This document shows, in pieces, positions 1 to 64,000 of a stretch of 64,000 nt of DNA (within the stretch, counting starts at the first letter, position 1; each line of letters starts with the position of its first letter). The stretch comes from Sedimentisphaerales bacterium (lineage in GTDB: Bacteria > Planctomycetota > Phycisphaerae > Sedimentisphaerales > SM23-30). The DNA is taken from contig CAXXFK010000010.1 of the NCBI GenBank assembly GCA_963663965.2, forward strand, positions 64,001 through 128,000, read 5' to 3'. A program made the position numbers and the translations under genes. Below the pieces are notes generated by a model that was not told the DNA's origin, made no database searches, and saw only the letters and a list, made by a program, of their open reading frames with translations.

Positions 1-80
1 AGCAGAATAAACGCGCCGATTACTGCCGCCAATAAAACCTCCAGCAAAGTAAAACCCTGATATCGCCGGCTAACGGGCAT
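1..80 (-). CDS. Type II secretion minor pseudopilin, GspJ/PulJ-like (5' part only, runs off the window)
   Basis: Hand translation from ATG at 80 gives MPVSRRYQGFTLLEVLLAAVIGAFILL: a prepilin cleavage motif (GFTLLE) plus hydrophobic helix. Overlaps the stop of the gspI-like gene. Not in the ORF track. Confidence 0.75.
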   Translation of the reverse strand, partial: MPVSRRYQGFTLLEVLLAAVIGAFIL

Positions 81-474
81 AGCTTGGCCCACCCAGATCA
101 TAAAATAAGGTCTCGGCTTGAACGTTGTATTCGTTCGAGCCTTCCTTCCACAACACACTTGCCCGAACCCGATATAGATCAATCTGATCCGCTCGCACAA
201 TTTCAATCCGATACCGATAGTTCGGATAACGCGGCTCGAAGTCTCCCTCGATTGTCTTTAAATCCGCCAGTTCACGAATTTTACCAGAAGCCACTTTATT
301 TAACGCTTCATCCAGTAACCGGTACCCATGGGCGTACCGGATCCCCTCGGTGGTATTGATCAGGCACTGATTGGCCAGATGACAGACAATCACAGCGCCC
401 ACTGCCAGGATCAAACTACTGACCAGTATCTCCACCAGGGTAAAACCCTGCCTGCCATGCTTTAAACGAGTCAT
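70..474 (-). CDS. Type II secretion minor pseudopilin, GspI-like
   Basis: GFTLVEILV prepilin motif; position after gspH. Start placed at ATG 474, which overlaps the upstream TAA (ORF track starts at 480). Confidence 0.75.
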   Translation of the reverse strand: MTRLKHGRQGFTLVEILVSSLILAVGAVIVCHLANQCLINTTEGIRYAHGYRLLDEALNKVASGKIRELADLKTIEGDFEPRYPNYRYRIEIVRADQIDLYRVRASVLWKEGSNEYNVQAETLFYDLGGPSYAR

Positions 475-1064
475 TACCATATCCTGAATACTGAATCCCC
501 GGTTTGCCCGGTTTCATCCAAATCGATGGTATCATACGGCAGCCGGTCAACTTGATTGAAATACAACTCCGTTTCTGCGTTATAAGGCCGGATCAGCAAG
601 GTACAATCATCCTGTTCGGAATTCATCTGAATCAAACTGGTATCGGCGGTATTATCACTTTGGAACCGGATCGCCACACGCTGCGTACTCAGCGGCTGAC
701 TGGAAACCGTCTTCACCCGGTTAAAATGCACCCCGACCGGTAAATAACGAGGCTTCTCATAGGGATTGTCGATCACGACGGTTTCTGGCTCTTCAGCTTC
801 CCGGAAAGGAATTTTCTCCGGCGGTTTCGCTTCCAGCCAATAACAGTTTTGCGACAGATCGATCCAGAGCAGACAGGGCCTCTGGCTCTCCAAAGCAATC
901 AGGCGCGCGTACCCCGCGGCATTATTTATATCTCGGGCCGCGCTATCCAGTGAGGCGGTATCCAGATTTCGATAGAAACTCTTCAACGCCAGCACACATA
1001 ATAGTGAAAGCAGTAACGCCGTGGCCAGCACTTCAACAATGGTAAATCCTCTGCGCGCCTTCAT
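474..1064 (-). CDS. Type II secretion minor pseudopilin, GspH/FimT-like
   Basis: GFTIVEVLA prepilin motif; AARDI...ARLIA helix typical of GspH; follows gspG. Confidence 0.75.
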   Translation of the reverse strand: MKARRGFTIVEVLATALLLSLLCVLALKSFYRNLDTASLDSAARDINNAAGYARLIALESQRPCLLWIDLSQNCYWLEAKPPEKIPFREAEEPETVVIDNPYEKPRYLPVGVHFNRVKTVSSQPLSTQRVAIRFQSDNTADTSLIQMNSEQDDCTLLIRPYNAETELYFNQVDRLPYDTIDLDETGQTGDSVFRIW

Positions 1065-1075
1065 CGATACGCCCG

Positions 1076-1495
1076 TTATTGATTCACTACATCGGCATTG
1101 ACACCTTCCCCGCCAATTTTTCCATCCATACCGTAACTGATCAGATCGAAACTATTGGTGTTTTTCTGACCGGGATAAACGTATACAAACTTATTTCCCC
1201 ATGGATCCACCAGATCGCTCTCCTTACCGTAAGGTCCTTTCCATTTGTCTTTTAAGGTAGCAGGAGCCGTCCGTAATTCATCCAGTTGAGTGGGATAGCG
1301 GTTACAGTGAAGTTTAAACAGGCTGATATCCTGCTCCAGTGCGGTCATTTTCGGGCGGATCATATCCCATTTCGCCTGATCCGACTGTTCAAGAAATTTT
1401 GGCACTAACAACGCGGCCAGAACACTGATTAGAACAATCACCACCAGAACTTCAACGATAGTAAACCCTTTTTTAATTATTGGAAAAAATCGCAT
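1076..1495 (-). CDS. gspG: Type II secretion major pseudopilin GspG
   Basis: GFTIVEV motif, WKGPY, DPWGNKFVY and SYGMDG motifs of GspG. Start MRFFP follows an AAAGGAGA RBS. Confidence 0.9.
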   Translation of the reverse strand: MRFFPIIKKGFTIVEVLVVIVLISVLAALLVPKFLEQSDQAKWDMIRPKMTALEQDISLFKLHCNRYPTQLDELRTAPATLKDKWKGPYGKESDLVDPWGNKFVYVYPGQKNTNSFDLISYGMDGKIGGEGVNADVVNQ

Positions 1496-1505
1496 ATGTT
1501 CTCCT

Positions 1506-2744
1506 TTATCGGTGCAAACCCGGTAAGGCGGTTTCAATCTGTACAATCGGTAACAACGTTGCGGCGACAATAAAGCCAATTATCAACGCCAGTATGGTAA
1601 TTAATATTGCAGGAAATATGGCCATGAACCGGCCTATCGCCACATTCGTTTCACGATCAAACGCGTCGGCCGCATTTAACAGCATCGGCGCCAGTTGACC
1701 GGTTTGTTCGCCCACGGTCACGATTTGAACCAGTAATGGTGGATACAATCCTGACTTTCGCATGGGGCCTGCCAGAGATGATCCGGATCGTACCTGACGC
1801 GCCACCAGGTCGACATCACGCGCGAGAATTTCATTCCCCAGGCAGTTGCGGACAATCGCCAGCGAATCCAGAATATTGATTCCGCTCACACTCAGCGTGC
1901 CCAGGGTACGCGCGAACCGGGCCACGGCCCACTTGCGCTGCACCATACCCAGAATGGGAACTTTTAATTTTAATGAATCATAGACCAGTTTCCCGAAACC
2001 AAACTTTCGCCAGCGGCTCAACAATATCGCCAGAAAACACATGCTGACAATAAAAATAATTCCAGGCGGACTGCTGAGAAAATGACTGATATTCAGAACA
2101 ACCCGCGTTGGCCAGGGCAACATGTCCACATCACCGGATATCGTCGATAAAACCCTCGGTAAAATCCAGGTAACGACAATTCCGATAGACAGCATACCCA
2201 GGCACAAAACAAAAAAGGGATATAACGCCGCCGTCATGATATTGTTACGGGTCTCCAATTCACCTTCCACCAGATCCGCCAGTTGAGAGATACTCCGTCC
2301 CAATTCCCCGGAACTTTCTCCAATTCCGATCAGGGACGTATGCAAACGATCGAAGGAACGTTGGTATTGACTGAAAGTATAGGATAACGACTGACCGGAT
2401 TTCACCGCTACAGTGACTTCCGCCACCAGACGCTTGACCCTGAGACTGGGGTTTTGGCGTCCAACCACATCCAGCGCCGCCAGAATAGGCAGTTGCGCCT
2501 GTAAAGCGGTCGCCAGCTGCCGGATAAACTCTGCGCGTTCCCGGTTTTTTAACTTGAGCCTGACCGTCACCTTGTATTGGCCGGCCTGACTGCGACCCGG
2601 TTCTTCCGTCAGCAAATCGATTGTTGAAACAAACCGGCCCTGCTCCGCCAATAATGATACGGCAACCTGACTTGAATCAGCCTCTATTCTTCCGTGAATA
2701 CTCTGGCCACTGCGATTAATTGCCTCATATTGAAAAATCGCCAT
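1506..2744 (-). CDS. gspF: Type II secretion / type IV pilus inner-membrane platform protein GspF/PilC
   Basis: MAIFQYEA N-terminus, GESSG and GEQTG motifs, ALYP motif, three TM segments; GGAG RBS. Confidence 0.9.
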   Translation of the reverse strand: MAIFQYEAINRSGQSIHGRIEADSSQVAVSLLAEQGRFVSTIDLLTEEPGRSQAGQYKVTVRLKLKNRERAEFIRQLATALQAQLPILAALDVVGRQNPSLRVKRLVAEVTVAVKSGQSLSYTFSQYQRSFDRLHTSLIGIGESSGELGRSISQLADLVEGELETRNNIMTAALYPFFVLCLGMLSIGIVVTWILPRVLSTISGDVDMLPWPTRVVLNISHFLSSPPGIIFIVSMCFLAILLSRWRKFGFGKLVYDSLKLKVPILGMVQRKWAVARFARTLGTLSVSGINILDSLAIVRNCLGNEILARDVDLVARQVRSGSSLAGPMRKSGLYPPLLVQIVTVGEQTGQLAPMLLNAADAFDRETNVAIGRFMAIFPAILITILALIIGFIVAATLLPIVQIETALPGLHR

Positions 2745-3062
2745 ATCACTCCTGGATTTCTCTCTAAATATAATCTCCATAGACAATTAAGAGATTTATC
2801 GATCGCTTCCTTGCGGATTGTATCAATCGGATGTTTAGTAAAAATTATAGCATAAAACATGAATTCGACAAGATAACATCCTGAAAACCTGCTGGCTGGC
2901 CCAGTTTAATGCTAATTTATATAACAGAACAGAAATTGTTTCATTGCATTGTATACGGTTAAAAATATAATAAAGCATGTTACTAAAATCCGCATTAAGC
3001 GTCTAAAATAATAGTTTTTCTTTTATTATCAAGCTTGTTACGCCCTCAAAAGGAGAATAATT

Positions 3063-4964
3063 ATGCCTAAATTACCTTTGAATAATCTGATCGTTATGGC
3101 TGTAGTCGGCCTGTTGATTGGCCTTTATAGCCTGTGCCCTGCCCAGGTAGCCTCTCAGCAGATTACTCCTGAAGTGGCGGCAAAAAGTATCAACGAAAAT
3201 ACCGAAAAGCTCATGCAGTACTATTACCAGTTGATCGGCATGCCCACACCCCCCAATGTTATCGCACAGCTGGAACAGTTGCTTGAAGACACCAAGCGCG
3301 CCCAGGGTCTGATTCGCGGCAAACCCGACAAGGCCTACATCGATCTGCTGAAAGCATGGATCGCTCACCTGAAAGGTGACGGCGAAGAAGCAATTAAAAA
3401 CGCCAGCCGGGCATACAGTCTGGCCTCCGAACAACCCGATATCCGCGACAGTTATCTGTTCTTCATGCTGTTCTGGGAAAATTACGACAAAGCCCAGAGT
3501 GTCATGAAACGAATGAAAACCGGTACCGCAGCTGAAGAAGTTGCCCAGGCCAGCTTTAAAGCGCACTCCGAATCGGTTACAACCAATATCCGTAACGATT
3601 TCCGTCAAATCCCCGCTTTTGCCGAACCGAACCTGCCCGGAATGGATTCGATGGCCATGGGGAACGCCGAGCCCAATAATCCATTCACCCCGGCGGCCGC
3701 CGCCGCTGGTGGTGGAAACTCATCCAACCGCAGAAGTGGCGGTTACCGCCAGCAACGTGACCCAGGCGGCGATGGCATGACCTTCGGTGTGGGCATGGGG
3801 ATGGGAGCCGCAGCCCCCGTCAATCCCAATTTCATGGATTATAGTGGCCCGCCCGGATCGACCGGACGACCGGCACCCAATATGGGCGGCATGAACGCCC
3901 CCGGATACCAACCCCAAGTCCAGGCGATTTCCAAAGTCCTCAACTTCCAGCCGGATTACATGCTCTATGATCAACTGGGCCAGGATTTCCCCGCGGTCCA
4001 GCTTCAGACCATGAACGGTTGCAGCTTCCAGTTTGATCCGCGCCAGGGTGGTGCGCTGTGTCTGCTGGTTTGGGCCCTTCCCGATAACATGCCCAACAAT
4101 CGCCCTAATCAAAATAATATGTACGAAATGGGCTTTGGCGGTGGTTATCGCAATCCTGCGCAACAACAGCAAACAGATATCCTGCTGGAAGCCTCTACCG
4201 ATCTTAATAAGAATTTCGATCAATTCCGTCAACTGTATGCCCGATTCATTAACAGCGGCCCCGCCATCCGTTTTGCCAGTGTATGCCTCAATAATCCCGG
4301 CCAAATCGGCACGGAAGATATCTTGAAAATCGCACTCGACAAACCATGTCCGTGGGCATTTCTAACTCGTAACCCAATTAATATCGATCAGTTAAAAGAT
4401 GTTCCGTCCGCCAGTCCGGTGATGTTAATCATCGGCAGTTCCGGCAAGATTCGCTATGTCGGCCCGGTGGGTGGCCTGCTGCCAGTCTCCATCATTACCC
4501 AGGAATATCAGCGTACCCGGTCTGCCATGCCCGGCATGGCGCCGGCTTTCAAGCCATCCCAACCCGGTAATGGCGTTGTCCTTGGCATCCTGGGACAGGC
4601 ATTCTCTGGTTCCGGTACCACCCCACCTGGCCAGGCCAATACCCCGCCGGTTGCTGTTACTCCTCCGGTCAGAACGGTTCCCACCCCGCCACGGCCGACT
4701 ACCCCGCCGGCCCTTAATACGGCGGATCCTGATATGCAAAAAATCAGCGTGGCCCAGGCCCGTCAACGACTCCAGGTCGCTGAAACCCAGAAACGCGTAC
4801 GGATGTATATGAGCGCGCTGGAAGCCTGCGATGAGATTCTCGCCCAGTGGCCCAACAGTACTGAAGCTGAGGAAGCCAAGGAAATGATCCGGTCTATCCT
4901 GTTTTCCCGCCCGATTTACAAACAGGACCGCGTCCGACAAGGCAAATGGGTTCCTGAAGATTAA
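3063..4964 (+). CDS. Secreted hypothetical protein: TPR-like N-terminus, low-complexity linker, degenerate thioredoxin-like domain, C-terminal TPR-like helix pair
   Basis: 633-aa ORF with AAGGAG RBS and signal peptide. G/M/P/N-rich segments; LGQDFPAVQLQTMNG and PVMLIIGSSGKIRYVG resemble a redoxin fold without CxxC. Confidence 0.6.
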   Translation: MPKLPLNNLIVMAVVGLLIGLYSLCPAQVASQQITPEVAAKSINENTEKLMQYYYQLIGMPTPPNVIAQLEQLLEDTKRAQGLIRGKPDKAYIDLLKAWIAHLKGDGEEAIKNASRAYSLASEQPDIRDSYLFFMLFWENYDKAQSVMKRMKTGTAAEEVAQASFKAHSESVTTNIRNDFRQIPAFAEPNLPGMDSMAMGNAEPNNPFTPAAAAAGGGNSSNRRSGGYRQQRDPGGDGMTFGVGMGMGAAAPVNPNFMDYSGPPGSTGRPAPNMGGMNAPGYQPQVQAISKVLNFQPDYMLYDQLGQDFPAVQLQTMNGCSFQFDPRQGGALCLLVWALPDNMPNNRPNQNNMYEMGFGGGYRNPAQQQQTDILLEASTDLNKNFDQFRQLYARFINSGPAIRFASVCLNNPGQIGTEDILKIALDKPCPWAFLTRNPINIDQLKDVPSASPVMLIIGSSGKIRYVGPVGGLLPVSIITQEYQRTRSAMPGMAPAFKPSQPGNGVVLGILGQAFSGSGTTPPGQANTPPVAVTPPVRTVPTPPRPTTPPALNTADPDMQKISVAQARQRLQVAETQKRVRMYMSALEACDEILAQWPNSTEAEEAKEMIRSILFSRPIYKQDRVRQGKWVPED

Positions 4965-4996
4965 TTCTGACCATCACCCAAACAAACGGACCAACT

Positions 4997-5042
4997 CAGG
5001 CCCGGCCGCAGACAGATCTGCAATTGCCGGGCCTGTTTTTTA
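4997..5042 (+). terminator. Intrinsic terminator
   Basis: CAGGCCCGGC...GCCGGGCCTG stem followed by a T-run, just after the stop at 4964. Confidence 0.8.
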
Positions 5043-5462
5043 TTAACAAAATGCCGTTTCCGACCGGTCAGGATCCTGATGATATCCCGGATCGTGGTTT
5101 TTGCTAGAGGTCTGCTTTTCGTAACCCATTGCTATCTAGAATACTACACAAAAATAAACCACGTTTGCCGCCTATAGGGTTTAACCAGACAGCATCGGTC
5201 AGTCAGATTGAAACGCGCACAGTTTTTATGGCGGCCAGGGGACAAAAACGGCCTGTCCTGATCCTGTCATTTCATCAGTTTTAAGCCGTAAGTTCGCCCG
5301 GCATAATCGTTAAAGGAGGCATACTCCAGTGGGCCATCCTGTTTTTTTTACAGGAAAAGACGCAGGTTCGGTTGTCTTGCCGGTAATTAAATATTAGAAT
5401 AAAGTAAACCAGTGAGGTGGTTTGAAAACTCAGGCCTTCGGGCCAAATTACAGGAGTGCATT

Positions 5463-5711
5463 ATGTTCAGGGTACGAAGTGTGATTTTTTTGATGTTATT
5501 CTCTTTCTGTCTGGGGGCCATCGCCATGCTGTTGGTTTTGACGCCCGGCAAATTCCAGTGGCAGGACCTGCTCGACGAGCAGAAACGCACCGATCTGGCC
5601 GATTTCGATCAGGCCGCCCAACGTGTGGAAGAATTCCCCCAGGTCGTCTCCAACCTGACCCGTGACGCCCTGGAAACCTGGCGTGAACGCGCCGCGACCC
5701 ATACTAACTGA
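5463..5711 (+). CDS. Small membrane-anchored hypothetical protein
   Basis: AGGAG RBS before ATG 5463; N-terminal hydrophobic helix, then a charged helix. Confidence 0.6.
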   Translation: MFRVRSVIFLMLFSFCLGAIAMLLVLTPGKFQWQDLLDEQKRTDLADFDQAAQRVEEFPQVVSNLTRDALETWRERAATHTN

Positions 5712-5751
5712 TAAACTAAAGCCAACAGACTGTATTCAGGAAGAGAGAACC

Positions 5752-6282
5752 TTATTCGCTGTCATACTGAATCTGGCTATGAATTTCATAGCCTTCCAGT
5801 AATTTCCGGCCATTCAAAAAGGCCAGGTCGATCAGGAAACTGATTCCAATAATATCCCCTCTCAACTTCTCCACCAGGTCACAGCACGCCTTCATCGTCC
5901 CCCCTGTCGCCAGCAGATCATCCACCATCAGCACCTTCTGACCCGGCTGGATCGCGTCCGCATGGATTTCAATCTTATCGGTGCCATACTCCAGTGAATA
6001 CTCCTGCGCGATCGTCTCTGCAGGCAGTTTGCCCGGCTTCCGCACCGGTATAAACCCACAATGCAGATACCGCGCCACCGCCGTCCCGAAGATAAATCCC
6101 CGGCTCTCCGCCCCCACCACCAGTTCCACCCCGCGCCCCACAAACGGCTTCGCCATCGCCTCCACCGAATAAGCCAGCGCGTCCGCGTCCGCCAGCAGCG
6201 GCGTAATATCGCGAAACACAATTCCCGGCTTGGGAAAATCCACTATACTTCGAATATACTTAATCAGCTCAAACGCCATCAT
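5752..6282 (-). CDS. apt: Adenine phosphoribosyltransferase
   Basis: DFPKPGIVFRDITPLL, ESRGF, RKPGKLP, LEYG and the PRPP motif VDDLLATGGT. Confidence 0.97.
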   Translation of the reverse strand: MMAFELIKYIRSIVDFPKPGIVFRDITPLLADADALAYSVEAMAKPFVGRGVELVVGAESRGFIFGTAVARYLHCGFIPVRKPGKLPAETIAQEYSLEYGTDKIEIHADAIQPGQKVLMVDDLLATGGTMKACCDLVEKLRGDIIGISFLIDLAFLNGRKLLEGYEIHSQIQYDSE

Positions 6283-6434
6283 CAACTCTCCAGCGCGGGT
6301 TATCAGTCAGCCAAATAATCACGGATGTTCATCCTTAAGATACCCCGATACTCCGCCGCTTTCAAGCACTAAATCCCGCCATAAAACCCCCTTCATCACT
6401 TTAGCCACCCCTGAATAAATTTCACCCCCACCCG

Positions 6435-6462
6435 GTAGAGACGCAATGTTTTGCGTCTCTAC
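6435..6462. repeat. GTAG-type REP-like palindrome
   Basis: GTAGAGACGCAA-TGTT-TTGCGTCTCTAC: perfect 12-bp stem starting with GTAG, intergenic. Confidence 0.65.
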
Positions 6463-6504
6463 GAGATCCCATCAACAAAAGGATACCCCCATGCCAAGTC
6501 GCTA

Positions 6505-7668
6505 CTACTCCTCCAGCCAATACGCCACCACCTCCATCAGGTCTTCTATCCCAAACGCATCCAGCCATTCCGCCGATACGGTTGCGTAATCTTCCATATC
6601 CACTCCATAACTACCCGCCGTATCCCCCGGGATATCGCGCTGCCACCAGAGCATGGGATAGCCGGTTGATTGCCAGGGCATGTGCCAGAGTTCTTCTGAA
6701 CCATCGTTGATATTACCAGAAAAATCAAAGCCGGCAAAACTGCTTTGATCCTGCATCCGATCATCAGTTAAAGCCACCCCAAAACCATTGTCGGGACCGC
6801 CATCAACATGGAAATAAGCGTCTGAAATGGTTCCCATATTCAGTCCGCATAAGCCGCCGACTTCAGTGCTGGTGGCTGTAGTCGAGCCGGCAGCATAACA
6901 CTTTTTAAGCACACGGCTGTTCGCGCCGCACAGACCTCCAGTGGCCAGAAATCCTCTTGTCGAACCAATGGAATAACAATTTATCAGGGTATTTGCATTA
7001 ACACCACAAAAACCACCGACCAAGTCGTATCCCTGTATTGTTACATTAGTAAAACAATCGGCCATCACGCCCGTGTTATAGCCGCAGATGCCAGCAACCG
7101 TGTCGGTGCCTCCAACCGTACCGTCAACAGAAGAATGGGTAATCAGTCCCTGATTTACTCCACACAGGCCGCCGATGAAATTTAACCCATCCACCTTTAT
7201 GTCCGTGCAATGGACATGGTCAATCGTGCCATAGTTCTGAGCGCATAATACCCCAACATAATCCCTGCCGACAACCGATCCATCCATCAATTTCAAATTT
7301 AGAACCAGACTGCCTGGGCCAAGGTAGTGAAACAAGCCGATATCGTCATTGGCCGATATTTTTAATTGTTTGATCGCATGGCCAGCGCCATCGAACACCC
7401 CGTAAAATATCGAATCGTCGGCAATAAGCGGGTGCGAAAAACTGCCATCCGGATAGTCCCCTTTACCCGCCAGATCAATATCCGCCGTCATGATAAAATG
7501 CTTGTCATAATCTTCTGTATTTTGTCCCAGTGTAGTCAAATCCGCCGCTGTAGCTATCTGATAGGGATCGGCTTCCGTTCCGCTACCGCCGCTGAATTGT
7601 CCGTAAAGACTATTGCAACCGATAAATACCACAACCACTATTAAAAAAACAGTTAAATGTTTAACCAT
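6505..7668 (-). CDS. Secreted GLUG-motif protein with dockerin-like C-terminal tail
   Basis: Signal peptide, FSGGSGTEADPYQIAT module start, repeated VGGLCG motifs, tail GDTAGSYGVDMEDY..WL. Start MVKHL follows an AGGAG RBS. Confidence 0.8.
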   Translation of the reverse strand: MVKHLTVFLIVVVVFIGCNSLYGQFSGGSGTEADPYQIATAADLTTLGQNTEDYDKHFIMTADIDLAGKGDYPDGSFSHPLIADDSIFYGVFDGAGHAIKQLKISANDDIGLFHYLGPGSLVLNLKLMDGSVVGRDYVGVLCAQNYGTIDHVHCTDIKVDGLNFIGGLCGVNQGLITHSSVDGTVGGTDTVAGICGYNTGVMADCFTNVTIQGYDLVGGFCGVNANTLINCYSIGSTRGFLATGGLCGANSRVLKKCYAAGSTTATSTEVGGLCGLNMGTISDAYFHVDGGPDNGFGVALTDDRMQDQSSFAGFDFSGNINDGSEELWHMPWQSTGYPMLWWQRDIPGDTAGSYGVDMEDYATVSAEWLDAFGIEDLMEVVAYWLEE

Positions 7669-7729
7669 GCCCGTACTCCTGTTATAAGATTCAGTCATTG
7701 ATACTCGAAAGCGATCAAACATCATCACA

Positions 7730-10700
7730 TCATCGCGCTAACCAGTATTCGGAAAGCTGAATAATCTCGGTTATATCCGCCCCATCCGGTATCAGCCATT
7801 GATTGGATATCGCTTCATAATCTTCCATGTTCACTCCATAACTGCCCGTCGTATCCCCCGGTATATCCCGCTGCCACCAGAGCATGGGGTACCCGCTGGC
7901 CTGATACGGCATGTGCCAGATGTTTTCAAAATCCCAGCCTGCCCCGGTAAAGGTGGCTTTATCCTGCATGGTCTCCGTTAACAGACCTGTCCCGGCTCCG
8001 CTATAGGTCATACCTGAAGATTGCATATCCCAGAAACAGGTATCTCCTGACTCACTGATATTATAGGCGGCCAGCCCGCCCCCGACGCTGCCGGTAACAC
8101 TGCCGGTTGAGTAACAGTTAATCATCTGACACCCATATTCATTCGATCCCACCAGCCCACCCAGCATTTGCCGCCCGGAAATATTACCCTGGGCATAACA
8201 ATCGACAATACTGCTCAATCGATGGTTGGCACTATAGTAGGTATTATTCCCAACCAGACCGCCAATAAACCAGCAATCTCCCGAACAACTTAGATCAACC
8301 GTACTGTATGATTCCTTAATGGTTCCCCCATAGTTGATCCCCACCAAGCCACCCAGATTATCACACATATCATTCGTTGAAATGGTCCCATTCGAGCCGC
8401 ATTGCGCAATCTGGCTATTGGTGTTACCGCCCACCAATCCGCCCACCCAATCCGCCTGCTTTGGACAGGTAATGGCTACCTGGACAGTACAATCCGTAAT
8501 CGTAGATGAAACAGTTTGACCCACCAGACCGCCGATATAATACGCATAATCCCCCGTATGAATACTGACATCAGCCCAACATTTCCTAACATTTCCATAA
8601 ACCTTATAGCTGGTGATTCCCCCAATATAATCATCCCCGGTTAGTGTTCCCTGAACCGTACAGTTTTCAATTGAACCATAGACCATTCCCGCTAAACAAC
8701 TGATATTGTCATCGCCGGCCACTGAACAATCTACAAGTTGCAAATTCTTGACAATGCCGCCTGTCCCAACATAGCCAAACAACCCCAGGTAATCATTGCC
8801 CTCAGCCACCCCGTCAATCGTCAAGCCAATAATTGAATGGCCCTGTCCATCGAATGAACCGGTAAAAGCTGTACCTTGAAAACCACTAGATGAAGAAGAG
8901 TCTGAAGCCACTAATGCAGTTTCATGATCTAATCCACTAAGATGAATATCGTTCATTAAAACAAAATGCTTATCGTAGTCCCCTGAACCTTGACCTAATG
9001 TTAGAACATCTTGCTCTGTCGCAATTTGATACGGATCGACTTTGGTACCAGAACCACCAGAATACTTTATTACGATAGCTTCCCAAGCCAATTTAGGATA
9101 GTCATTATTTGGCATTCTCCAATCGGCTTGATCTCCATCAATATCGGAAAAATCCCAGCCATTGCTTAGATAGGTATCAATACTCTTTAATTCGGCAGTA
9201 GTTTTCCCGGTCCCGCCATTGCTTTCTGAATAACCGGACGTGTCAATATCCCAATAACAATCATCAATCCCTCCAGAAGATATCGATCCACAAAAACCCC
9301 CGATTGACGAACTCAAACCACCTGTAATTAATCCAACAGAATAACAATTAAAAATATAGCCTTCATAGTGACGACCACAAAAACCCCCGATCGAATCAAC
9401 TGTACCTGTCACATTTGCTTTCGCATAACATTTTGTAATTAAAGCGGAATTCTCTCCACACAATCCTCCGACATTGGATATTCCACTGACTTCACCACTC
9501 GCATAGCAACTTAAAATCTCGCCGCCGATACTGCGTCCGCAAAGACCGCCAGCATTCTTATTTTCTCTAGCGACGACATTCCCCTCTGCAAAACATCTAG
9601 TAATATTACTACGCTCACTATACCCTATGAGCCCCCCGATAGACGACCCATCCCCTGTAACATTCCCTGATGCAAAACAGCTAATAATACTACCACACTC
9701 ACTATATCCTATAAGTCCTCCCACAGATAAACTTCCATAGACATTGCCAGAGGCATAGCAGAATTCAATCTTGCTATTAATATAATTCTGTCCAACTAAT
9801 CCCCCTGAAGCTTGTAAACCATGTATTTCCGACAGTGAATAACTATCTTTAATCTGACCACAATTATAACCAACTAATCCACCGGTATTATCATTGTTAC
9901 CGGTCACTGTACCTTCCGTAGAACAATACACAATAAGACCATTAGGGCCTTCGTTAAAGCCAACCAACCCCCCAACATTTCGCCCTCCCTCAATAGCCAT
10001 TGCAGCCTGACATGATTTAATAACAGAATCATTTCTACCAACTAATCCGCCAGTACCATAACCATAATCCCCAGTTCCCAGTATGTATCCAGACGAACCA
10101 CACCCTTCAATAGTACCCAAATTTCTGCCAGCTAAACTACCTAAATAGTTTCGTCCAATTATTTGACAATCAACCATTTTGAGATTCATTAATTTTCCAT
10201 TAGAACCAAGTTGTCCGATCAGCCCGAGATATGTACCACTATTATTATCAATGAATATGTTACTAATAGCATGCTCATTCCCATTGATCTGGCCTGAGAA
10301 GGGTAGCCCATTATAATCATGATCTCCATTATCCATATCAGGCGCAATAATTGCTCTATCAAATGTATATTCAGACAAATCGATATCTGCGGTTAAAACA
10401 AAATACTTGTCATAATCTCCAATATTACCACCAATTGAAACCAAATCCTCCGCTGTAGCGATTTGATAGGGTTCAATTTCTGTTCCGCTTCCACCAGAAT
10501 ATTTCTGTTTTATAGGTTCCCAAGATAATTTAGGATAACCATTAAATGGCATATACCAATCTGCGGGATCGCCGTCTGATTCCGAGAAATCCCAACCAGC
10601 CGCAACAAAGGTTTGAATGTCTTGCATTTCTTCAGTTGTTTTACCTGTTCCGCCAGCACTAAAAGACTGGTTGGAAGTTTCTAAATCCCAGAAACTATTC

Positions 10701-12289
10701 TCAATAATACCCCAATCTACATTATGTCCACAAAGCCCTCCCAAATTTTGTATTCCTGATACACGAGCCGTTGAATAACATTGAGTAATAGTTCCATTAT
10801 TTCCACCAATCAAACCGCCTACGGGGTATGTGCCAGATACTGTTCCGCTTGAATAACATTGATCAATGTTGCCCTTTTCATTCCATCCACAAATCCCTCC
10901 TGCATACATGCCATTGATTACTCCACCTGTTACATAAACATCCGCTGAACTCTGGTAGATAGTTGCGTTCCAGTTATAACCACATAATCCCCCAACATAG
11001 TCACCATCTCCGATAAATTGCCCAGAAGCATAACAATATCTTATGACACCTTCACTTATTCCACATATTCCTCCGATATAACTTTTGCCTCTTATGGATA
11101 CATTTTCTAAAATAATGTTTTTAATTTGTCCACCTGTTTTTATGTAACCAACAAAACCAAGAAAATCATTTATTTCTCCGCTAATAGTTAAGTTGGTTAT
11201 TTCAAAACCACTGCCATCAAAAAATCCATAAAAAGGGGTTCCTTGAAAACCGCTGGTGGATGGATCGGTATCTTGTGCGATTAATGCTCTGAATAAAGTA
11301 TTTCCAGACATGTTAATATTTTTAATCAACTTGAAGTATTTTCCATAATGATGAATATTATCCCCCATTGCAATCAAATCCGCTGCCGTTGCAATCTGAT
11401 AAGGATCGGCTTCAGTCCCGCTACCGCCTGAATACTCGTAGGGTTTCTCATCAGTTTTGGGGTACAAAGCAATTCCCCAGGCATTACCATCACCAAGCCC
11501 TGAGACAATTGATTGCATATTATGACCATTAAGATCACATTTTAAAATGCTGCCATCATGTGTGGCAAAATAAATTTTATTATCGAATACATCTAGCGTC
11601 AGATTATAAGCATCACCCGGGTAATCAACTATATATTCAGGATTGCTACCATCTAAATCAGCCCTACCAATTTTATGACTCCCACATTCAGTCCAATATA
11701 ATTTGTTGTAAAATAAATCTAATTGGATATCTCCTAAATTACCAGAAGATGTGTCAATCGATATGAAATCTTCCATATCGCTTCCATCAAGATTAGCTCG
11801 TTGAATTGTGCTTGTAATTTGCTCAACCCAGTATATTTTTCCATTAGACACATCAAGAGCCAATCCCACAGGACTTGGTATGTCATGAATTATAATTTTA
11901 ATATCGGAGCCATCAAGATTAGCTGATCTGATGACTCCACCAAAGGGATCTGTCCAGTACAATCTTCTTCCGATCACATCAATTTCAATTCCCCATACGT
12001 ACGAGCTATCATTTATAATACAATTGACACCGGAGCCATCTAAATTTGCTTGATATATTTCACCAGCAAAAAGGCCCCAATAAATTTTTTGCCCAATGGA
12101 GTCAATTTCTATATCACTCGATGTTGCTGAAGGTGCAACAGATACTATTTGCTCTAAATTTGAACCGTCCGTGTTACATCTCATAACATTTCCACCACCA
12201 TAACCACTGGTAAAATATACTTTTTCTTCACCCAAAGCATAATTGACAAGAATTAAACCAACCGCTATTAATGATAATTTCTTAACCAT
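7730..12289 (-). CDS. Large secreted protein: YWTD (LDL-receptor class B-like) beta-propeller, three GLUG modules, dockerin-like tail
   Basis: 1519 aa; KIYW/LYWTD...ANLDGS repeats; three YSGGSGT..DPYQIAT module starts; many VGGL[VC]G motifs. Confidence 0.85.
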   Translation of the reverse strand: MVKKLSLIAVGLILVNYALGEEKVYFTSGYGGGNVMRCNTDGSNLEQIVSVAPSATSSDIEIDSIGQKIYWGLFAGEIYQANLDGSGVNCIINDSSYVWGIEIDVIGRRLYWTDPFGGVIRSANLDGSDIKIIIHDIPSPVGLALDVSNGKIYWVEQITSTIQRANLDGSDMEDFISIDTSSGNLGDIQLDLFYNKLYWTECGSHKIGRADLDGSNPEYIVDYPGDAYNLTLDVFDNKIYFATHDGSILKCDLNGHNMQSIVSGLGDGNAWGIALYPKTDEKPYEYSGGSGTEADPYQIATAADLIAMGDNIHHYGKYFKLIKNINMSGNTLFRALIAQDTDPSTSGFQGTPFYGFFDGSGFEITNLTISGEINDFLGFVGYIKTGGQIKNIILENVSIRGKSYIGGICGISEGVIRYCYASGQFIGDGDYVGGLCGYNWNATIYQSSADVYVTGGVINGMYAGGICGWNEKGNIDQCYSSGTVSGTYPVGGLIGGNNGTITQCYSTARVSGIQNLGGLCGHNVDWGIIENSFWDLETSNQSFSAGGTGKTTEEMQDIQTFVAAGWDFSESDGDPADWYMPFNGYPKLSWEPIKQKYSGGSGTEIEPYQIATAEDLVSIGGNIGDYDKYFVLTADIDLSEYTFDRAIIAPDMDNGDHDYNGLPFSGQINGNEHAISNIFIDNNSGTYLGLIGQLGSNGKLMNLKMVDCQIIGRNYLGSLAGRNLGTIEGCGSSGYILGTGDYGYGTGGLVGRNDSVIKSCQAAMAIEGGRNVGGLVGFNEGPNGLIVYCSTEGTVTGNNDNTGGLVGYNCGQIKDSYSLSEIHGLQASGGLVGQNYINSKIEFCYASGNVYGSLSVGGLIGYSECGSIISCFASGNVTGDGSSIGGLIGYSERSNITRCFAEGNVVARENKNAGGLCGRSIGGEILSCYASGEVSGISNVGGLCGENSALITKCYAKANVTGTVDSIGGFCGRHYEGYIFNCYSVGLITGGLSSSIGGFCGSISSGGIDDCYWDIDTSGYSESNGGTGKTTAELKSIDTYLSNGWDFSDIDGDQADWRMPNNDYPKLAWEAIVIKYSGGSGTKVDPYQIATEQDVLTLGQGSGDYDKHFVLMNDIHLSGLDHETALVASDSSSSSGFQGTAFTGSFDGQGHSIIGLTIDGVAEGNDYLGLFGYVGTGGIVKNLQLVDCSVAGDDNISCLAGMVYGSIENCTVQGTLTGDDYIGGITSYKVYGNVRKCWADVSIHTGDYAYYIGGLVGQTVSSTITDCTVQVAITCPKQADWVGGLVGGNTNSQIAQCGSNGTISTNDMCDNLGGLVGINYGGTIKESYSTVDLSCSGDCWFIGGLVGNNTYYSANHRLSSIVDCYAQGNISGRQMLGGLVGSNEYGCQMINCYSTGSVTGSVGGGLAAYNISESGDTCFWDMQSSGMTYSGAGTGLLTETMQDKATFTGAGWDFENIWHMPYQASGYPMLWWQRDIPGDTTGSYGVNMEDYEAISNQWLIPDGADITEIIQLSEYWLAR

Positions 12290-12634
12290 GATCCGGCTCC
12301 TTTATGAGAAAATCGATAAACTTTCCAGCAATCTACCCAATTGCAATGATTGCATCTATTTCATCATACCCATTCCGGCCTATTAAATCAATCGTGGTAA
12401 CTACGGTATATCTGCATTTTTTTTAACCTCCTGTTCTGGGGGCAGATGAGATCGGTTCCCGTATGTCTAGTTTGATAAAATGGCGGTAAGACCTTTTCGG
12501 GATTTAGGTTATGGCGATATTTTTTCGTGTTGGCTTCGTTTGGTTTTGGGTTGGTAATCGCTGTGCTCATGGTTTTTTTCCTTTTTCTTTTATGAGAAAT
12601 ACTGTCAGTGGCGCCTTGGGGAGGCGATAGTTAA

Positions 12635-12661
12635 AAGTAGCAAGTAGGAAGTAGCAAGTAG
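12635..12661. repeat. Heptamer tandem repeat, about 4 copies of AAGTAG(C/G)
   Basis: aagtagc aagtagg aagtagc aagtag. Confidence 0.85.
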
Positions 12662-12806
12662 TATATTTTTCACGCCAATAAATTGGTGGGTTATTCACGG
12701 TTATCTCCTTCTAAGGCGGTCCTTCGGCCTTTGGGGTATTATTGGTATCCGCCGGGGGGCGGATGGTCAGTTTTATCTATCGCTTCAGAGCAATATTCTG
12801 GCGGAT

Positions 12807-12926
12807 CGCCTCTGCGAGGCGTGATAAAAAATTTTCAAATTCATGTTCGTTACCCAGGGTGGCGCTCGTCCCGATGGATCGGGATTCGCTCTACCCTGGG
12901 CTATTTTATACCAGCCCGTTGGGCTG
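12807..12926. repeat. Composite REP-like palindromic element
   Basis: CGCCTCTGCGAGGCG hairpin, long CCCAGGGT...ACCCTGGG stem (12853-12900) and a terminal CAGCCC-GTT-GGGCTG hairpin. Confidence 0.6.
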
Positions 12927-13077
12927 CTTTGGGTCTCCGTCCTCCTGAGGCGGACCTTCGGCCTATGTCGGATGGTTTTTTTATTTTTCGTTAAGCTCAA
13001 TTCTTTGTTGAGGTTATGGCAATATTTATGGGTATTGGGTTTGTTTCGCGCCAGGTCATGATGGTTGGTGGTTGATG

Positions 13078-13863
13078 TCAGTAGTGACGGCATTGGAGGG
13101 TGGTGTCGGCTGGGGTGTTCTGGGAATTTTCTGCCGGCGTGAATGGTTTTAAGTCATTGTTATAATTGTGGTTATAGTCGTGATTATTGGTGTTGGGTTC
13201 GTTTGGCGCTGGGGGATAGTTGGAGTGGTTGGGGGCGTATCGATGGGGTTTTTGGTTCAAAGGATCGGGATGAGATTCGTAGCGTTCGTAGCTGGAAGTG
13301 TGGTGGTAGTTATGGGTTGGATTGTTTGTTTCTAAGTTTTTGTTATTATTTGTTTTATGGTTGAATTTGCCGACTTTGGGTTCGTTTGGTATTGGTGTGG
13401 TTTCGGGTTGTTGGCCTGGTTCGGGGGTGGCGTTGGGGTCGCATTGGATGGCGGGGGTGATCTGGTAGCCGGCTTCGAAGAGGATTTCTTTGGATTGCTG
13501 GATGATCTGCTGGTATTCCAGGTCGGTGGGCGGGCCATCGGGGAGGCAATCTTTGAAGGAGTTGGAAACGGTGATAAACTGACGGATGAGTTGGGCAGTA
13601 GCGCGGCGGGCGGTGACGTTGTTGTCGGAGCGGGACTGGACGACGAGGCGTTGGAGGGCCTGGTGGCCGGCGCGGGTGGCGCGGAGTTTGTAGTCGCGGC
13701 GGTCGTAGGTGATGAGGCCGGCCAGTTCGCAGTGGTAGGAGTGGGTGTCGATGATATATTGATGCTGGCGGCGGGTGGTGTTGATGGTGGCGAGGAACAT
13801 GTCATCGATTTCGGGGCGGTGGTAGTATTGGGCGCGGGCGAGAATTTGCATGGAACGATTCAT
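13078..13863 (-). CDS. Hypothetical protein: helical N-terminal domain and N/H/P-rich tail made of repeat elements
   Basis: AAAGGAGG RBS before ATG 13863; strong bias toward C-ending codons; tail has two PNEP[KN] motifs encoded by the 57-bp elements. Confidence 0.6.
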   Translation of the reverse strand: MNRSMQILARAQYYHRPEIDDMFLATINTTRRQHQYIIDTHSYHCELAGLITYDRRDYKLRATRAGHQALQRLVVQSRSDNNVTARRATAQLIRQFITVSNSFKDCLPDGPPTDLEYQQIIQQSKEILFEAGYQITPAIQCDPNATPEPGQQPETTPIPNEPKVGKFNHKTNNNKNLETNNPTHNYHHTSSYERYESHPDPLNQKPHRYAPNHSNYPPAPNEPNTNNHDYNHNYNNDLKPFTPAENSQNTPADTTLQCRHY

Positions 13864-14052
13864 GGGAGCCTCCTTTAAACCTTAATAATGTTTTGTGTTT
13901 GACCGTTGGCGGCCGACTGTTGGGATTATAGGTTGCATTTCAATAATAGTCAAATAAATAATAATATTAATTGCAATAAATACATAATATAAGAAAATTT
14001 CACCGTGAAGTAAGTGAAGGGAGTGAAGAAACAGCCGGAGAGATAAGAAATA

Positions 14053-14462
14053 TATAACGGCCGATAAAACCGCAGATCCCGATGTACATCGGGACAGATA
14101 GACGCAGATAAAAACTTAGTTAAGTTGTTAAAATATAAGAAGATAGAACCACGGAAAAACGCGGAAAGACACGGAAGGAAATCAGGGATAAGAAGTTGAA
14201 ATCAAAGAAGATGGAACTATAGAAAGGGGCGAAAATAAAGAGTGGCGGGGCCACGAGTTAAATTTTTTAAAGGCAGGGGTTAACCACGGAGCCGTCCTCC
14301 TGAGGCGGATCTTCGACCTTCGGCTACACGAAGGGCGCCTGCGGCGCTGCACGAAGGATAAAAAAAATATAACGGCCAATTTAACTCCGCCACGGCGGAT
14401 CTTCGACGCAGATGGACGAAGACAAAATAGACTTAAGTTATTAATATATAATATGATAGAAC
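14053..14462. repeat. Imperfect ~96-bp direct repeat pair (14053-14149, 14368-14462) with nested micro-palindromes
   Basis: Both copies read TATAACGGCC...GCAGA...GACG.AGA.AAAA...TTAAGTT.TTAA.ATATAA...GATAGAAC. Confidence 0.75.
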
Positions 14463-14503
14463 TATTATAATTACCAAATTCACTAAAAATCTAAAAAAAA
14501 TAA

Positions 14504-14552
14504 TTGCCCTAACTTATTTTTGTGTTATATTTGTACTAGTAGTAATAATACA
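14504..14552 (+). promoter_or_regulatory. Sigma70 promoter plus YtrA-type GntR operator
   Basis: TTGCCC (-35) and TG-n-TATATT (extended -10), then the dyad TGTACTA-N7-TAATACA at 14532-14552, upstream of the gntR gene. Confidence 0.65.
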
Positions 14553-14571
14553 ATCATTCAGGTTCTAAGTC

Positions 14572-14979
14572 ATGCATATACAAATAAACCACGCCAGTGA
14601 TCGATCGGTCTACCAACAGATCATCGATCATATCAAAAAAGAAATCGCCCTGGGGCGGTTGCGAGTGGATGATCGGTTACCGACGGTTCGACAGTTGGCG
14701 GCCGATCTGGTCATCAATCCCAATACAATCGCCAAGGCCTATCGTCAATTGGAGCAGGACAATATCATCACCACCCGGGCCGGGGCCGGGGCCTTTGTGG
14801 CACCGATTCAATCGCCTTTGAGTCTGGAGGTGCGCGAAAACTATATCTGTCATGAGTTGGAGCGCGTTACCGTTGACGCGATCCACATGCAAATCGGCAA
14901 GTCTCAATTTCGTCAATGGTTCGATCGCATTGTCGATCTTTTTCAATTCGGCCCGGTAGCTGGAGTCAGTCATGAGTGA
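14572..14979 (+). CDS. GntR family regulator, YtrA subfamily
   Basis: YQQI...LPTVRQLAADLVINPNTIAKAYRQLE winged HTH; short C-terminus; precedes an ABC ATPase. Confidence 0.92.
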   Translation: MHIQINHASDRSVYQQIIDHIKKEIALGRLRVDDRLPTVRQLAADLVINPNTIAKAYRQLEQDNIITTRAGAGAFVAPIQSPLSLEVRENYICHELERVTVDAIHMQIGKSQFRQWFDRIVDLFQFGPVAGVSHE

Positions 14980-15919
14980 ATCTGTCATCGAAATCCGGAA
15001 TTTAGTCAAATTTTACGGCGGCCGCAGGATCCTGAACCGCATCAACCTGCAAATCCCGCGAGGCTGTATCTATGGCCTGCTGGGACCGAATGGGGTTGGT
15101 AAAACCACCCTGATTCGCATTCTCATGGGATTGGAACCCATTACCCGCGGAGAGGTGCGGATCTTTGGCAAAGATTGCCATCGACTGACCACCGGCGAAA
15201 AGGGCCGCATCGGTTACGTGGCGGAAGGCCACCATTTAATCCAGGGCTATACCGTTCAACAACTGATCAAACTGACCCGGGGCCTGGCCCGCCAATGGAA
15301 CACTCAATTTTTCGGCCATCTGATGGACCTGTTCAAATTGCCGATGGACCGTAAAATCAAGAAGCTGTCCGCCGGGATGCGCGCCAAACTCAACCTGGCG
15401 CTGGCCATGGCCCAGGATCCGGAACTTCTAATACTGGATGATCCTACGCTGGGTCTGGATACCATCGCGCGGCGCCAGTTTCTGGAACTGGCGATCGACC
15501 TGATCCAGAAAGAAGGCCGCACCATCCTGTTCAGCTCTCATATCCTCAGCGATGTGGAGCGGATCGCCGATCATATCGGGCTGCTGGTCGGTGGTGAAAT
15601 GGTGATCGATCATACCCTGGAGGGTCTCAAGCAGAATGTTCGCAAGATACGGATTCTGTTTGCCGATGCGCCGCCGGAGGATCTGCTCTTTAAAGATATT
15701 ATCCGCCAGGAATCCCGCGGCCGCGAGATTATTATCACCGCCGCCAACTGGAACGCTCAAAAAGAAAAAATGCTGGCCACCTTCCAGCCGGAATCGTACC
15801 AGGAGATCCCCATGACCCTGGAGGATATCTTTATCGACTGCCTGCATAACGGCCCAACAGTCCAACTGCAAGATGAACCTTTCAATTCGCCCGCCGGCGA
15901 GGAGGTTGCCTCATGTTAG
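14972..15919 (+). CDS. ABC transporter ATP-binding protein (YtrB-like)
   Basis: Walker A GPNGVGKT, signature LSAGM, Walker B LILDDP, SSH switch. Confidence 0.93.
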   Translation: MSESVIEIRNLVKFYGGRRILNRINLQIPRGCIYGLLGPNGVGKTTLIRILMGLEPITRGEVRIFGKDCHRLTTGEKGRIGYVAEGHHLIQGYTVQQLIKLTRGLARQWNTQFFGHLMDLFKLPMDRKIKKLSAGMRAKLNLALAMAQDPELLILDDPTLGLDTIARRQFLELAIDLIQKEGRTILFSSHILSDVERIADHIGLLVGGEMVIDHTLEGLKQNVRKIRILFADAPPEDLLFKDIIRQESRGREIIITAANWNAQKEKMLATFQPESYQEIPMTLEDIFIDCLHNGPTVQLQDEPFNSPAGEEVASC

Positions 15920-16563
15920 CCATTATAAGAAACGAGTTTCGAGAAATCCGGATCCTGGGCGGACTACTCGCGATTGTGCCCCTCATTCACATCATTATTC
16001 TCAGTATCTGGATATGGGATCAGACACGGTTTCAACCCTCGCTGGACAATAATCTATTTGAAGCACAGATCATCATATCGGTAACCGCTTTTATTTACAT
16101 GCCCCTGATCGCCGCCGTTATCGGCTGCGGCCAGATTCTCAATGACCGCCTCCGAAAGATTTCGACGTTTCTGGCGACCCAGGCAATTACCCGCGACCAG
16201 ATTTTCTGGGGACGTATGATTACCGGATTATGCTACCTTTTTTTACTATTGGTTCTGATCAGATGCTTCCAGTTTATTCTGATCCATACCTGCCTGGTAC
16301 CGGACCCAGCTTTAAACCGGCTGATCTCCCGCATGTCAACCTTAACCATTTTAATGACGATCACGAGTTATTGTCTGGGTATTCTGGCAGGATTGCATCG
16401 CTCTAAATTGTGCGGTCCTTTCCTGGCCTGGGGCGTGCTGGTCTTTCTGTTCGCGATCGCCTCAATCTATGGCCCTGGAATCACGTCTTATGTCCTGCTG
16501 AGTATCGTTACCTATGCGCTGGCCGGACGCAGCTGGCAAAAATTTCGAACGATCCCTTTATAA
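15913..16563 (+). CDS. ABC-2 type permease-like membrane protein
   Basis: About 6 hydrophobic segments; FL...ITR.QIFW motif; overlaps the ATPase gene. Confidence 0.75.
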   Translation: MLAIIRNEFREIRILGGLLAIVPLIHIIILSIWIWDQTRFQPSLDNNLFEAQIIISVTAFIYMPLIAAVIGCGQILNDRLRKISTFLATQAITRDQIFWGRMITGLCYLFLLLVLIRCFQFILIHTCLVPDPALNRLISRMSTLTILMTITSYCLGILAGLHRSKLCGPFLAWGVLVFLFAIASIYGPGITSYVLLSIVTYALAGRSWQKFRTIPL

Positions 16564-16582
16564 CCGATAAGGAGCGCCTCCC

Positions 16583-18235
16583 ATGTGGAACCGCCTGATA
16601 CCATTACGCTTGATTTGTACCGGTCTGCTGGTTTTTTTAAGCATCGTCACCCTGTTAACGATGATAAGAAAAAACAGTTTTACCAACACTAACATTTTGA
16701 CATCCAACCTGAACAGGGCAACCATTGACATTTCCAGTCTGATCGATCAAACCGATCAATTGAAAAACATCGCCTCTCCTCCGAATGTTTCTTTAAGGAT
16801 CTATGACGATCTTGACTTACTCAGTTATAAAATCACTGAGTTGGATGTGGTTGACAATCAATATTACTCCCTTTTTCCCAACCGGATCGATTCGGAATTC
16901 AACAACGTTCTGCCCTCACAGGTCATTTATTATGATGACAACATTCGCTGTTATGTGATCCGTTACTTTACCCATCGAGACGGCGAACTCGAAATTACCA
17001 AAACAACATTTATTGGCCCGAAAGGACTGGCTGACACCACTTCGGAGTTCAGCAGGATTGGCCAATTTCAAAATCCGGACAGTCGGGTGATTTTCTCGAA
17101 ATCCGGTCAGAATATATTCCTGATTCATGACCGTAACCTGCAGCAGTTTTTTAAATTATCTCTGACGGACCGGTCATTTATGCCAGGGCCGAAACTGGAT
17201 CGCCCCTGTATTGATTTTCATACGATCCGACACGGCTATGGCATGCATATCGAATATAATCCAGCACAAACGATCCACTCGAATGACCAATCGTACTATC
17301 CTGCCGATGTGTCTCCGGTAATACCAGAAAGCATACAGCCAATGTCGGGTGAGCAGACCGTCAGAACAAGATTATTGAACAGGTTTGCCGATTTCATTGT
17401 AACGGATAACCAGTTCTGGACTCCGGCTATGGATAACCAAGGCGATATCTTTCAGCTCGATCTGAATACGTTGACTCTGACGACAATAATAGGAACCATA
17501 AATCTCGCGGGCATTTCTGATTGCGAAAAAGAACTGTTAAGCTGGCAGGCCCAGTATTTTTTTGAAGAAGATCGGTTTAGAGGTATGGTCACCGCATATC
17601 TGGACCGAACCGGGATCGCATCAAGCCTGCAAGTCTTTGACCCTGAAGGGCGAATTATTGATGATGGCAAAGGCCGACTTGCCAATGAACTGCTCTACTC
17701 CTATGACGCCAGCCCCGAATCAGCAATTTTATGCGGTATCACCCTCATCACAGAAAGCCTGATCCCCCCGCTCCTGTCATGGCTCAATGCTTTTGTAGAG
17801 GGTTCCGGCGATGCCATTGCCGCCCGGCAATCGATATTCCTTATGCCGGACAGTATGATCAAGACGATCGTCAGCCATGAAACCAATGAGATCGGGGAGT
17901 ATGTCTGGTTCATTTTTCTGGCTTATGGCCCGGCCCTATTGATTAGTTTTCTGATGGGATTAACCGTATGGTTCAGCGCCAGGCGAAAAAATCTATCCAA
18001 ACAGGCATCGCTCGGCTGGCTGCTGGCTTGTACCTGGTTGGGATTGCCCGCTTTTTTAACCTACTGGTTTACCCGAAACGAAACTCCCCGGGTAACCTGC
18101 ATCAATTGCGGCCGGTTGCGTCTGGTCGATCTGGAACGATGTCAATATTGTGAGGCGGTCTGGGAACCGGCTGAATTACAGGCACCGCTCTGGCGAATCA
18201 TAGACAAGGATCAACCAAAGCTGGAAACAACCTGA
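16583..18235 (+). CDS. Membrane protein with large extracytoplasmic domain and C-terminal Zn-ribbon
   Basis: N-terminal TM, C-terminal TMs, then CINC...CQYC; AAGGAG RBS; last gene of the ABC operon. Confidence 0.65.
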   Translation: MWNRLIPLRLICTGLLVFLSIVTLLTMIRKNSFTNTNILTSNLNRATIDISSLIDQTDQLKNIASPPNVSLRIYDDLDLLSYKITELDVVDNQYYSLFPNRIDSEFNNVLPSQVIYYDDNIRCYVIRYFTHRDGELEITKTTFIGPKGLADTTSEFSRIGQFQNPDSRVIFSKSGQNIFLIHDRNLQQFFKLSLTDRSFMPGPKLDRPCIDFHTIRHGYGMHIEYNPAQTIHSNDQSYYPADVSPVIPESIQPMSGEQTVRTRLLNRFADFIVTDNQFWTPAMDNQGDIFQLDLNTLTLTTIIGTINLAGISDCEKELLSWQAQYFFEEDRFRGMVTAYLDRTGIASSLQVFDPEGRIIDDGKGRLANELLYSYDASPESAILCGITLITESLIPPLLSWLNAFVEGSGDAIAARQSIFLMPDSMIKTIVSHETNEIGEYVWFIFLAYGPALLISFLMGLTVWFSARRKNLSKQASLGWLLACTWLGLPAFLTYWFTRNETPRVTCINCGRLRLVDLERCQYCEAVWEPAELQAPLWRIIDKDQPKLETT

Positions 18236-18394
18236 CCGAACTATTCTGAGCGATCATAGCTTTCCAAAATCCCGCCTGTCCGTTTCTATTGAATCTGTTT
18301 TTAATAGTACTCGGAGAGATTCTGTCCATACTTTTAAGATACGATCAAAGTATATAAATTTGCCGACTACCCAATTTATAAAAAGGAAAACATT

Positions 18395-20659
18395 ATGAAA
18401 ACGTTTAAATCCATCTTTATCGGTATTCTGATTTTAGTCGCAGGATTCAGTATCATTCACGCAGCCATTGGAGAGGCGAGTCCGGCCGAGAAACTGATCG
18501 CCTGTTTGCCCGACGATACCCTGGGAGCTGTCGCATTCAGTGGCAGTCACGCTCTCAATGTACCTTTTGAGCAAAGTCATCTGGGTCTTTTTTTCGCCGA
18601 TCCCGGCATTCAGGCTTATCAATACAGCCTCATCAATTCAATCAAAACACTGATATTGAAAAATGCCAATCATGGTAATCCGGAAGAGATCAATGCAACG
18701 ATTGTCCGGGGACAGGCGTTATTATCAAAACTGCTGGAATATCCAATCGTTATTGGATGCGGCCAGAATACTGATCATGACACCCTCCCAGTTTATCTTT
18801 ATGCCATGATTGAAACCAGCCATGATCCTGCCGGTTTTAAGGATATGATAAATCAAATCTATGAAATGGCAGGTTTCGATGAACATTCTCTGACAGAGTT
18901 TACTACCCAGTTCGATTTTAATGGGCATACGCTAACGGTATTTAACAAATATGAAAATGACCATTACCCGGGGCGGATCAGTTTTGGCCGGATCGGCAGC
19001 CGTTTTATCATGTCACTGGAACCGGAACCCGGTTTTACGATTCAGAAACTCTCGGTATCGAATAATCAGACATTGAAAAGCCAATTAGCCGCTCAAGCAG
19101 GCAACGGTGACATTGGCTTGATCTACCTGAATACTGCCGCCATTCGCCAGTTCGTTTGCAGTCTGGTCAGTAAGGCAATAAAACCGGAAGAGTTCGATAA
19201 ACTACAGCAAGCGGTCACACAACTCGGATTGGATCAAAGCGGAGCCCTGATCAGCCGGATTGGATTTAACCACCAAGATTTAACCACCGATTCCAGTCTG
19301 GCTCTCAAGATGTCCGGCCAGGGATTGACCGGTCTGATGAAGCCCATCAATCTGGATATTTTGAATTATGTGGATGATAAGGTGATGGACGTCAATATCT
19401 GCAATATCGATCTACACCACTTGTATCGGAGCCTGGATCAATTCATCAAAACCATCGCCGATGAAAACGACTATCAGGAATTCATCAACGGTCTGGCGGA
19501 CATCGAGTTCCAAACCGGAATCGATATCGAATCCTATATTTCTTCGATTTCCGGTCCGATGATGATGGCGGCCTATCATATCGGCGCAATCCCGGAGGTC
19601 TATAACGGCGGTTTTTCATTGGTCATCGATTTAAACGATGCAGTCAATTTTGAACAATCCTGCATGAAACTGGGCGGTTTAATTCAATCCGTGGTTGCCA
19701 AAGAAAATCAGCAGATGAATCTTTTTATCATTCAGGATCAGGATATTAACAACCGAACCTATCATAACTGGACGATTCCTCCGCTGGCCATGGCACAGAT
19801 CATGCCCTGCTGGACAATGGTCGATAACCGTTTTGTCCTGGCCAGCAATGCCTCTCTCTGCCAGATGACCGCGGAACAGATCAGTGGTGAACGTTCGGTA
19901 ACCGCCCCCCTGCTCAAGTCAAAACGTTTCCAAAAAACGACAGGGACTCTGCCGGCCAACCTGACCTCATTACGATTTACAGACTCTCGCCAGATGCTGC
20001 AAAATGCCAGAAACGGCCTGCAAATGGTCTTGCCAATGGCTTCGATGGCGCTATCCAGGCAAGGCATATCCATCCCATCCGTATTACCGGCTATTGATCA
20101 CTTGATTGCAGGTTTTGAACCGACCATCTCCTATAGCTGGATGGATACGAATGGGATTCATTCGCATTCCCATGGGCCCATGCCGACAGGTGATGGTCCG
20201 GTACTGGCCGGAAGCGCGGCGCTGGGGATCAGCATTTTAATGCCGGCACTGGGACGAGCGCGCGCCGTGGCCAAAACGGTAGTATGTGCCAACCAGCTAA
20301 AAGGGATCGGGATAGCATGCATCATGTATGCCAACGACCATAGCGGTCATTTTCCGCCGGACTTGTTCAGTCTGACAGGAACCGTTGATTTGCATCCCGA
20401 CCACCTGATATGCCCATCATCCAGTCATCAATCCGGTGACTGTTCATATATTTACCGAGGCGCCGATCTTAATGATTCACATCCAGCCAATATGATTATG
20501 GCATATGACCAAATCGGGAACCATCCAGATGGCTCCCGCAACGTCTTGTATCTTGATGGTCATATCGTAAAAATGAATAATTCCGAACTTAAGCAAGCAA
20601 TAGAGAAGGATAATTCTTTACGCAAAGAACTTAACCTAAACTCAATGCAAGCGGAATGA
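18395..20659 (+). CDS. Secreted DUF3352-like protein fused to a C-terminal DUF1559/H-X9-DG pilin-like domain
   Basis: Signal peptide; C-terminal ILMPALGRARAVAKTVVCANQLKGIGIACIMYANDH and H..G.RNVLYLDGH. Confidence 0.75.
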   Translation: MKTFKSIFIGILILVAGFSIIHAAIGEASPAEKLIACLPDDTLGAVAFSGSHALNVPFEQSHLGLFFADPGIQAYQYSLINSIKTLILKNANHGNPEEINATIVRGQALLSKLLEYPIVIGCGQNTDHDTLPVYLYAMIETSHDPAGFKDMINQIYEMAGFDEHSLTEFTTQFDFNGHTLTVFNKYENDHYPGRISFGRIGSRFIMSLEPEPGFTIQKLSVSNNQTLKSQLAAQAGNGDIGLIYLNTAAIRQFVCSLVSKAIKPEEFDKLQQAVTQLGLDQSGALISRIGFNHQDLTTDSSLALKMSGQGLTGLMKPINLDILNYVDDKVMDVNICNIDLHHLYRSLDQFIKTIADENDYQEFINGLADIEFQTGIDIESYISSISGPMMMAAYHIGAIPEVYNGGFSLVIDLNDAVNFEQSCMKLGGLIQSVVAKENQQMNLFIIQDQDINNRTYHNWTIPPLAMAQIMPCWTMVDNRFVLASNASLCQMTAEQISGERSVTAPLLKSKRFQKTTGTLPANLTSLRFTDSRQMLQNARNGLQMVLPMASMALSRQGISIPSVLPAIDHLIAGFEPTISYSWMDTNGIHSHSHGPMPTGDGPVLAGSAALGISILMPALGRARAVAKTVVCANQLKGIGIACIMYANDHSGHFPPDLFSLTGTVDLHPDHLICPSSSHQSGDCSYIYRGADLNDSHPANMIMAYDQIGNHPDGSRNVLYLDGHIVKMNNSELKQAIEKDNSLRKELNLNSMQAE

Positions 20660-20678
20660 AGGCCACCGAAAAATAGCC

Positions 20679-20719
20679 ATGAAAAAAACCGCGTGTCATC
20701 GACCCGCGGTTTTTTTCAT
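20679..20719. terminator. Bidirectional intrinsic terminator
   Basis: ATGAAAAAAACCGCG...CGCGGTTTTTTTCAT between convergent genes. Confidence 0.85.
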
Positions 20720-20738
20720 CACGTCGTAGTGCAGAGGG

Positions 20739-21476
20739 TTACCTGGAGCTATTCGGTTCTATCATCAGGATGCGTCCGCAACTGGGACAGTACAGAACCT
20801 CATCTTTGGTCATCAGCGCATTTACGGCTTCGAGCGGGACTTTCATAAAACAGCCGCCGCACGTCTGCTCGTTGCGTTTGCTGTCACTGTTCTCAATAAA
20901 TGCCAGCACTTCACCATCGAAACGGTCCGCCAGACGCTGAAAGTGTAATCGTAGTTCATCGGGAACCGCCGCCACCGCTTCATCATGCCTGGCCTGTAAT
21001 TCATCCAGTTTTTCTTTCAACCCTTTCTGACGGGACTGGATCTCCTGGCGTACCTCATTCAATTGCTCATGCGCGGTCTGAATCCTGCTTTCAATCTCTT
21101 TACAGAGTTTCTGATCATCTTCAATCTGGTTAATCAATCCCAGCATCTGATCTTCCAGTTTGGAAGTATCCGCTTTGGTAGTATTGATCTGGGTTAACAC
21201 CGCACTATATTCTTTATTGGTTTTAGCAGAATTGAGACTGACCCGAAGCTTGGCGACCTCCGCTTCCCTTCCCTTTAGATCCATATCCATCTTATCGTAA
21301 TGCATGCGGGTCATTTTTATCTCTTCCCGCTTGGCATTTAACGACGATTCCAGTTGCTTGATATTCTGTTCCTGCTTAAGGATTGTTCTCTGGCCGCTAT
21401 TTAATTTATCTTTAGCTTTTCGTACTTCAACTTCAATCGTCTGTAAATTTACCAGAGAACTCAATATGGGGCCCAT
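20739..21476 (-). CDS. Coiled-coil C4 zinc-ribbon protein (DUF164 / CT398-HP0958 family)
   Basis: Long coiled coil, NKEY motif, CGGCFM...CPSCGRIL. Confidence 0.88.
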   Translation of the reverse strand: MGPILSSLVNLQTIEVEVRKAKDKLNSGQRTILKQEQNIKQLESSLNAKREEIKMTRMHYDKMDMDLKGREAEVAKLRVSLNSAKTNKEYSAVLTQINTTKADTSKLEDQMLGLINQIEDDQKLCKEIESRIQTAHEQLNEVRQEIQSRQKGLKEKLDELQARHDEAVAAVPDELRLHFQRLADRFDGEVLAFIENSDSKRNEQTCGGCFMKVPLEAVNALMTKDEVLYCPSCGRILMIEPNSSR

Positions 21477-21922
21477 GCGTGCTCCTTACTGCGAATAAAA
21501 TGTCAAATAGCCTTATGAACAATCAATCCATTAAGCAACCGGCGACTAAACAGTTGGGCCGGCAAAGATAGATTTTAAGTTCTATCAGGCTAATTGCAAG
21601 AAATATTTTAATTGATCCCATAAAACACACAAAGTCTAACAGATCGTAAAGTATTATCAAAAAAGAAATTAAGGCGTACTAAATCGTATTTATGCCGGTT
21701 TTATTAATTTTTTTTCAATATTTTTATTCGCTTTTGTTTTTTCACGGGCAAATAATTATATAAATTGTTTCACATGACAACCCGGTCCTGATTCATATCT
21801 GCAATCAGGAGATCTGGTAGTCAGATTTTGTATTTCAGCTGTAGTTTTTGTCAGGTCATTGCCTGACGTTGTTTACATGTTGTTTCTGAATTTCCCCCTA
21901 ACTTCAGAAGGAGACTATCGTA

Positions 21923-22963
21923 ATGAAATTTTGGAACAGGGCATTGTTGTCAGTAGTGCTGTTACAGGTGTTGTCAGTTTATGGCCTAGCCGATACTCTT
22001 ACCTTTAATAATGGCGACATAATCAGCGGTAAAATCACCAGCGTCATTGATGGAAAAGTGGTATTTGAGAGCGACATGCTGGGCAAGCAGGAAATTGATC
22101 TGGCAAAAGTCAAAAACCTGACCTCTGACGGCGACTTACCCGTTGAATTAAAGGATGGCACAAAATTTTCCGCTCGAATCCTTTCTGCGGATGAAACGAG
22201 TATTACTTTTGATAAATTTCGTAATCTCCCCTCTCAAAAGATAGTCCGGGACGAACTGGCCGCGGTAAATCGCCCGGAACCCGCGAAACCACGCTGGAAA
22301 GGGGACGTTACCGCCGGTTTGTCCAGTACCCATGGCAACTCATTTTCTGAAAACGCCAGTATCAGCGCCAACACCTCATTAAGGCGTGAAAAAGACCGAA
22401 CGACCCTAGGTGGGTATTACTTATTTGGCCGATCAAAGGGTACTGATGGTGAAAAATACACGACAGAAGAATCATTTACTGTGAATGGTAAATACGATTA
22501 TTATTTCTCGAAAAAATGGTATGGTTTTATCAACGCTCGTTACAAAACAGACCACATCGCCGATCTGGATCGACGGATTATCGCCGGTTTGGGTTCAGGT
22601 TATCAGTGGATCGAAAGCGATGCCATGAATTTCTCTACCGATCTGGGTTTATCGATTCTCAGCGAAAAGTATGTCACCGGGGATACTGAGACGAATTCGG
22701 ATGAATTGTCGTTACGACTGGGCTATCTGTTTGACAAGAAATTCACCGACAGGATCAGTTTTAACCATGGTACGGAATACTATCCCAGTATCCAGAGCGG
22801 TGTATCGGATTATTTCCTATCTTCCAACGCTGAAGTCCGGATTAATCTGACCAATACGATGTACAGCAGTTTCAAGGCCATACTGGATTATGATTCCACT
22901 CCAGGTCCCAGCCAATCCAGTACCGATACTAAATATATTGCCGGTATCGGCTGGTCTTTCTAA
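21923..22963 (+). CDS. DUF481 (YdiY-like) outer-membrane beta-barrel protein
   Basis: Signal peptide, NGDIISG N-terminal domain, WKG...G.S...GNS, alternating beta strands, terminal GIGWSF. Confidence 0.8.
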   Translation: MKFWNRALLSVVLLQVLSVYGLADTLTFNNGDIISGKITSVIDGKVVFESDMLGKQEIDLAKVKNLTSDGDLPVELKDGTKFSARILSADETSITFDKFRNLPSQKIVRDELAAVNRPEPAKPRWKGDVTAGLSSTHGNSFSENASISANTSLRREKDRTTLGGYYLFGRSKGTDGEKYTTEESFTVNGKYDYYFSKKWYGFINARYKTDHIADLDRRIIAGLGSGYQWIESDAMNFSTDLGLSILSEKYVTGDTETNSDELSLRLGYLFDKKFTDRISFNHGTEYYPSIQSGVSDYFLSSNAEVRINLTNTMYSSFKAILDYDSTPGPSQSSTDTKYIAGIGWSF

Positions 22964-22983
22964 AAACATGAAACCGTTAAAAA

Positions 22984-23030
22984 GCCTGTCAGGACATTGC
23001 CTGTGGTGATGTCCTGACCGGCATTATTTT
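22984..23030 (+). terminator. Probable intrinsic terminator
   Basis: GTCAGGACAT...ATGTCCTGAC stem followed by ATTATTTT. Confidence 0.55.
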
Positions 23031-23228
23031 CACAAGTCATTTATTTATCCTAAGTTATGACAAAGCCGGCCGGTATCAGGATTTAGATTTACATATTGAT
23101 ATTGCAATAAACCGTATCTTTGGTTATACTATTGGACTAATTCTGTCACTATAGAGTGCCACAGGCAATCTAACTAATTGATAAATAGCAAGTTAAAGAC
23201 CATACGATCCAAGTAAGGAGCCTGGCTG

Positions 23229-24035
23229 ATGCGTAAAAAATTTATTGCTGGCAACTGGAAAATGAATATGACCGCTTCCAGCGCGATCGATCTGGTGAAA
23301 GCTCTAAATGAGCAAATAATCGCCGGGGGTGTGGCCGGCAGTGTCGATGTCGCCGTATGTCCCCCGTTCGTCTATCTGCCTGCGGTTATCGCAACCCTCA
23401 AAGGTTCGCCGATTGCTGTTGGAGCACAGAATTGTTATCTGGAAGCCAGCGGCGCCTATACCGGCGAAATCAGTCCGGCGATGCTCAAGGATATCGGTTG
23501 CCAGTTTGTTATTCTGGGCCATTCGGAACGCCGCCATATAATGGGTGAAACCGATGAAGTTATTAATACTAAAATCAAACTCGCGCTGGAAACCGGCCTG
23601 AATCCGATCTTCTGCATTGGGGAACTGCTCGAAGAGCGGGAAGCCAATCAGACCGAAACTGTTCTGGAACGCCAGATTCGCCAGGGCCTAGCCGGCCTGA
23701 CTGCCGAACAGATGCAAAAGATTACTGTCGCTTATGAACCCGTCTGGGCTATCGGTACCGGAAAAACAGCGACCCCCGGCCAGGCTCAGGAAGCCCATAA
23801 ATTCAGCCGGTCTATTCTGGCGGATCTATTTGGCGCCAGCGTGGCCGCCAATATTCGTATCCAGTACGGCGGAAGTGTGAAAGCCGACAATGCGGCTGAA
23901 TTACTCACTCAACCGGATGTGGATGGGGCTTTGGTTGGCGGCGCCAGTCTGAAAGTCGGAGATTTCACCGCGATTATCCTGGCCGGCAAGCCGGCCGGCG
24001 GTGGATGTGGGTGCGGTTGTTCCTGCGGAATGTAA
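23229..24035 (+). CDS. tpiA: Triosephosphate isomerase with Cys-rich C-terminal extension
   Basis: AGNWKMN, GHSERR, AYEPVWAIGTG, YGGSV, LVGGASL. Confidence 0.98.
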   Translation: MRKKFIAGNWKMNMTASSAIDLVKALNEQIIAGGVAGSVDVAVCPPFVYLPAVIATLKGSPIAVGAQNCYLEASGAYTGEISPAMLKDIGCQFVILGHSERRHIMGETDEVINTKIKLALETGLNPIFCIGELLEEREANQTETVLERQIRQGLAGLTAEQMQKITVAYEPVWAIGTGKTATPGQAQEAHKFSRSILADLFGASVAANIRIQYGGSVKADNAAELLTQPDVDGALVGGASLKVGDFTAIILAGKPAGGGCGCGCSCGM

Positions 24036-24076
24036 AATAGCTTGCCTTGTAGTGGCATTATTGGAGATATGAATCT

Positions 24077-24550
24077 ATGACTCTTGATATTTTCGCTTCC
24101 ATTGGTATTCTACCCCGGTTGGCCGGTGTGTTATTTATCCTGATCGGGATTTTTCTGATTCTGGTCGTCCTGATTCAAAAAGGCCGGGGCGGCGGGCTGG
24201 CCTCGGCATTTGGCGGTTCCGGCGGCCAGAGTGTTTTCGGCAGTAAAACCGGTGATATGCTTACCTGGGTTACCATAGGCGTTACTGTGGTCTTTTTCCT
24301 GCTGGCGATGTACCTGAGCCCCAATTTCAAGCCCAATTACGATGAAGGCGCCGGCACTCCTCAGCTACAGAATACCCAGCCAATAAAGGAAGAAGCCGGA
24401 AACCCTTCCGATAGCACTGGGAGCAGTACTGAAACCACCAGTCCATCCAGCGAGAATACCACCCCGCCGGCCAATGAAACGAATAATGCTTCAACCCCGG
24501 CGCCCGCGCCGACCCCGGCGAATCCCGCTGAAACCGGTGGCAATCCATAA
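24077..24550 (+). CDS. secG: Preprotein translocase subunit SecG
   Basis: VLIQKGRGGGLASAFGG and two TMs; usual tpiA-secG order; P/T-rich tail. Confidence 0.93.
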   Translation: MTLDIFASIGILPRLAGVLFILIGIFLILVVLIQKGRGGGLASAFGGSGGQSVFGSKTGDMLTWVTIGVTVVFFLLAMYLSPNFKPNYDEGAGTPQLQNTQPIKEEAGNPSDSTGSSTETTSPSSENTTPPANETNNASTPAPAPTPANPAETGGNP

Positions 24551-24657
24551 AGCCATTTAATTTCGAACGCTTCGACTCATTCTATCCCCTTTTATGGATC
24601 GAATGGGTCTTTCTCGTTTAACCGCTGTCAGATCGATTGGACATAGAGGGCCGATCC

Positions 24658-25551
24658 ATGCTTTATAGTATGACTGGATATGGCCAGGAACAATATGAGG
24701 CTGATGAAGTCAGTTTCCTGGTTGAAATCAAAACCGTCAATAACCGCTACTTGAAAACCTCGATTCGCCTGCCGGAAGCCTTCGCTTACGCAGAGATCGA
24801 AATAGAGCGTTTAATCAAAGAAAGCGTTAATCGCGGTACAGTCAATTATTTCCTGCACATGAAACAGGGCGGCAATGCCGCCGCACTGAATGTGGACCAT
24901 GCCGCGGTGACCAGTTACCTGAATCATCTGGATCAAATTGCCACTTTCGCCGGCAAACTCAACCTGAATACCCGCGTGGATCTGGCCACGCTCCTGTCGC
25001 TGTACGGTTCGTGCCAGGCCCCGGAATTGACGCCGCAGGAATGCGAAGACATGCTGCAGATCGTTATGGCTATCTCTCGCAAGGCGATCGCGAAACTACA
25101 AACCATGCGTCTGGAAGAAGGCCGTGCATTGCAGACCGATCTGGAAACGAATTGCCAGGTGATCCGAACCACCCTGAATGCCCTTAGTCAGCTAACGGAT
25201 GGCGTGGTCATCAATTATCGCAATAAACTGGTCCAACGCGCCAATGAACTGCTCAGCGGGGTCAATCTCAAGCTGACAGAAGAAGATGTTTTAAAAGAAG
25301 TGGCGATTTTCGCCGAACGTTGCGATATCAATGAAGAAATCCTGCGACTGGGAAGCCATCTGGATCAGTTCAAAAATATATGCGACAACGAGAATCAGGC
25401 CGGTCGCAAGCTGGATTTCCTGACCCAGGAAATGCTGCGAGAAGCCAACACCATTGCCAGCAAGGCGAACGACGCGCGTATCAGCCAAAGTGTCGTAGAC
25501 ATCAAAGTCGCTATCGATCGCTTGCGTGAGCAGGTTCAAAACATTGAATAG
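24658..25551 (+). CDS. yicC: YicC/YloC family endoribonuclease
   Basis: SMTGYG, KTVNNRYL, EEILRL.SH, GRKLDFLTQEMLREANTI, REQVQNIE. Confidence 0.95.
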   Translation: MLYSMTGYGQEQYEADEVSFLVEIKTVNNRYLKTSIRLPEAFAYAEIEIERLIKESVNRGTVNYFLHMKQGGNAAALNVDHAAVTSYLNHLDQIATFAGKLNLNTRVDLATLLSLYGSCQAPELTPQECEDMLQIVMAISRKAIAKLQTMRLEEGRALQTDLETNCQVIRTTLNALSQLTDGVVINYRNKLVQRANELLSGVNLKLTEEDVLKEVAIFAERCDINEEILRLGSHLDQFKNICDNENQAGRKLDFLTQEMLREANTIASKANDARISQSVVDIKVAIDRLREQVQNIE

Positions 25552-25571
25552 CCTGACCGGAGAGAGCCCCC

Positions 25572-26132
25572 ATGCCGGAAGGAAAATTATATATTATCAG
25601 CGGCCCCAGCGGATCAGGCAAAAGCACCATAACCCGCGAAGTGATTGCCAGAACCCGGGCCAGCCTGAGCGTCTCGGCAACCACCCGCCCTCGCAGCGAC
25701 CAGGAAGTTGACGGCGTCGATTACTATTTTATCGACAAACAGGAGTTTGAAACCCGAATTGCACGGGGTGAATTTCTGGAATACGCCCAGGTATTTGACA
25801 ACTATTATGGCACCCCATTAAAACCGGTGCAGGATCAGATCGAAGCCGGCCAGACCGTCATTCTTGAAATCGACGTACAGGGCGGCCTGCAGGTATTTGC
25901 AAAAAAGCCGGACGCCCATGGCGTTTTGATTCTGCCGCCGGATATGGAAGAGCTCAAACGCCGGCTTGTCGCCCGGCAACGCGACAATGAAAACGTGATC
26001 GAAAAACGCCTGAAAAAGGCTGAATGGGAAATTTCCGCCGCCCAGAACAGCGGCCACTATGATTTTGTCATTATCAACGACAACCTCGAACAGGCAATCG
26101 AAAGAGTTGTCGCAATCATTCAACCATCATAA
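25572..26132 (+). CDS. gmk: Guanylate kinase
   Basis: GPSGSGKST, SATTR, YYGT, EIDVQG. Confidence 0.97.
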   Translation: MPEGKLYIISGPSGSGKSTITREVIARTRASLSVSATTRPRSDQEVDGVDYYFIDKQEFETRIARGEFLEYAQVFDNYYGTPLKPVQDQIEAGQTVILEIDVQGGLQVFAKKPDAHGVLILPPDMEELKRRLVARQRDNENVIEKRLKKAEWEISAAQNSGHYDFVIINDNLEQAIERVVAIIQPS

Positions 26133-26148
26133 ATGGAGATTGGATAGT

Positions 26149-26412
26149 ATGATCGAAGCACTGAAACACGACGAACTGGCACTGAAATGTGGCGGCAAAT
26201 TCAAGCTTACCGCCCTGGTCCAGCGCCGACTCAAAGAGCTCATCGAAGGCGCCCGCCCCCTGGTAAACGCCGAAGGCAAGAACATGATTGAAATCGCCAT
26301 CCAGGAAGTTGCCGAAAACAAAATTGAAATCGACCGCGAAAAGACACCCGGCATGGGCACCATCGACATGTCCGGCCGTAAAGTGGAAGAAAACGTCAAA
26401 CCAATGTACTAA
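26149..26412 (+). CDS. rpoZ: RNA polymerase omega subunit
   Basis: GGKFKLTALVQRRLKEL...AIQEV; between gmk and coaC. Start MIEALK. Confidence 0.88.
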   Translation: MIEALKHDELALKCGGKFKLTALVQRRLKELIEGARPLVNAEGKNMIEIAIQEVAENKIEIDREKTPGMGTIDMSGRKVEENVKPMY

Positions 26413-26421
26413 AGACAAGTC

Positions 26422-26982
26422 ATGACGCAAACCCAAGATACAGAAATTCTGCTGGGCGTTACCGGCGGTATTGCCGCCTATAAATCGGCCGATCTCTGTT
26501 CCAGACTGGTACGCCAGGGGTATGGCGTCACAGTCGTCATGACCGAAAACGCGACCCGCTTTGTCACCCCCCTGACCTTTGGCAGCCTGTCGGGACGCAA
26601 AGTCTATACCAGCATGTGGGACAGCCAGAGCGTTTATGATACCCGTCATATCGCCCTAGCCGGTCAGGCCCACCTGATCGTGGTCGCTCCGGCAACAGCG
26701 AATATAATCGCCAAAGCCGCCCAGGGGATCTGTGATGATTTGCTCAGCACCATTCTTTGCGGGCGGAAAACGGATCTGCTCATGGCGCCTGCCATGAATA
26801 CCCAGATGTGGCAAAATGCGGCCACCCAGCGTAATATCGAATTTCTGGTTTCCCGTGGCGTTCATCTTGTCGGTCCGTCAGATGGCAATCTGGCTTGCGG
26901 CGAAATCGGGCCGGGACGCATGAGTGAGCCGGATGAGATCATTCAGCGGATAAAGACCCTGACCGGCGGCACGATTGTCTGA
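26422..26982 (+). CDS. coaC: Phosphopantothenoylcysteine decarboxylase (stand-alone N-terminal half of CoaBC)
   Basis: GVTGGIAAYK, APATAN, APAMNTQMW, LACGEIGPGR. Confidence 0.92.
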   Translation: MTQTQDTEILLGVTGGIAAYKSADLCSRLVRQGYGVTVVMTENATRFVTPLTFGSLSGRKVYTSMWDSQSVYDTRHIALAGQAHLIVVAPATANIIAKAAQGICDDLLSTILCGRKTDLLMAPAMNTQMWQNAATQRNIEFLVSRGVHLVGPSDGNLACGEIGPGRMSEPDEIIQRIKTLTGGTIV

Positions 26983-27024
26983 TAAATCGTTTTCCTATTG
27001 AGAACACTTTACGGTTGACTGATT

Positions 27025-27675
27025 ATGTCATCTCCACGGTCGAAAAAGTTACGCGTATTGATTACCGCCGGTCCTACCCGGGAATATATCGATTCGGTAC
27101 GCTTTTTATCTAATGGTTCATCCGGCCGGATGGGTTATGCCTGTGCCGCAACGGCATTCCGGCGAGGTCATCAGGTTACCTTGATCAGCGGGCCGGTCGA
27201 TTTACCATGCCCGGAAGGGGTCACCCGGATCCAGGTCATCAGCGCCGCCCAGATGGCTGAAGCAGTATTAAAGGCCTACGCGTATTGCGATGCCGTCATT
27301 ATGACGGCCGCCGTCGCCGATTATCGCCCGGTCAGAACATTGACACACAAATTCATCAAATCTCCCGGCCCACTTGCAATCCAACTGGAACGAACTACGG
27401 ACATCCTGGCCGAACTGGGATGGCGTAAAAAACATCAGATATTAATTGGTTTTGCGGTTCAGGACAAAGCCCCACGCCAGAACGCCCGCCGGAAACTCAA
27501 GCAGAAAAATCTGGATGCGATCATACTGAACCATCCATCCGCCCTGGGTTCCACACACAATACGATCGAAATCCTGCGCCCGGGATCCACCTGGGAAATT
27601 TGTCCCAGGCAAACCAAATTACAACTGGCACGGCGTATCGTTGTGCTGGCAGAAACCATGGCATCAAAACGATAA
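27025..27675 (+). CDS. coaB: Phosphopantothenate-cysteine ligase (stand-alone C-terminal half of CoaBC)
   Basis: LITAGPTREYIDSVRFLSNGSSGRMG, AAVADY, GFA. Confidence 0.92.
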   Translation: MSSPRSKKLRVLITAGPTREYIDSVRFLSNGSSGRMGYACAATAFRRGHQVTLISGPVDLPCPEGVTRIQVISAAQMAEAVLKAYAYCDAVIMTAAVADYRPVRTLTHKFIKSPGPLAIQLERTTDILAELGWRKKHQILIGFAVQDKAPRQNARRKLKQKNLDAIILNHPSALGSTHNTIEILRPGSTWEICPRQTKLQLARRIVVLAETMASKR

Positions 27676-27685
27676 AAGCCTGGAT

Positions 27686-28180
27686 TTACCGTCCGGCCGG
27701 GGATGTCCGGCTGATTTCATTCAGACAACACATGGCTATCGCCAGGGCATCGGCCACATCCGCCGGCGTCGGGATCGTCGCCAGACCCAATTGTGTTTTA
27801 ACGGCATGCTGAATCTGCTGTTTACTGGCGCGGCCATGTCCCACCAGCGATTTTTTGATACGGGTGGCTGAAAATCCCAATGTTTCAACGCCATGCCCGG
27901 CCGCCGCCAGCAAAAACATGCCCCGCGCGTGTCCCATTAATATCGCCGTCCTGGGATGCTTGTAATGCGCGTACAACTCTTCGATCGCCATGCATTGAAC
28001 AGGATATTCATTCAATATGGCATCAATATCCCGATAGATCTGATGAAGCCGCTTTTCAATGGGTAATCTGGTTTCTGCACGAATCGCGCCGGCGTCCACG
28101 ACTTCGATTCGAGGCCCATGCTGCCGCAAAACCGCATAGCCGCTGGTTTGTAATCCCGGATCAATTCCAAGCACTAGCAT
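27686..28180 (-). CDS. ruvC: Holliday junction resolvase RuvC
   Basis: LGIDPG, AIEE, G.GRASK.Q, DVADALAIA. Confidence 0.96.
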   Translation of the reverse strand: MLVLGIDPGLQTSGYAVLRQHGPRIEVVDAGAIRAETRLPIEKRLHQIYRDIDAILNEYPVQCMAIEELYAHYKHPRTAILMGHARGMFLLAAAGHGVETLGFSATRIKKSLVGHGRASKQQIQHAVKTQLGLATIPTPADVADALAIAMCCLNEISRTSPAGR

Positions 28181-28219
28181 GCTAACCTTTTAATGCTTAC
28201 TGGATGACACCGCATTGAC

Positions 28220-29725
28220 TCAATCACGCCGCCAGACAGCGCCGTCCGGACCATCTTCAATGGTAATATTAAGGGCTTTTAATTTTTCACGAATGCTATC
28301 GGCCAGCGCATAATTTTTTTCCTGACGAGCCTCCGCACGCAGTTGCAGTAACACCTCCATTAACTGCCCCGCCAATTCGTCACCCCCAGACTTTTCTTCC
28401 AGTGGCTCAGTCAATAAACCGATAATCTGTCCCAGCCGGGTTATCATGCGTCCGCATTCGGCAATTAATTCACGCAAATTGGGATTGCTCTTTGCCTCAA
28501 TCTGGCGTTTGTCCATGAATTTATTGGCCATGCTACTCAGTTCATAGAGCACTGAAATCCCTCCGGCCGTATTAAAATCATCGTCCAGACATTCCAGATA
28601 ACGCAACTGCGCGTGTGCCACGGTCTCAAAAAAGACCCGGTCTTCCTCGCCGTCAACCAGGGTTTCCATTTGTTTCAGGTTGCATCCGGTTGAATAGATA
28701 TCTTTTTCCGCCAGCAGGTTTATGCGATCCAGCGTGCGGTAAATATTTTTGGCCCCTTTCATGGTCGCCATCAGGGAATCATCGGAAAAGTCAATCGGCC
28801 GTCGATAATGGGTGCTCAAAAGGAAAAACCGTATGATCGCCGGCGGATATTCATCCAGTAATTCATTAAGAGGCCGGATATTTCCCAACGACTTACTCAT
28901 CTTCTCTGCTTTCCATTCCCCTCCACCGGCTTTGGTCTTGACCCGCGTCAGACCATTATGCAGCCAGTATTTAACAAAAGGCTTCCCAGTGGCAGCCTGG
29001 GATTGAGCAATTTCATTTTCGTGGTGCGGAAAAATCAGATCCATACCCCCACCATGAATATCAAAGGTTTCACCCAGGTATTTTATGCTCATGGCGGAAC
29101 ATTCAATATGCCAGCCCGGCCGGCCGCGGCCCCAGGGTGAATCCCAGCCGAGTTCATCAGGACCGGCTTTTTTCCACAAGGCGAAATCACCGGGATTCCG
29201 TTTGCTGACCCCGGCCAGTTCACGGGTTCCAGCCAGTTGCTCGTCTATCTGACGATTGGAAAGACAGCCATAGTCTTCACATTTGGTGATATCGCAATAG
29301 ACATCGCCATCCACCACATAAGCCGCATCCTTTTCGCCCATTTTCTTTATCAAATCCAGAATATCGGGGATATGATCCGTGGCTCGCGGATAGATATCCA
29401 CACTGTTGACTCCCAGTTTTTCCATCGCTTCAAAATAACCCGCACTGACTTTCGCCGCCAGTTCACTGACACTGATATTCCGGCGTCCGGCTTCATCAAT
29501 CAATTTGTCATCGACATCGGTGATATTCACCACCATGGTCACCTTGAACCCCTTATAGATCAGATATTTTTTCAGGGAATCAAAAATAACCGGTCCCACA
29601 GCATGCCCAATATGACTGGGTTTATATACGGTCGGACCGCAAACATAGATCCCAACACTACCGGGTTCCACTGGGATGAATATTTCTTTCTTACGGGTTA
29701 GTGTATTATAAAACTTGAGCGACAT
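28220..29725 (-). CDS. cysS: Cysteine-tRNA ligase
   Basis: YNTLTR, CGPTVY, HIGH, DFALWK, PGWHIECS, KMSKS. Start MSLKF. Confidence 0.98.
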   Translation of the reverse strand: MSLKFYNTLTRKKEIFIPVEPGSVGIYVCGPTVYKPSHIGHAVGPVIFDSLKKYLIYKGFKVTMVVNITDVDDKLIDEAGRRNISVSELAAKVSAGYFEAMEKLGVNSVDIYPRATDHIPDILDLIKKMGEKDAAYVVDGDVYCDITKCEDYGCLSNRQIDEQLAGTRELAGVSKRNPGDFALWKKAGPDELGWDSPWGRGRPGWHIECSAMSIKYLGETFDIHGGGMDLIFPHHENEIAQSQAATGKPFVKYWLHNGLTRVKTKAGGGEWKAEKMSKSLGNIRPLNELLDEYPPAIIRFFLLSTHYRRPIDFSDDSLMATMKGAKNIYRTLDRINLLAEKDIYSTGCNLKQMETLVDGEEDRVFFETVAHAQLRYLECLDDDFNTAGGISVLYELSSMANKFMDKRQIEAKSNPNLRELIAECGRMITRLGQIIGLLTEPLEEKSGGDELAGQLMEVLLQLRAEARQEKNYALADSIREKLKALNITIEDGPDGAVWRRD

Positions 29726-29854
29726 TGTGTTTATTATTCCTTTATTTACAATGAGATATCTCACGACCCGGCCATGTAAAGGGATTGCGGGATTCTGCCG
29801 GGGGGCTTAAGATGCCGGATTATATCTCAAATCATCTGTTTTTTCAACCTGCGA

Positions 29855-30352
29855 TTAATCGCTGATTCTGGACAGACCGGCAATCGCATGGCAGGATATT
29901 GCCCGTCCTTCACCCTCCGGCCCAACCCGTTCATTGGTTTTCGCTTTAATATTCACCGCTACAACAGGTAAGCCCAGAACTCCCGCCAGATTTTGTCGCA
30001 TCTGCTGTTTAAAAGGCGCCAGTTTCGGGCGTTGTACTATGACAGTTACATCTATATTTGCCACCCTGAGTTTTTGCTGACCGACACGATCCAGGGCTTC
30101 GCTCAACAACAAAGCGCTATCGGCATCTTTATAAGTTATGTCACTATCGGGGAACAGTTGCCCGATATCATCCAGTCCGGCAGCCCCCAGAATGGCATCG
30201 GTTACGGCATGCATGATGACATCGGCATCGCTATGCCCCATCAATCCTTTTTCAAATGGAATTTCAATCCCGGCCAGTATTAATTTTCGCCCTGATTCCA
30301 GGCGGTGCAAATCATAACCATGGCCTATGCGTATTATCGGTTCTTCTTTCAT
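29855..30352 (-). CDS. ispF: 2-C-methyl-D-erythritol 2,4-cyclodiphosphate synthase
   Basis: RIGHGYDLH, GHSDADV, DIGQLFPD, KAKTNE. Confidence 0.97.
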   Translation of the reverse strand: MKEEPIIRIGHGYDLHRLESGRKLILAGIEIPFEKGLMGHSDADVIMHAVTDAILGAAGLDDIGQLFPDSDITYKDADSALLLSEALDRVGQQKLRVANIDVTVIVQRPKLAPFKQQMRQNLAGVLGLPVVAVNIKAKTNERVGPEGEGRAISCHAIAGLSRISD

Positions 30353-30591
30353 AAGTCCAATGATAACAAGGTGATGCCAATATCACAACATTAAAAATTC
30401 TATTACGCCCGTTAATTCCCGGCTCTGATATAATGTTTCTCAAAATAAAAAAACTCCCATCCATCAGCATACTGTTCAGAAGCGATATCACAATAGATCT
30501 ATCACTTTACAAACAATAACGCAGAATAAAATGCCATCTGGGCCAACCTGGCTGGGCAGCTAATCGATCGATAACAAACTAAAAAAGCCTG

Positions 30592-30918
30592 TTATTCCTC
30601 TTCTTCTTCGGTCACTACAACGACACTATTAAGTGAACCAAATGGATTGGGCGCCTGCTTTTGGGCTTCTGGATCATTAAACCACATGCCATCGACCAGG
30701 AATTTATATTGATATTCTCCAGGCAATAGCTTTGTTTTCAGTTTGAAACCACTTTTTTTGGCCTTCCCTTTTTTCATAATCCCGGAGGCCAGATCCCAAT
30801 TATTAAAATCACCCACAACAAAAACATTCTGAGCCTCTGGTTTGATGTCGCAGTAAAAGACGACTTCACATTTTTTGGGTCCATCATTTTTTTTACAACA
30901 GGCCTTTTTCGCGCTCAT
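30592..30918 (-). CDS. Glycogen-binding early-set (CBM48 / AMPK1_CBM-like) protein
   Basis: V.VVGDFNNW, L.PGEYQYKFLVDG.W..DP, NPFGSLNSV. Confidence 0.88.
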   Translation of the reverse strand: MSAKKACCKKNDGPKKCEVVFYCDIKPEAQNVFVVGDFNNWDLASGIMKKGKAKKSGFKLKTKLLPGEYQYKFLVDGMWFNDPEAQKQAPNPFGSLNSVVVVTEEEEE

Positions 30919-31186
30919 AGATATCTCCCTACAGGCTGAAGTTTCTAAAATTTGCAGGTTGCCATGTTCGACTGCAATTTAATTAATAATAGTATAGCTC
31001 TATAATTATTTTAAAGCTGGTTTTTTTATTTTTCCAAACTGTTTTAAAAATTTTCGAATCTCTCACATAATCCAGATTTACCAGTTGTTTAATCCATTTA
31101 ACCTCCAGTCGCCCACCATACCTTTCCCCTGGATCCATATTCTATATTTATTGGCCTAAAAGCAAGTTAATAGTTCGCGATTGAAT

Positions 31187-31221
31187 AAAAAAGGCCCTGC
31201 CAGAAATTAACTGACAGGGCC
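31187..31221 (-). terminator. Intrinsic terminator
   Basis: GGCCCTG stem with a T-run on the minus strand, after the spondin gene. Confidence 0.75.
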
Positions 31222-31248
31222 GGCTCACGACTGAGAGAGAGAAAGCAA

Positions 31249-32049
31249 TTAGTGGGTTCGTGACTGTTTACGCCTTAGACGCTTTGCATTCAGACTCAAA
31301 GCCCCCATCACAATCAGTGCGATACTGGCCGGTTCGGGAACAACGGTGATACGAGCCACCTGATAACCCGAAGCGGTAAAATCAGCGCCCGGAAAAGCGT
31401 TCAGCACGTTTCCATCGACCAGATATCCTCCATGCTGGCGAACGAGACCATTTTCATCCAGACCGGTATCAGGCGCGGCCTGCCCTAAGAGAGGGGTATT
31501 GGCTGGAACTTCATCATTCACTTCTGTTCCGGCATCCCAAACCATCGATCCCATCACTACAATATCCAGCGGCGTGACCATTCCATTATCAACGATCTTC
31601 CAGGCCATCGGATTATCATTACCAATGAAGGCGTCGTTAGAAGGAATCACCATACTCAAAAAACTGAAATAGACATCACTGCTGGTATCGACATCAAGCG
31701 ACAGCATTCCAACTTCACCAGGATGGTAAATCGGCGGTTGTCCCGGTACTGTAACAGGACCGAGAACCACACCGTCAACCTGTCCGGTAAATGATCCACT
31801 TATACCGCTCGGATCGCCGTCTTCAGCCAGCATCTGTAAATTGCCAGAAGCGGCTGATCCGGCGTCAAAGGCATCAAAACTGCCATCATGGAAACCCACC
31901 CAGACCGGCGTCATACGCGTTCCATCACCAGGTGAAAGATTTTCAACTTTAATATGGAGCATTTCACTCCATCCAACCGTGCTCGAGGCCAGAATAAAAA
32001 TACTGACCCAACTTACTTTCAATACTTTCGTCAAAATACTTGCGTTCAT
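31249..32049 (-). CDS. Spondin-domain PEP-CTERM protein
   Basis: TPVWVGFH, LAEDG, SMVIPSNDAF, DAGTEVNDE; C-terminal VPEPAS, TM and basic tail. Confidence 0.88.
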   Translation of the reverse strand: MNASILTKVLKVSWVSIFILASSTVGWSEMLHIKVENLSPGDGTRMTPVWVGFHDGSFDAFDAGSAASGNLQMLAEDGDPSGISGSFTGQVDGVVLGPVTVPGQPPIYHPGEVGMLSLDVDTSSDVYFSFLSMVIPSNDAFIGNDNPMAWKIVDNGMVTPLDIVVMGSMVWDAGTEVNDEVPANTPLLGQAAPDTGLDENGLVRQHGGYLVDGNVLNAFPGADFTASGYQVARITVVPEPASIALIVMGALSLNAKRLRRKQSRTH

Positions 32050-32240
32050 GATCTAATCCTTTCAACTTATCAGGGTAACGTTTCGACGAATAGTTCAGGG
32101 TACATCCCCTGAATCTCCTTTCAGGAGTCGCCGATTTTTCAAGGTATTGTTTGAACCAGTATTCCCGATTTTCAAACAATCCACCCATGAGTCGAAGAAA
32201 AACCATAAACCCTTAGGCGCAAAATCGTTTTTTTTCGATT

Positions 32241-32522
32241 TTAATGTTTTAACCGATCCTTAATTTCTTGCTTCTTCTTATCTGACAAGCGGTTAGGTAA
32301 TTTGTCGTCATACAGATCCAGACTGGAAAATTTTTTGAAAATTATCTGTAAGAGGCGAAGTTGCTTTTGGTAATACCGGCAATAGTGACAGATCAGCAGA
32401 TGCCCTTTCAGGGCAATTCGTTCAATTCTGGTGAGAGGTGTCTCTTCCGCGCGCGAAATAATTTCCGCGGACTTATGGCAAGTCATGGTCAGGATAAACC
32501 AGATGTTACGAAACAGTTTCAT
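32241..32522 (-). CDS. Zinc-finger (zf-HC2 / ZAS) anti-sigma factor
   Basis: TC...IS and HLLICHYC (HxxxCxxC); directly downstream of an ECF sigma. Confidence 0.85.
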   Translation of the reverse strand: MKLFRNIWFILTMTCHKSAEIISRAEETPLTRIERIALKGHLLICHYCRYYQKQLRLLQIIFKKFSSLDLYDDKLPNRLSDKKKQEIKDRLKH

Positions 32523-32530
32523 GCCAGTCT

Positions 32531-33112
32531 CTACCTGCTATCGGTTTCAAACCAGTTTATTTCCAGACAACGGCGTAAGTGGATACGGGCTCGATGCAAA
32601 CGTCCCCACAGATTGGCAGAAGAAATATCGAGATTCTCACAGACCTGCTCAGGCGGCAGTTCATCCATCACCCGTAAGACAAAAGCCTGCGCCACCGGTT
32701 CGGTCAGGTTTTTCAGGCAATTCTGCAATACCTGCCAGAAAGATTGATTCTCCAGAATGGCGGCCGGATCGCAGGACCAGTCCGCAGGTTTCTCGATCCA
32801 GTGTCCGGCCTTATCAAAAAAACTCTTAACCCATTCCCCGTCATCGTCCTGCGGGCGATTCCGGGTTGCCTTGCGAAGATAATCGACAATCTTGTGACGC
32901 AGAATGCCTGCCAGCCATACTTTGGGACTGGATTGTCCTTTGAAGGATTCCAGGCCGGCATGGGCGGCCATAAAGGTTTCCTGGACCAGATCTTCCGCAA
33001 TATCATGCCGACGAACACGAGCCATGGCGTAACTGAAGAGCATATCGCCATAATCATCCACCAGTTGCTCGATCGATAATTTTTCATTACCTGGATATTC
33101 CGGAGCAGTCAT
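32531..33112 (-). CDS. ECF sigma-70 factor
   Basis: AEDLVQETF, W..GILRHKIVD, FVLR, LHRAR..LRRCLEINWF. Confidence 0.92.
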   Translation of the reverse strand: MTAPEYPGNEKLSIEQLVDDYGDMLFSYAMARVRRHDIAEDLVQETFMAAHAGLESFKGQSSPKVWLAGILRHKIVDYLRKATRNRPQDDDGEWVKSFFDKAGHWIEKPADWSCDPAAILENQSFWQVLQNCLKNLTEPVAQAFVLRVMDELPPEQVCENLDISSANLWGRLHRARIHLRRCLEINWFETDSR

Positions 33113-33120
33113 AATATTAC

Positions 33121-33149
33121 ATTATATGACCGGAATGCCCACTTGATAA
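33121..33149 (-). promoter_or_regulatory. Sigma70-like promoter of the ECF gene, probably leaderless
   Basis: TTATCA-N17-TATAAT ending 8 nt before the ATG; no SD visible. Confidence 0.5.
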
Positions 33150-33201
33150 GATAATTTTCCAGACAATCGGCCCCGAACCGAACCGTAATTTTTTGCCCAA
33201 T

Positions 33202-33289
33202 AAAAAAAGAGTCGCCGTGTTAGACACGACGACCCTGGATCATGGATCCCTTGTACCGCCTTTTCTTGCCTCCTGACAGCACAGGGCCG
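33202..33289 (-). ncRNA. Putative structured RNA, copy 2 (AGGAGG-loop hairpin, conserved linker, terminator)
   Basis: Homologous to 33329-33410 with pairing-preserving changes; ends in GGGTCGTCGTG-TCTAA-CACGGCGACTC-T7. Confidence 0.6.
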
Positions 33290-33328
33290 TTATATCGTTA
33301 AACTGCCTTGGCAGTTTGTTTTTTAACA

Positions 33329-33410
33329 AGGTCGCCGGTTCTTATAAAACGACAACCCTGAATCATGGATCCCATCCACCGCCAAATTACCTCCTGACGG
33401 TAAAGGGCCG
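33329..33410 (-). ncRNA. Putative structured RNA, copy 1
   Basis: Starts about 5 nt after the response-regulator stop. CCCUUUACCGUC/GGCGGUGGAUGGG stem, AGGAGGUAAUUU loop, AUCCAUGAUUCA linker, terminator-like hairpin. Confidence 0.6.
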
Positions 33411-33415
33411 GTTTA

Positions 33416-33994
33416 TTAATGTATTATGGACATTGCCTCTTCAATACAGTCGATCATGCGTTTCAAATCAAAGGGGCGGGGCAGATAGCCATCAAATCCC
33501 TGCCGTAACAGGGCTTGCGCTTCACCATCGGTTAAAGCGGATGTCATGGCAATGATCCGCGTTCCGCTCAACTCAGGATTTCCACGAATAATCTGGCAGA
33601 TTCGGTTGACATTGATATCATCGATCATCAGATCGATAAAGATCACATGCGGCCGAAATTGTTCCGCGATAATACCGGCATCGAAACCACAGATCGCCGC
33701 CTGCAATTCATAGCGGCCATCTTTCTCCAGTTCCTGCACCAGTGTTTCCACCTGTTCCCGTTTATCGTCCACGATCAATAACCGCACCAACCCGCCATCG
33801 ATCCCGTTTAAGGGCATGCCATGAGCTTTCATAAATCTCACCAGTTGGGATACCGGTATACGGCGATCTTTGCTGCCTGGTATGCGGTACCCCCTGAGTT
33901 GTCCGGTATCGAACCATTTTGATACGGTTCGCGGCGCGACATTGCATAGCTTGGCAACTTGACCGGTGGTTAGTACATCTTTTCGCTTTTCCAT
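33416..33994 (-). CDS. Excisionase-type HTH DNA-binding response regulator (planctomycete-typical)
   Basis: VLTTGQVAKLCNVAPRTVSKWFD.G.LRGYRIPGSKDRRIP, then a receiver domain (LIVDD, FIDLM). Confidence 0.9.
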   Translation of the reverse strand: MEKRKDVLTTGQVAKLCNVAPRTVSKWFDTGQLRGYRIPGSKDRRIPVSQLVRFMKAHGMPLNGIDGGLVRLLIVDDKREQVETLVQELEKDGRYELQAAICGFDAGIIAEQFRPHVIFIDLMIDDINVNRICQIIRGNPELSGTRIIAMTSALTDGEAQALLRQGFDGYLPRPFDLKRMIDCIEEAMSIIH

Positions 33995-34348
33995 GTTTCC
34001 ATCTTACACAAAAAGGAATCTTCTCTTTTTCTCCTTGAGCTTCACCCAGTGTGCAGCGCTCAATTCGATACAGTAATTAGCATTTATTTGTTCGGCCGCT
34101 TATAAGGGCAAGTTTAATATAAAACCTCACAATTAACCGGCAACTGTCAGATATCAGAAAGCGATCAGAATCCACACAGCCGCCATATGGAACAAAATCA
34201 GTGATGATTCCCCTGCCAGGTCCTATTACCCTCACAATCGCTCAACTTTAACAACCATCCCGATTATAAATTAAAAATCAATATTTCTGATTTTTTCGAC
34301 TATTCGATTACTATCCTGCAAATTTGGGCTATTATCGGACGATTCAAT

Positions 34349-34383
34349 AAAAAAACCGTCTTTCTGAATCAGGAAGACGGTTT
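34349..34383 (-). terminator. Intrinsic terminator of fba
   Basis: AAACCGTCTT...AAGACGGTTT stem, with an A-run on the plus strand. Confidence 0.8.
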
Positions 34384-34417
34384 GATTTTAATATCAGGTA
34401 TTTGTCTGGATTATTGG

Positions 34418-35368
34418 TTAACGACAAAGATCGGCTTTGCCAGCGCAACCCAGGACATGCAGCTTGCGTTTAACCATTTCACAAATAGCCGTACGGCCCG
34501 GTCCCAAATAATTGCGAGGATCAAATTCAGCGGGCTTGGTGGAAAATACTTCACGAATCTTCGCAGTCAATGCCAGACGCAGATCGGTATCAATATTGAC
34601 TTTACAAACAGCCATTTTGGCGGCTTTACTGATTGCTTCTTCTGGAACGCCCATCGTATTCGGCATATTTCCGCCGTATTTGTTGATCAGCGCCACAAAT
34701 TCCTGCGGTACGCTGGAAGATCCATGCATCACCAATGGGAATCCAGGCAGGCGTTTGCCAATCTCTTCGATCACATCGAAGGCCAGTTTCGGCTCGGATT
34801 TGAATTTATAGGCGCCGTGGCTGGTTCCGCAAGCCACAGCCAGCGAATCGCAACCTGATCTTTTCACAAATTCTTCCGCCTGATTCGGATCAGTCAGGTG
34901 ATTCATCACATCATCCGCGCTGACACCAACGACATCTTCTTCAATACCGCCTAACTGCCCCAGTTCCGCTTCCACCGTTACGCCACTGGCATGGGCCATA
35001 TCTGCCACTTTACGGGTTTTGGCAATATTTTCTTCAAAAGGATCATGTGACGCGTCAATCATAACCGAAGTGAAGCCATCTTTAACGCACTGTTCACACA
35101 ATTCATAGGTATCGCCATGATCCAGATGCATGGCAATAGGCAGATCGCCACTATCTTCAATGGCACAATCGATCAAAGCGCGCAGATATTTCACATTCGC
35201 GTAGGACCGGGCCCCCTTAGATATCTGCAGAATGAGCGGGGCATTTTCTGACTTACAGGCATCAACGATAGCCTGCATGATTTCCATATTATTCACATTG
35301 AACGCGCCGATGGCAAATCCGCCGTCATAGGCAACCTGAAACATTTTTTTAGTAGATACTAATGGCAT
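34418..35368 (-). CDS. fba: Class II fructose-bisphosphate aldolase
   Basis: GAFNVNN, HLDHG, SVMIDAS, EAELG, GTSHGAYK, MHGSS, KVNIDTD. Start MPLVS. Confidence 0.96.
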   Translation of the reverse strand: MPLVSTKKMFQVAYDGGFAIGAFNVNNMEIMQAIVDACKSENAPLILQISKGARSYANVKYLRALIDCAIEDSGDLPIAMHLDHGDTYELCEQCVKDGFTSVMIDASHDPFEENIAKTRKVADMAHASGVTVEAELGQLGGIEEDVVGVSADDVMNHLTDPNQAEEFVKRSGCDSLAVACGTSHGAYKFKSEPKLAFDVIEEIGKRLPGFPLVMHGSSSVPQEFVALINKYGGNMPNTMGVPEEAISKAAKMAVCKVNIDTDLRLALTAKIREVFSTKPAEFDPRNYLGPGRTAICEMVKRKLHVLGCAGKADLCR

Positions 35369-35920
35369 AGTCGTACTCCATCTTATTTCATAATAATTAC
35401 TTATCACATATCACTGACCTGCGGCCAGCTCGTATCTGACCTGTTTTTATAGCGGTTATCCACCTGAATGTCAAATAAATATAGTTCTCTCATCATGCCC
35501 ACAGCTTATCTTAAAGGATAAATCTTCCGGATTTTGACCTGATTTTGAGGCAGAAATGAATAAATCGAATAATAACAACACGTTAAGGCTGCTTAATCCT
35601 TACAATTTCACTAAGTTACCAGATACTAAAATGGCTATTTCAGCTTTATCTTATTGTATAACTGCTTGAACTGGTTTATAATAAAAGTTATCAAATGATT
35701 TTGAGGTTTTTAAACCGGACAAGATAGTCTCAATGTAGTTTCTGAAGATCAATATTTTGATCTTTGAATCATATATTAATATTCAGTTAACCTTCACCCG
35801 CCTGTTAATATGCCGATAACAGCGGGTCGGTTTAGACAGAAAGGAGATGATTCTACTTAATTTAACATTCGGCAAATCAGGACCTTAGAGAAACTTAAAA
35901 TCCAAAATGAGGAAAAAAAG

Positions 35921-36877
35921 ATGAAAAAACTAATTCACCTCTCAGTTGTCGTTCTTGTTGTTCTTATAGCGATGCCTGCCATCGCGTCAACGGTTGCTTA
36001 CTGGCGTTTTGAAGAAGGCCCGGCCGGCGCCGATGTTGCTCTAGATTTCGGTGCAACGGATAGTTCCGGTAACGGTAATCATTTACGCCCCTGGGCAACC
36101 GGGTGGGCGGGTTTCGCCTACAAGGCTGAAGTCGCCCAATCGACGATTCCGACGACCGGCGAAGCCAATAACTTCAGCGTAAAAAACACTGGTAGCTATC
36201 CAGCCATGTTTACCGATTCTTCCGTCACTGCTCCTACCGGTACCGACCTGGAAACCTGGGCTCCGACTCAATGGACTATCGAAGCCAGTTTCAAACCCGA
36301 AAATGGCGGCCACCGAACAATCGTTGGTCGTGACGCTTTTGGTGTCGCTACCTCCAATGAGCAACTGGCGGCCCTTTATTTCCAGATTCAACCCGACAAT
36401 TCTGTAGCCATCAAGTACGCAGACGTCCAGGGTTTCTGGCATGAAGCCATTTCCGCAGCAAACGCGGTTCAGGGTTTTGATCATCCAACCGATCCCGATG
36501 GTCTCCAAGGTAAATGGTATAACATGGCAGCAGTCTGTGATGGATCAACCTTATCGCTGTACCTGGCTGACGATGCCGCCGGTACCGGTTACCAACTGGT
36601 AGCCCAGACGGATTTAACCCTCAGCGGCAGCACTGACACCTCGCTGACCGCCGGTAACGATACCGATGGCAATGACTGGCATTCTGGTGAATGGTCAGTC
36701 GGTCGCGGCCTCTACAATGGTGGTCACGGCGATCGTGCCTATGGTTATATTGACGAAGTTCGTATCTCTGATACGGCTTTGGAAACCGGCGAGTTTCTGA
36801 TGGTTCCCGAACCGGCCACCCTGGCCCTGTTTGGCCTGGGCGCTCTGGCTGCCGTTCGTCGCCGTCGCGCTCAATAA
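35921..36877 (+). CDS. LamG-like jellyroll PEP-CTERM protein
   Basis: Signal peptide, VAYWRFEEG, DSSGNGNHL, GYIDEVRISD; VPEPAT, TM and RRRR. Confidence 0.88.
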   Translation: MKKLIHLSVVVLVVLIAMPAIASTVAYWRFEEGPAGADVALDFGATDSSGNGNHLRPWATGWAGFAYKAEVAQSTIPTTGEANNFSVKNTGSYPAMFTDSSVTAPTGTDLETWAPTQWTIEASFKPENGGHRTIVGRDAFGVATSNEQLAALYFQIQPDNSVAIKYADVQGFWHEAISAANAVQGFDHPTDPDGLQGKWYNMAAVCDGSTLSLYLADDAAGTGYQLVAQTDLTLSGSTDTSLTAGNDTDGNDWHSGEWSVGRGLYNGGHGDRAYGYIDEVRISDTALETGEFLMVPEPATLALFGLGALAAVRRRRAQ

Positions 36878-36909
36878 TCCTGGTTTCAGGTATTATTACC
36901 ACAAATTTC

Positions 36910-36946
36910 AAGCATCGCTTCCTGTCATGGGGAGTGATGCTTTTTT
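36910..36946 (+). terminator. Intrinsic terminator
   Basis: AGCATCGCTTCC...GGGAGTGATGCT followed by a T-run. Confidence 0.8.
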
Positions 36947-37057
36947 ATTGAATGACTCACTTCAGGAATTGAACAAATCCAATTATCTTTGACGTCATGA
37001 GCTTAGGGGCCGTAAATAAATAACTACTTCATATTTCATCCCATCTTGCCGCCATGT

Positions 37058-38242
37058 TCAGGATCTTCTATACCCGATGGGCATCAAATCCTCCCCAAAT
37101 TCAAACGCGTTCCGCCAGGTCATTGCCGGCCGGTGCCGCGCGACATTGATCAGCAATCCTAACGCAATAAAATTGCATAACAGGCTGCTGCCCCCGTAAC
37201 TGACAAAAGGCAAGGCCATCCCGGTGACCGGCATGACACCCATAGTCATTCCGATATTGATAAACATCTGGGAAGCAAACTGTATTACAATACCGATAGC
37301 AAGCAGTTTGCCGAAACTATCCACCTGTTGGGCCGCGATCTCTATTCCGCCGATCAAGATCAGGCCATATAACAATAAAATAACGACTCCCCCCACAAAA
37401 CCCCATTGATGGGCAATCAGGGCAAAGATGAAATCGTTATGACGTTCCGGCAGCCAGGGACGCTCGACATAAATCCCCTTGCCCAGTCCGTGGCCGGTCA
37501 GGCCGCCGGATCCGATACAGATCTTGGACTGGTAGAGTTGATAGCCATTGCCCCGCAGAAACGTCACATCATTGGAGTTCTGATGGAGCATGCCGATAAT
37601 CCGGTTGCGCTGGTAAGTATTCAGCGACAGATAAAATAGTGGAGATAATAAAATCCCTATCATTATGATGGATATCAAATGGCGGATACGGGCGCCCGCT
37701 ACAAACAGGATGCCAAAAACCATGATAAAAAACAGCATCGACATTCCCAGGTCCGGCTGCAACAGAATCAGGCCAATGGGAACCAGGGCAATCATGAAGG
37801 GCCGAATAAGCCCTGTAAACTGGCGGTAATTTTCTTTATCTCTCAGATACCAGCCCAATGCCAGAATAAAGGATAATTTGGTGATCTCAGACGGCTGCAA
37901 CATGATCGAACCATATATTCGAATCCATCGATACGACCCACCACGATTCGGCACCAGCCAGTCAAGCCCCAGTTTTTTACCCACCAGTACCAATACCAGA
38001 AGAAATAAGGTCAGGACATACCAGAAATAACTGGTTTCCCCGATCCTGCGATAATGAAACAGATTGACAAATGAGAATCCGCCCAGACTGATAACGACCC
38101 AGAAAAGCTGCTTGTTAAATTCACTTGTCCGTCCACTGGCATGAATATTCACCAGGCCGATTCCTACCAGCGTAAACACAGCCAGCATCATAATCAGCCT
38201 CAGCCCTCCCAGGCGTCCCTGCCAGATGGTTTTAATCAGCAT
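37058..38242 (-). CDS. rodA: SEDS family peptidoglycan polymerase, RodA-like
   Basis: RWI, QPSE..K, QPDLG, YQ..R, GSGG..G.G, PERHNDFIF, G...PFVSYGGSS. Confidence 0.88.
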   Translation of the reverse strand: MLIKTIWQGRLGGLRLIMMLAVFTLVGIGLVNIHASGRTSEFNKQLFWVVISLGGFSFVNLFHYRRIGETSYFWYVLTLFLLVLVLVGKKLGLDWLVPNRGGSYRWIRIYGSIMLQPSEITKLSFILALGWYLRDKENYRQFTGLIRPFMIALVPIGLILLQPDLGMSMLFFIMVFGILFVAGARIRHLISIIMIGILLSPLFYLSLNTYQRNRIIGMLHQNSNDVTFLRGNGYQLYQSKICIGSGGLTGHGLGKGIYVERPWLPERHNDFIFALIAHQWGFVGGVVILLLYGLILIGGIEIAAQQVDSFGKLLAIGIVIQFASQMFINIGMTMGVMPVTGMALPFVSYGGSSLLCNFIALGLLINVARHRPAMTWRNAFEFGEDLMPIGYRRS

Positions 38243-38370
38243 TGCTCAACTCGTTTAATATCGTAATCAATCCGGCAGATATGATAGGGGATTTAAAAAG
38301 AAAATGCCAGGCAAATGGTTTGCACCCAGATCATTTTTACATAGTATTCCCGCCGGAATACCGTCACAAA

Positions 38371-39759
38371 TTATTTTCCGATACAGAACTGACCGAAGAT
38401 CTCACCCAGAATGTCATCGGTGGTCACTTCCCCTCCAATTACTGCCAGATGATCCAGGGCATCCCGGATTTCCAATGCGATTAATTCCTGCTCCGGTTCG
38501 GCATCTTCGGCCAGGCTAACCGCGTTTTGCATGGATTGACAGGCCGCTTCCAGTTCGAATTGCTGCATGGAGGTTAACGCAATATCTTCATCCCGTCCCG
38601 CGGTGATCAATCGATCCGCCAGCATCCGATCGATCGTATGGCGTAATTCCTCAAGATGGCTATTCTGCAAGGCGCTGCAATATAGCATCTTTTCAAATGG
38701 CGTATCCTGACAGATTAATTGTACGGAACCGTTAATCAGATCTATCTTATTAACCACCAGTATCGCCGGCACATCGATTAACGCCTGATGCTGAATAATC
38801 TCCTCAAATGCCTGCGGACACGTGGCATCCATCACCCAGATAATCAGGTTGGCTGTCTGCATAGCCTTCCTTGCCGCATGCTGAGAGGCTTCCCCCAGCG
38901 GATCATCAACCGGTCCCAATCCGGCGGTATCCAGCAGCAGACATTCACCATGAGCCAGTTTCAGCGGTGAGGTTAATACGTCGCGCGTCGTTCCGGCAAC
39001 CAGACTGACAATTCCCCGTTCCAGCCCGGTCAGGCGATTGGCCAGACTGCTTTTGCCAGCATTGGGAGGCCCCGCCAGCACCACTCTCGGCGCCAGATCA
39101 AGCTGTTGCCAGGACTGACTGCTGGAAAGCAACCGGTTCATCTGGTCGATGATCGCAATAAGTTGCTGTCGAACCTGACAGGAATCAATAAATTCTATCT
39201 CTTCCTGACTGAAATCAATACCGGCCTCAATCAGGGCCAGCAACTGTTTAAGCGGCTCTTTAATCTCCCGGCATCGAGTCCGTAACTCACCTTCCAGCAA
39301 CCGTTCGGCCGCTTTAAGCTGACTGTCACATTGAGCGCCGATCATGGCGGCAACCGCCTGGGCCTCGGTCAGATCAATACGGTTATTCAAAAACGCCCGG
39401 CAGGTAAACTCTCCGGGATTTGCCATGCGTGCCCCATCCCGCAACAAAGCCTGTAACACAAACTGCAACAAGGCCGGACTGCCAGGTAGATGAATTTCAA
39501 CCAGGTCCTGGGTCGTATAACTATGGGGCGCGTTGAAAAAATAAACCTCACACCGACAACGAATCGTATCTGTCAACCGAAACTCACCCGATACCCGCTG
39601 CCAGGCCGGACACACAGTCAGCGCCTGATCGACAGGCAATGCGGTCAGATAAGGACGTATCAGCGCTAACGCGTTTGGACCGCTGACTCGAATAATGCCG
39701 ATGGCCGCGACCCCGCCGGCGCTGCTGACTGCCGCGATGGTATCATCGGTCTGGAACAT
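38371..39759 (-). CDS. mnmE: tRNA modification GTPase MnmE
   Basis: DTIAA, GEFT.RAFLN, GPPNAGKS, GTTRD, DTAG, NKID, terminal FCIGK. Confidence 0.96.
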   Translation of the reverse strand: MFQTDDTIAAVSSAGGVAAIGIIRVSGPNALALIRPYLTALPVDQALTVCPAWQRVSGEFRLTDTIRCRCEVYFFNAPHSYTTQDLVEIHLPGSPALLQFVLQALLRDGARMANPGEFTCRAFLNNRIDLTEAQAVAAMIGAQCDSQLKAAERLLEGELRTRCREIKEPLKQLLALIEAGIDFSQEEIEFIDSCQVRQQLIAIIDQMNRLLSSSQSWQQLDLAPRVVLAGPPNAGKSSLANRLTGLERGIVSLVAGTTRDVLTSPLKLAHGECLLLDTAGLGPVDDPLGEASQHAARKAMQTANLIIWVMDATCPQAFEEIIQHQALIDVPAILVVNKIDLINGSVQLICQDTPFEKMLYCSALQNSHLEELRHTIDRMLADRLITAGRDEDIALTSMQQFELEAACQSMQNAVSLAEDAEPEQELIALEIRDALDHLAVIGGEVTTDDILGEIFGQFCIGK

Positions 39760-39761
39760 GA

Positions 39762-41795
39762 TCAGGTAAATTTAATGGGAGGTTTGGGCTTTTTCTGTTT
39801 GGGAGCCAGACGGCTGGACAGTTTGGCGGTCGCCGTCACCTTTCCTTCATTTTCCGCCGCCTCCAGTTCCTTCAGATGCTTTCGGATATAATGCTGTTCG
39901 ATCAATCCGCCAAACGTACTGGCCATGATATAAAGATTCAAACCGGAGGGCGCGGTATAGAAGAAAATGAGCATCATTGCCGGCATCATGTAAAGCATCA
40001 TTTTCTGCTGCTGTTCCATCTGGGGATTCGTGCTGGCCATGGCTTTGCTCTGGGTCTGCATGGAATATTTCGATTGCAGGAACATGGCAATGCAGAGCAG
40101 AATAGGCAGAATATTAAAGGCGTCAATTCCCTTGATGATGAACAGATCAAAGGGTTGATTCAGTCCAAACAGAGAAAATGGAATCAATCGATCGGGCGCC
40201 GACAGGTCATTCAGCCAGAAGAAGCCGGCCGGAAACAGCCCCTTGTGCCGCATCGCGATATTGGAATCCACCGCGGTATACAGGGCAATCCAGATCGGCA
40301 TCTGCAGGAACATCGGCAGGCATCCCAGAATAGGCGTCCAGCCCTGCTCTTTATACAGAGCCATGGTTTGCCGTTGCAGTTCCTGGGGATTGTTGGCGTA
40401 TTTCTTTTTAACTTCCTCCATCTTGGGCCCCAGCTTGCTCATCTTCTGCATGTTCACCTGACTCTTTTTAGTAATGGGATGCAGCAGGAAGCGAACCAGC
40501 AGCACCAGGAAGATGATGGCAATGCCGTAATTATGTACGACGGCGTAGATCCATTTCAGAATCTGCAGAACAGCCAGATTGAGCCAGTTGAAAGTACAGA
40601 TGGCACAGGAGGGGCGATACATCAAGGCGTCATACCCAAGTTGGGCGTAGATCGAATCTTTGGCGTCAAAGATATCGGTATCGACCGCGCCGAGGTAAAG
40701 CGCCAGGCGATAACTGGAAGAACCTTTGGGCTGGATGACTCTCTGGTCGCTGATGTTGGTCTGGGTGAGAATCGTATTATCTGGCGTCAACGTGTCACTA
40801 TGATTGAGAATCCGGGAACGAACCCGGTTATCCTGGAAAAAATTGACCCCGCCATCGGCATCATAAACGGGCCGAACCACCGCGCCAAAAAATTTATTGG
40901 AAACCCCAAACCATTCCACCGGTTTATTGTCCGTTTCGGTGGTAATGACTTTTAATGGATTTTTACTGTCATAGATCTTGGTAATCGCGGTCCGGCTGAC
41001 CTCATACCCTCCATTGCCTTCCGGGTGATAGGCTGCCGTGAGGATTCGGCGGTCGTTGCGAGGATCTTCTCGCACCAGGCCGATCGGTCCATAAAGATCG
41101 ATAGACCGGATACCGACTGCCTGTTCGGAAAGGTTTTCCATTTCCAGATCCATGCTCAACTCATAATTATTCGCTTCATAGCGATAGATTTTATGGATTT
41201 TCAGGACTGGCTGTTGCTCTGCGTTCACGACCGTCGCGGTAAAACGCACCGATTCGCGTCCCGCGTCATCCACTTCGACTTCAGACGGCTCCCAGACATT
41301 GAAACTCAAACTACAGGGACTGGCCTGATCGCTGAAATGAATCATCCCCAGCATGAGTGAACTATAGACAACCATTTGTTCATCTTTAGCCTGGCTAATC
41401 AGCGGATAACCGGTATGGTCATCATTTACTTTATATTTGTATTCGCTCAGGAGCACTTCTTTCAGTCCGGTACTGACCGGATCGATAACAATCCGGGCTT
41501 TATAACCCGATTCCGGATCCAGTTGTCCCAGGACAACCGGCTCGGCGTCCGGTTTGGGATAAACCGGCAAAACAGACCACTTGGCGCTGAATTGAGGCTG
41601 GGGCGGTTCGACTGACATCGTATTTTCTGCGGGAGCAGGCGGCGCTACGGTCATCGGGGCCTGGGATTGATTGACGGTTTCCTGCGGCTGCGTTTGGGGC
41701 GCCTGTTTCTTACCCACAAAATACTGATAGCCAAACATAATGGCCATACACAGCAGAAACGCGCCAATAAAACTCTTAAATTGATCTTGATCCAT
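39762..41795 (-). CDS. yidC: Membrane protein insertase YidC
   Basis: N-terminal TM, large periplasmic domain, NYGIAII, GCLPMFLQMPIW, WLNDLSAPD, PSGLNLY. Confidence 0.96.
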   Translation of the reverse strand: MDQDQFKSFIGAFLLCMAIMFGYQYFVGKKQAPQTQPQETVNQSQAPMTVAPPAPAENTMSVEPPQPQFSAKWSVLPVYPKPDAEPVVLGQLDPESGYKARIVIDPVSTGLKEVLLSEYKYKVNDDHTGYPLISQAKDEQMVVYSSLMLGMIHFSDQASPCSLSFNVWEPSEVEVDDAGRESVRFTATVVNAEQQPVLKIHKIYRYEANNYELSMDLEMENLSEQAVGIRSIDLYGPIGLVREDPRNDRRILTAAYHPEGNGGYEVSRTAITKIYDSKNPLKVITTETDNKPVEWFGVSNKFFGAVVRPVYDADGGVNFFQDNRVRSRILNHSDTLTPDNTILTQTNISDQRVIQPKGSSSYRLALYLGAVDTDIFDAKDSIYAQLGYDALMYRPSCAICTFNWLNLAVLQILKWIYAVVHNYGIAIIFLVLLVRFLLHPITKKSQVNMQKMSKLGPKMEEVKKKYANNPQELQRQTMALYKEQGWTPILGCLPMFLQMPIWIALYTAVDSNIAMRHKGLFPAGFFWLNDLSAPDRLIPFSLFGLNQPFDLFIIKGIDAFNILPILLCIAMFLQSKYSMQTQSKAMASTNPQMEQQQKMMLYMMPAMMLIFFYTAPSGLNLYIMASTFGGLIEQHYIRKHLKELEAAENEGKVTATAKLSSRLAPKQKKPKPPIKFT

Positions 41796-41981
41796 GGATT
41801 CCTCTGATTCTATCTGCTCTCAAACTGATTAATGCGTCGTCAATGTAACTCAATGGAAGGATTAGTAGCGAAAGTATGCCCACAGGACGAGAATCGAAGT
41901 ATAAGCGCCGTACCCCAGGCTCCAAAAACATTCCATCCGTTACCGGGTATTCTCGCCTATCTGTCTAATAATACGATTATG

Positions 41982-42740
41982 TTAACGTCCTTCCATCAGA
42001 CGTTTGCCTTCAAAATCATCGAGGGCCGGATTGGCCAGAATTTTGGCGGCAGTTTTTTCAATATTGTATTCGATTCGCACAAAATGAACCGTATTATCAT
42101 CGACAATCACAAAGCTGGTGCGGGTATCCTGGTCGCGCGGCTGGCCGACACTGCCCACATTGATGATCGCTTTTTCATGTTCGACAATGGGGTATTTATA
42201 CTCCAGTTCATCCGCCCCATAAAAATCGGGATCTTCCAGGAACACACCGGGCACATGGGTGTGACCCACAAAGCAAATGTGTTCAATGCGGTCAAAAATT
42301 GAAACCAGCTTGGAATTATTGGTATAGATATCATCCGGAAAGATATATTCATTGACCGGCCGGCGGGGTGAGCCATGCACCATCAGGATATTGCCCATTT
42401 GCAACCGGACGGGCAGGCGGCCCAGAAATGACCAGCGTCGATTCCGCTTTTCCAGATCGGGCTCTTCCTCCAGACACTGACGCGTCCAGTAGCTGGCCCG
42501 TTCGGCCCCGGTATTGAAATTGGTCGGTTCATAAAATACCGCATGGTCATGGTTGCCCATGATGCTGACCACCTGACGATCGATAATGATATCCAGACAT
42601 TCCTTGGGCTCCGGGCCATAGCCCACGATATCGCCCAGGCAGAATATTTCCTTGATACCGCGCCGGTCGATCTCTTCCATGACCGCCAGCAACGCTTCCT
42701 GATTCGAATGGATATCGGAGATAACTGCAAACTTTGCCAT
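41982..42740 (-). CDS. Metallophosphoesterase (calcineurin-like)
   Basis: SDIHSN, LGDIVGYG, GNHD, HGSP, GHTH, NVGSVGQPRD. Confidence 0.93.
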   Translation of the reverse strand: MAKFAVISDIHSNQEALLAVMEEIDRRGIKEIFCLGDIVGYGPEPKECLDIIIDRQVVSIMGNHDHAVFYEPTNFNTGAERASYWTRQCLEEEPDLEKRNRRWSFLGRLPVRLQMGNILMVHGSPRRPVNEYIFPDDIYTNNSKLVSIFDRIEHICFVGHTHVPGVFLEDPDFYGADELEYKYPIVEHEKAIINVGSVGQPRDQDTRTSFVIVDDNTVHFVRIEYNIEKTAAKILANPALDDFEGKRLMEGR

Positions 42741-43080
42741 TATAAAACTCAATATACGATGTCTAGCTTATGATTGATACAAATTTATAAAGATAAGTAT
42801 TATAACATCTTGACGCAATATACTCAACCGGATAACAGCGAATTCTGTCTTTTTACGAATATAATTCACCCATGATGACCAAAAATCGCATAAGATATTA
42901 TTTTACATAAAGTTAAAACGACAGTATTCAACGACTGGACCCAAAGTGATGGTAATCATAAAAATCAAGGGATCTAAACTGAATCTACTTATCAATCAGC
43001 CATTAAAGTCTGGTCATGCCAGAAATTGGTTTAACCCATCCCAACTGCATGGGCGGCCCTCGGATTAAGTCATGCTTTCA

Positions 43081-44194
43081 TCATTTCTCTTCCAGCAGTT
43101 CCCCCATCCACTTCCGCACCATCTTTTCTGTCGGAGCCCCTTTCCAGTTCAGTTCGCCATACCACCAGTAGCGGATAAATCCTTTCTTATCAATCAGATA
43201 AATGCTGGGCCAGATACTATTGGCCCAGGTATTCCAGTTTTTGCTTTCCAGATCGACGGCGATGGGATAAACCATTTTCGCTTCGCCGGCCTTCTTTTTG
43301 ACTGTCTCCAGATCTTTTTCATTCTCGGTTTCCGGCCGGTGGATCCCGACAATCTGAAAGCGGTCGGCCGGGAATTCCTGCCGCCAGGTATTATAGAAAG
43401 GCAGATTATGAATACAATTAATACAGCTAAAGGCGTAAAAATGAATAACCGTAACCTTCCCTTTCAACGATGGGATGGGTTGATCATTTAAATTCAGCCA
43501 GGCTTCCACTGGCTGAAACGCCGGCGCCTTACAGGCCAGATATCGCACGGAACTGGCATCAAACGGCGCTCCCAGCAAGGTCATCAGATTCATTCGCTGC
43601 TCAGTCGTCAGGACTTCAAGGATTCTTGTCCGGTTTTTTTCAAAAAGGGGTTTTGTCACATCCATCGGATCGGATTCTTTTGTTTCCAGGCTCTCTTTTT
43701 GCGCCTGCTGGATGTCATCCTTGAGCCCCTGTATTATGTCGTTGATACTCTTTTTCTGTTCAGTTTTCAGCTTCAGCCTATGGACCAGTTCCGGCTCTTC
43801 AAAAGCATACACTTCCAGCGCCTGCCAGGTCAACTGCATCAATCTCTCCACCTGCTCGGAACTCAGAATCCCGCCAAGGTCTTTAAAAAGCTGGTTCAGA
43901 AAGTACATGGCGGCGGGATTGCGCTTTTCCGCCGGAATATCCCGCAATTTGAAACAAAGGCAGTTCCACCTTATTAAGGGCAACGGCAACCGCGTTTTTT
44001 TGCAGCAGATTCAGTTCCAATTCCTGATGGACAGAAGCATTCCTCAGCAAAACCGTCAATGGATATGGAATGGGAATGGTTTGAGTAATCGGCGAATTGG
44101 GGTCTTCACCATAAACGACCGGTGTCAGGAAAGCCAGGATTAACAACACAGTAATCCAGAAGGCCAAATTACTTTTGGTATTGATTAACACCAT
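43081..44194 (-). pseudogene. Secreted redoxin / thioredoxin-like (CxxC) protein, frameshifted near 43952
   Basis: Signal-peptide ORF 43883-44194 joins ORF 43081-43989 (CINC, GIHRPE, WPSIYLID) if one base is removed from a short T run. May be a sequencing error. Confidence 0.7.
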
Positions 44195-44233
44195 AACACT
44201 ACCCTTACAAAACGGAGTTTGGCAAGTTTCTTA

Positions 44234-45186
44234 TTAGATTTCCGGCCGGGTTGCCATATAAGCGGAATACAATTGACTGGCCAGATCATGAATATAGCTC
44301 CTCCCTTTCTCTCCATCTTCCAGCATCTCGAGCAAATGAGCAGGCACACATTGAATCCCGCCCCAGGCGCCACATAACGCCCCGGTCATAGCCGCCAGGG
44401 TATCGGTGTCATCCCCCAGCGCTATCACCCGCCCAACCGCCGCCGGGTAATCGTCAGGGGATAAAGCGAAACTGGTGATCGCTGTCACGACAGAGCGATG
44501 AGCCTCCAGCGAACAGCCAAGGGTGGACAAATCGTCACCCAATGACAGTTGCGAGGCAATCGACAGGTGCCATTGATATTCCTCTTCCCGGGCAATGGCT
44601 TTCAATTGATCGAAAAATTCATCCTGTTCGAACTCCTGGTGAGTCAGACAGTATCCAACGAAGCCGCCAGTAGAATGGCCCCTTCAATGCCCCAGGGATG
44701 GACATGGGTTGGAATAGCGCTCAAGCGGGCCTGCTCAAGCAATAACTCCGGTTGGTGATGAAAGAATAAACCAACCGGCGCAACCCGCATGGCCGCTCCA
44801 TTACCATAAGAGCCATCCGGAAAAACACTTCGGGACAGGTGTTTATAATCCTCCCAGCTACCCTGTTGACGAAATGCTTCTAATACGGCCGAATCCTTGC
44901 CCATATCCTCGTTCAGGATGATAATTAAGGCCGAACCGGTGACATAGAACCGATAAATCTATCTTACCGCATGCGACCAGCGTTTCCACAATTCCCAGCA
45001 TCATTTCAGTATCATCCGTATAAAACAGGCCATCCACGGGAGGCAACGCAATCATCTCAGCCATCCGGCCAAAAAACGAATAAATCGTAACCGCGTCCAA
45101 ACCTTCAAATGGAGCGCCCAGCGCATCTCCAACGGCCAGCCCCCAAGCAGGCAGCCTCTAAAATTTTCCAACAGGGAATCAGACAT
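44234..45186 (-). pseudogene. ADP-ribosylglycohydrolase family protein, multiple frameshifts
   Basis: Fragments in different frames: FRGCLLG / LAVGDALG, YTDDTEM, SYGNGAAMRVAP, GDDTDTLAAMTGALCGA. Confidence 0.8.
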
Positions 45187-45512
45187 AGTTTCTCCTGCGT
45201 AAAAGATAGAATCCGGTTGGTAAACGCATACTTCACCTCGGCATGGGCAGTCCATTCCTTGATATATTGAGTATATCCCCAATAGTGCATTTTTGACCAT
45301 GCTATTTTTATTTTTTAAATATTTCACCTCATTCGGAGTGATCGTTTCTATGTTGATTCTGTCCATATCCCCATTTATCTGTGTAAAAAAATCATTAAAC
45401 GAGACATTCTCTCCTACCGATCCAGAGATCGCAAAAAAAGAGTTGCTTATCGAAATACTTTGAGATTAAATAATAATATGAAACACGCATCAGTTTCTAA
45501 AAGGAGATGGCA

Positions 45513-48204
45513 ATGAAATCTATGTTGAAATGTCACATTTGGATATTGGGTTTATTGGGTATTAACTCAATCGATTCTGGCCGAATCGATTCGTATTACC
45601 GCAACCGGTGGAACGCTTCCCTATAATTATACCTTGCAGGAATTTTCTCCCCTGATTGAGTTTTCATATGACGGCCTGCAAGCCCAAAAAGAATATGTAT
45701 TGAAAGTCTGGCTTTTATACCGAAAATCCGGGGCATGGTTGTGCGCGTCGGGCCAATGGTGTGAATCAACTTATACGATCAGTAACCTGGATGGAGACAA
45801 CGCGTCGGGAACCCTGCAAGTTGTCAAGGACTTCGATGTCTATCAATACGTGCCGCTGGCCTGGATTGCCCGGCTTTATTATAACGGGACTCAAGTGTCC
45901 TGGGATAAGATTTGAATTCTCAAGCCTCAAGCAACCGTCCTCCCGTTTTAATCAATATTCCCACAGTTCGCACCCATGTGGGGGGCGCGGTCTATTTTCA
46001 GGCTGAAGCGATTGATCCCGAGGGCGATCCCATTACGTTCAGCGCCTCGAACCTGCCGGAGGGAGCCACTCTCAGTTCAGACGGCATCTTTGCCTGGATT
46101 CCGGAAGGTGAAGGCAGTTATACCGTGATTATTCATGCCGGCGATGGAACCACTTATGACTCTCAGAACGTATACATCAATGTGGGACTCTACCCAGACC
46201 TTCAATTTGAAAATCTCATCATTCCACCCTGTGGATCCCGTGACAATATTACCGGCACCGTAACCGGCTACGACGACCTGACCGATTTCAGGGTATTCTG
46301 TTATATCTATATTTCCGGGTATGGCTGGGGTAACCCCGACCGGACAGCGCCCTCTCGAAGATACCGATCCAGACCGATGGCGCCTTTGAAATCGATACTA
46401 CCGTTACGGATCTGGATTTACTCGCTACCATCATGTATCTGGGCATCTGCCATAAAGATGTTGACATCCCAGTGCTGCAAAACGGTGGCAGTATTCCTGA
46501 TATCAATGAGATCTATTCCGAAAAAACGATACCGTGATCCCACTGAAGGGCATAACACTCTTTCCTGGTCAGGCCCATTTATGGTGGCTCAAAAACAGCC
46601 TGGGATATTCCCTTGGGCCGGGCGCCAATGTCTTTTCCGATTCGGACGAAAACGTGTTTGTTGATGAGGATGGCAGGCTTCACCTGAAAATCATCAACCA
46701 GGGAGGAACATGGACCTGTCCCGAGTTGATCAGTGCCGAGTCCTTCGGCTATGGTGCCTACAATTTTATTTTAGCCGAAAATCCAGCCCTGGCGGACAAT
46801 GTCACCTTTGGCGCTTTTACCTGGGAAGATGATACGTCAAGTTCGAATTCCAGGGAAATCGATCTGGAACTCTCCCGATGGAACGATCCAGACTCCGGTT
46901 TTGGACAATTTGTTGTCCAGCCATGGAACAACGAAGGGAATCTGTATCGATTTGATGTCCCGGATGCAGCGTATCCTTATCTTTACAGTTTTAACTGGCA
47001 GGATGACTATGTCGGGCTTCATGGGACTGGTGTCCTCCCAGCCAGTGGCCCACCGATGAGGATCTATTTGTCAATTGGATCTATGAAGGGAGTGATGTCC
47101 CGGCCAGCGGTAATGAAAATGTGCGATTGAACCTTTGGATCAACAATGGGAACGCGCCGGATAATGGTCTGGCTCAGGAAGTCATCCTGCAAAGTTTCAG
47201 TCACTATGAACTGAGCGATTATAAAACCCTGAATTTAAGAGTCTCGGGCGAAGGCACAATTGCAGCCACCTCCATGGAATGCATTAATGGACAATGTCCC
47301 ATCGGCGAAGTCGTCCATCTGACGGCAAACGCCCGGAGATGGCAACCTGCTGAGAAGGTGGGTCCGGTACGGATGATGACACCTTACAGTCATTGACAAA
47401 CAGCGTTACCATTGAATCCTACAATACGGTTTATGCCTATTTCGACGACTATGAACCCATGGTCCATCGATCACGTCAAAGTCAAAGCCTCGGTAAACCG
47501 CGACAATCCCAAAGACAGCATCTTATATTGCCGGGGAAAATTCCTGGAATCTATTCGTTCGATATCGATGATAATATTTTGAATATCAACGTTGCGGGGC
47601 ATTATCAAATCATTCGAAGTGCCTGCTATGAGTTATTATGACCGAAAGTATAAATATAACCGTGGTGGCGTTTATTTTTATGTGGATTTCGAAAAAGACA
47701 CTTTTAAGATCAAACTCAGCAATGTCGATTTATCCGGTCTCAAACTTCCCTTCAATGTGAATCTGACTTCCAGTTATTATCTGGTAAGCGGCGAGGTGGA
47801 TGAAACCGCCTGCAGTTTACCGCTGCGCGTCCTGAACGGCATTGAAGACTGCATGCCTGCCTCGAAAGTAGTCAACAAGCTATAACAAAAAGCAGGATTT
47901 ATACCGCGTTCTTCTGAAATGCGATATTTCGAGAAAAGCCATTTACCCGGACTTTTCCAATCTGGCCGTCTCCTTTGACGACTACCATGAAGAGATCAAT
48001 TGCTCAGCCAACGCTCAAGGCACCAACTGGAATTATAAACGGGCCAAAGAGGCCTCTTCGCCCATCTACTATTTTAAAGCCAACCTGAAAAGCGATTATG
48101 TTTATTTCATCCTGGAGGTTCCTTCTCTCGACAATCTGTCGAATCTGACGTTGAAATCATCTGACTTCGAAGCCTCATGCAGTTTGGAAAGCCTGATCAA
48201 CTGA
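45513..48204 (+). pseudogene. Multidomain secreted protein (putative Ig domain plus GH16-like domain), multiple frameshifts
   Basis: AAGGAG RBS before ATG 45513; fragments NRPPVL..DPEGDPITFSASNLPEGA, VFVDEDGRLHLKI, FGYG and REIDLE (ExDxE motif). Confidence 0.65.
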
Positions 48205-48269
48205 ACATCTTATTTGTCCGGCCAATACAGGTTTAAAACAAACTGAGAATCTTCTAGCTGGCAGATTTA

Positions 48270-49335
48270 TCAGTAATCCAGAATCAGGACGACTTCTTCA
48301 ACCCGTCCACTTTCCAGACTACGCGCCACCGCCTCGGTAAAACGCCATATACTTCACGCCATCGGCAAAGGTGGTATGGGTAATCTTCTCGGTACCGCGG
48401 ATGGCATTGACGAACTCTGCTTCAACGCGCCAATCCCCCCTTTTCTTCCGGCGGTATCACTATTTCAGCAAATTCTTGATCCCCTCGCCGCAAGCCATAA
48501 AGCGTCCCATCTCTGAATCGTAATGTCCCTTCACTGCCATAAAGCAGCACTTCATTGGCCGCCACTCCCCCGGTTACTTGCGACAGTACAAACAGCCCCT
48601 GGGCGCCACAGGCCATATGTGCCGTAACGACCAAATGATTCCGGAATGGTCACGGCTTTGCGCTGCCCCGTATCCGGATCAAATCGCGATTTGACAAACA
48701 CCACTCCCCCTGTGCCCTCACGGTTATCGCCTCCCCGATCCATCGCATCAGCGCCTCATACCAGATCCCCAGGCTCATGACATTCAGCCCGCTCAGATCA
48801 CGGTCCAGCCGCCACTGCATGGGGCCATCTTCATCAATAAATAATCCGCTGCTCGCCCGTACTTCAACGGCCAGAATTTTCCCAAGATATCCCTCAGCCA
48901 CCAGCCGTTTGATGGCCTGATCTACCGGCAGGGTAAATGGTGAGGGCACCACCTGCGCCACCAGATCAGGCCGGGTCCAGCGATGCCGAAAGCAATGGTT
49001 CTCGCCTCCCCGGCATTCATGGCCATTCGCGCTTCACACAACACATGCTTCCCGGCCGCCAGTGCCGCCAGCGTCACCGGACAATGCAGATACGGCCAGG
49101 TCCCAATCACAATCGCGTCGCTGTCCGGAGCGGCAACCAGTTCCTGCCACGATTCGTAGATCGTCGGTATCCCGAATTCATCGGCCACCCGCCGGGGACG
49201 ATTCCCGGCTCCGATTCGCCACACTGACAATATCCACCCCCCTCTATCGCCCGTAATCCCGGTATATGCCTGAGCCGGGTATTGGCTCCAGCACCTACAA
49301 TACCGATTCGAACTGTCTTATCCTGTCCTATTCAT
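48270..49335 (-). pseudogene. Gfo/Idh/MocA oxidoreductase, multiple frameshifts
   Basis: Fragments [38 protein letters not shown] in different frames. Confidence 0.8.
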
Positions 49336-49381
49336 AACAACCTGCTTATTAATGCTATAATCAACTCAAAACCCGCCAGAA

Positions 49382-51609
49382 TTAACTCGTAAGAGACTCA
49401 ATCATCTCCTTGCGATTCATTTCATCGATACGGCTCCAGTAAACTCTGCCAGTTTACTAATCCCCCGTTGGTCACCGACAACTTGTTCCATCAGCGATTT
49501 CCAGTCATCGCGCCGGGCTCCTTTCAAAAACCAGTACCCGCATGCCATTTTCCACCCGCCTGTTCCTGATCAACCTCTCAATTGCGCTTCTTTCATCGCT
49601 TTCGTAATAGTTTTCTCCAAATTTTTTCAGCCGCCCGCTTGACCACAGCGCCAATCTTTGCCGGCAACTTCATCGAACACCCGCCGCTCCATAACCGAAT
49701 CGCTGGGCAACACCAATGGATCGTTGGGCACCTGATGATAGCTGTCTCCGGTACAATATTCATCCTCCGGCCCGGTCATGGCCGCGCCAGCAGGTCCTGC
49801 GCCAGAATAGCCCCGGTTCGGGCATCGGCAATCGTGATCGTCACACTCAGTTCCGCTTCTTTAACCTCCTGATAAATCGGGTAGCGCCAGACCTGAATCT
49901 CATCTTCTTCCCGCCAGCGCGGCATCCGGGCGTAATCAAACCGAGCCTGTTCATAGTCCCGCCGCCGGTAGTTCATGGCATCTTCCAGATCCTCCACCCG
50001 GCTTTCCTTTACATAACCATATTTTTTGACATAAGCCTTCTTTTCTTCTTCGGTCATTTGTTCAAATTCCCGCCGCTCCCAGCGCCGTTTATCCGCCGCC
50101 CGCCGATACCGGTCCCGCGCTTCATAATATTCCAGCATATGAAGTTTGCATCGCCCGTTCCGCCCGGTCATAATCCTCATTATAGACCCGTTTCGTTCCT
50201 GCTTTAAAACGGGTTTCGCCGTAACGCTCCGATAGCCGGCTGTTAATATCAAAATCCGTTACGCGCCACTGAACGAGTACTTCAAACCGGCTCCTGGTGA
50301 TCCGCTGTCAAACCGCACGACGCCCCACGTCCCCACCGCGCGGCCAGGATCCGTTAAAATTTGCCACAATCACCTCTTCTACCTGTTGCGCCATGGCATT
50401 GCCAAACGCCGCCCGCTCGACTCCCACCCGGAATCCCACCTCATTTTTAATATGGTCGGCACAATCCATCACCCGGCCCCGGGCCACATCATCCGCCCGA
50501 TAGCCCAGCGCCAGCACACCATATAGATAACCGTTACCCCATAGTTCCCGGCCGATAAACTGTTCGGCACGGGCCATATTCTGTTCATATAAGGCCTCTC
50601 GAACTGCCTTTTCCAACTCATCTATGCCAGCGTAATCCGCGCGCACCGAGCGACACCGGGCGATCTGCTCCATGGCCTCCACATACTGCCTACCTTCATA
50701 AAATTCTTGGGTCTTATTTTTATATTGTTCGCACAAGGCATCCTGACTCCGCGCGATAGCCGCCTGAAGCCCCTTGCGTTCCGGATATAAGGTTTGCGCT
50801 TGCCGATAACGTTCCAGCGCCAGTTGGAAATTACCACCGACAAAAGAGTTTTCCGCCTCTGTGCACAGATGATCCGCCTGGTTGCGATCTTCGATCGCTT
50901 TCGTAATCTGTTCGCGTTTTATACTATCGCTCAAAAAAGTTTCGGCCTTTGCCAGTTTCGCCATTGCTCCAGAACGATCATCCTGTTCCAGCGCCGTTAC
51001 GGCCATCTGATAATACCAGTCATACCCCCCCTGTTTCGCCTGCTGTAAGGCCCCTTCACCGCCCGTAAACGAACGATTCACTTCCAGGGCCTCTTTAATC
51101 CGTACTACCGCCGCCTCCCATTCATTGCGGCTGCCCAACTCTTTGCCTTCCAATACCAGGCCTTCAGCATGCACCATTTTATCTTCAACCCGTTTAAGTA
51201 ATGTCTGTGCCGGCTGGTACGCTGGATACCAACCCAGCGAGTCCACGGCAAAACACCAGGCCTGTTCCAGTTCCGCGTCCCGTTCATAACGTGACGCCGC
51301 TTCATAATCCTCTTTCGCCGCGCACACCCGGGCCAGATTCAAGGCCTTGACCGCCATCACCAGTTTACGCTTTTTCGAAACGATCTCTCCCTGACGTTCC
51401 GCTTCAGCCAGTTCCAGCGCCGACCGCGTCTCCCGTGATGGCGCCATTCGCTCAACTGCCGCTTTTAAACTGCCGACCGCCTGTTCACAACGCCCCTGTT
51501 CCAGCAATGCCATCCCGGTTTTCCATTCGGACCGTCCGGCACAACCCTCACACCCAAACAAAAAGGCGATAAGTACTGTTATTGCAAGACTTGTCAGCAA
51601 TTTCATCAC
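49382..51609 (-). pseudogene. TPR-repeat lipoprotein, frameshifted in its 3' third
   Basis: Lipobox-like LFGC and TPR-like helices in ORF 50308-51609; continues in ORF 49776-50252 and further fragments to a TAA near 49382. Confidence 0.6.
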
Positions 51610-51797
51610 ATACCTCCATCAAAATGGCCTCCAAGTACCGCCGAAATCTTTTTTTATCTGTACCATGCGGATCTGGATTGCCTTTGTCATGCATGACGTT
51701 TACAATCTAACTTATCTTACAACCTCTTATGCTTTTTTACAATTATTTTTCACTCCATCTTATATTAAAAAAACCTTCGACCATCCCTTCAGCCCCA

Positions 51798-54407
51798 TCA
51801 TGGTTTAATAAAGCGCCACCGCACATTGCCATCGGTCCATTGACTCTCCACCAATCCGGCCACATCCCAGTCGTTGCGATAATGCAGCCTGCGCCCTGTT
51901 GCCTTATGATCGATAAAATACCAGCCGTATTGGTCAGGTACCAGATGCCAGCGGACAGAATCGTTATCCACCGACGCAGACACCATTTTCAACAGATCGT
52001 CACCGTCATTACTCAACCGATTGCCGCTGTCAACGTTTTCAATAAAATACCAGCCATCGCCGGCATCGGCCAGTCGCCACTGCACCTTACCGCCGGTATT
52101 GCTGATGTCCCCCATCGCTACCGACAGGCCATCCGGTGAACGCAAATCTTTATGGCTGCTGGCGTGATGCAGATAATATGGCTGCCCGATATCAGGGCCG
52201 TCGATGTCCCCATCCCAGGACGCATACAGACGTCCGGCAGGAGTAAGCGTGGCCTTATCCTCTTCAAACAAAGCCGACGGACCCAGTGGATAGCTGTCCG
52301 GCAACGCGCAGAACCAGGAATAGCGTTTGACATAATCTGTCTCTTCCAGCCGCCAGAGCACCTCCGCCAGGAAGGTATATACCTGGGCCCGGCTGTATTT
52401 GTTGGCCTTACTCGCGCTGGCGCTCCAGTCGGCCGATGCGAATTCCGTAATCCACAGAGGACGATGATACAGATTATATACGCTTTGCAGGTGACTCATC
52501 AAACTGTCCGGGCTGATCCCGCCATACCAGTGTACTGCCACATAATCCACCCGATAACCCAATGCATCCGCCCGTGTCATAAAATCTTTCATCCAGGCGT
52601 TATCCGCGTGCACACAACCCGGACTCACCATGGGCAGCCCCGGTTCTTCCAGACGCGGCCATAATTCCAGCGCCAGATCGACTGTCATATTCGACTGATC
52701 GGCATTGTCCGGCTCGTTAAAACCCATCACATAGTTAGCCATCCCGCGGCCTTTCATGGCCTGCAGGTCCACAACCGTCTGATCCATACTGCCCCACTTA
52801 CCCCATTTCATCGGACAAAACTGGATATCGTCAGGCGCGCTCGCAATGTTCAGCCCCCAGGTATAAACCCACTGGGCATTCAGTTGTTTCAATGCGTTCT
52901 GCCAATCGTTCCATTTACTGGGTACCAGGTCAAAGCCTTTTTTGGGCGTCACCTTCGGATAAACCTTGTCTGCCAGTTGCGCCACTTTGTCTGCCGGCAG
53001 TTCGGTTTCATATATCCGGATATCGTCGAACCAGCCTGGCAGAAACTGACCGCTATACCGATTTAACGAGCCCACCAACAGAGATTCCGGATCGCCTTTG
53101 CTGCCTGTGGGCCCCACCATTTCAGCCTCCAGCATCCCATCAACATACAACATCATTTGCCCGGTATCCGCCTGCCGCGTGGCCGCGATATGATGCCAGT
53201 ATCCATCATTGACCTCGCTTTGCGATACCACCGTCACGTCACCGCCCGCATCGCCCACGCCAAAGGCCGCTTTATTACCCACCAGCGCCACCCCAAAATC
53301 GTTCTCACCGCCCAAGACTTCACCATCCACCATTCCTTTGCCGCCCCACCACTGCGCATGATCCGGCGCCGTTGCCGTCGTTCTCAGCCAGAATGAAATA
53401 CTGAAATCGTCATGCGCCATACATGGGATCTGCACATATTCTCCCTGCCCATCCGTCTCGGTTTGAGCGTCCAGTCCCAGAACATAACCCTCTCCAACCG
53501 GCACCCAGTCTGCCGATTCCGTGCCATGCAGCTCACCAGGATGTCGCTTAAGCCAGTCTGTCGCCGTCCAGCCAGAGCCATCATTCAGGGGCCACCAACC
53601 CATCAGGCCCGGTTCCATATTCTTCAGCCAGAAACCCAGCCAATACACCAGGTCCGTCATGCCTACCTGCCCGCTCCGATCCAGATCGGTTCCGTCGCAA
53701 TGATCCCCAAATGCACACGCCTTCAGCCACTGACTGGCAATCATGTCCAGATCGTCCAGATCGACAAAAACATCGTGATTGACATCGGCGCTCAACGGCG
53801 TAATATCGTGCAGCGCGTACGCCAGATTATAATGAGCGCCCTGCCCAACACCGGCGTTGGTTTTAATATCGCGACTGTCACTGTCGGCAATCCAGGTATA
53901 AGTCGCCAGTCGGGGTCGATAATCGCCCAGGCCCACATACCGATAGTCACTCCATCCGTTACCATACAGATTCGCGCCACCGCCTCCTTTGCCCAGCAGC
54001 AACTGAAACCGGTAAGTGTAACCTACCGTCAGGTTCCTCATTTTAAAAGTCATTACCGACGGTCCGCCCTGGGCGTTTTCCTGAACTTTCCCGCCGGTAT
54101 TCAACAAATTGGACACCGCCGCGTCAGCCCCGGCATAATACCGGTCCGGCCAGCTGTCCGATGTCGCACTGGCATTGGCGATATTGGAATAATCCGTATC
54201 GTACAATATCCCGCCAATGGATTGACTGGCCGCCCCTTGTCCCAGGTTGCTTGCCTTCACCCATTCGCCACTACTCGCAACCTGGGTTGGATCTTCGCAT
54301 ATCGACACTTGCCACCCGGCCCATACCGGCCATACCAACCACAATAAAACAATACCATTCCAACCGATTCTCTTGCCGCTCACTTTATTCATAAGATTCG
54401 TTTCCAT
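51798..54407 (-). CDS. Multidomain GH128-like beta-1,3-glucanase (dockerin-like pair, LamG, GH128, ricin-type lectin)
   Basis: GFNEPD and PLWITEF catalytic motifs, VHWY; DGYWHHIAAT LamG motif; C-terminal QW...GWYFI repeats. Start codon uncertain (54416/54407/54392). Confidence 0.82.
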   Translation of the reverse strand: METNLMNKVSGKRIGWNGIVLLWLVWPVWAGWQVSICEDPTQVASSGEWVKASNLGQGAASQSIGGILYDTDYSNIANASATSDSWPDRYYAGADAAVSNLLNTGGKVQENAQGGPSVMTFKMRNLTVGYTYRFQLLLGKGGGGANLYGNGWSDYRYVGLGDYRPRLATYTWIADSDSRDIKTNAGVGQGAHYNLAYALHDITPLSADVNHDVFVDLDDLDMIASQWLKACAFGDHCDGTDLDRSGQVGMTDLVYWLGFWLKNMEPGLMGWWPLNDGSGWTATDWLKRHPGELHGTESADWVPVGEGYVLGLDAQTETDGQGEYVQIPCMAHDDFSISFWLRTTATAPDHAQWWGGKGMVDGEVLGGENDFGVALVGNKAAFGVGDAGGDVTVVSQSEVNDGYWHHIAATRQADTGQMMLYVDGMLEAEMVGPTGSKGDPESLLVGSLNRYSGQFLPGWFDDIRIYETELPADKVAQLADKVYPKVTPKKGFDLVPSKWNDWQNALKQLNAQWVYTWGLNIASAPDDIQFCPMKWGKWGSMDQTVVDLQAMKGRGMANYVMGFNEPDNADQSNMTVDLALELWPRLEEPGLPMVSPGCVHADNAWMKDFMTRADALGYRVDYVAVHWYGGISPDSLMSHLQSVYNLYHRPLWITEFASADWSASASKANKYSRAQVYTFLAEVLWRLEETDYVKRYSWFCALPDSYPLGPSALFEEDKATLTPAGRLYASWDGDIDGPDIGQPYYLHHASSHKDLRSPDGLSVAMGDISNTGGKVQWRLADAGDGWYFIENVDSGNRLSNDGDDLLKMVSASVDNDSVRWHLVPDQYGWYFIDHKATGRRLHYRNDWDVAGLVESQWTDGNVRWRFIKP

Positions 54408-54472
54408 CTTGCCCAACGGTACTATGATCCGTCACCGCAGGGCCAATTGATTCCAATGATACCCGTTTAATT

Positions 54473-54511
54473 AAAGAAATCCCGGACGAAGTGTTTCGTC
54501 TCCGTCCGGGA
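54473..54511 (-). terminator. Intergenic terminator-like hairpin
   Basis: TCCCGGACG...CGTCCGGGA followed by TTTCTTT on the minus strand. Confidence 0.65.
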
Positions 54512-54536
54512 CAGGACTATGTAATAATCTTAATTC

Positions 54537-56543
54537 TTACTGACATATCGGGTACAAACCACAACTCAGCCAGTCCATCGAGAAGAGCGCGAAATCTTCC
54601 AGATTGACCCGGCAGTCGTTGTTCAAATCCCACTGACTGGCATAAGGATTCACACACACGCTCTTGCCCGTTACATCGTGGTACATTTGCACCACTTCGC
54701 GCTGGCTCAGATCGTAATTGAATATCTGGATGTCATCCAGCGCCCCCGGGAAGGTCACGCCTGCGGTATCGACCCGCGAAATACCGATCGCAATCGGCGC
54801 TGCCGGATCGCCGCCAAACTTCATGGCGCCGCTGGCTTGCGGCACGCCGTTAATATATATCGTGCCGTTGGTTCCGTCGGTCACCGCACAGACCTGCACC
54901 CATTCATCCGCGCCGAAGGTGCCGGGGCCGGCCCAGAGTTGGTTGGACGCGCTGAAGAACCGGGCATAATTGGTTCCACTGTGACTGCCGTCGCCGCTGC
55001 GTGCGATCAGGGCAAAATGATTGCTCGTACTGCTCCATTTGGTCACAATACCATGCGGAGTGCCCCAGGTCGCGCCATCCCACTTCACCCAGGCGCTGAT
55101 CGTCATCCGGCCGGTCAGGCTTGCCGGATCCCAGTCGCCCGCGCCGGCCCAACCGTTCGAATCATCAATAGTCACCGCATCACCTGCAATACCCGCACCA
55201 AAAGCCGGAGTGCCAGTTACGGTCGCGTTATGACCCTCGCCGCTCAAATCGACATACTGACCATCGACATAATCGGCCTGGTCGAAACTCCAGTGCGCCA
55301 CGGCCCGCTTAATCGCCAGCAAAGCCGGAGCGCTTAATACCGTGCCACCGTTATTCGTGACTTTGCAATAGTAATAACCTTCATCGCTCACCTGGGCGGC
55401 GGCGATATTCAATTCCGCGTCGGTACCTCTTAAGACATCATCTTGCGGGGTGTCAGTCGAATTATCGGTCGATTGATACCAGGAATAGCTCAGCGGCGAT
55501 GCCGACACGACCGAAAGAGTCATAGTAGATGATTCTCCGGCAAACACCAGTTGATCGGTCGATTGCCCTTCAATAACCGGTATGCTCTTCACCGTGTCAA
55601 ATTGGGTATAAGGACTCATAATATTATTCGGATCACCTGCCGGCAGCAAACCGTTTCCGGTGTCCAGGGCTTCTTCGACCGCCCAGAAATAACGGCCGTC
55701 CATATTCAGGGTGAGCGGTCCGAATGACAGGTCCGTCAGGAGCGGAGAACCGGCATCCACCTCACCTGTCAGATACAGGTTCGGATCGGTCGAAGTCGCC
55801 TGATCTTCGCTCAGATACACATAATATTTCCGAATGGCAGCCAGCGGAACACCCGGATTCTCAGCATCTTCACCCGGCTTCCATTGGAAATTGACTTCCA
55901 CTTTACCGTTGGTCACCGTTCCTACATGTTCATCTTCGTCGGCCGGGACCATCTCACGAGCGGCCTGTTTGTCGATGGCAAATAACCGGACATTCGTGGC
56001 ATACAAATGCCCCCAATCCCAGTCACGCATAATAATCCGCACGCCCAGTTTCAGCCCGACAAATTCGGGATTCGTATCCGTATCGATCTCCATCGAATAC
56101 GGTTTCCAGGCCGGATGATGATTCATCACCAAGTTTCCGGTAGTCACACCCGTTTGCCAGGCGTCACCGTCGATGGGTGAGATGTTCAGAGCCATCGCCC
56201 AGCTCCATTCCGATTTGCAATCGACAACCAGACGATAAATCGTATGGGCCTTTGCGATCACACCGGTATCCTGAGACACATTGTTTTCCGCCTGCCGGCC
56301 GATACGCGCCATCATCTGAGCGCCTGGATGATCGTCACCCCAGGCGGTATCCGCGATAATCCGGGTATCTCCCCCGGTTCCAGACCAAGCCAGGCAGTCA
56401 TCCAGCGTTCGCGCATTCAAGTCGGTTACGCCCGCGTTATTTAATTCGAAATTCGGATTCGTCATCAAGTTAGGACCGGCTGCCCACATCGGCGTAGCAC
56501 ACGCGACCAGCAACAGTAAAGCGATTGAAAAATATCGTTTCAT
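54537..56543 (-). CDS. Secreted CBM-like / Ig / LamG protein with dockerin-like tail
   Basis: Signal peptide, NLMTNPNFE, DEGYYYC Ig motif, LamG (GALDDIQIFNY), tail DLNNDCRVNLEDF...WLSCG. Confidence 0.82.
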   Translation of the reverse strand: MKRYFSIALLLLVACATPMWAAGPNLMTNPNFELNNAGVTDLNARTLDDCLAWSGTGGDTRIIADTAWGDDHPGAQMMARIGRQAENNVSQDTGVIAKAHTIYRLVVDCKSEWSWAMALNISPIDGDAWQTGVTTGNLVMNHHPAWKPYSMEIDTDTNPEFVGLKLGVRIIMRDWDWGHLYATNVRLFAIDKQAAREMVPADEDEHVGTVTNGKVEVNFQWKPGEDAENPGVPLAAIRKYYVYLSEDQATSTDPNLYLTGEVDAGSPLLTDLSFGPLTLNMDGRYFWAVEEALDTGNGLLPAGDPNNIMSPYTQFDTVKSIPVIEGQSTDQLVFAGESSTMTLSVVSASPLSYSWYQSTDNSTDTPQDDVLRGTDAELNIAAAQVSDEGYYYCKVTNNGGTVLSAPALLAIKRAVAHWSFDQADYVDGQYVDLSGEGHNATVTGTPAFGAGIAGDAVTIDDSNGWAGAGDWDPASLTGRMTISAWVKWDGATWGTPHGIVTKWSSTSNHFALIARSGDGSHSGTNYARFFSASNQLWAGPGTFGADEWVQVCAVTDGTNGTIYINGVPQASGAMKFGGDPAAPIAIGISRVDTAGVTFPGALDDIQIFNYDLSQREVVQMYHDVTGKSVCVNPYASQWDLNNDCRVNLEDFALFSMDWLSCGLYPICQ

Positions 56544-56575
56544 GGTATTATCCTTTCCTCGTAATGGTTATTTTT

Positions 56576-56606
56576 AAAGAGATTGCCGCCGTCGCCGGCA
56601 GCAATC
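56576..56606 (-). terminator. Intergenic hairpin (terminator or stabiliser)
   Basis: GATTGCTGCCG...CGGCGGCAATC followed by TCTTT on the minus strand. Confidence 0.5.
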
Positions 56607-56627
56607 CCGTCATTTTATCCTGAATGA

Positions 56628-58775
56628 CTATTCGCAAGCCGGCACCAGACCGCAACTCAGCCACGCATTGGCCAACTGGGCAAAATCGTTCAGATCGACT
56701 TTACAGTTGTGGTCCACATCGTAGGCCGACATATACGGCTTGATACAAACGCTTTCACCGGTCACATCGTAATACAACTGAGCGACACCTTCGGCATCCA
56801 GTGCGTAATTATAAATCCGCACTTCATCCAGAGCGCCCGGCAGCAGATAATCGGTGGGCGTGCCTTTGCCCAGCAGAATCTGGGCATCGACATTGGCGCC
56901 AAAATTCCACGTACCACTGGCGCTCAATACCCCGTTGCGGTAAATGCGGGCCTGACTGCCCTCCACCACCGCCACCAGATGACTCCAGCCGTCTAGCGTC
57001 ACCGCGTCCGGACCGGCCCACACATCGCCGCCGGTCCAACTGCTGAAACGCGCCCAGTTAGCGCCGGTATGAGAACCATCTCCCCCGCGAACATATAAGG
57101 CCCAGTCAAAACTGCTGTCTTCGCGTTTACTGACCACCCCCTGACCATCGCCGCTGGCGTCTTCATTGAGTTTTACCCAGGCGCTCACCGACATCTGATT
57201 GGTATAAGCGTTGGGACGCCACGAACCCGCGCGCGCCCAGGTCGCGTCTGTCATAGTAACCGCTTCGCCCTTGACACCGGGTACAAAGTTACCGGCCACC
57301 TGCGACGGGTTATTCGGATCGGCCGGATGCAATCCGGTCTCGTCCGCGTATTGACCATTGATAAAACGGCCCTCATCCAGGGTCCAGCAGGCCAGTTCCT
57401 GACGGACTCCCAACCGCACCGCGTTGGTATCAGTCGTGCCGCCCTCATTGCTGACCGCGCAGTAATAATAACCTTGATCGGCCACCGCCACGGCGGCAAA
57501 GTCCAGGGTTTCGTTCGTACTCACCTTTACATCATCTTCCGGAGTCGCGTTGCTGTAATCGGTCGAGCGATACCATTGGAAACTGGCGGTCGACGCGCTG
57601 GTGTAAGCAAAACTCAACGAAACCGAATCACCGGCATTGGCCAGCTCATCGGTCGGTTGACTGCTGATCACCGGTACGCTCTTCAATGTATCAAAATACC
57701 ACACCGGACCGGGCATGGTATTCGGATCGTTTGCGGCCGTACCGTCAATGCTCTCATCGACCCGCCAGTAATAGCGGCTATCCAGATCCAAATCTTCCGG
57801 ACCATAACTGGCCGTACTGTTCACCGGACTGCCCGCCTCGATTTCGATGGGAGTCGCCAACGCCAGGTTCGGCTCGTCCGTGGCAATATACAGATAATGT
57901 TTCGTCACCGATGCCAGCGGCACACCCGCATCGCTGGCGGTATCCCAACTGAATGTCACCGCGACCTGGGTTCCTTCCGGATTCAATTCGCCGACTCCCA
58001 TCGCGCCTTGTGCCGGTGACGGGTTCGAGGCCGGCACGATCGGCAGCGCCAGATTGGCCGCGCCCGGATCGATGGCGATATCGTCAATATAAATATTCTG
58101 GGCCGCAGTGCCGTTCATCTTCCCGGCCCAGGTATAAATCGTATCCAGACTGTCCGTCACTGCCAGCCGAAACGCCAGATTATCGCCAATCAAATCCGCT
58201 TCCGTGGCAGCGCTGCCCTCGGTCAGATAGACATCGTAGGTATCGGTCGCCTGGTCAATTACCAGCCACACACTGTACCAGGTATTCAAACTGAGGCCGT
58301 TCTTCAAGGTCAGCACCGATCCGCCACTGCGCCCACGCGCCATAAAACCGGCCCCATCGGTTGCGAATACAAAGCCGACAATCTCCTGGTTCATATTATT
58401 GGGATTGTCGTCATTCGTCAGGGCAAAGGTGTGTTTCAGCGTATTGTTCGCTTCGACCAAAAACCGGAAATATACCGTTCCGGTCTGACCCTCGGCAATC
58501 GCTTGATTCCCCAACGCTTTCTTAAATCCCCGGCTCTGCCAGATCGGGGAGTTCCAGCGCACCGCCATATTACCGTCCCCCATATCGACAATACGGGCGC
58601 TGGTTCCGGTCCAGAATCCGCTGTCCGCCCGGTTCAATCCAATCCAGCCGTTATAGTTATGGATCGACGCATTGTCGACGGCCATCTCCCAGTTCTCGAA
58701 TATTACCAGACCCGCCCAACCCGGCACGGTACACATTAATACAATAATTGCTCCAAATAATAATCTTCCTCTCAT
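56628..58775 (-). CDS. Secreted Ig / LamG protein with dockerin-like tail, paralogous to 54537-56543
   Basis: Signal peptide, YYWRVDE, DQGYYYC, GALDEVRIYNY, tail DVDHNCKVDLNDF...WLSCG. Confidence 0.82.
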   Translation of the reverse strand: MRGRLLFGAIIVLMCTVPGWAGLVIFENWEMAVDNASIHNYNGWIGLNRADSGFWTGTSARIVDMGDGNMAVRWNSPIWQSRGFKKALGNQAIAEGQTGTVYFRFLVEANNTLKHTFALTNDDNPNNMNQEIVGFVFATDGAGFMARGRSGGSVLTLKNGLSLNTWYSVWLVIDQATDTYDVYLTEGSAATEADLIGDNLAFRLAVTDSLDTIYTWAGKMNGTAAQNIYIDDIAIDPGAANLALPIVPASNPSPAQGAMGVGELNPEGTQVAVTFSWDTASDAGVPLASVTKHYLYIATDEPNLALATPIEIEAGSPVNSTASYGPEDLDLDSRYYWRVDESIDGTAANDPNTMPGPVWYFDTLKSVPVISSQPTDELANAGDSVSLSFAYTSASTASFQWYRSTDYSNATPEDDVKVSTNETLDFAAVAVADQGYYYCAVSNEGGTTDTNAVRLGVRQELACWTLDEGRFINGQYADETGLHPADPNNPSQVAGNFVPGVKGEAVTMTDATWARAGSWRPNAYTNQMSVSAWVKLNEDASGDGQGVVSKREDSSFDWALYVRGGDGSHTGANWARFSSWTGGDVWAGPDAVTLDGWSHLVAVVEGSQARIYRNGVLSASGTWNFGANVDAQILLGKGTPTDYLLPGALDEVRIYNYALDAEGVAQLYYDVTGESVCIKPYMSAYDVDHNCKVDLNDFAQLANAWLSCGLVPACE

Positions 58776-58836
58776 GGCTCTTAGACCTCCACTAAAAGGG
58801 TTAATAAAGTAAGACCGGCTAAAGCGTTTAACCGGT

Positions 58837-60504
58837 TCATTTTCGGTTTTTAGCGATCAATTGAGGATCCACAAACAAACAATAATCATTACTATTAATA
58901 TTGCCCCCATCGGTCAGGGCTAACGACAGAAAACGATCACCCGCCTCTATGGGAACTTTGATCTCGAATTCACCCGACTCGGGCGTGACTTTCATCTTCT
59001 GAAAACGCGGCTGCCCATCCACCAATACCCAGAAGTCGGCACACGCATCCGTAGAATGCTTCACCGCTTCATTAATCAATCCCGTCGCCCGGAACTGTTC
59101 AAACGCCACACTCCCCAGGTTATCGCCGATCGCTTTCAGATCGAAAGTCACACCCAGACTTGGCAGAAAATGCAGCGCCCGCGGCACTCCAACAGACAGG
59201 TCTTCACCCCGATAAATCGGCGCCATTTTCAACAGGCGTCCATTGCTGATTCCAAATATTGCGTCACCCCGACTATGGGGTATATTCTTAAAGACATCTC
59301 CTTTTGAACTCACACGAATACTGTTGCCGCTGCGAAGATTGCACGAAAAAAAGTAATCGATCATCGGATGGCATTTCACCGCCCGGTAGTATTCATAATC
59401 GTCATAGCGCTGCCGCTGCGGTATCTCGTCAACCGGCACAATCGAACTGCCATTGATATCCAGAACCCTATTGGCCCGCCCGGTCCCCAAACCATTTCCT
59501 CCACCGATTATATCGGCCAGTTGCACAGGTTCGCCCCGCCACAGACTCTTGCCGTCCAGGGTCAAACGCCGCACAAAATCTTCAGTCCGGCAGGGTATGC
59601 TGCGAAATTCGCCGGTCGCTTTATCCACTTGCCCCGCCTGTCCTCCCGTCAGAATCTGGTTGGCCTGGGCCGATCCGCGCGGCCCCGATACCACCGAGGC
59701 CTTGCCCAGCAGCATATGCACTTCCGAACTCCCGTCCGGCCAGACATTCACTCCAAACTCGGTTCCCAGATCGATCACGCTCGAACTGGGGGTGTGAACC
59801 GTAAAACCGATCCCACGCTCATGCACGAAGGTACAAACCCGGCCGTGCTGCAAGAACAGATTATCCCGCCCCAGCACTCGAAACTCCGCCGGCGCCTGTA
59901 CGACCACATCCGCCCCGTCGTGAAAACCGATCGTGGCATACCCCTTTTCCAGCACATAACGGCCCGGATACAATTTCTCCCCGGTTTGCGGCATAATGCC
60001 AGACTGCCCCCACTGGGTGTTCATTTCTTTGGTTAAGTTCGCCACCGACACCACCGGCTCAATCTGGGCGGAGCGCATGATCAACCGATCCAGCATAATC
60101 ACCGAAGCACACATCACCAGTATCGCCGCCGAACGGATAACGATTTGCCTGAAACTCGGACCATGATATTCCCGTGGCGCCATTAACCGTTGGGCCGGGT
60201 GTATGCCATCTACCTCCCTCGTTTCTGCCATTGCCCGCCGAATCGCCGAATCGAATAAATCCTGCTCCACCTTCTCCCGAAAACCATCAACATCTTCATT
60301 CAGATAATCGTCAATCGCAGTGGCATGCTGACGCATCCAGACCGTGATATCGAGAAATTCCGAATAATAACGCCGCGCCTCATCGTCCCGCATCAAACGG
60401 GCATGCAACGCTTCGCGCTGCATGGTCGATAACTGACCTTCCAACATCAAATTGATCAGTTCGCCCAGGGTGGTTTCCGGTTGTCCTGCGTGGTCAGTCA
60501 TCAT
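58837..60504 (-). CDS. FecR-domain anti-sigma / sensor with C-terminal NPCBM/NEW2-like domain
   Basis: N-terminal anti-sigma helix, TM, F.V.TP...VIDLGTEFGV, C-terminal F.VLVDG...RFL.LA.TDGG. Confidence 0.82.
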   Translation of the reverse strand: MMTDHAGQPETTLGELINLMLEGQLSTMQREALHARLMRDDEARRYYSEFLDITVWMRQHATAIDDYLNEDVDGFREKVEQDLFDSAIRRAMAETREVDGIHPAQRLMAPREYHGPSFRQIVIRSAAILVMCASVIMLDRLIMRSAQIEPVVSVANLTKEMNTQWGQSGIMPQTGEKLYPGRYVLEKGYATIGFHDGADVVVQAPAEFRVLGRDNLFLQHGRVCTFVHERGIGFTVHTPSSSVIDLGTEFGVNVWPDGSSEVHMLLGKASVVSGPRGSAQANQILTGGQAGQVDKATGEFRSIPCRTEDFVRRLTLDGKSLWRGEPVQLADIIGGGNGLGTGRANRVLDINGSSIVPVDEIPQRQRYDDYEYYRAVKCHPMIDYFFSCNLRSGNSIRVSSKGDVFKNIPHSRGDAIFGISNGRLLKMAPIYRGEDLSVGVPRALHFLPSLGVTFDLKAIGDNLGSVAFEQFRATGLINEAVKHSTDACADFWVLVDGQPRFQKMKVTPESGEFEIKVPIEAGDRFLSLALTDGGNINSNDYCLFVDPQLIAKNRK

Positions 60505-60507
60505 CTC

Positions 60508-61071
60508 TTACTCAAGTCCCTCCTCTGCCAGTTTCCGGCGGATGCAATGCAGCAGACCATCCTGAATCCGTGCCACCGCCTTATATAAGGTAAACAACTT
60601 CATCCCCACCCGTTCGGACAAGCGCTTCACCGTCATGCCCGGTTGATAGCGCATCATAATCAAACGACGCTGCCGGTCCGGGAGTTTCCGGATACAGGCT
60701 TCCAATGCCATCATTCTCGCATCCGACGTCGACTCTCTTTCTTGCGCTTCAAGTTCTACCAATCGCAGCAATTCGTCATTGAAGACTACGGTATTCCCCC
60801 GTTGACTCTGTTTCTTGCGATAATTCAATATCTGATACCGCGCGATCTGGATTCCCCATGCCACAAAATCCGTTCCCGTCTCAAAATCGCCAAATTTTTT
60901 CCACATCACGCGGGTCGTTTCCTGAAACAAATCGTCCGCATCGTTCCACAACGGTACCAGTTTGATAATATATCTGAAAATTCGCGACTGATTCGCCATC
61001 AGTAATTGAAAAAAGCGATCTGCCGCCTGCGAGTCTTGTATAGAGAAATTATTTCCGGTCTTCTCTTCCAT
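60508..61071 (-). CDS. ECF sigma-70 factor (Rhodopirellula/Verrucomicrobium-type)
   Basis: DADDLFQET..VMWKKF..F..GTDFVAW...IAR; L..CI.KL; adjacent to FecR. Start MEEKT chosen (ORF track 61113). Confidence 0.9.
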   Translation of the reverse strand: MEEKTGNNFSIQDSQAADRFFQLLMANQSRIFRYIIKLVPLWNDADDLFQETTRVMWKKFGDFETGTDFVAWGIQIARYQILNYRKKQSQRGNTVVFNDELLRLVELEAQERESTSDARMMALEACIRKLPDRQRRLIMMRYQPGMTVKRLSERVGMKLFTLYKAVARIQDGLLHCIRRKLAEEGLE

Positions 61072-61267
61072 CGTATTAGATTCATCAGATTGTGGTTTGC
61101 CAATCATTTGCAAGTGACTTAATATTTCTTACCCAATACTTCTTACCCACTGAAATTTTGGACAGGATATTTCAAATAATTTTCCACAATACCCTCCATC
61201 CATCATTCTCTACTTTAACTGTCTATTTACCAATTGGTTACAAAATACTGCTTTTTTATATTTTTTC

Positions 61268-61303
61268 TTGCATTCTACTCATCATTTGGTTATTTTACCA
61301 AAT
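61268..61303 (+). promoter_or_regulatory. Sigma70 promoter overlapped by an ArsR-type operator
   Basis: TTGCAT-N17-TATTTT; inverted repeat ATTTGGT-N6-ACCAAAT (61284-61303) upstream of arsR. Confidence 0.65.
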
Positions 61304-61324
61304 ATACAATTATATGGAGAAAAT

Positions 61325-61648
61325 ATGCACAACGATGATATGGCCCTTATCGAAGCAAAAGCGAAAATCCTCAAAGCCCTCGGCCACCCCACCCGGCTCT
61401 GGATGGTTGAACAACTGGCTGATTCCGAAAAATGTGTCTGCGAATTCACCAACCGAATTGATGTCGATTTTTCGACGGTTTCCAAACACCTGACCGTTCT
61501 GAAACAGGCCGGGATTGTCGAAGATCGTAAACAGGGCAAACAGGTCTTCTACCGCCTGAAAGTGCCCTGTGTACTGAAATTTATGGATTGCGTCGAACTC
61601 GTTCTGCGTAAACAGATCGAATCGCAAGCGGCCCTGTTAGAACGCTAA
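61325..61648 (+). CDS. ArsR/SmtB family metalloregulator
   Basis: KALGHPTRL, EKCVCE, STVSKHL.VLKQAG; GGAG RBS before ATG 61325. Confidence 0.93.
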   Translation: MHNDDMALIEAKAKILKALGHPTRLWMVEQLADSEKCVCEFTNRIDVDFSTVSKHLTVLKQAGIVEDRKQGKQVFYRLKVPCVLKFMDCVELVLRKQIESQAALLER

Positions 61649-61664
61649 TGATAAAGAATAAATT

Positions 61665-63002
61665 ATGAATAACTGGAAACAAGAATGGAAACCCCTGGCC
61701 CTGATCGCCATCGTTTTCCTCATCTGCTTTTTTATGCCCATTGGCATCCCCCGGTTCGATAATGCCCTGGCTGAAGCCCTCCACTTAGTCAAATGGTACG
61801 CGCGCGAACATGTGCTGCTTTGCCTGGTCCCCGCCTTTTTCATTGCCGGCGCCATCGCTGTTTTCGTCAGCCAGGCGTCCGTTATGAAATACCTCGGCGC
61901 CCAGGCCAATAAAGTGCTGGCCTATGGCGTTGCGGCCATCTCCGGCACCATCCTGGCAGTCTGTTCCTGCACCGTATTACCCCTCTTTGCCGGGATTTAT
62001 CGTATGGGCGCAGGTCTCGGACCCGCCACTGCCTTTCTTTATTCAGGACCCGCGATCAATGTCCTGGCCATTATCCTCACCGCCCGCATTCTCGGCCTGC
62101 AACTGGGCATTGCCCGCGCCATCGGAGCCGTCTGTTTCAGTGTGATCATCGGCCTGCTTATGCAAATTATCTTCCGCAAAGAAGAGGCACAGAAAGCCGC
62201 CGTGCAGCCCGTCATGCCCGACATCGAACCCAAACGCGCCCTCTGGCAAAACGCCCTCTACTTTGCCTGTATGGTCGGCATCCTCGTTTTTGCCAACTGG
62301 GCCCGCAGCGGCGACAGCCGCGCGATTTTTCTTTGCTGCCCCGGCGGTTTGCAAACCTTTTCCATCGAAGGCGCCGTCGCCGAAGAAACGCCCGAACATC
62401 TGCGTATCGTCGATCGTGCCGGCGCCGAACACACCATCGACCGCGAACTCGTCCAGGATGTCGAACAGATCGACAGCAACTCTGTTTTCAATCGTATTCA
62501 CCAGATCCGCTGGGGTCTCACCCTGAGTTTACTGATTGTCTTTCTGGTCATCCTTAAATTCTGGTTTGATCGACACGAACTATCCGAGTGGATCGATTCC
62601 TCCTGGAGCTACGCAAAACTAATCCTGCCGCTGCTGCTCTTTGGCGTACTGATTGCCGGGTTTTTACTCGGTCGACCCGGCCACGAAGGCATCATTCCAT
62701 CCATCTGGGTTGAAAAGGCCCTGGGTGGCAATTCCCTCCGGGCCAACCTCTTCGCCTCTGTCGCCGGCGCGTTCATGTACTTCGCCACCCTGACCGAAGT
62801 TCCCATTGTTCAGGGACTCATGACCGCCGGCATGGGCAAAGGTCCTGCCCTGGCGCTCCTGCTTTCGGGCCCGGCGCTCAGCCTGCCCAATATGCTCGTC
62901 ATCCGCGGCGTCCTGGGCACAAAAAAAACCATCGTCTTTGTCTGTCTCGTTATCGTCATGGCCGCCATCAGCGGCCTGATTTACGGAGCCATCTTCAGCT
63001 GA
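61665..63002 (+). CDS. DUF318 / ArsP-type permease
   Basis: CLVPAFFIAG, AVCSCTVLP, FLYSGPAIN, MYFATLTEVPI, GPALSLP; many TMs. Confidence 0.88.
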   Translation: MNNWKQEWKPLALIAIVFLICFFMPIGIPRFDNALAEALHLVKWYAREHVLLCLVPAFFIAGAIAVFVSQASVMKYLGAQANKVLAYGVAAISGTILAVCSCTVLPLFAGIYRMGAGLGPATAFLYSGPAINVLAIILTARILGLQLGIARAIGAVCFSVIIGLLMQIIFRKEEAQKAAVQPVMPDIEPKRALWQNALYFACMVGILVFANWARSGDSRAIFLCCPGGLQTFSIEGAVAEETPEHLRIVDRAGAEHTIDRELVQDVEQIDSNSVFNRIHQIRWGLTLSLLIVFLVILKFWFDRHELSEWIDSSWSYAKLILPLLLFGVLIAGFLLGRPGHEGIIPSIWVEKALGGNSLRANLFASVAGAFMYFATLTEVPIVQGLMTAGMGKGPALALLLSGPALSLPNMLVIRGVLGTKKTIVFVCLVIVMAAISGLIYGAIFS

Positions 63003-63028
63003 TCAGTTTGTTCTTTGACAACTTAATA

Positions 63029-63388
63029 TTATCCCGGATGCCCTTGCAGCATGGAATTTTCAATATAAGCATCCAGAAAATCATCTTGAACTTCAACCAT
63101 CTCACCATTTTCTTGATAACAGGATTCCAATCCGGAAACCAGGGTTTGATACCCGGATCGCAGTGATTCCGGGATCTCTTCCAAATCGACCAGCCGTAAA
63201 AGTAACAGATGCGTGGGCAGTTTCAGTTTGTCTCCGATCATCTCAAAATGTTTCAACGAAAACTGTCGCTCACCCGACATGACTTTACTGACATACGATT
63301 CAGAAATTTCCATCAGTTCCGCCACCTGCTTTTGACTGCGGCCCTGGGTTTGCAGAAACCGAACTAACTTGACAGATGTATTTTCCAT
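63029..63388 (-). CDS. XRE-family HTH protein
   Basis: SQKQVAELMEISESYVSKVMSGER HTH; AGAGGGG RBS. Confidence 0.78.
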   Translation of the reverse strand: MENTSVKLVRFLQTQGRSQKQVAELMEISESYVSKVMSGERQFSLKHFEMIGDKLKLPTHLLLLRLVDLEEIPESLRSGYQTLVSGLESCYQENGEMVEVQDDFLDAYIENSMLQGHPG

Positions 63389-63411
63389 AAGAGATTTCCC
63401 CTCTTAATGCA

Positions 63412-63660
63412 TTATTGATGATAATATAATTCCAGTACTATTTGAGTCAAACACGCTAATTGTCTTTTGGCGATTTCTTTTTTCTGCTCCATAATGGCAT
63501 CATAAACCTGGACAAGAACCATATCGAATTTCTTCACTAAAATATATTCCCGTATACTGAAATTACGGTCATCCTGAATTCTATTTTTGAAATCACAAAT
63601 CCAACTGACAAATTCAGATAGTTCTTTTTTTCTGGTTTTCCAGTATTCGGTTTTATCCAT
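63412..63660 (-). CDS. Small hypothetical protein
   Basis: AT-rich ORF of about 82 aa, directly upstream of the XRE gene and downstream of a consensus promoter. Confidence 0.5.
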   Translation of the reverse strand: MDKTEYWKTRKKELSEFVSWICDFKNRIQDDRNFSIREYILVKKFDMVLVQVYDAIMEQKKEIAKRQLACLTQIVLELYYHQ

Positions 63661-63738
63661 GACCACATTTCCACCTGCATTAAAACCAATAAACTAAAAC
63701 AGAGTTATTATGTCGCTTCCAAATTCTAACTAATAGAT

Positions 63739-63767
63739 ATGATAACACAAAATTGACTATTTGTCAA
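63739..63767 (-). promoter_or_regulatory. Consensus sigma70 promoter for the two-gene insert
   Basis: TTGACA-N17-TATCAT; the -35 lies within the dyad TTGAC-N5-GTCAA (63753-63767). Confidence 0.65.
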
Positions 63768-63851
63768 CTTTCTCTATACCTTAACCCCAACTAATTGCCC
63801 TGATCAATATAATTCATTTTATAATAATAAATTACAATAACGGAGATTATT

Positions 63852-64000
63852 ATGAAAATACAAATCCTCGGTACCGGATGTCCCAAATGCAACCAGCTGG
63901 CCCAGGCTGCCGAAAGCGCCGCCCGTGAACTGGGTCTGGAATATGAACTGGTCAAAATAAAAGATCTGAATGACATTATGGCCATGGGCGTCATGATGAC
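63852..64000 (+). CDS. Small redox-active disulfide protein (MTH895/TM0996 thioredoxin-like), truncated by the window end
   Basis: Hand translation MKIQILGTGCPKCNQLAQAAESAARELGLEYELVKIKDLNDIMAMGVMM; GGAG RBS. Not in the ORF track. Confidence 0.88.
   Translation, partial: MKIQILGTGCPKCNQLAQAAESAARELGLEYELVKIKDLNDIMAMGVMM

Follow-up and report, generated by a model that had tools for sequence, protein, structure and literature searches.

The regulator locus and its tandem RNA units

The window analysed here (64,000 nucleotides of contig CAXXFK010000010.1 from a Sedimentisphaerales bacterium, assembly GCA_963663965.2) carries on its minus strand a gene for an orphan response regulator and, behind it, two related units, each consisting of a long stem followed by a terminator-type hairpin, which lie between the regulator stop codon and the gene for an ECF-type sigma factor (Table 1). 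These units belong to an RNA family that is absent from Rfam and that lies directly after the stop codon of a single regulator combining HTH_17 and REC domains. Two homologous minus-strand units had been placed here by a first-pass annotation, which proposed a conserved structured RNA tied to the regulator 3' end; both proposals are borne out, the latter by family position, fold, and covariation.

Table 1. Features of the locus, in window coordinates; strand (.), no strand assigned.
Feature	Position	Strand	Remarks
Predicted sigma28-like promoter motif of the regulator gene	34089..34117	(-)	TAAA-N16-GCCGAACA; predicted from sequence
Orphan response regulator, 192 aa	33416..33994	(-)	HTH_17 + Response_reg (Pfam PF12728 + PF00072); host transcript of the element
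Copy 1, covariance-model match	33322-33413	(-)	
Copy 1 stem (putative bait)	33367..33409	(-)	GG/CC base pair, AU bulge, CCC/GGG, upper stem, apical loop
Copy 1 invariant GGAGG	33390..33394	(-)	Context CAGGAGGU
Copy 1 terminator-type hairpin	33322..33359	(-)	Weak tail UUGUU; from folding
Small hairpin between copies	33299..33318	(.)	Terminator-like on the plus strand
Copy 2, covariance-model match	33202-33292	(-)	
Copy 2 stem (putative bait)	33244..33288	(-)	Layout as copy 1; core 79% identical to copy 1
Copy 2 invariant GGAGG	33269..33273	(-)	Context CAGGAGGC
Copy 2 intrinsic terminator	33202..33236	(-)	13 pairs + U tract; predicted transcript 3' end
Promoter-like site for ECF gene	33121..33149	(-)	TTATCA-17-TATAAT; downstream of the element, neighbour only
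ECF-type sigma factor gene	32531..33112	(-)	Neighbour of the element in this genome only

Folding energies of the two units are -35.3 and -36.6 kcal/mol, with z-scores against dinucleotide shuffles of -3.3 and -3.6 on the minus strand versus +0.6 and -1.1 on the plus strand. The U tracts are as first described, U7 at copy 2 and a weaker one at copy 1, whose hairpin is absent from the output of the terminator scan; transcription would read through the copy 1 terminator into copy 2. Core identity between the copies, compared with a family mean of 74%, suggests that both have long been kept intact. The genome holds no third copy, the next covariance-model match scoring 18.8 bits (E 0.13). The Rfam relationship that the earlier annotation had allowed for did not materialize: cmscan over 32500-34500 (E up to 5) returned 7 weak matches, none on the element, and none of the CsrB, CsrC, or RsmX/Y/Z models matched it. 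A small peptide encoded within the element was dismissed, since the linker AUG is not conserved.

Fold, covariation, and invariant bases

The consensus comprises, in its 5' part, GG-CYC, the upper stem, N-GGAGG-C, an optional hairpin, and the return strand, and in its 3' part GRG-AU-CC-A, a short linker ending in YCA, and the terminator. Like small RNAs derived from 3' UTRs, the element is a conserved structured tail at the 3' end that closes with an intrinsic terminator. The fold drawn originally missed the basal GG/CC pair beyond the invariant AU bulge as well as an extra, variable hairpin found in most relatives. As had been claimed, stem differences keep pairing: among 23 homologues, 95.7% of cells are paired and 17 of 29 pairs show two-sided change. 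None of 500 shuffles reached the pairing and covariation values of the family fold, and slid registers gave 40-53%. As the 23 sequences are related and were aligned by fitting to a model, this covariation is to be read as strong support rather than as a P value. The competing pairing of GGCCCU with AGGGU, proposed at the same time, shows no two-sided change, is paired in 84.7% of cells, and costs 11.6 and 5.7 kcal/mol when forced upon the two copies. A helix between loop and linker is paired in 92.8% with one two-sided change. The linker itself is specific, YYCARGG preceding 3 and GATCCA preceding 2 of the 378 terminators in this genome.

GGAGG is invariant (23/23). Of the conserved AGGAGG loop start in the first-pass annotation this part therefore stands, while the preceding base varies (U in 19 sequences, A in 3, C in 1) and the second base before GGAGG is always a pyrimidine (U in 15, C in 8). 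The AGGA context occurs in both copies here and in one relative (G023), and is missing from the other 20 of the 23. In the family fold GGAGG lies outside the covarying stems; in folds of single sequences it is partly paired in some members, among them copy 1.

Distribution of the element

A homologue search with a covariance model, as the annotation had suggested, yielded matches in 22 of the 24 other genomes of the family, one match each and one of them degenerate; two copies are found in this genome alone, and every other family genome with the element has a single copy. Orthologues of the regulator (65-72% identity) occur in 22 other genomes of this family, and 20 of these loci have one intact unit between the stop codon and approximately 200 nt downstream, the remaining two having a degenerate unit without GGAGG (G004) and no unit (G019). 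Further regulator homologues have no element behind them (L216 at G000:C13:176720-177295, G000:C33:289766-290924, and L220, where G000 is the genome studied here); one element-less homologue in this genome is 67% identical, and in G005 too a regulator copy lacks the element. The 5' leaders of many family orthologues (L002-L023) contain a GAGAAAACUY-like motif some tens of bases before the start codon.

Among 126 genomes from the other families of the order, the corrected model R2, from which the family and order counts derive, found only two weak matches, both plain terminators. The class-wide search used model R1 only, whose main stem is one column off, and gave weak matches in 41 genomes outside the family; the 27 loci among the matches listed were for the most part plain terminators when judged by eye, and included one tRNA-like sequence and one with GGAGG behind an unrelated gene. 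A pattern scan of 185,579 species genomes returned 88 matches, 17 of which lie beside the regulator, have the full fold, and come from the same lineage (records titled Sedimentisphaerales, Phycisphaerae, Planctomycetota, or Pirellulales). The other 71 were treated as chance, as their loci contain no regulator and, by eye, no terminator unit. A weak model match in family f6 (L134:1501-1617, genome G192), with UGGAGG and a terminator between unrelated genes, is probably not homologous to the element. Sequencing-run listings showed no RNA run containing the element.

Flagellar context

Upstream of the regulator gene lies a motif that resembles the sigma28 consensus; with a loose regular expression a similar one is found upstream of 20 of 23 family orthologues and of 22 of 26 orthologues from family f14, while the expression matched 11 of 40 paralogue controls. 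In this genome, in which both FliA and FlgM are present, motifs of this type also lie in front of flgM and of a weak yjfB-like match, and these predicted promoters suggest that the regulator is co-expressed with late flagellar genes. A single csrA gene lies between fliW and flagellin, and UCA-N-GGAGGA spans the Shine-Dalgarno sequence in all 23 family flagellin leaders. Hfq was not found in this genome, which is 94.6% complete. Across 201 genomes of the class CsrA occurs in 179 and FliW in 117; the presence of CsrA is, at that frequency, uninformative.

The flagellin leaders have further features. All 23 (L031:1840-1900 and others) place an ANGGAG loop motif over the Shine-Dalgarno sequence, and most also have an upstream GGC-ANGAN-GCC hairpin, possibly a non-canonical CsrA site. 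In two genomes of family f8 (G054 and G058; loci L187, L189, L215), the csrA gene and a more distant regulator homologue are arranged tail to tail.

A family-wide candidate C-rich small RNA

Scanning the genome for C-rich loops identified a candidate partner at an orphan locus (G000:C13:110612-110697, minus strand, L467), which has a promoter-like sequence, a UUCUCCUCCUUUG stretch in single-stranded form, and a terminator whose loop is ACCCCUCC. Its two CCUCC stretches are complementary to the GGAGG loop, its stem covaries, and Rfam contains no match to it. The candidate RNA is found in 21 of 24 family genomes and in 0 of 126 others of the order, and the element in 22 of 24 with no real match in the 126, although this agreement in range is partly built in, both covariance models having been trained on this family (f1). 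Some relatives contain up to three copies of the C-rich RNA (L457-L484).

A two-CCUCC pattern extends the comparison beyond the family, occurring in f1 (2/2), f14 (15/27), f12 (19/27), and other genomes of the class (4/144), with controls near zero; GGAGG loops behind the regulator occur in the same three families. The small RNAs of f14 and f12 were detected by the pattern and not by model R3 of the C-rich RNA, so that only shared architecture links them to the f1 RNA as homologues. These loci (L492-L514) share the two-CCUCC layout with a different stem, and reach five copies in G244, with a tandem array of three at G156:C150.

Loops from f14 form 7-10 contiguous pairs with the f14 small RNA as against 5 with the 16S tail, the latter computed with the 16S of this genome as proxy. 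In this genome, copies 1 and 2 each form 7 pairs with the loop region of the small RNA (-12.4 and -12.7 kcal/mol), two bases of which lie in the stem of the small RNA, and they form 7 and 6 pairs, respectively, with the 16S tail. All other family members except G023 form 5 pairs with the C-rich RNA and likewise 5 with 16S. Cofolding of the element with the C-rich RNA gave no conserved extended duplex.

Regulator tails in other families

Orthologues of the regulator in other families are not matched by the element model, yet their tails often have GGA loops at the same position. In f14, 11 of 26 tails (one truncated locus having been dropped) have a terminal hairpin with GGAG(G) in its loop, and 1 of 6 tails in f12 has a GGAGG hairpin loop; by comparison, GGAGG loops occur in 8 of 708 loosely defined hairpins in 396 kb of f14 and f12 genomes. 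Outside f1 and f14, the 200 nt behind the stop codon contain CANGGANG on the sense strand of 17 of 58 loci and on the antisense strand of 1 of 58, and some of these tails form perfect CsrA-type hexaloop hairpins. The paralogue control, imperfect in that the gene mostly continues into an operon, gave 3 of 40 sense and 4 of 40 antisense. Neither tail motif is seen in many families, and the related genomes counted here are not independent.

These tails raise the possibility, which we consider doubtful, of a lineage-specific decoy tail on one sigma28-driven regulator across Planctomycetota, presenting CsrA hexaloops in some families and GGAGG against a class-level anti-Shine-Dalgarno small RNA in others. 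If so, an RNA circuit independent of Hfq would couple late flagellar transcription to the release of blocked ribosome-binding sites.

Candidate functions

The RNA family is real and uncatalogued, and the GGAGG at its tip probably serves as a bait that would pull translation repressors off other messages. In the form that we tentatively favour, the element would be a Shine-Dalgarno decoy, presenting GGAGG on a long stem to the family-wide C-rich small RNA. The decoy idea of the first-pass annotation is supported in that GGAGG is invariant and a candidate partner with CCUCC exists; the constancy of GGAGG, the variability of its flanks, and the missing CsrA adenine together fit pairing with CCUCC. 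A sigma28 (FliA) promoter would drive the regulator message together with the late flagellar genes, and this message, or a 3' fragment of it, would end at the terminator and be protected by the stems. GGAGG would then pair with CCUCC of the small RNA, either titrating it off real ribosome-binding sites or allowing it to act on the regulator message, and duplication combined with a leaky first terminator would place two baits on one transcript in this genome. Against the decoy reading, 20 of the 23 members offer only a 5-bp core that is no better than pairing with 16S; the strict small-RNA pattern in f14 is found in 5 of the 11 genomes that have the loop and in 10 of the 15 that lack it; the sole f12 genome with a GGAGG loop has no strict two-CCUCC match; and G004 and G019 retain the C-rich RNA despite having lost GGAGG. 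Nor does the decoy model explain the invariant GRGAUCCA, with its AU-bulged base, or the linker.

Next in our ranking stands a reading, possible but less so, in which the GGA loop is a CsrA site and titration of a FliW-type CsrA by the regulator message, or by a 3' fragment of it, would help to free flagellin translation. It shares with the small-RNA decoy the idea of a ribosome-binding-site mimic that draws off repressors. The fliW-csrA-flagellin cluster, the GGAGGA motif over the Shine-Dalgarno sequence of every flagellin leader, the sense-strand excess of CANGGANG with its occasional perfect hexaloops, and the presence of FliW in families with such CsrA-type tails all argue for it. CsrA normally needs an adenine before GGA (ANGGA or AGGA). 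The family, however, has A at -2 in 0 of 23 sequences and at -1 in 3 of 23, whereas the flagellin leaders always keep the adenine, and it is likewise missing from 11 of 11 f14 loops. Furthermore, G004 and G019 have lost GGAGG but kept fliW-csrA-flagellin, no co-loss with csrA, fliW, or the C-rich RNA being seen in these two genomes, and several FliW-bearing families have few or no such tails. As given in PMC7652899, the SELEX consensus was RUACARGGAUGU with an ANGGAN hexaloop, short stems were preferred, and the CsrB repeat was CAGGA(U/A/C)G, to which CAGGAGG in both copies here is close; sponges carry many sites, while each unit of the element has one GGA on a 13-14 bp stem. The CsrA sponge proposed by the earlier annotation is accordingly weakened by the single GGA and the mostly missing adenine, and kept in play by the canonical CsrA sites in the tails of other families.

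The remaining explanations seem less probable. An unlikely one is a cis-acting 3'-end element that governs how stable the regulator message is or how it is processed, the bound factor being 30S, a nuclease, some RNA-binding protein, or the regulator itself. Its strict link to one gene, the resemblance of the invariant GG/AU-bulge/CC base and linker to a protein site, and the 7 and 6 pairs of the two copies with the 16S tail would suit such a role, but the f14 flanks do not lengthen 16S pairing (5 bp), the element is missing behind the second regulator copy here and behind one in G005, and no candidate binding protein was identified for it. The element also has the anatomy of a 3'-derived small RNA, and sigma28-dependent UTR-derived small RNAs have precedent in E. 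coli (PMC10578931); a processed RNA might pair with messages, GGAGG opening anti-Shine-Dalgarno hairpins or the linker covering start regions. Nine bases of the copy 1 linker are complementary to the leader of its own flagellin; yet cognate linker-flagellin pairs rank no better than expected (mean rank 10.9 versus 12, 22 pairs), no Hfq was found in this genome, and we regard this reading as improbable. Least probable is a riboswitch or attenuator, tandem in this genome, that controls read-through into the downstream gene. Two alternative pairings could reach the 5' arm of the terminator, one of them the well-paired loop-linker helix with its one two-sided change, and the copy 1 U tract is weak. 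On the other hand, GGCCCU:AGGGU lacks two-sided change and costs 6-12 kcal/mol, no Rfam riboswitch model matches, and a separate promoter-like site for the ECF gene lies downstream of copy 2, albeit one that is weak on its own since 4 such sites (10 of 12 consensus matches) were found versus 2.9 expected. The next gene is convergent in 11 genomes, on the same strand in 9 with mostly different, unrelated genes, and unassignable in 2, orientation being taken from ORF lists with one convergent case, a tRNA-like gene, judged by eye. Given a variable downstream gene, which in 11 of the 20 assignable genomes points the opposite way (convergent), relatives with a single copy, and an ECF gene found there only in this genome, the tandem attenuator for the ECF operon put forward in the first-pass annotation is not supported. 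With 9 nt between the end of its promoter-like site and the ATG, the ECF message may be nearly leaderless.

Relation to known regulatory RNAs

The following comparisons are by features. RosA of Bacillus subtilis and RsaI of Staphylococcus aureus are G-rich sponges for C-rich small RNAs; RosA's G-rich parts bind C-rich RoxS and FsrA, with a RosA-RoxS duplex predicted at approximately 15 pairs (PMC8216469). Like them, the element has an exposed G-rich stretch complementary to a C-rich small RNA that has more than one such region. RosA, however, stands alone as an RNA of approximately 229 nt, has three G-rich regions, and is predicted to form long duplexes, whereas the element is the 3' tail of a gene, with one GGAGG per unit and 5-7 predicted pairs. 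With CsrB/CsrC, RsmX/Y/Z, and flaA it shares GGA in a hairpin loop and a terminator, and the genome has a fliW-csrA-flagellin arrangement as in Campylobacter and Bacillus, the flaA mRNA of Campylobacter being a CsrA antagonist in a FliW organism (PMC7652899, PMC4894983). It differs from CsrB/CsrC and RsmX/Y/Z in having one GGA per unit, usually no preceding A, and a long stable stem, and in being a 3' tail without an Rfam match rather than its own gene (CsrB/RsmX type) or a 5' leader (flaA). As with UhpU, MotR, FliX, and FlgO of E. coli, the RNA would come from the untranslated part of a predicted sigma28 transcript; those RNAs pair with messages in an organism bearing Hfq (PMC10578931), while here no Hfq was found, and a search for a conserved message target of the element found none.

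CsrA is reported to be prevalent in Planctomycetota (PMC13443453). Literature searches, which covered listings and the openings of abstracts, turned up no report of this RNA, nor of RNA antagonists of CsrA or base-pairing small RNAs in planctomycetes. Should the decoy role prove true, regulation by RNA sponges would extend to Planctomycetota, for which these searches turned up no described case, and would be tied there to the flagellar sigma factor. At this locus the bait is defined, a candidate partner is named, and binding can be tested cleanly three ways (small RNA, CsrA, 30S); tails of a related kind are found in further families of the phylum, among which there may be culturable members.

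Other loci with C-rich or G-rich loops were recorded alongside these comparisons. Intergenic hairpins with CCUCC-containing loops also occur in this genome at G000:C29:141184, C6:44977, C32:161826, and C38:82490. Four of five f14 genomes searched contain a conserved small RNA candidate (L446-L449) with a sigma70-like promoter, a long terminator, and the loop AGGAG.
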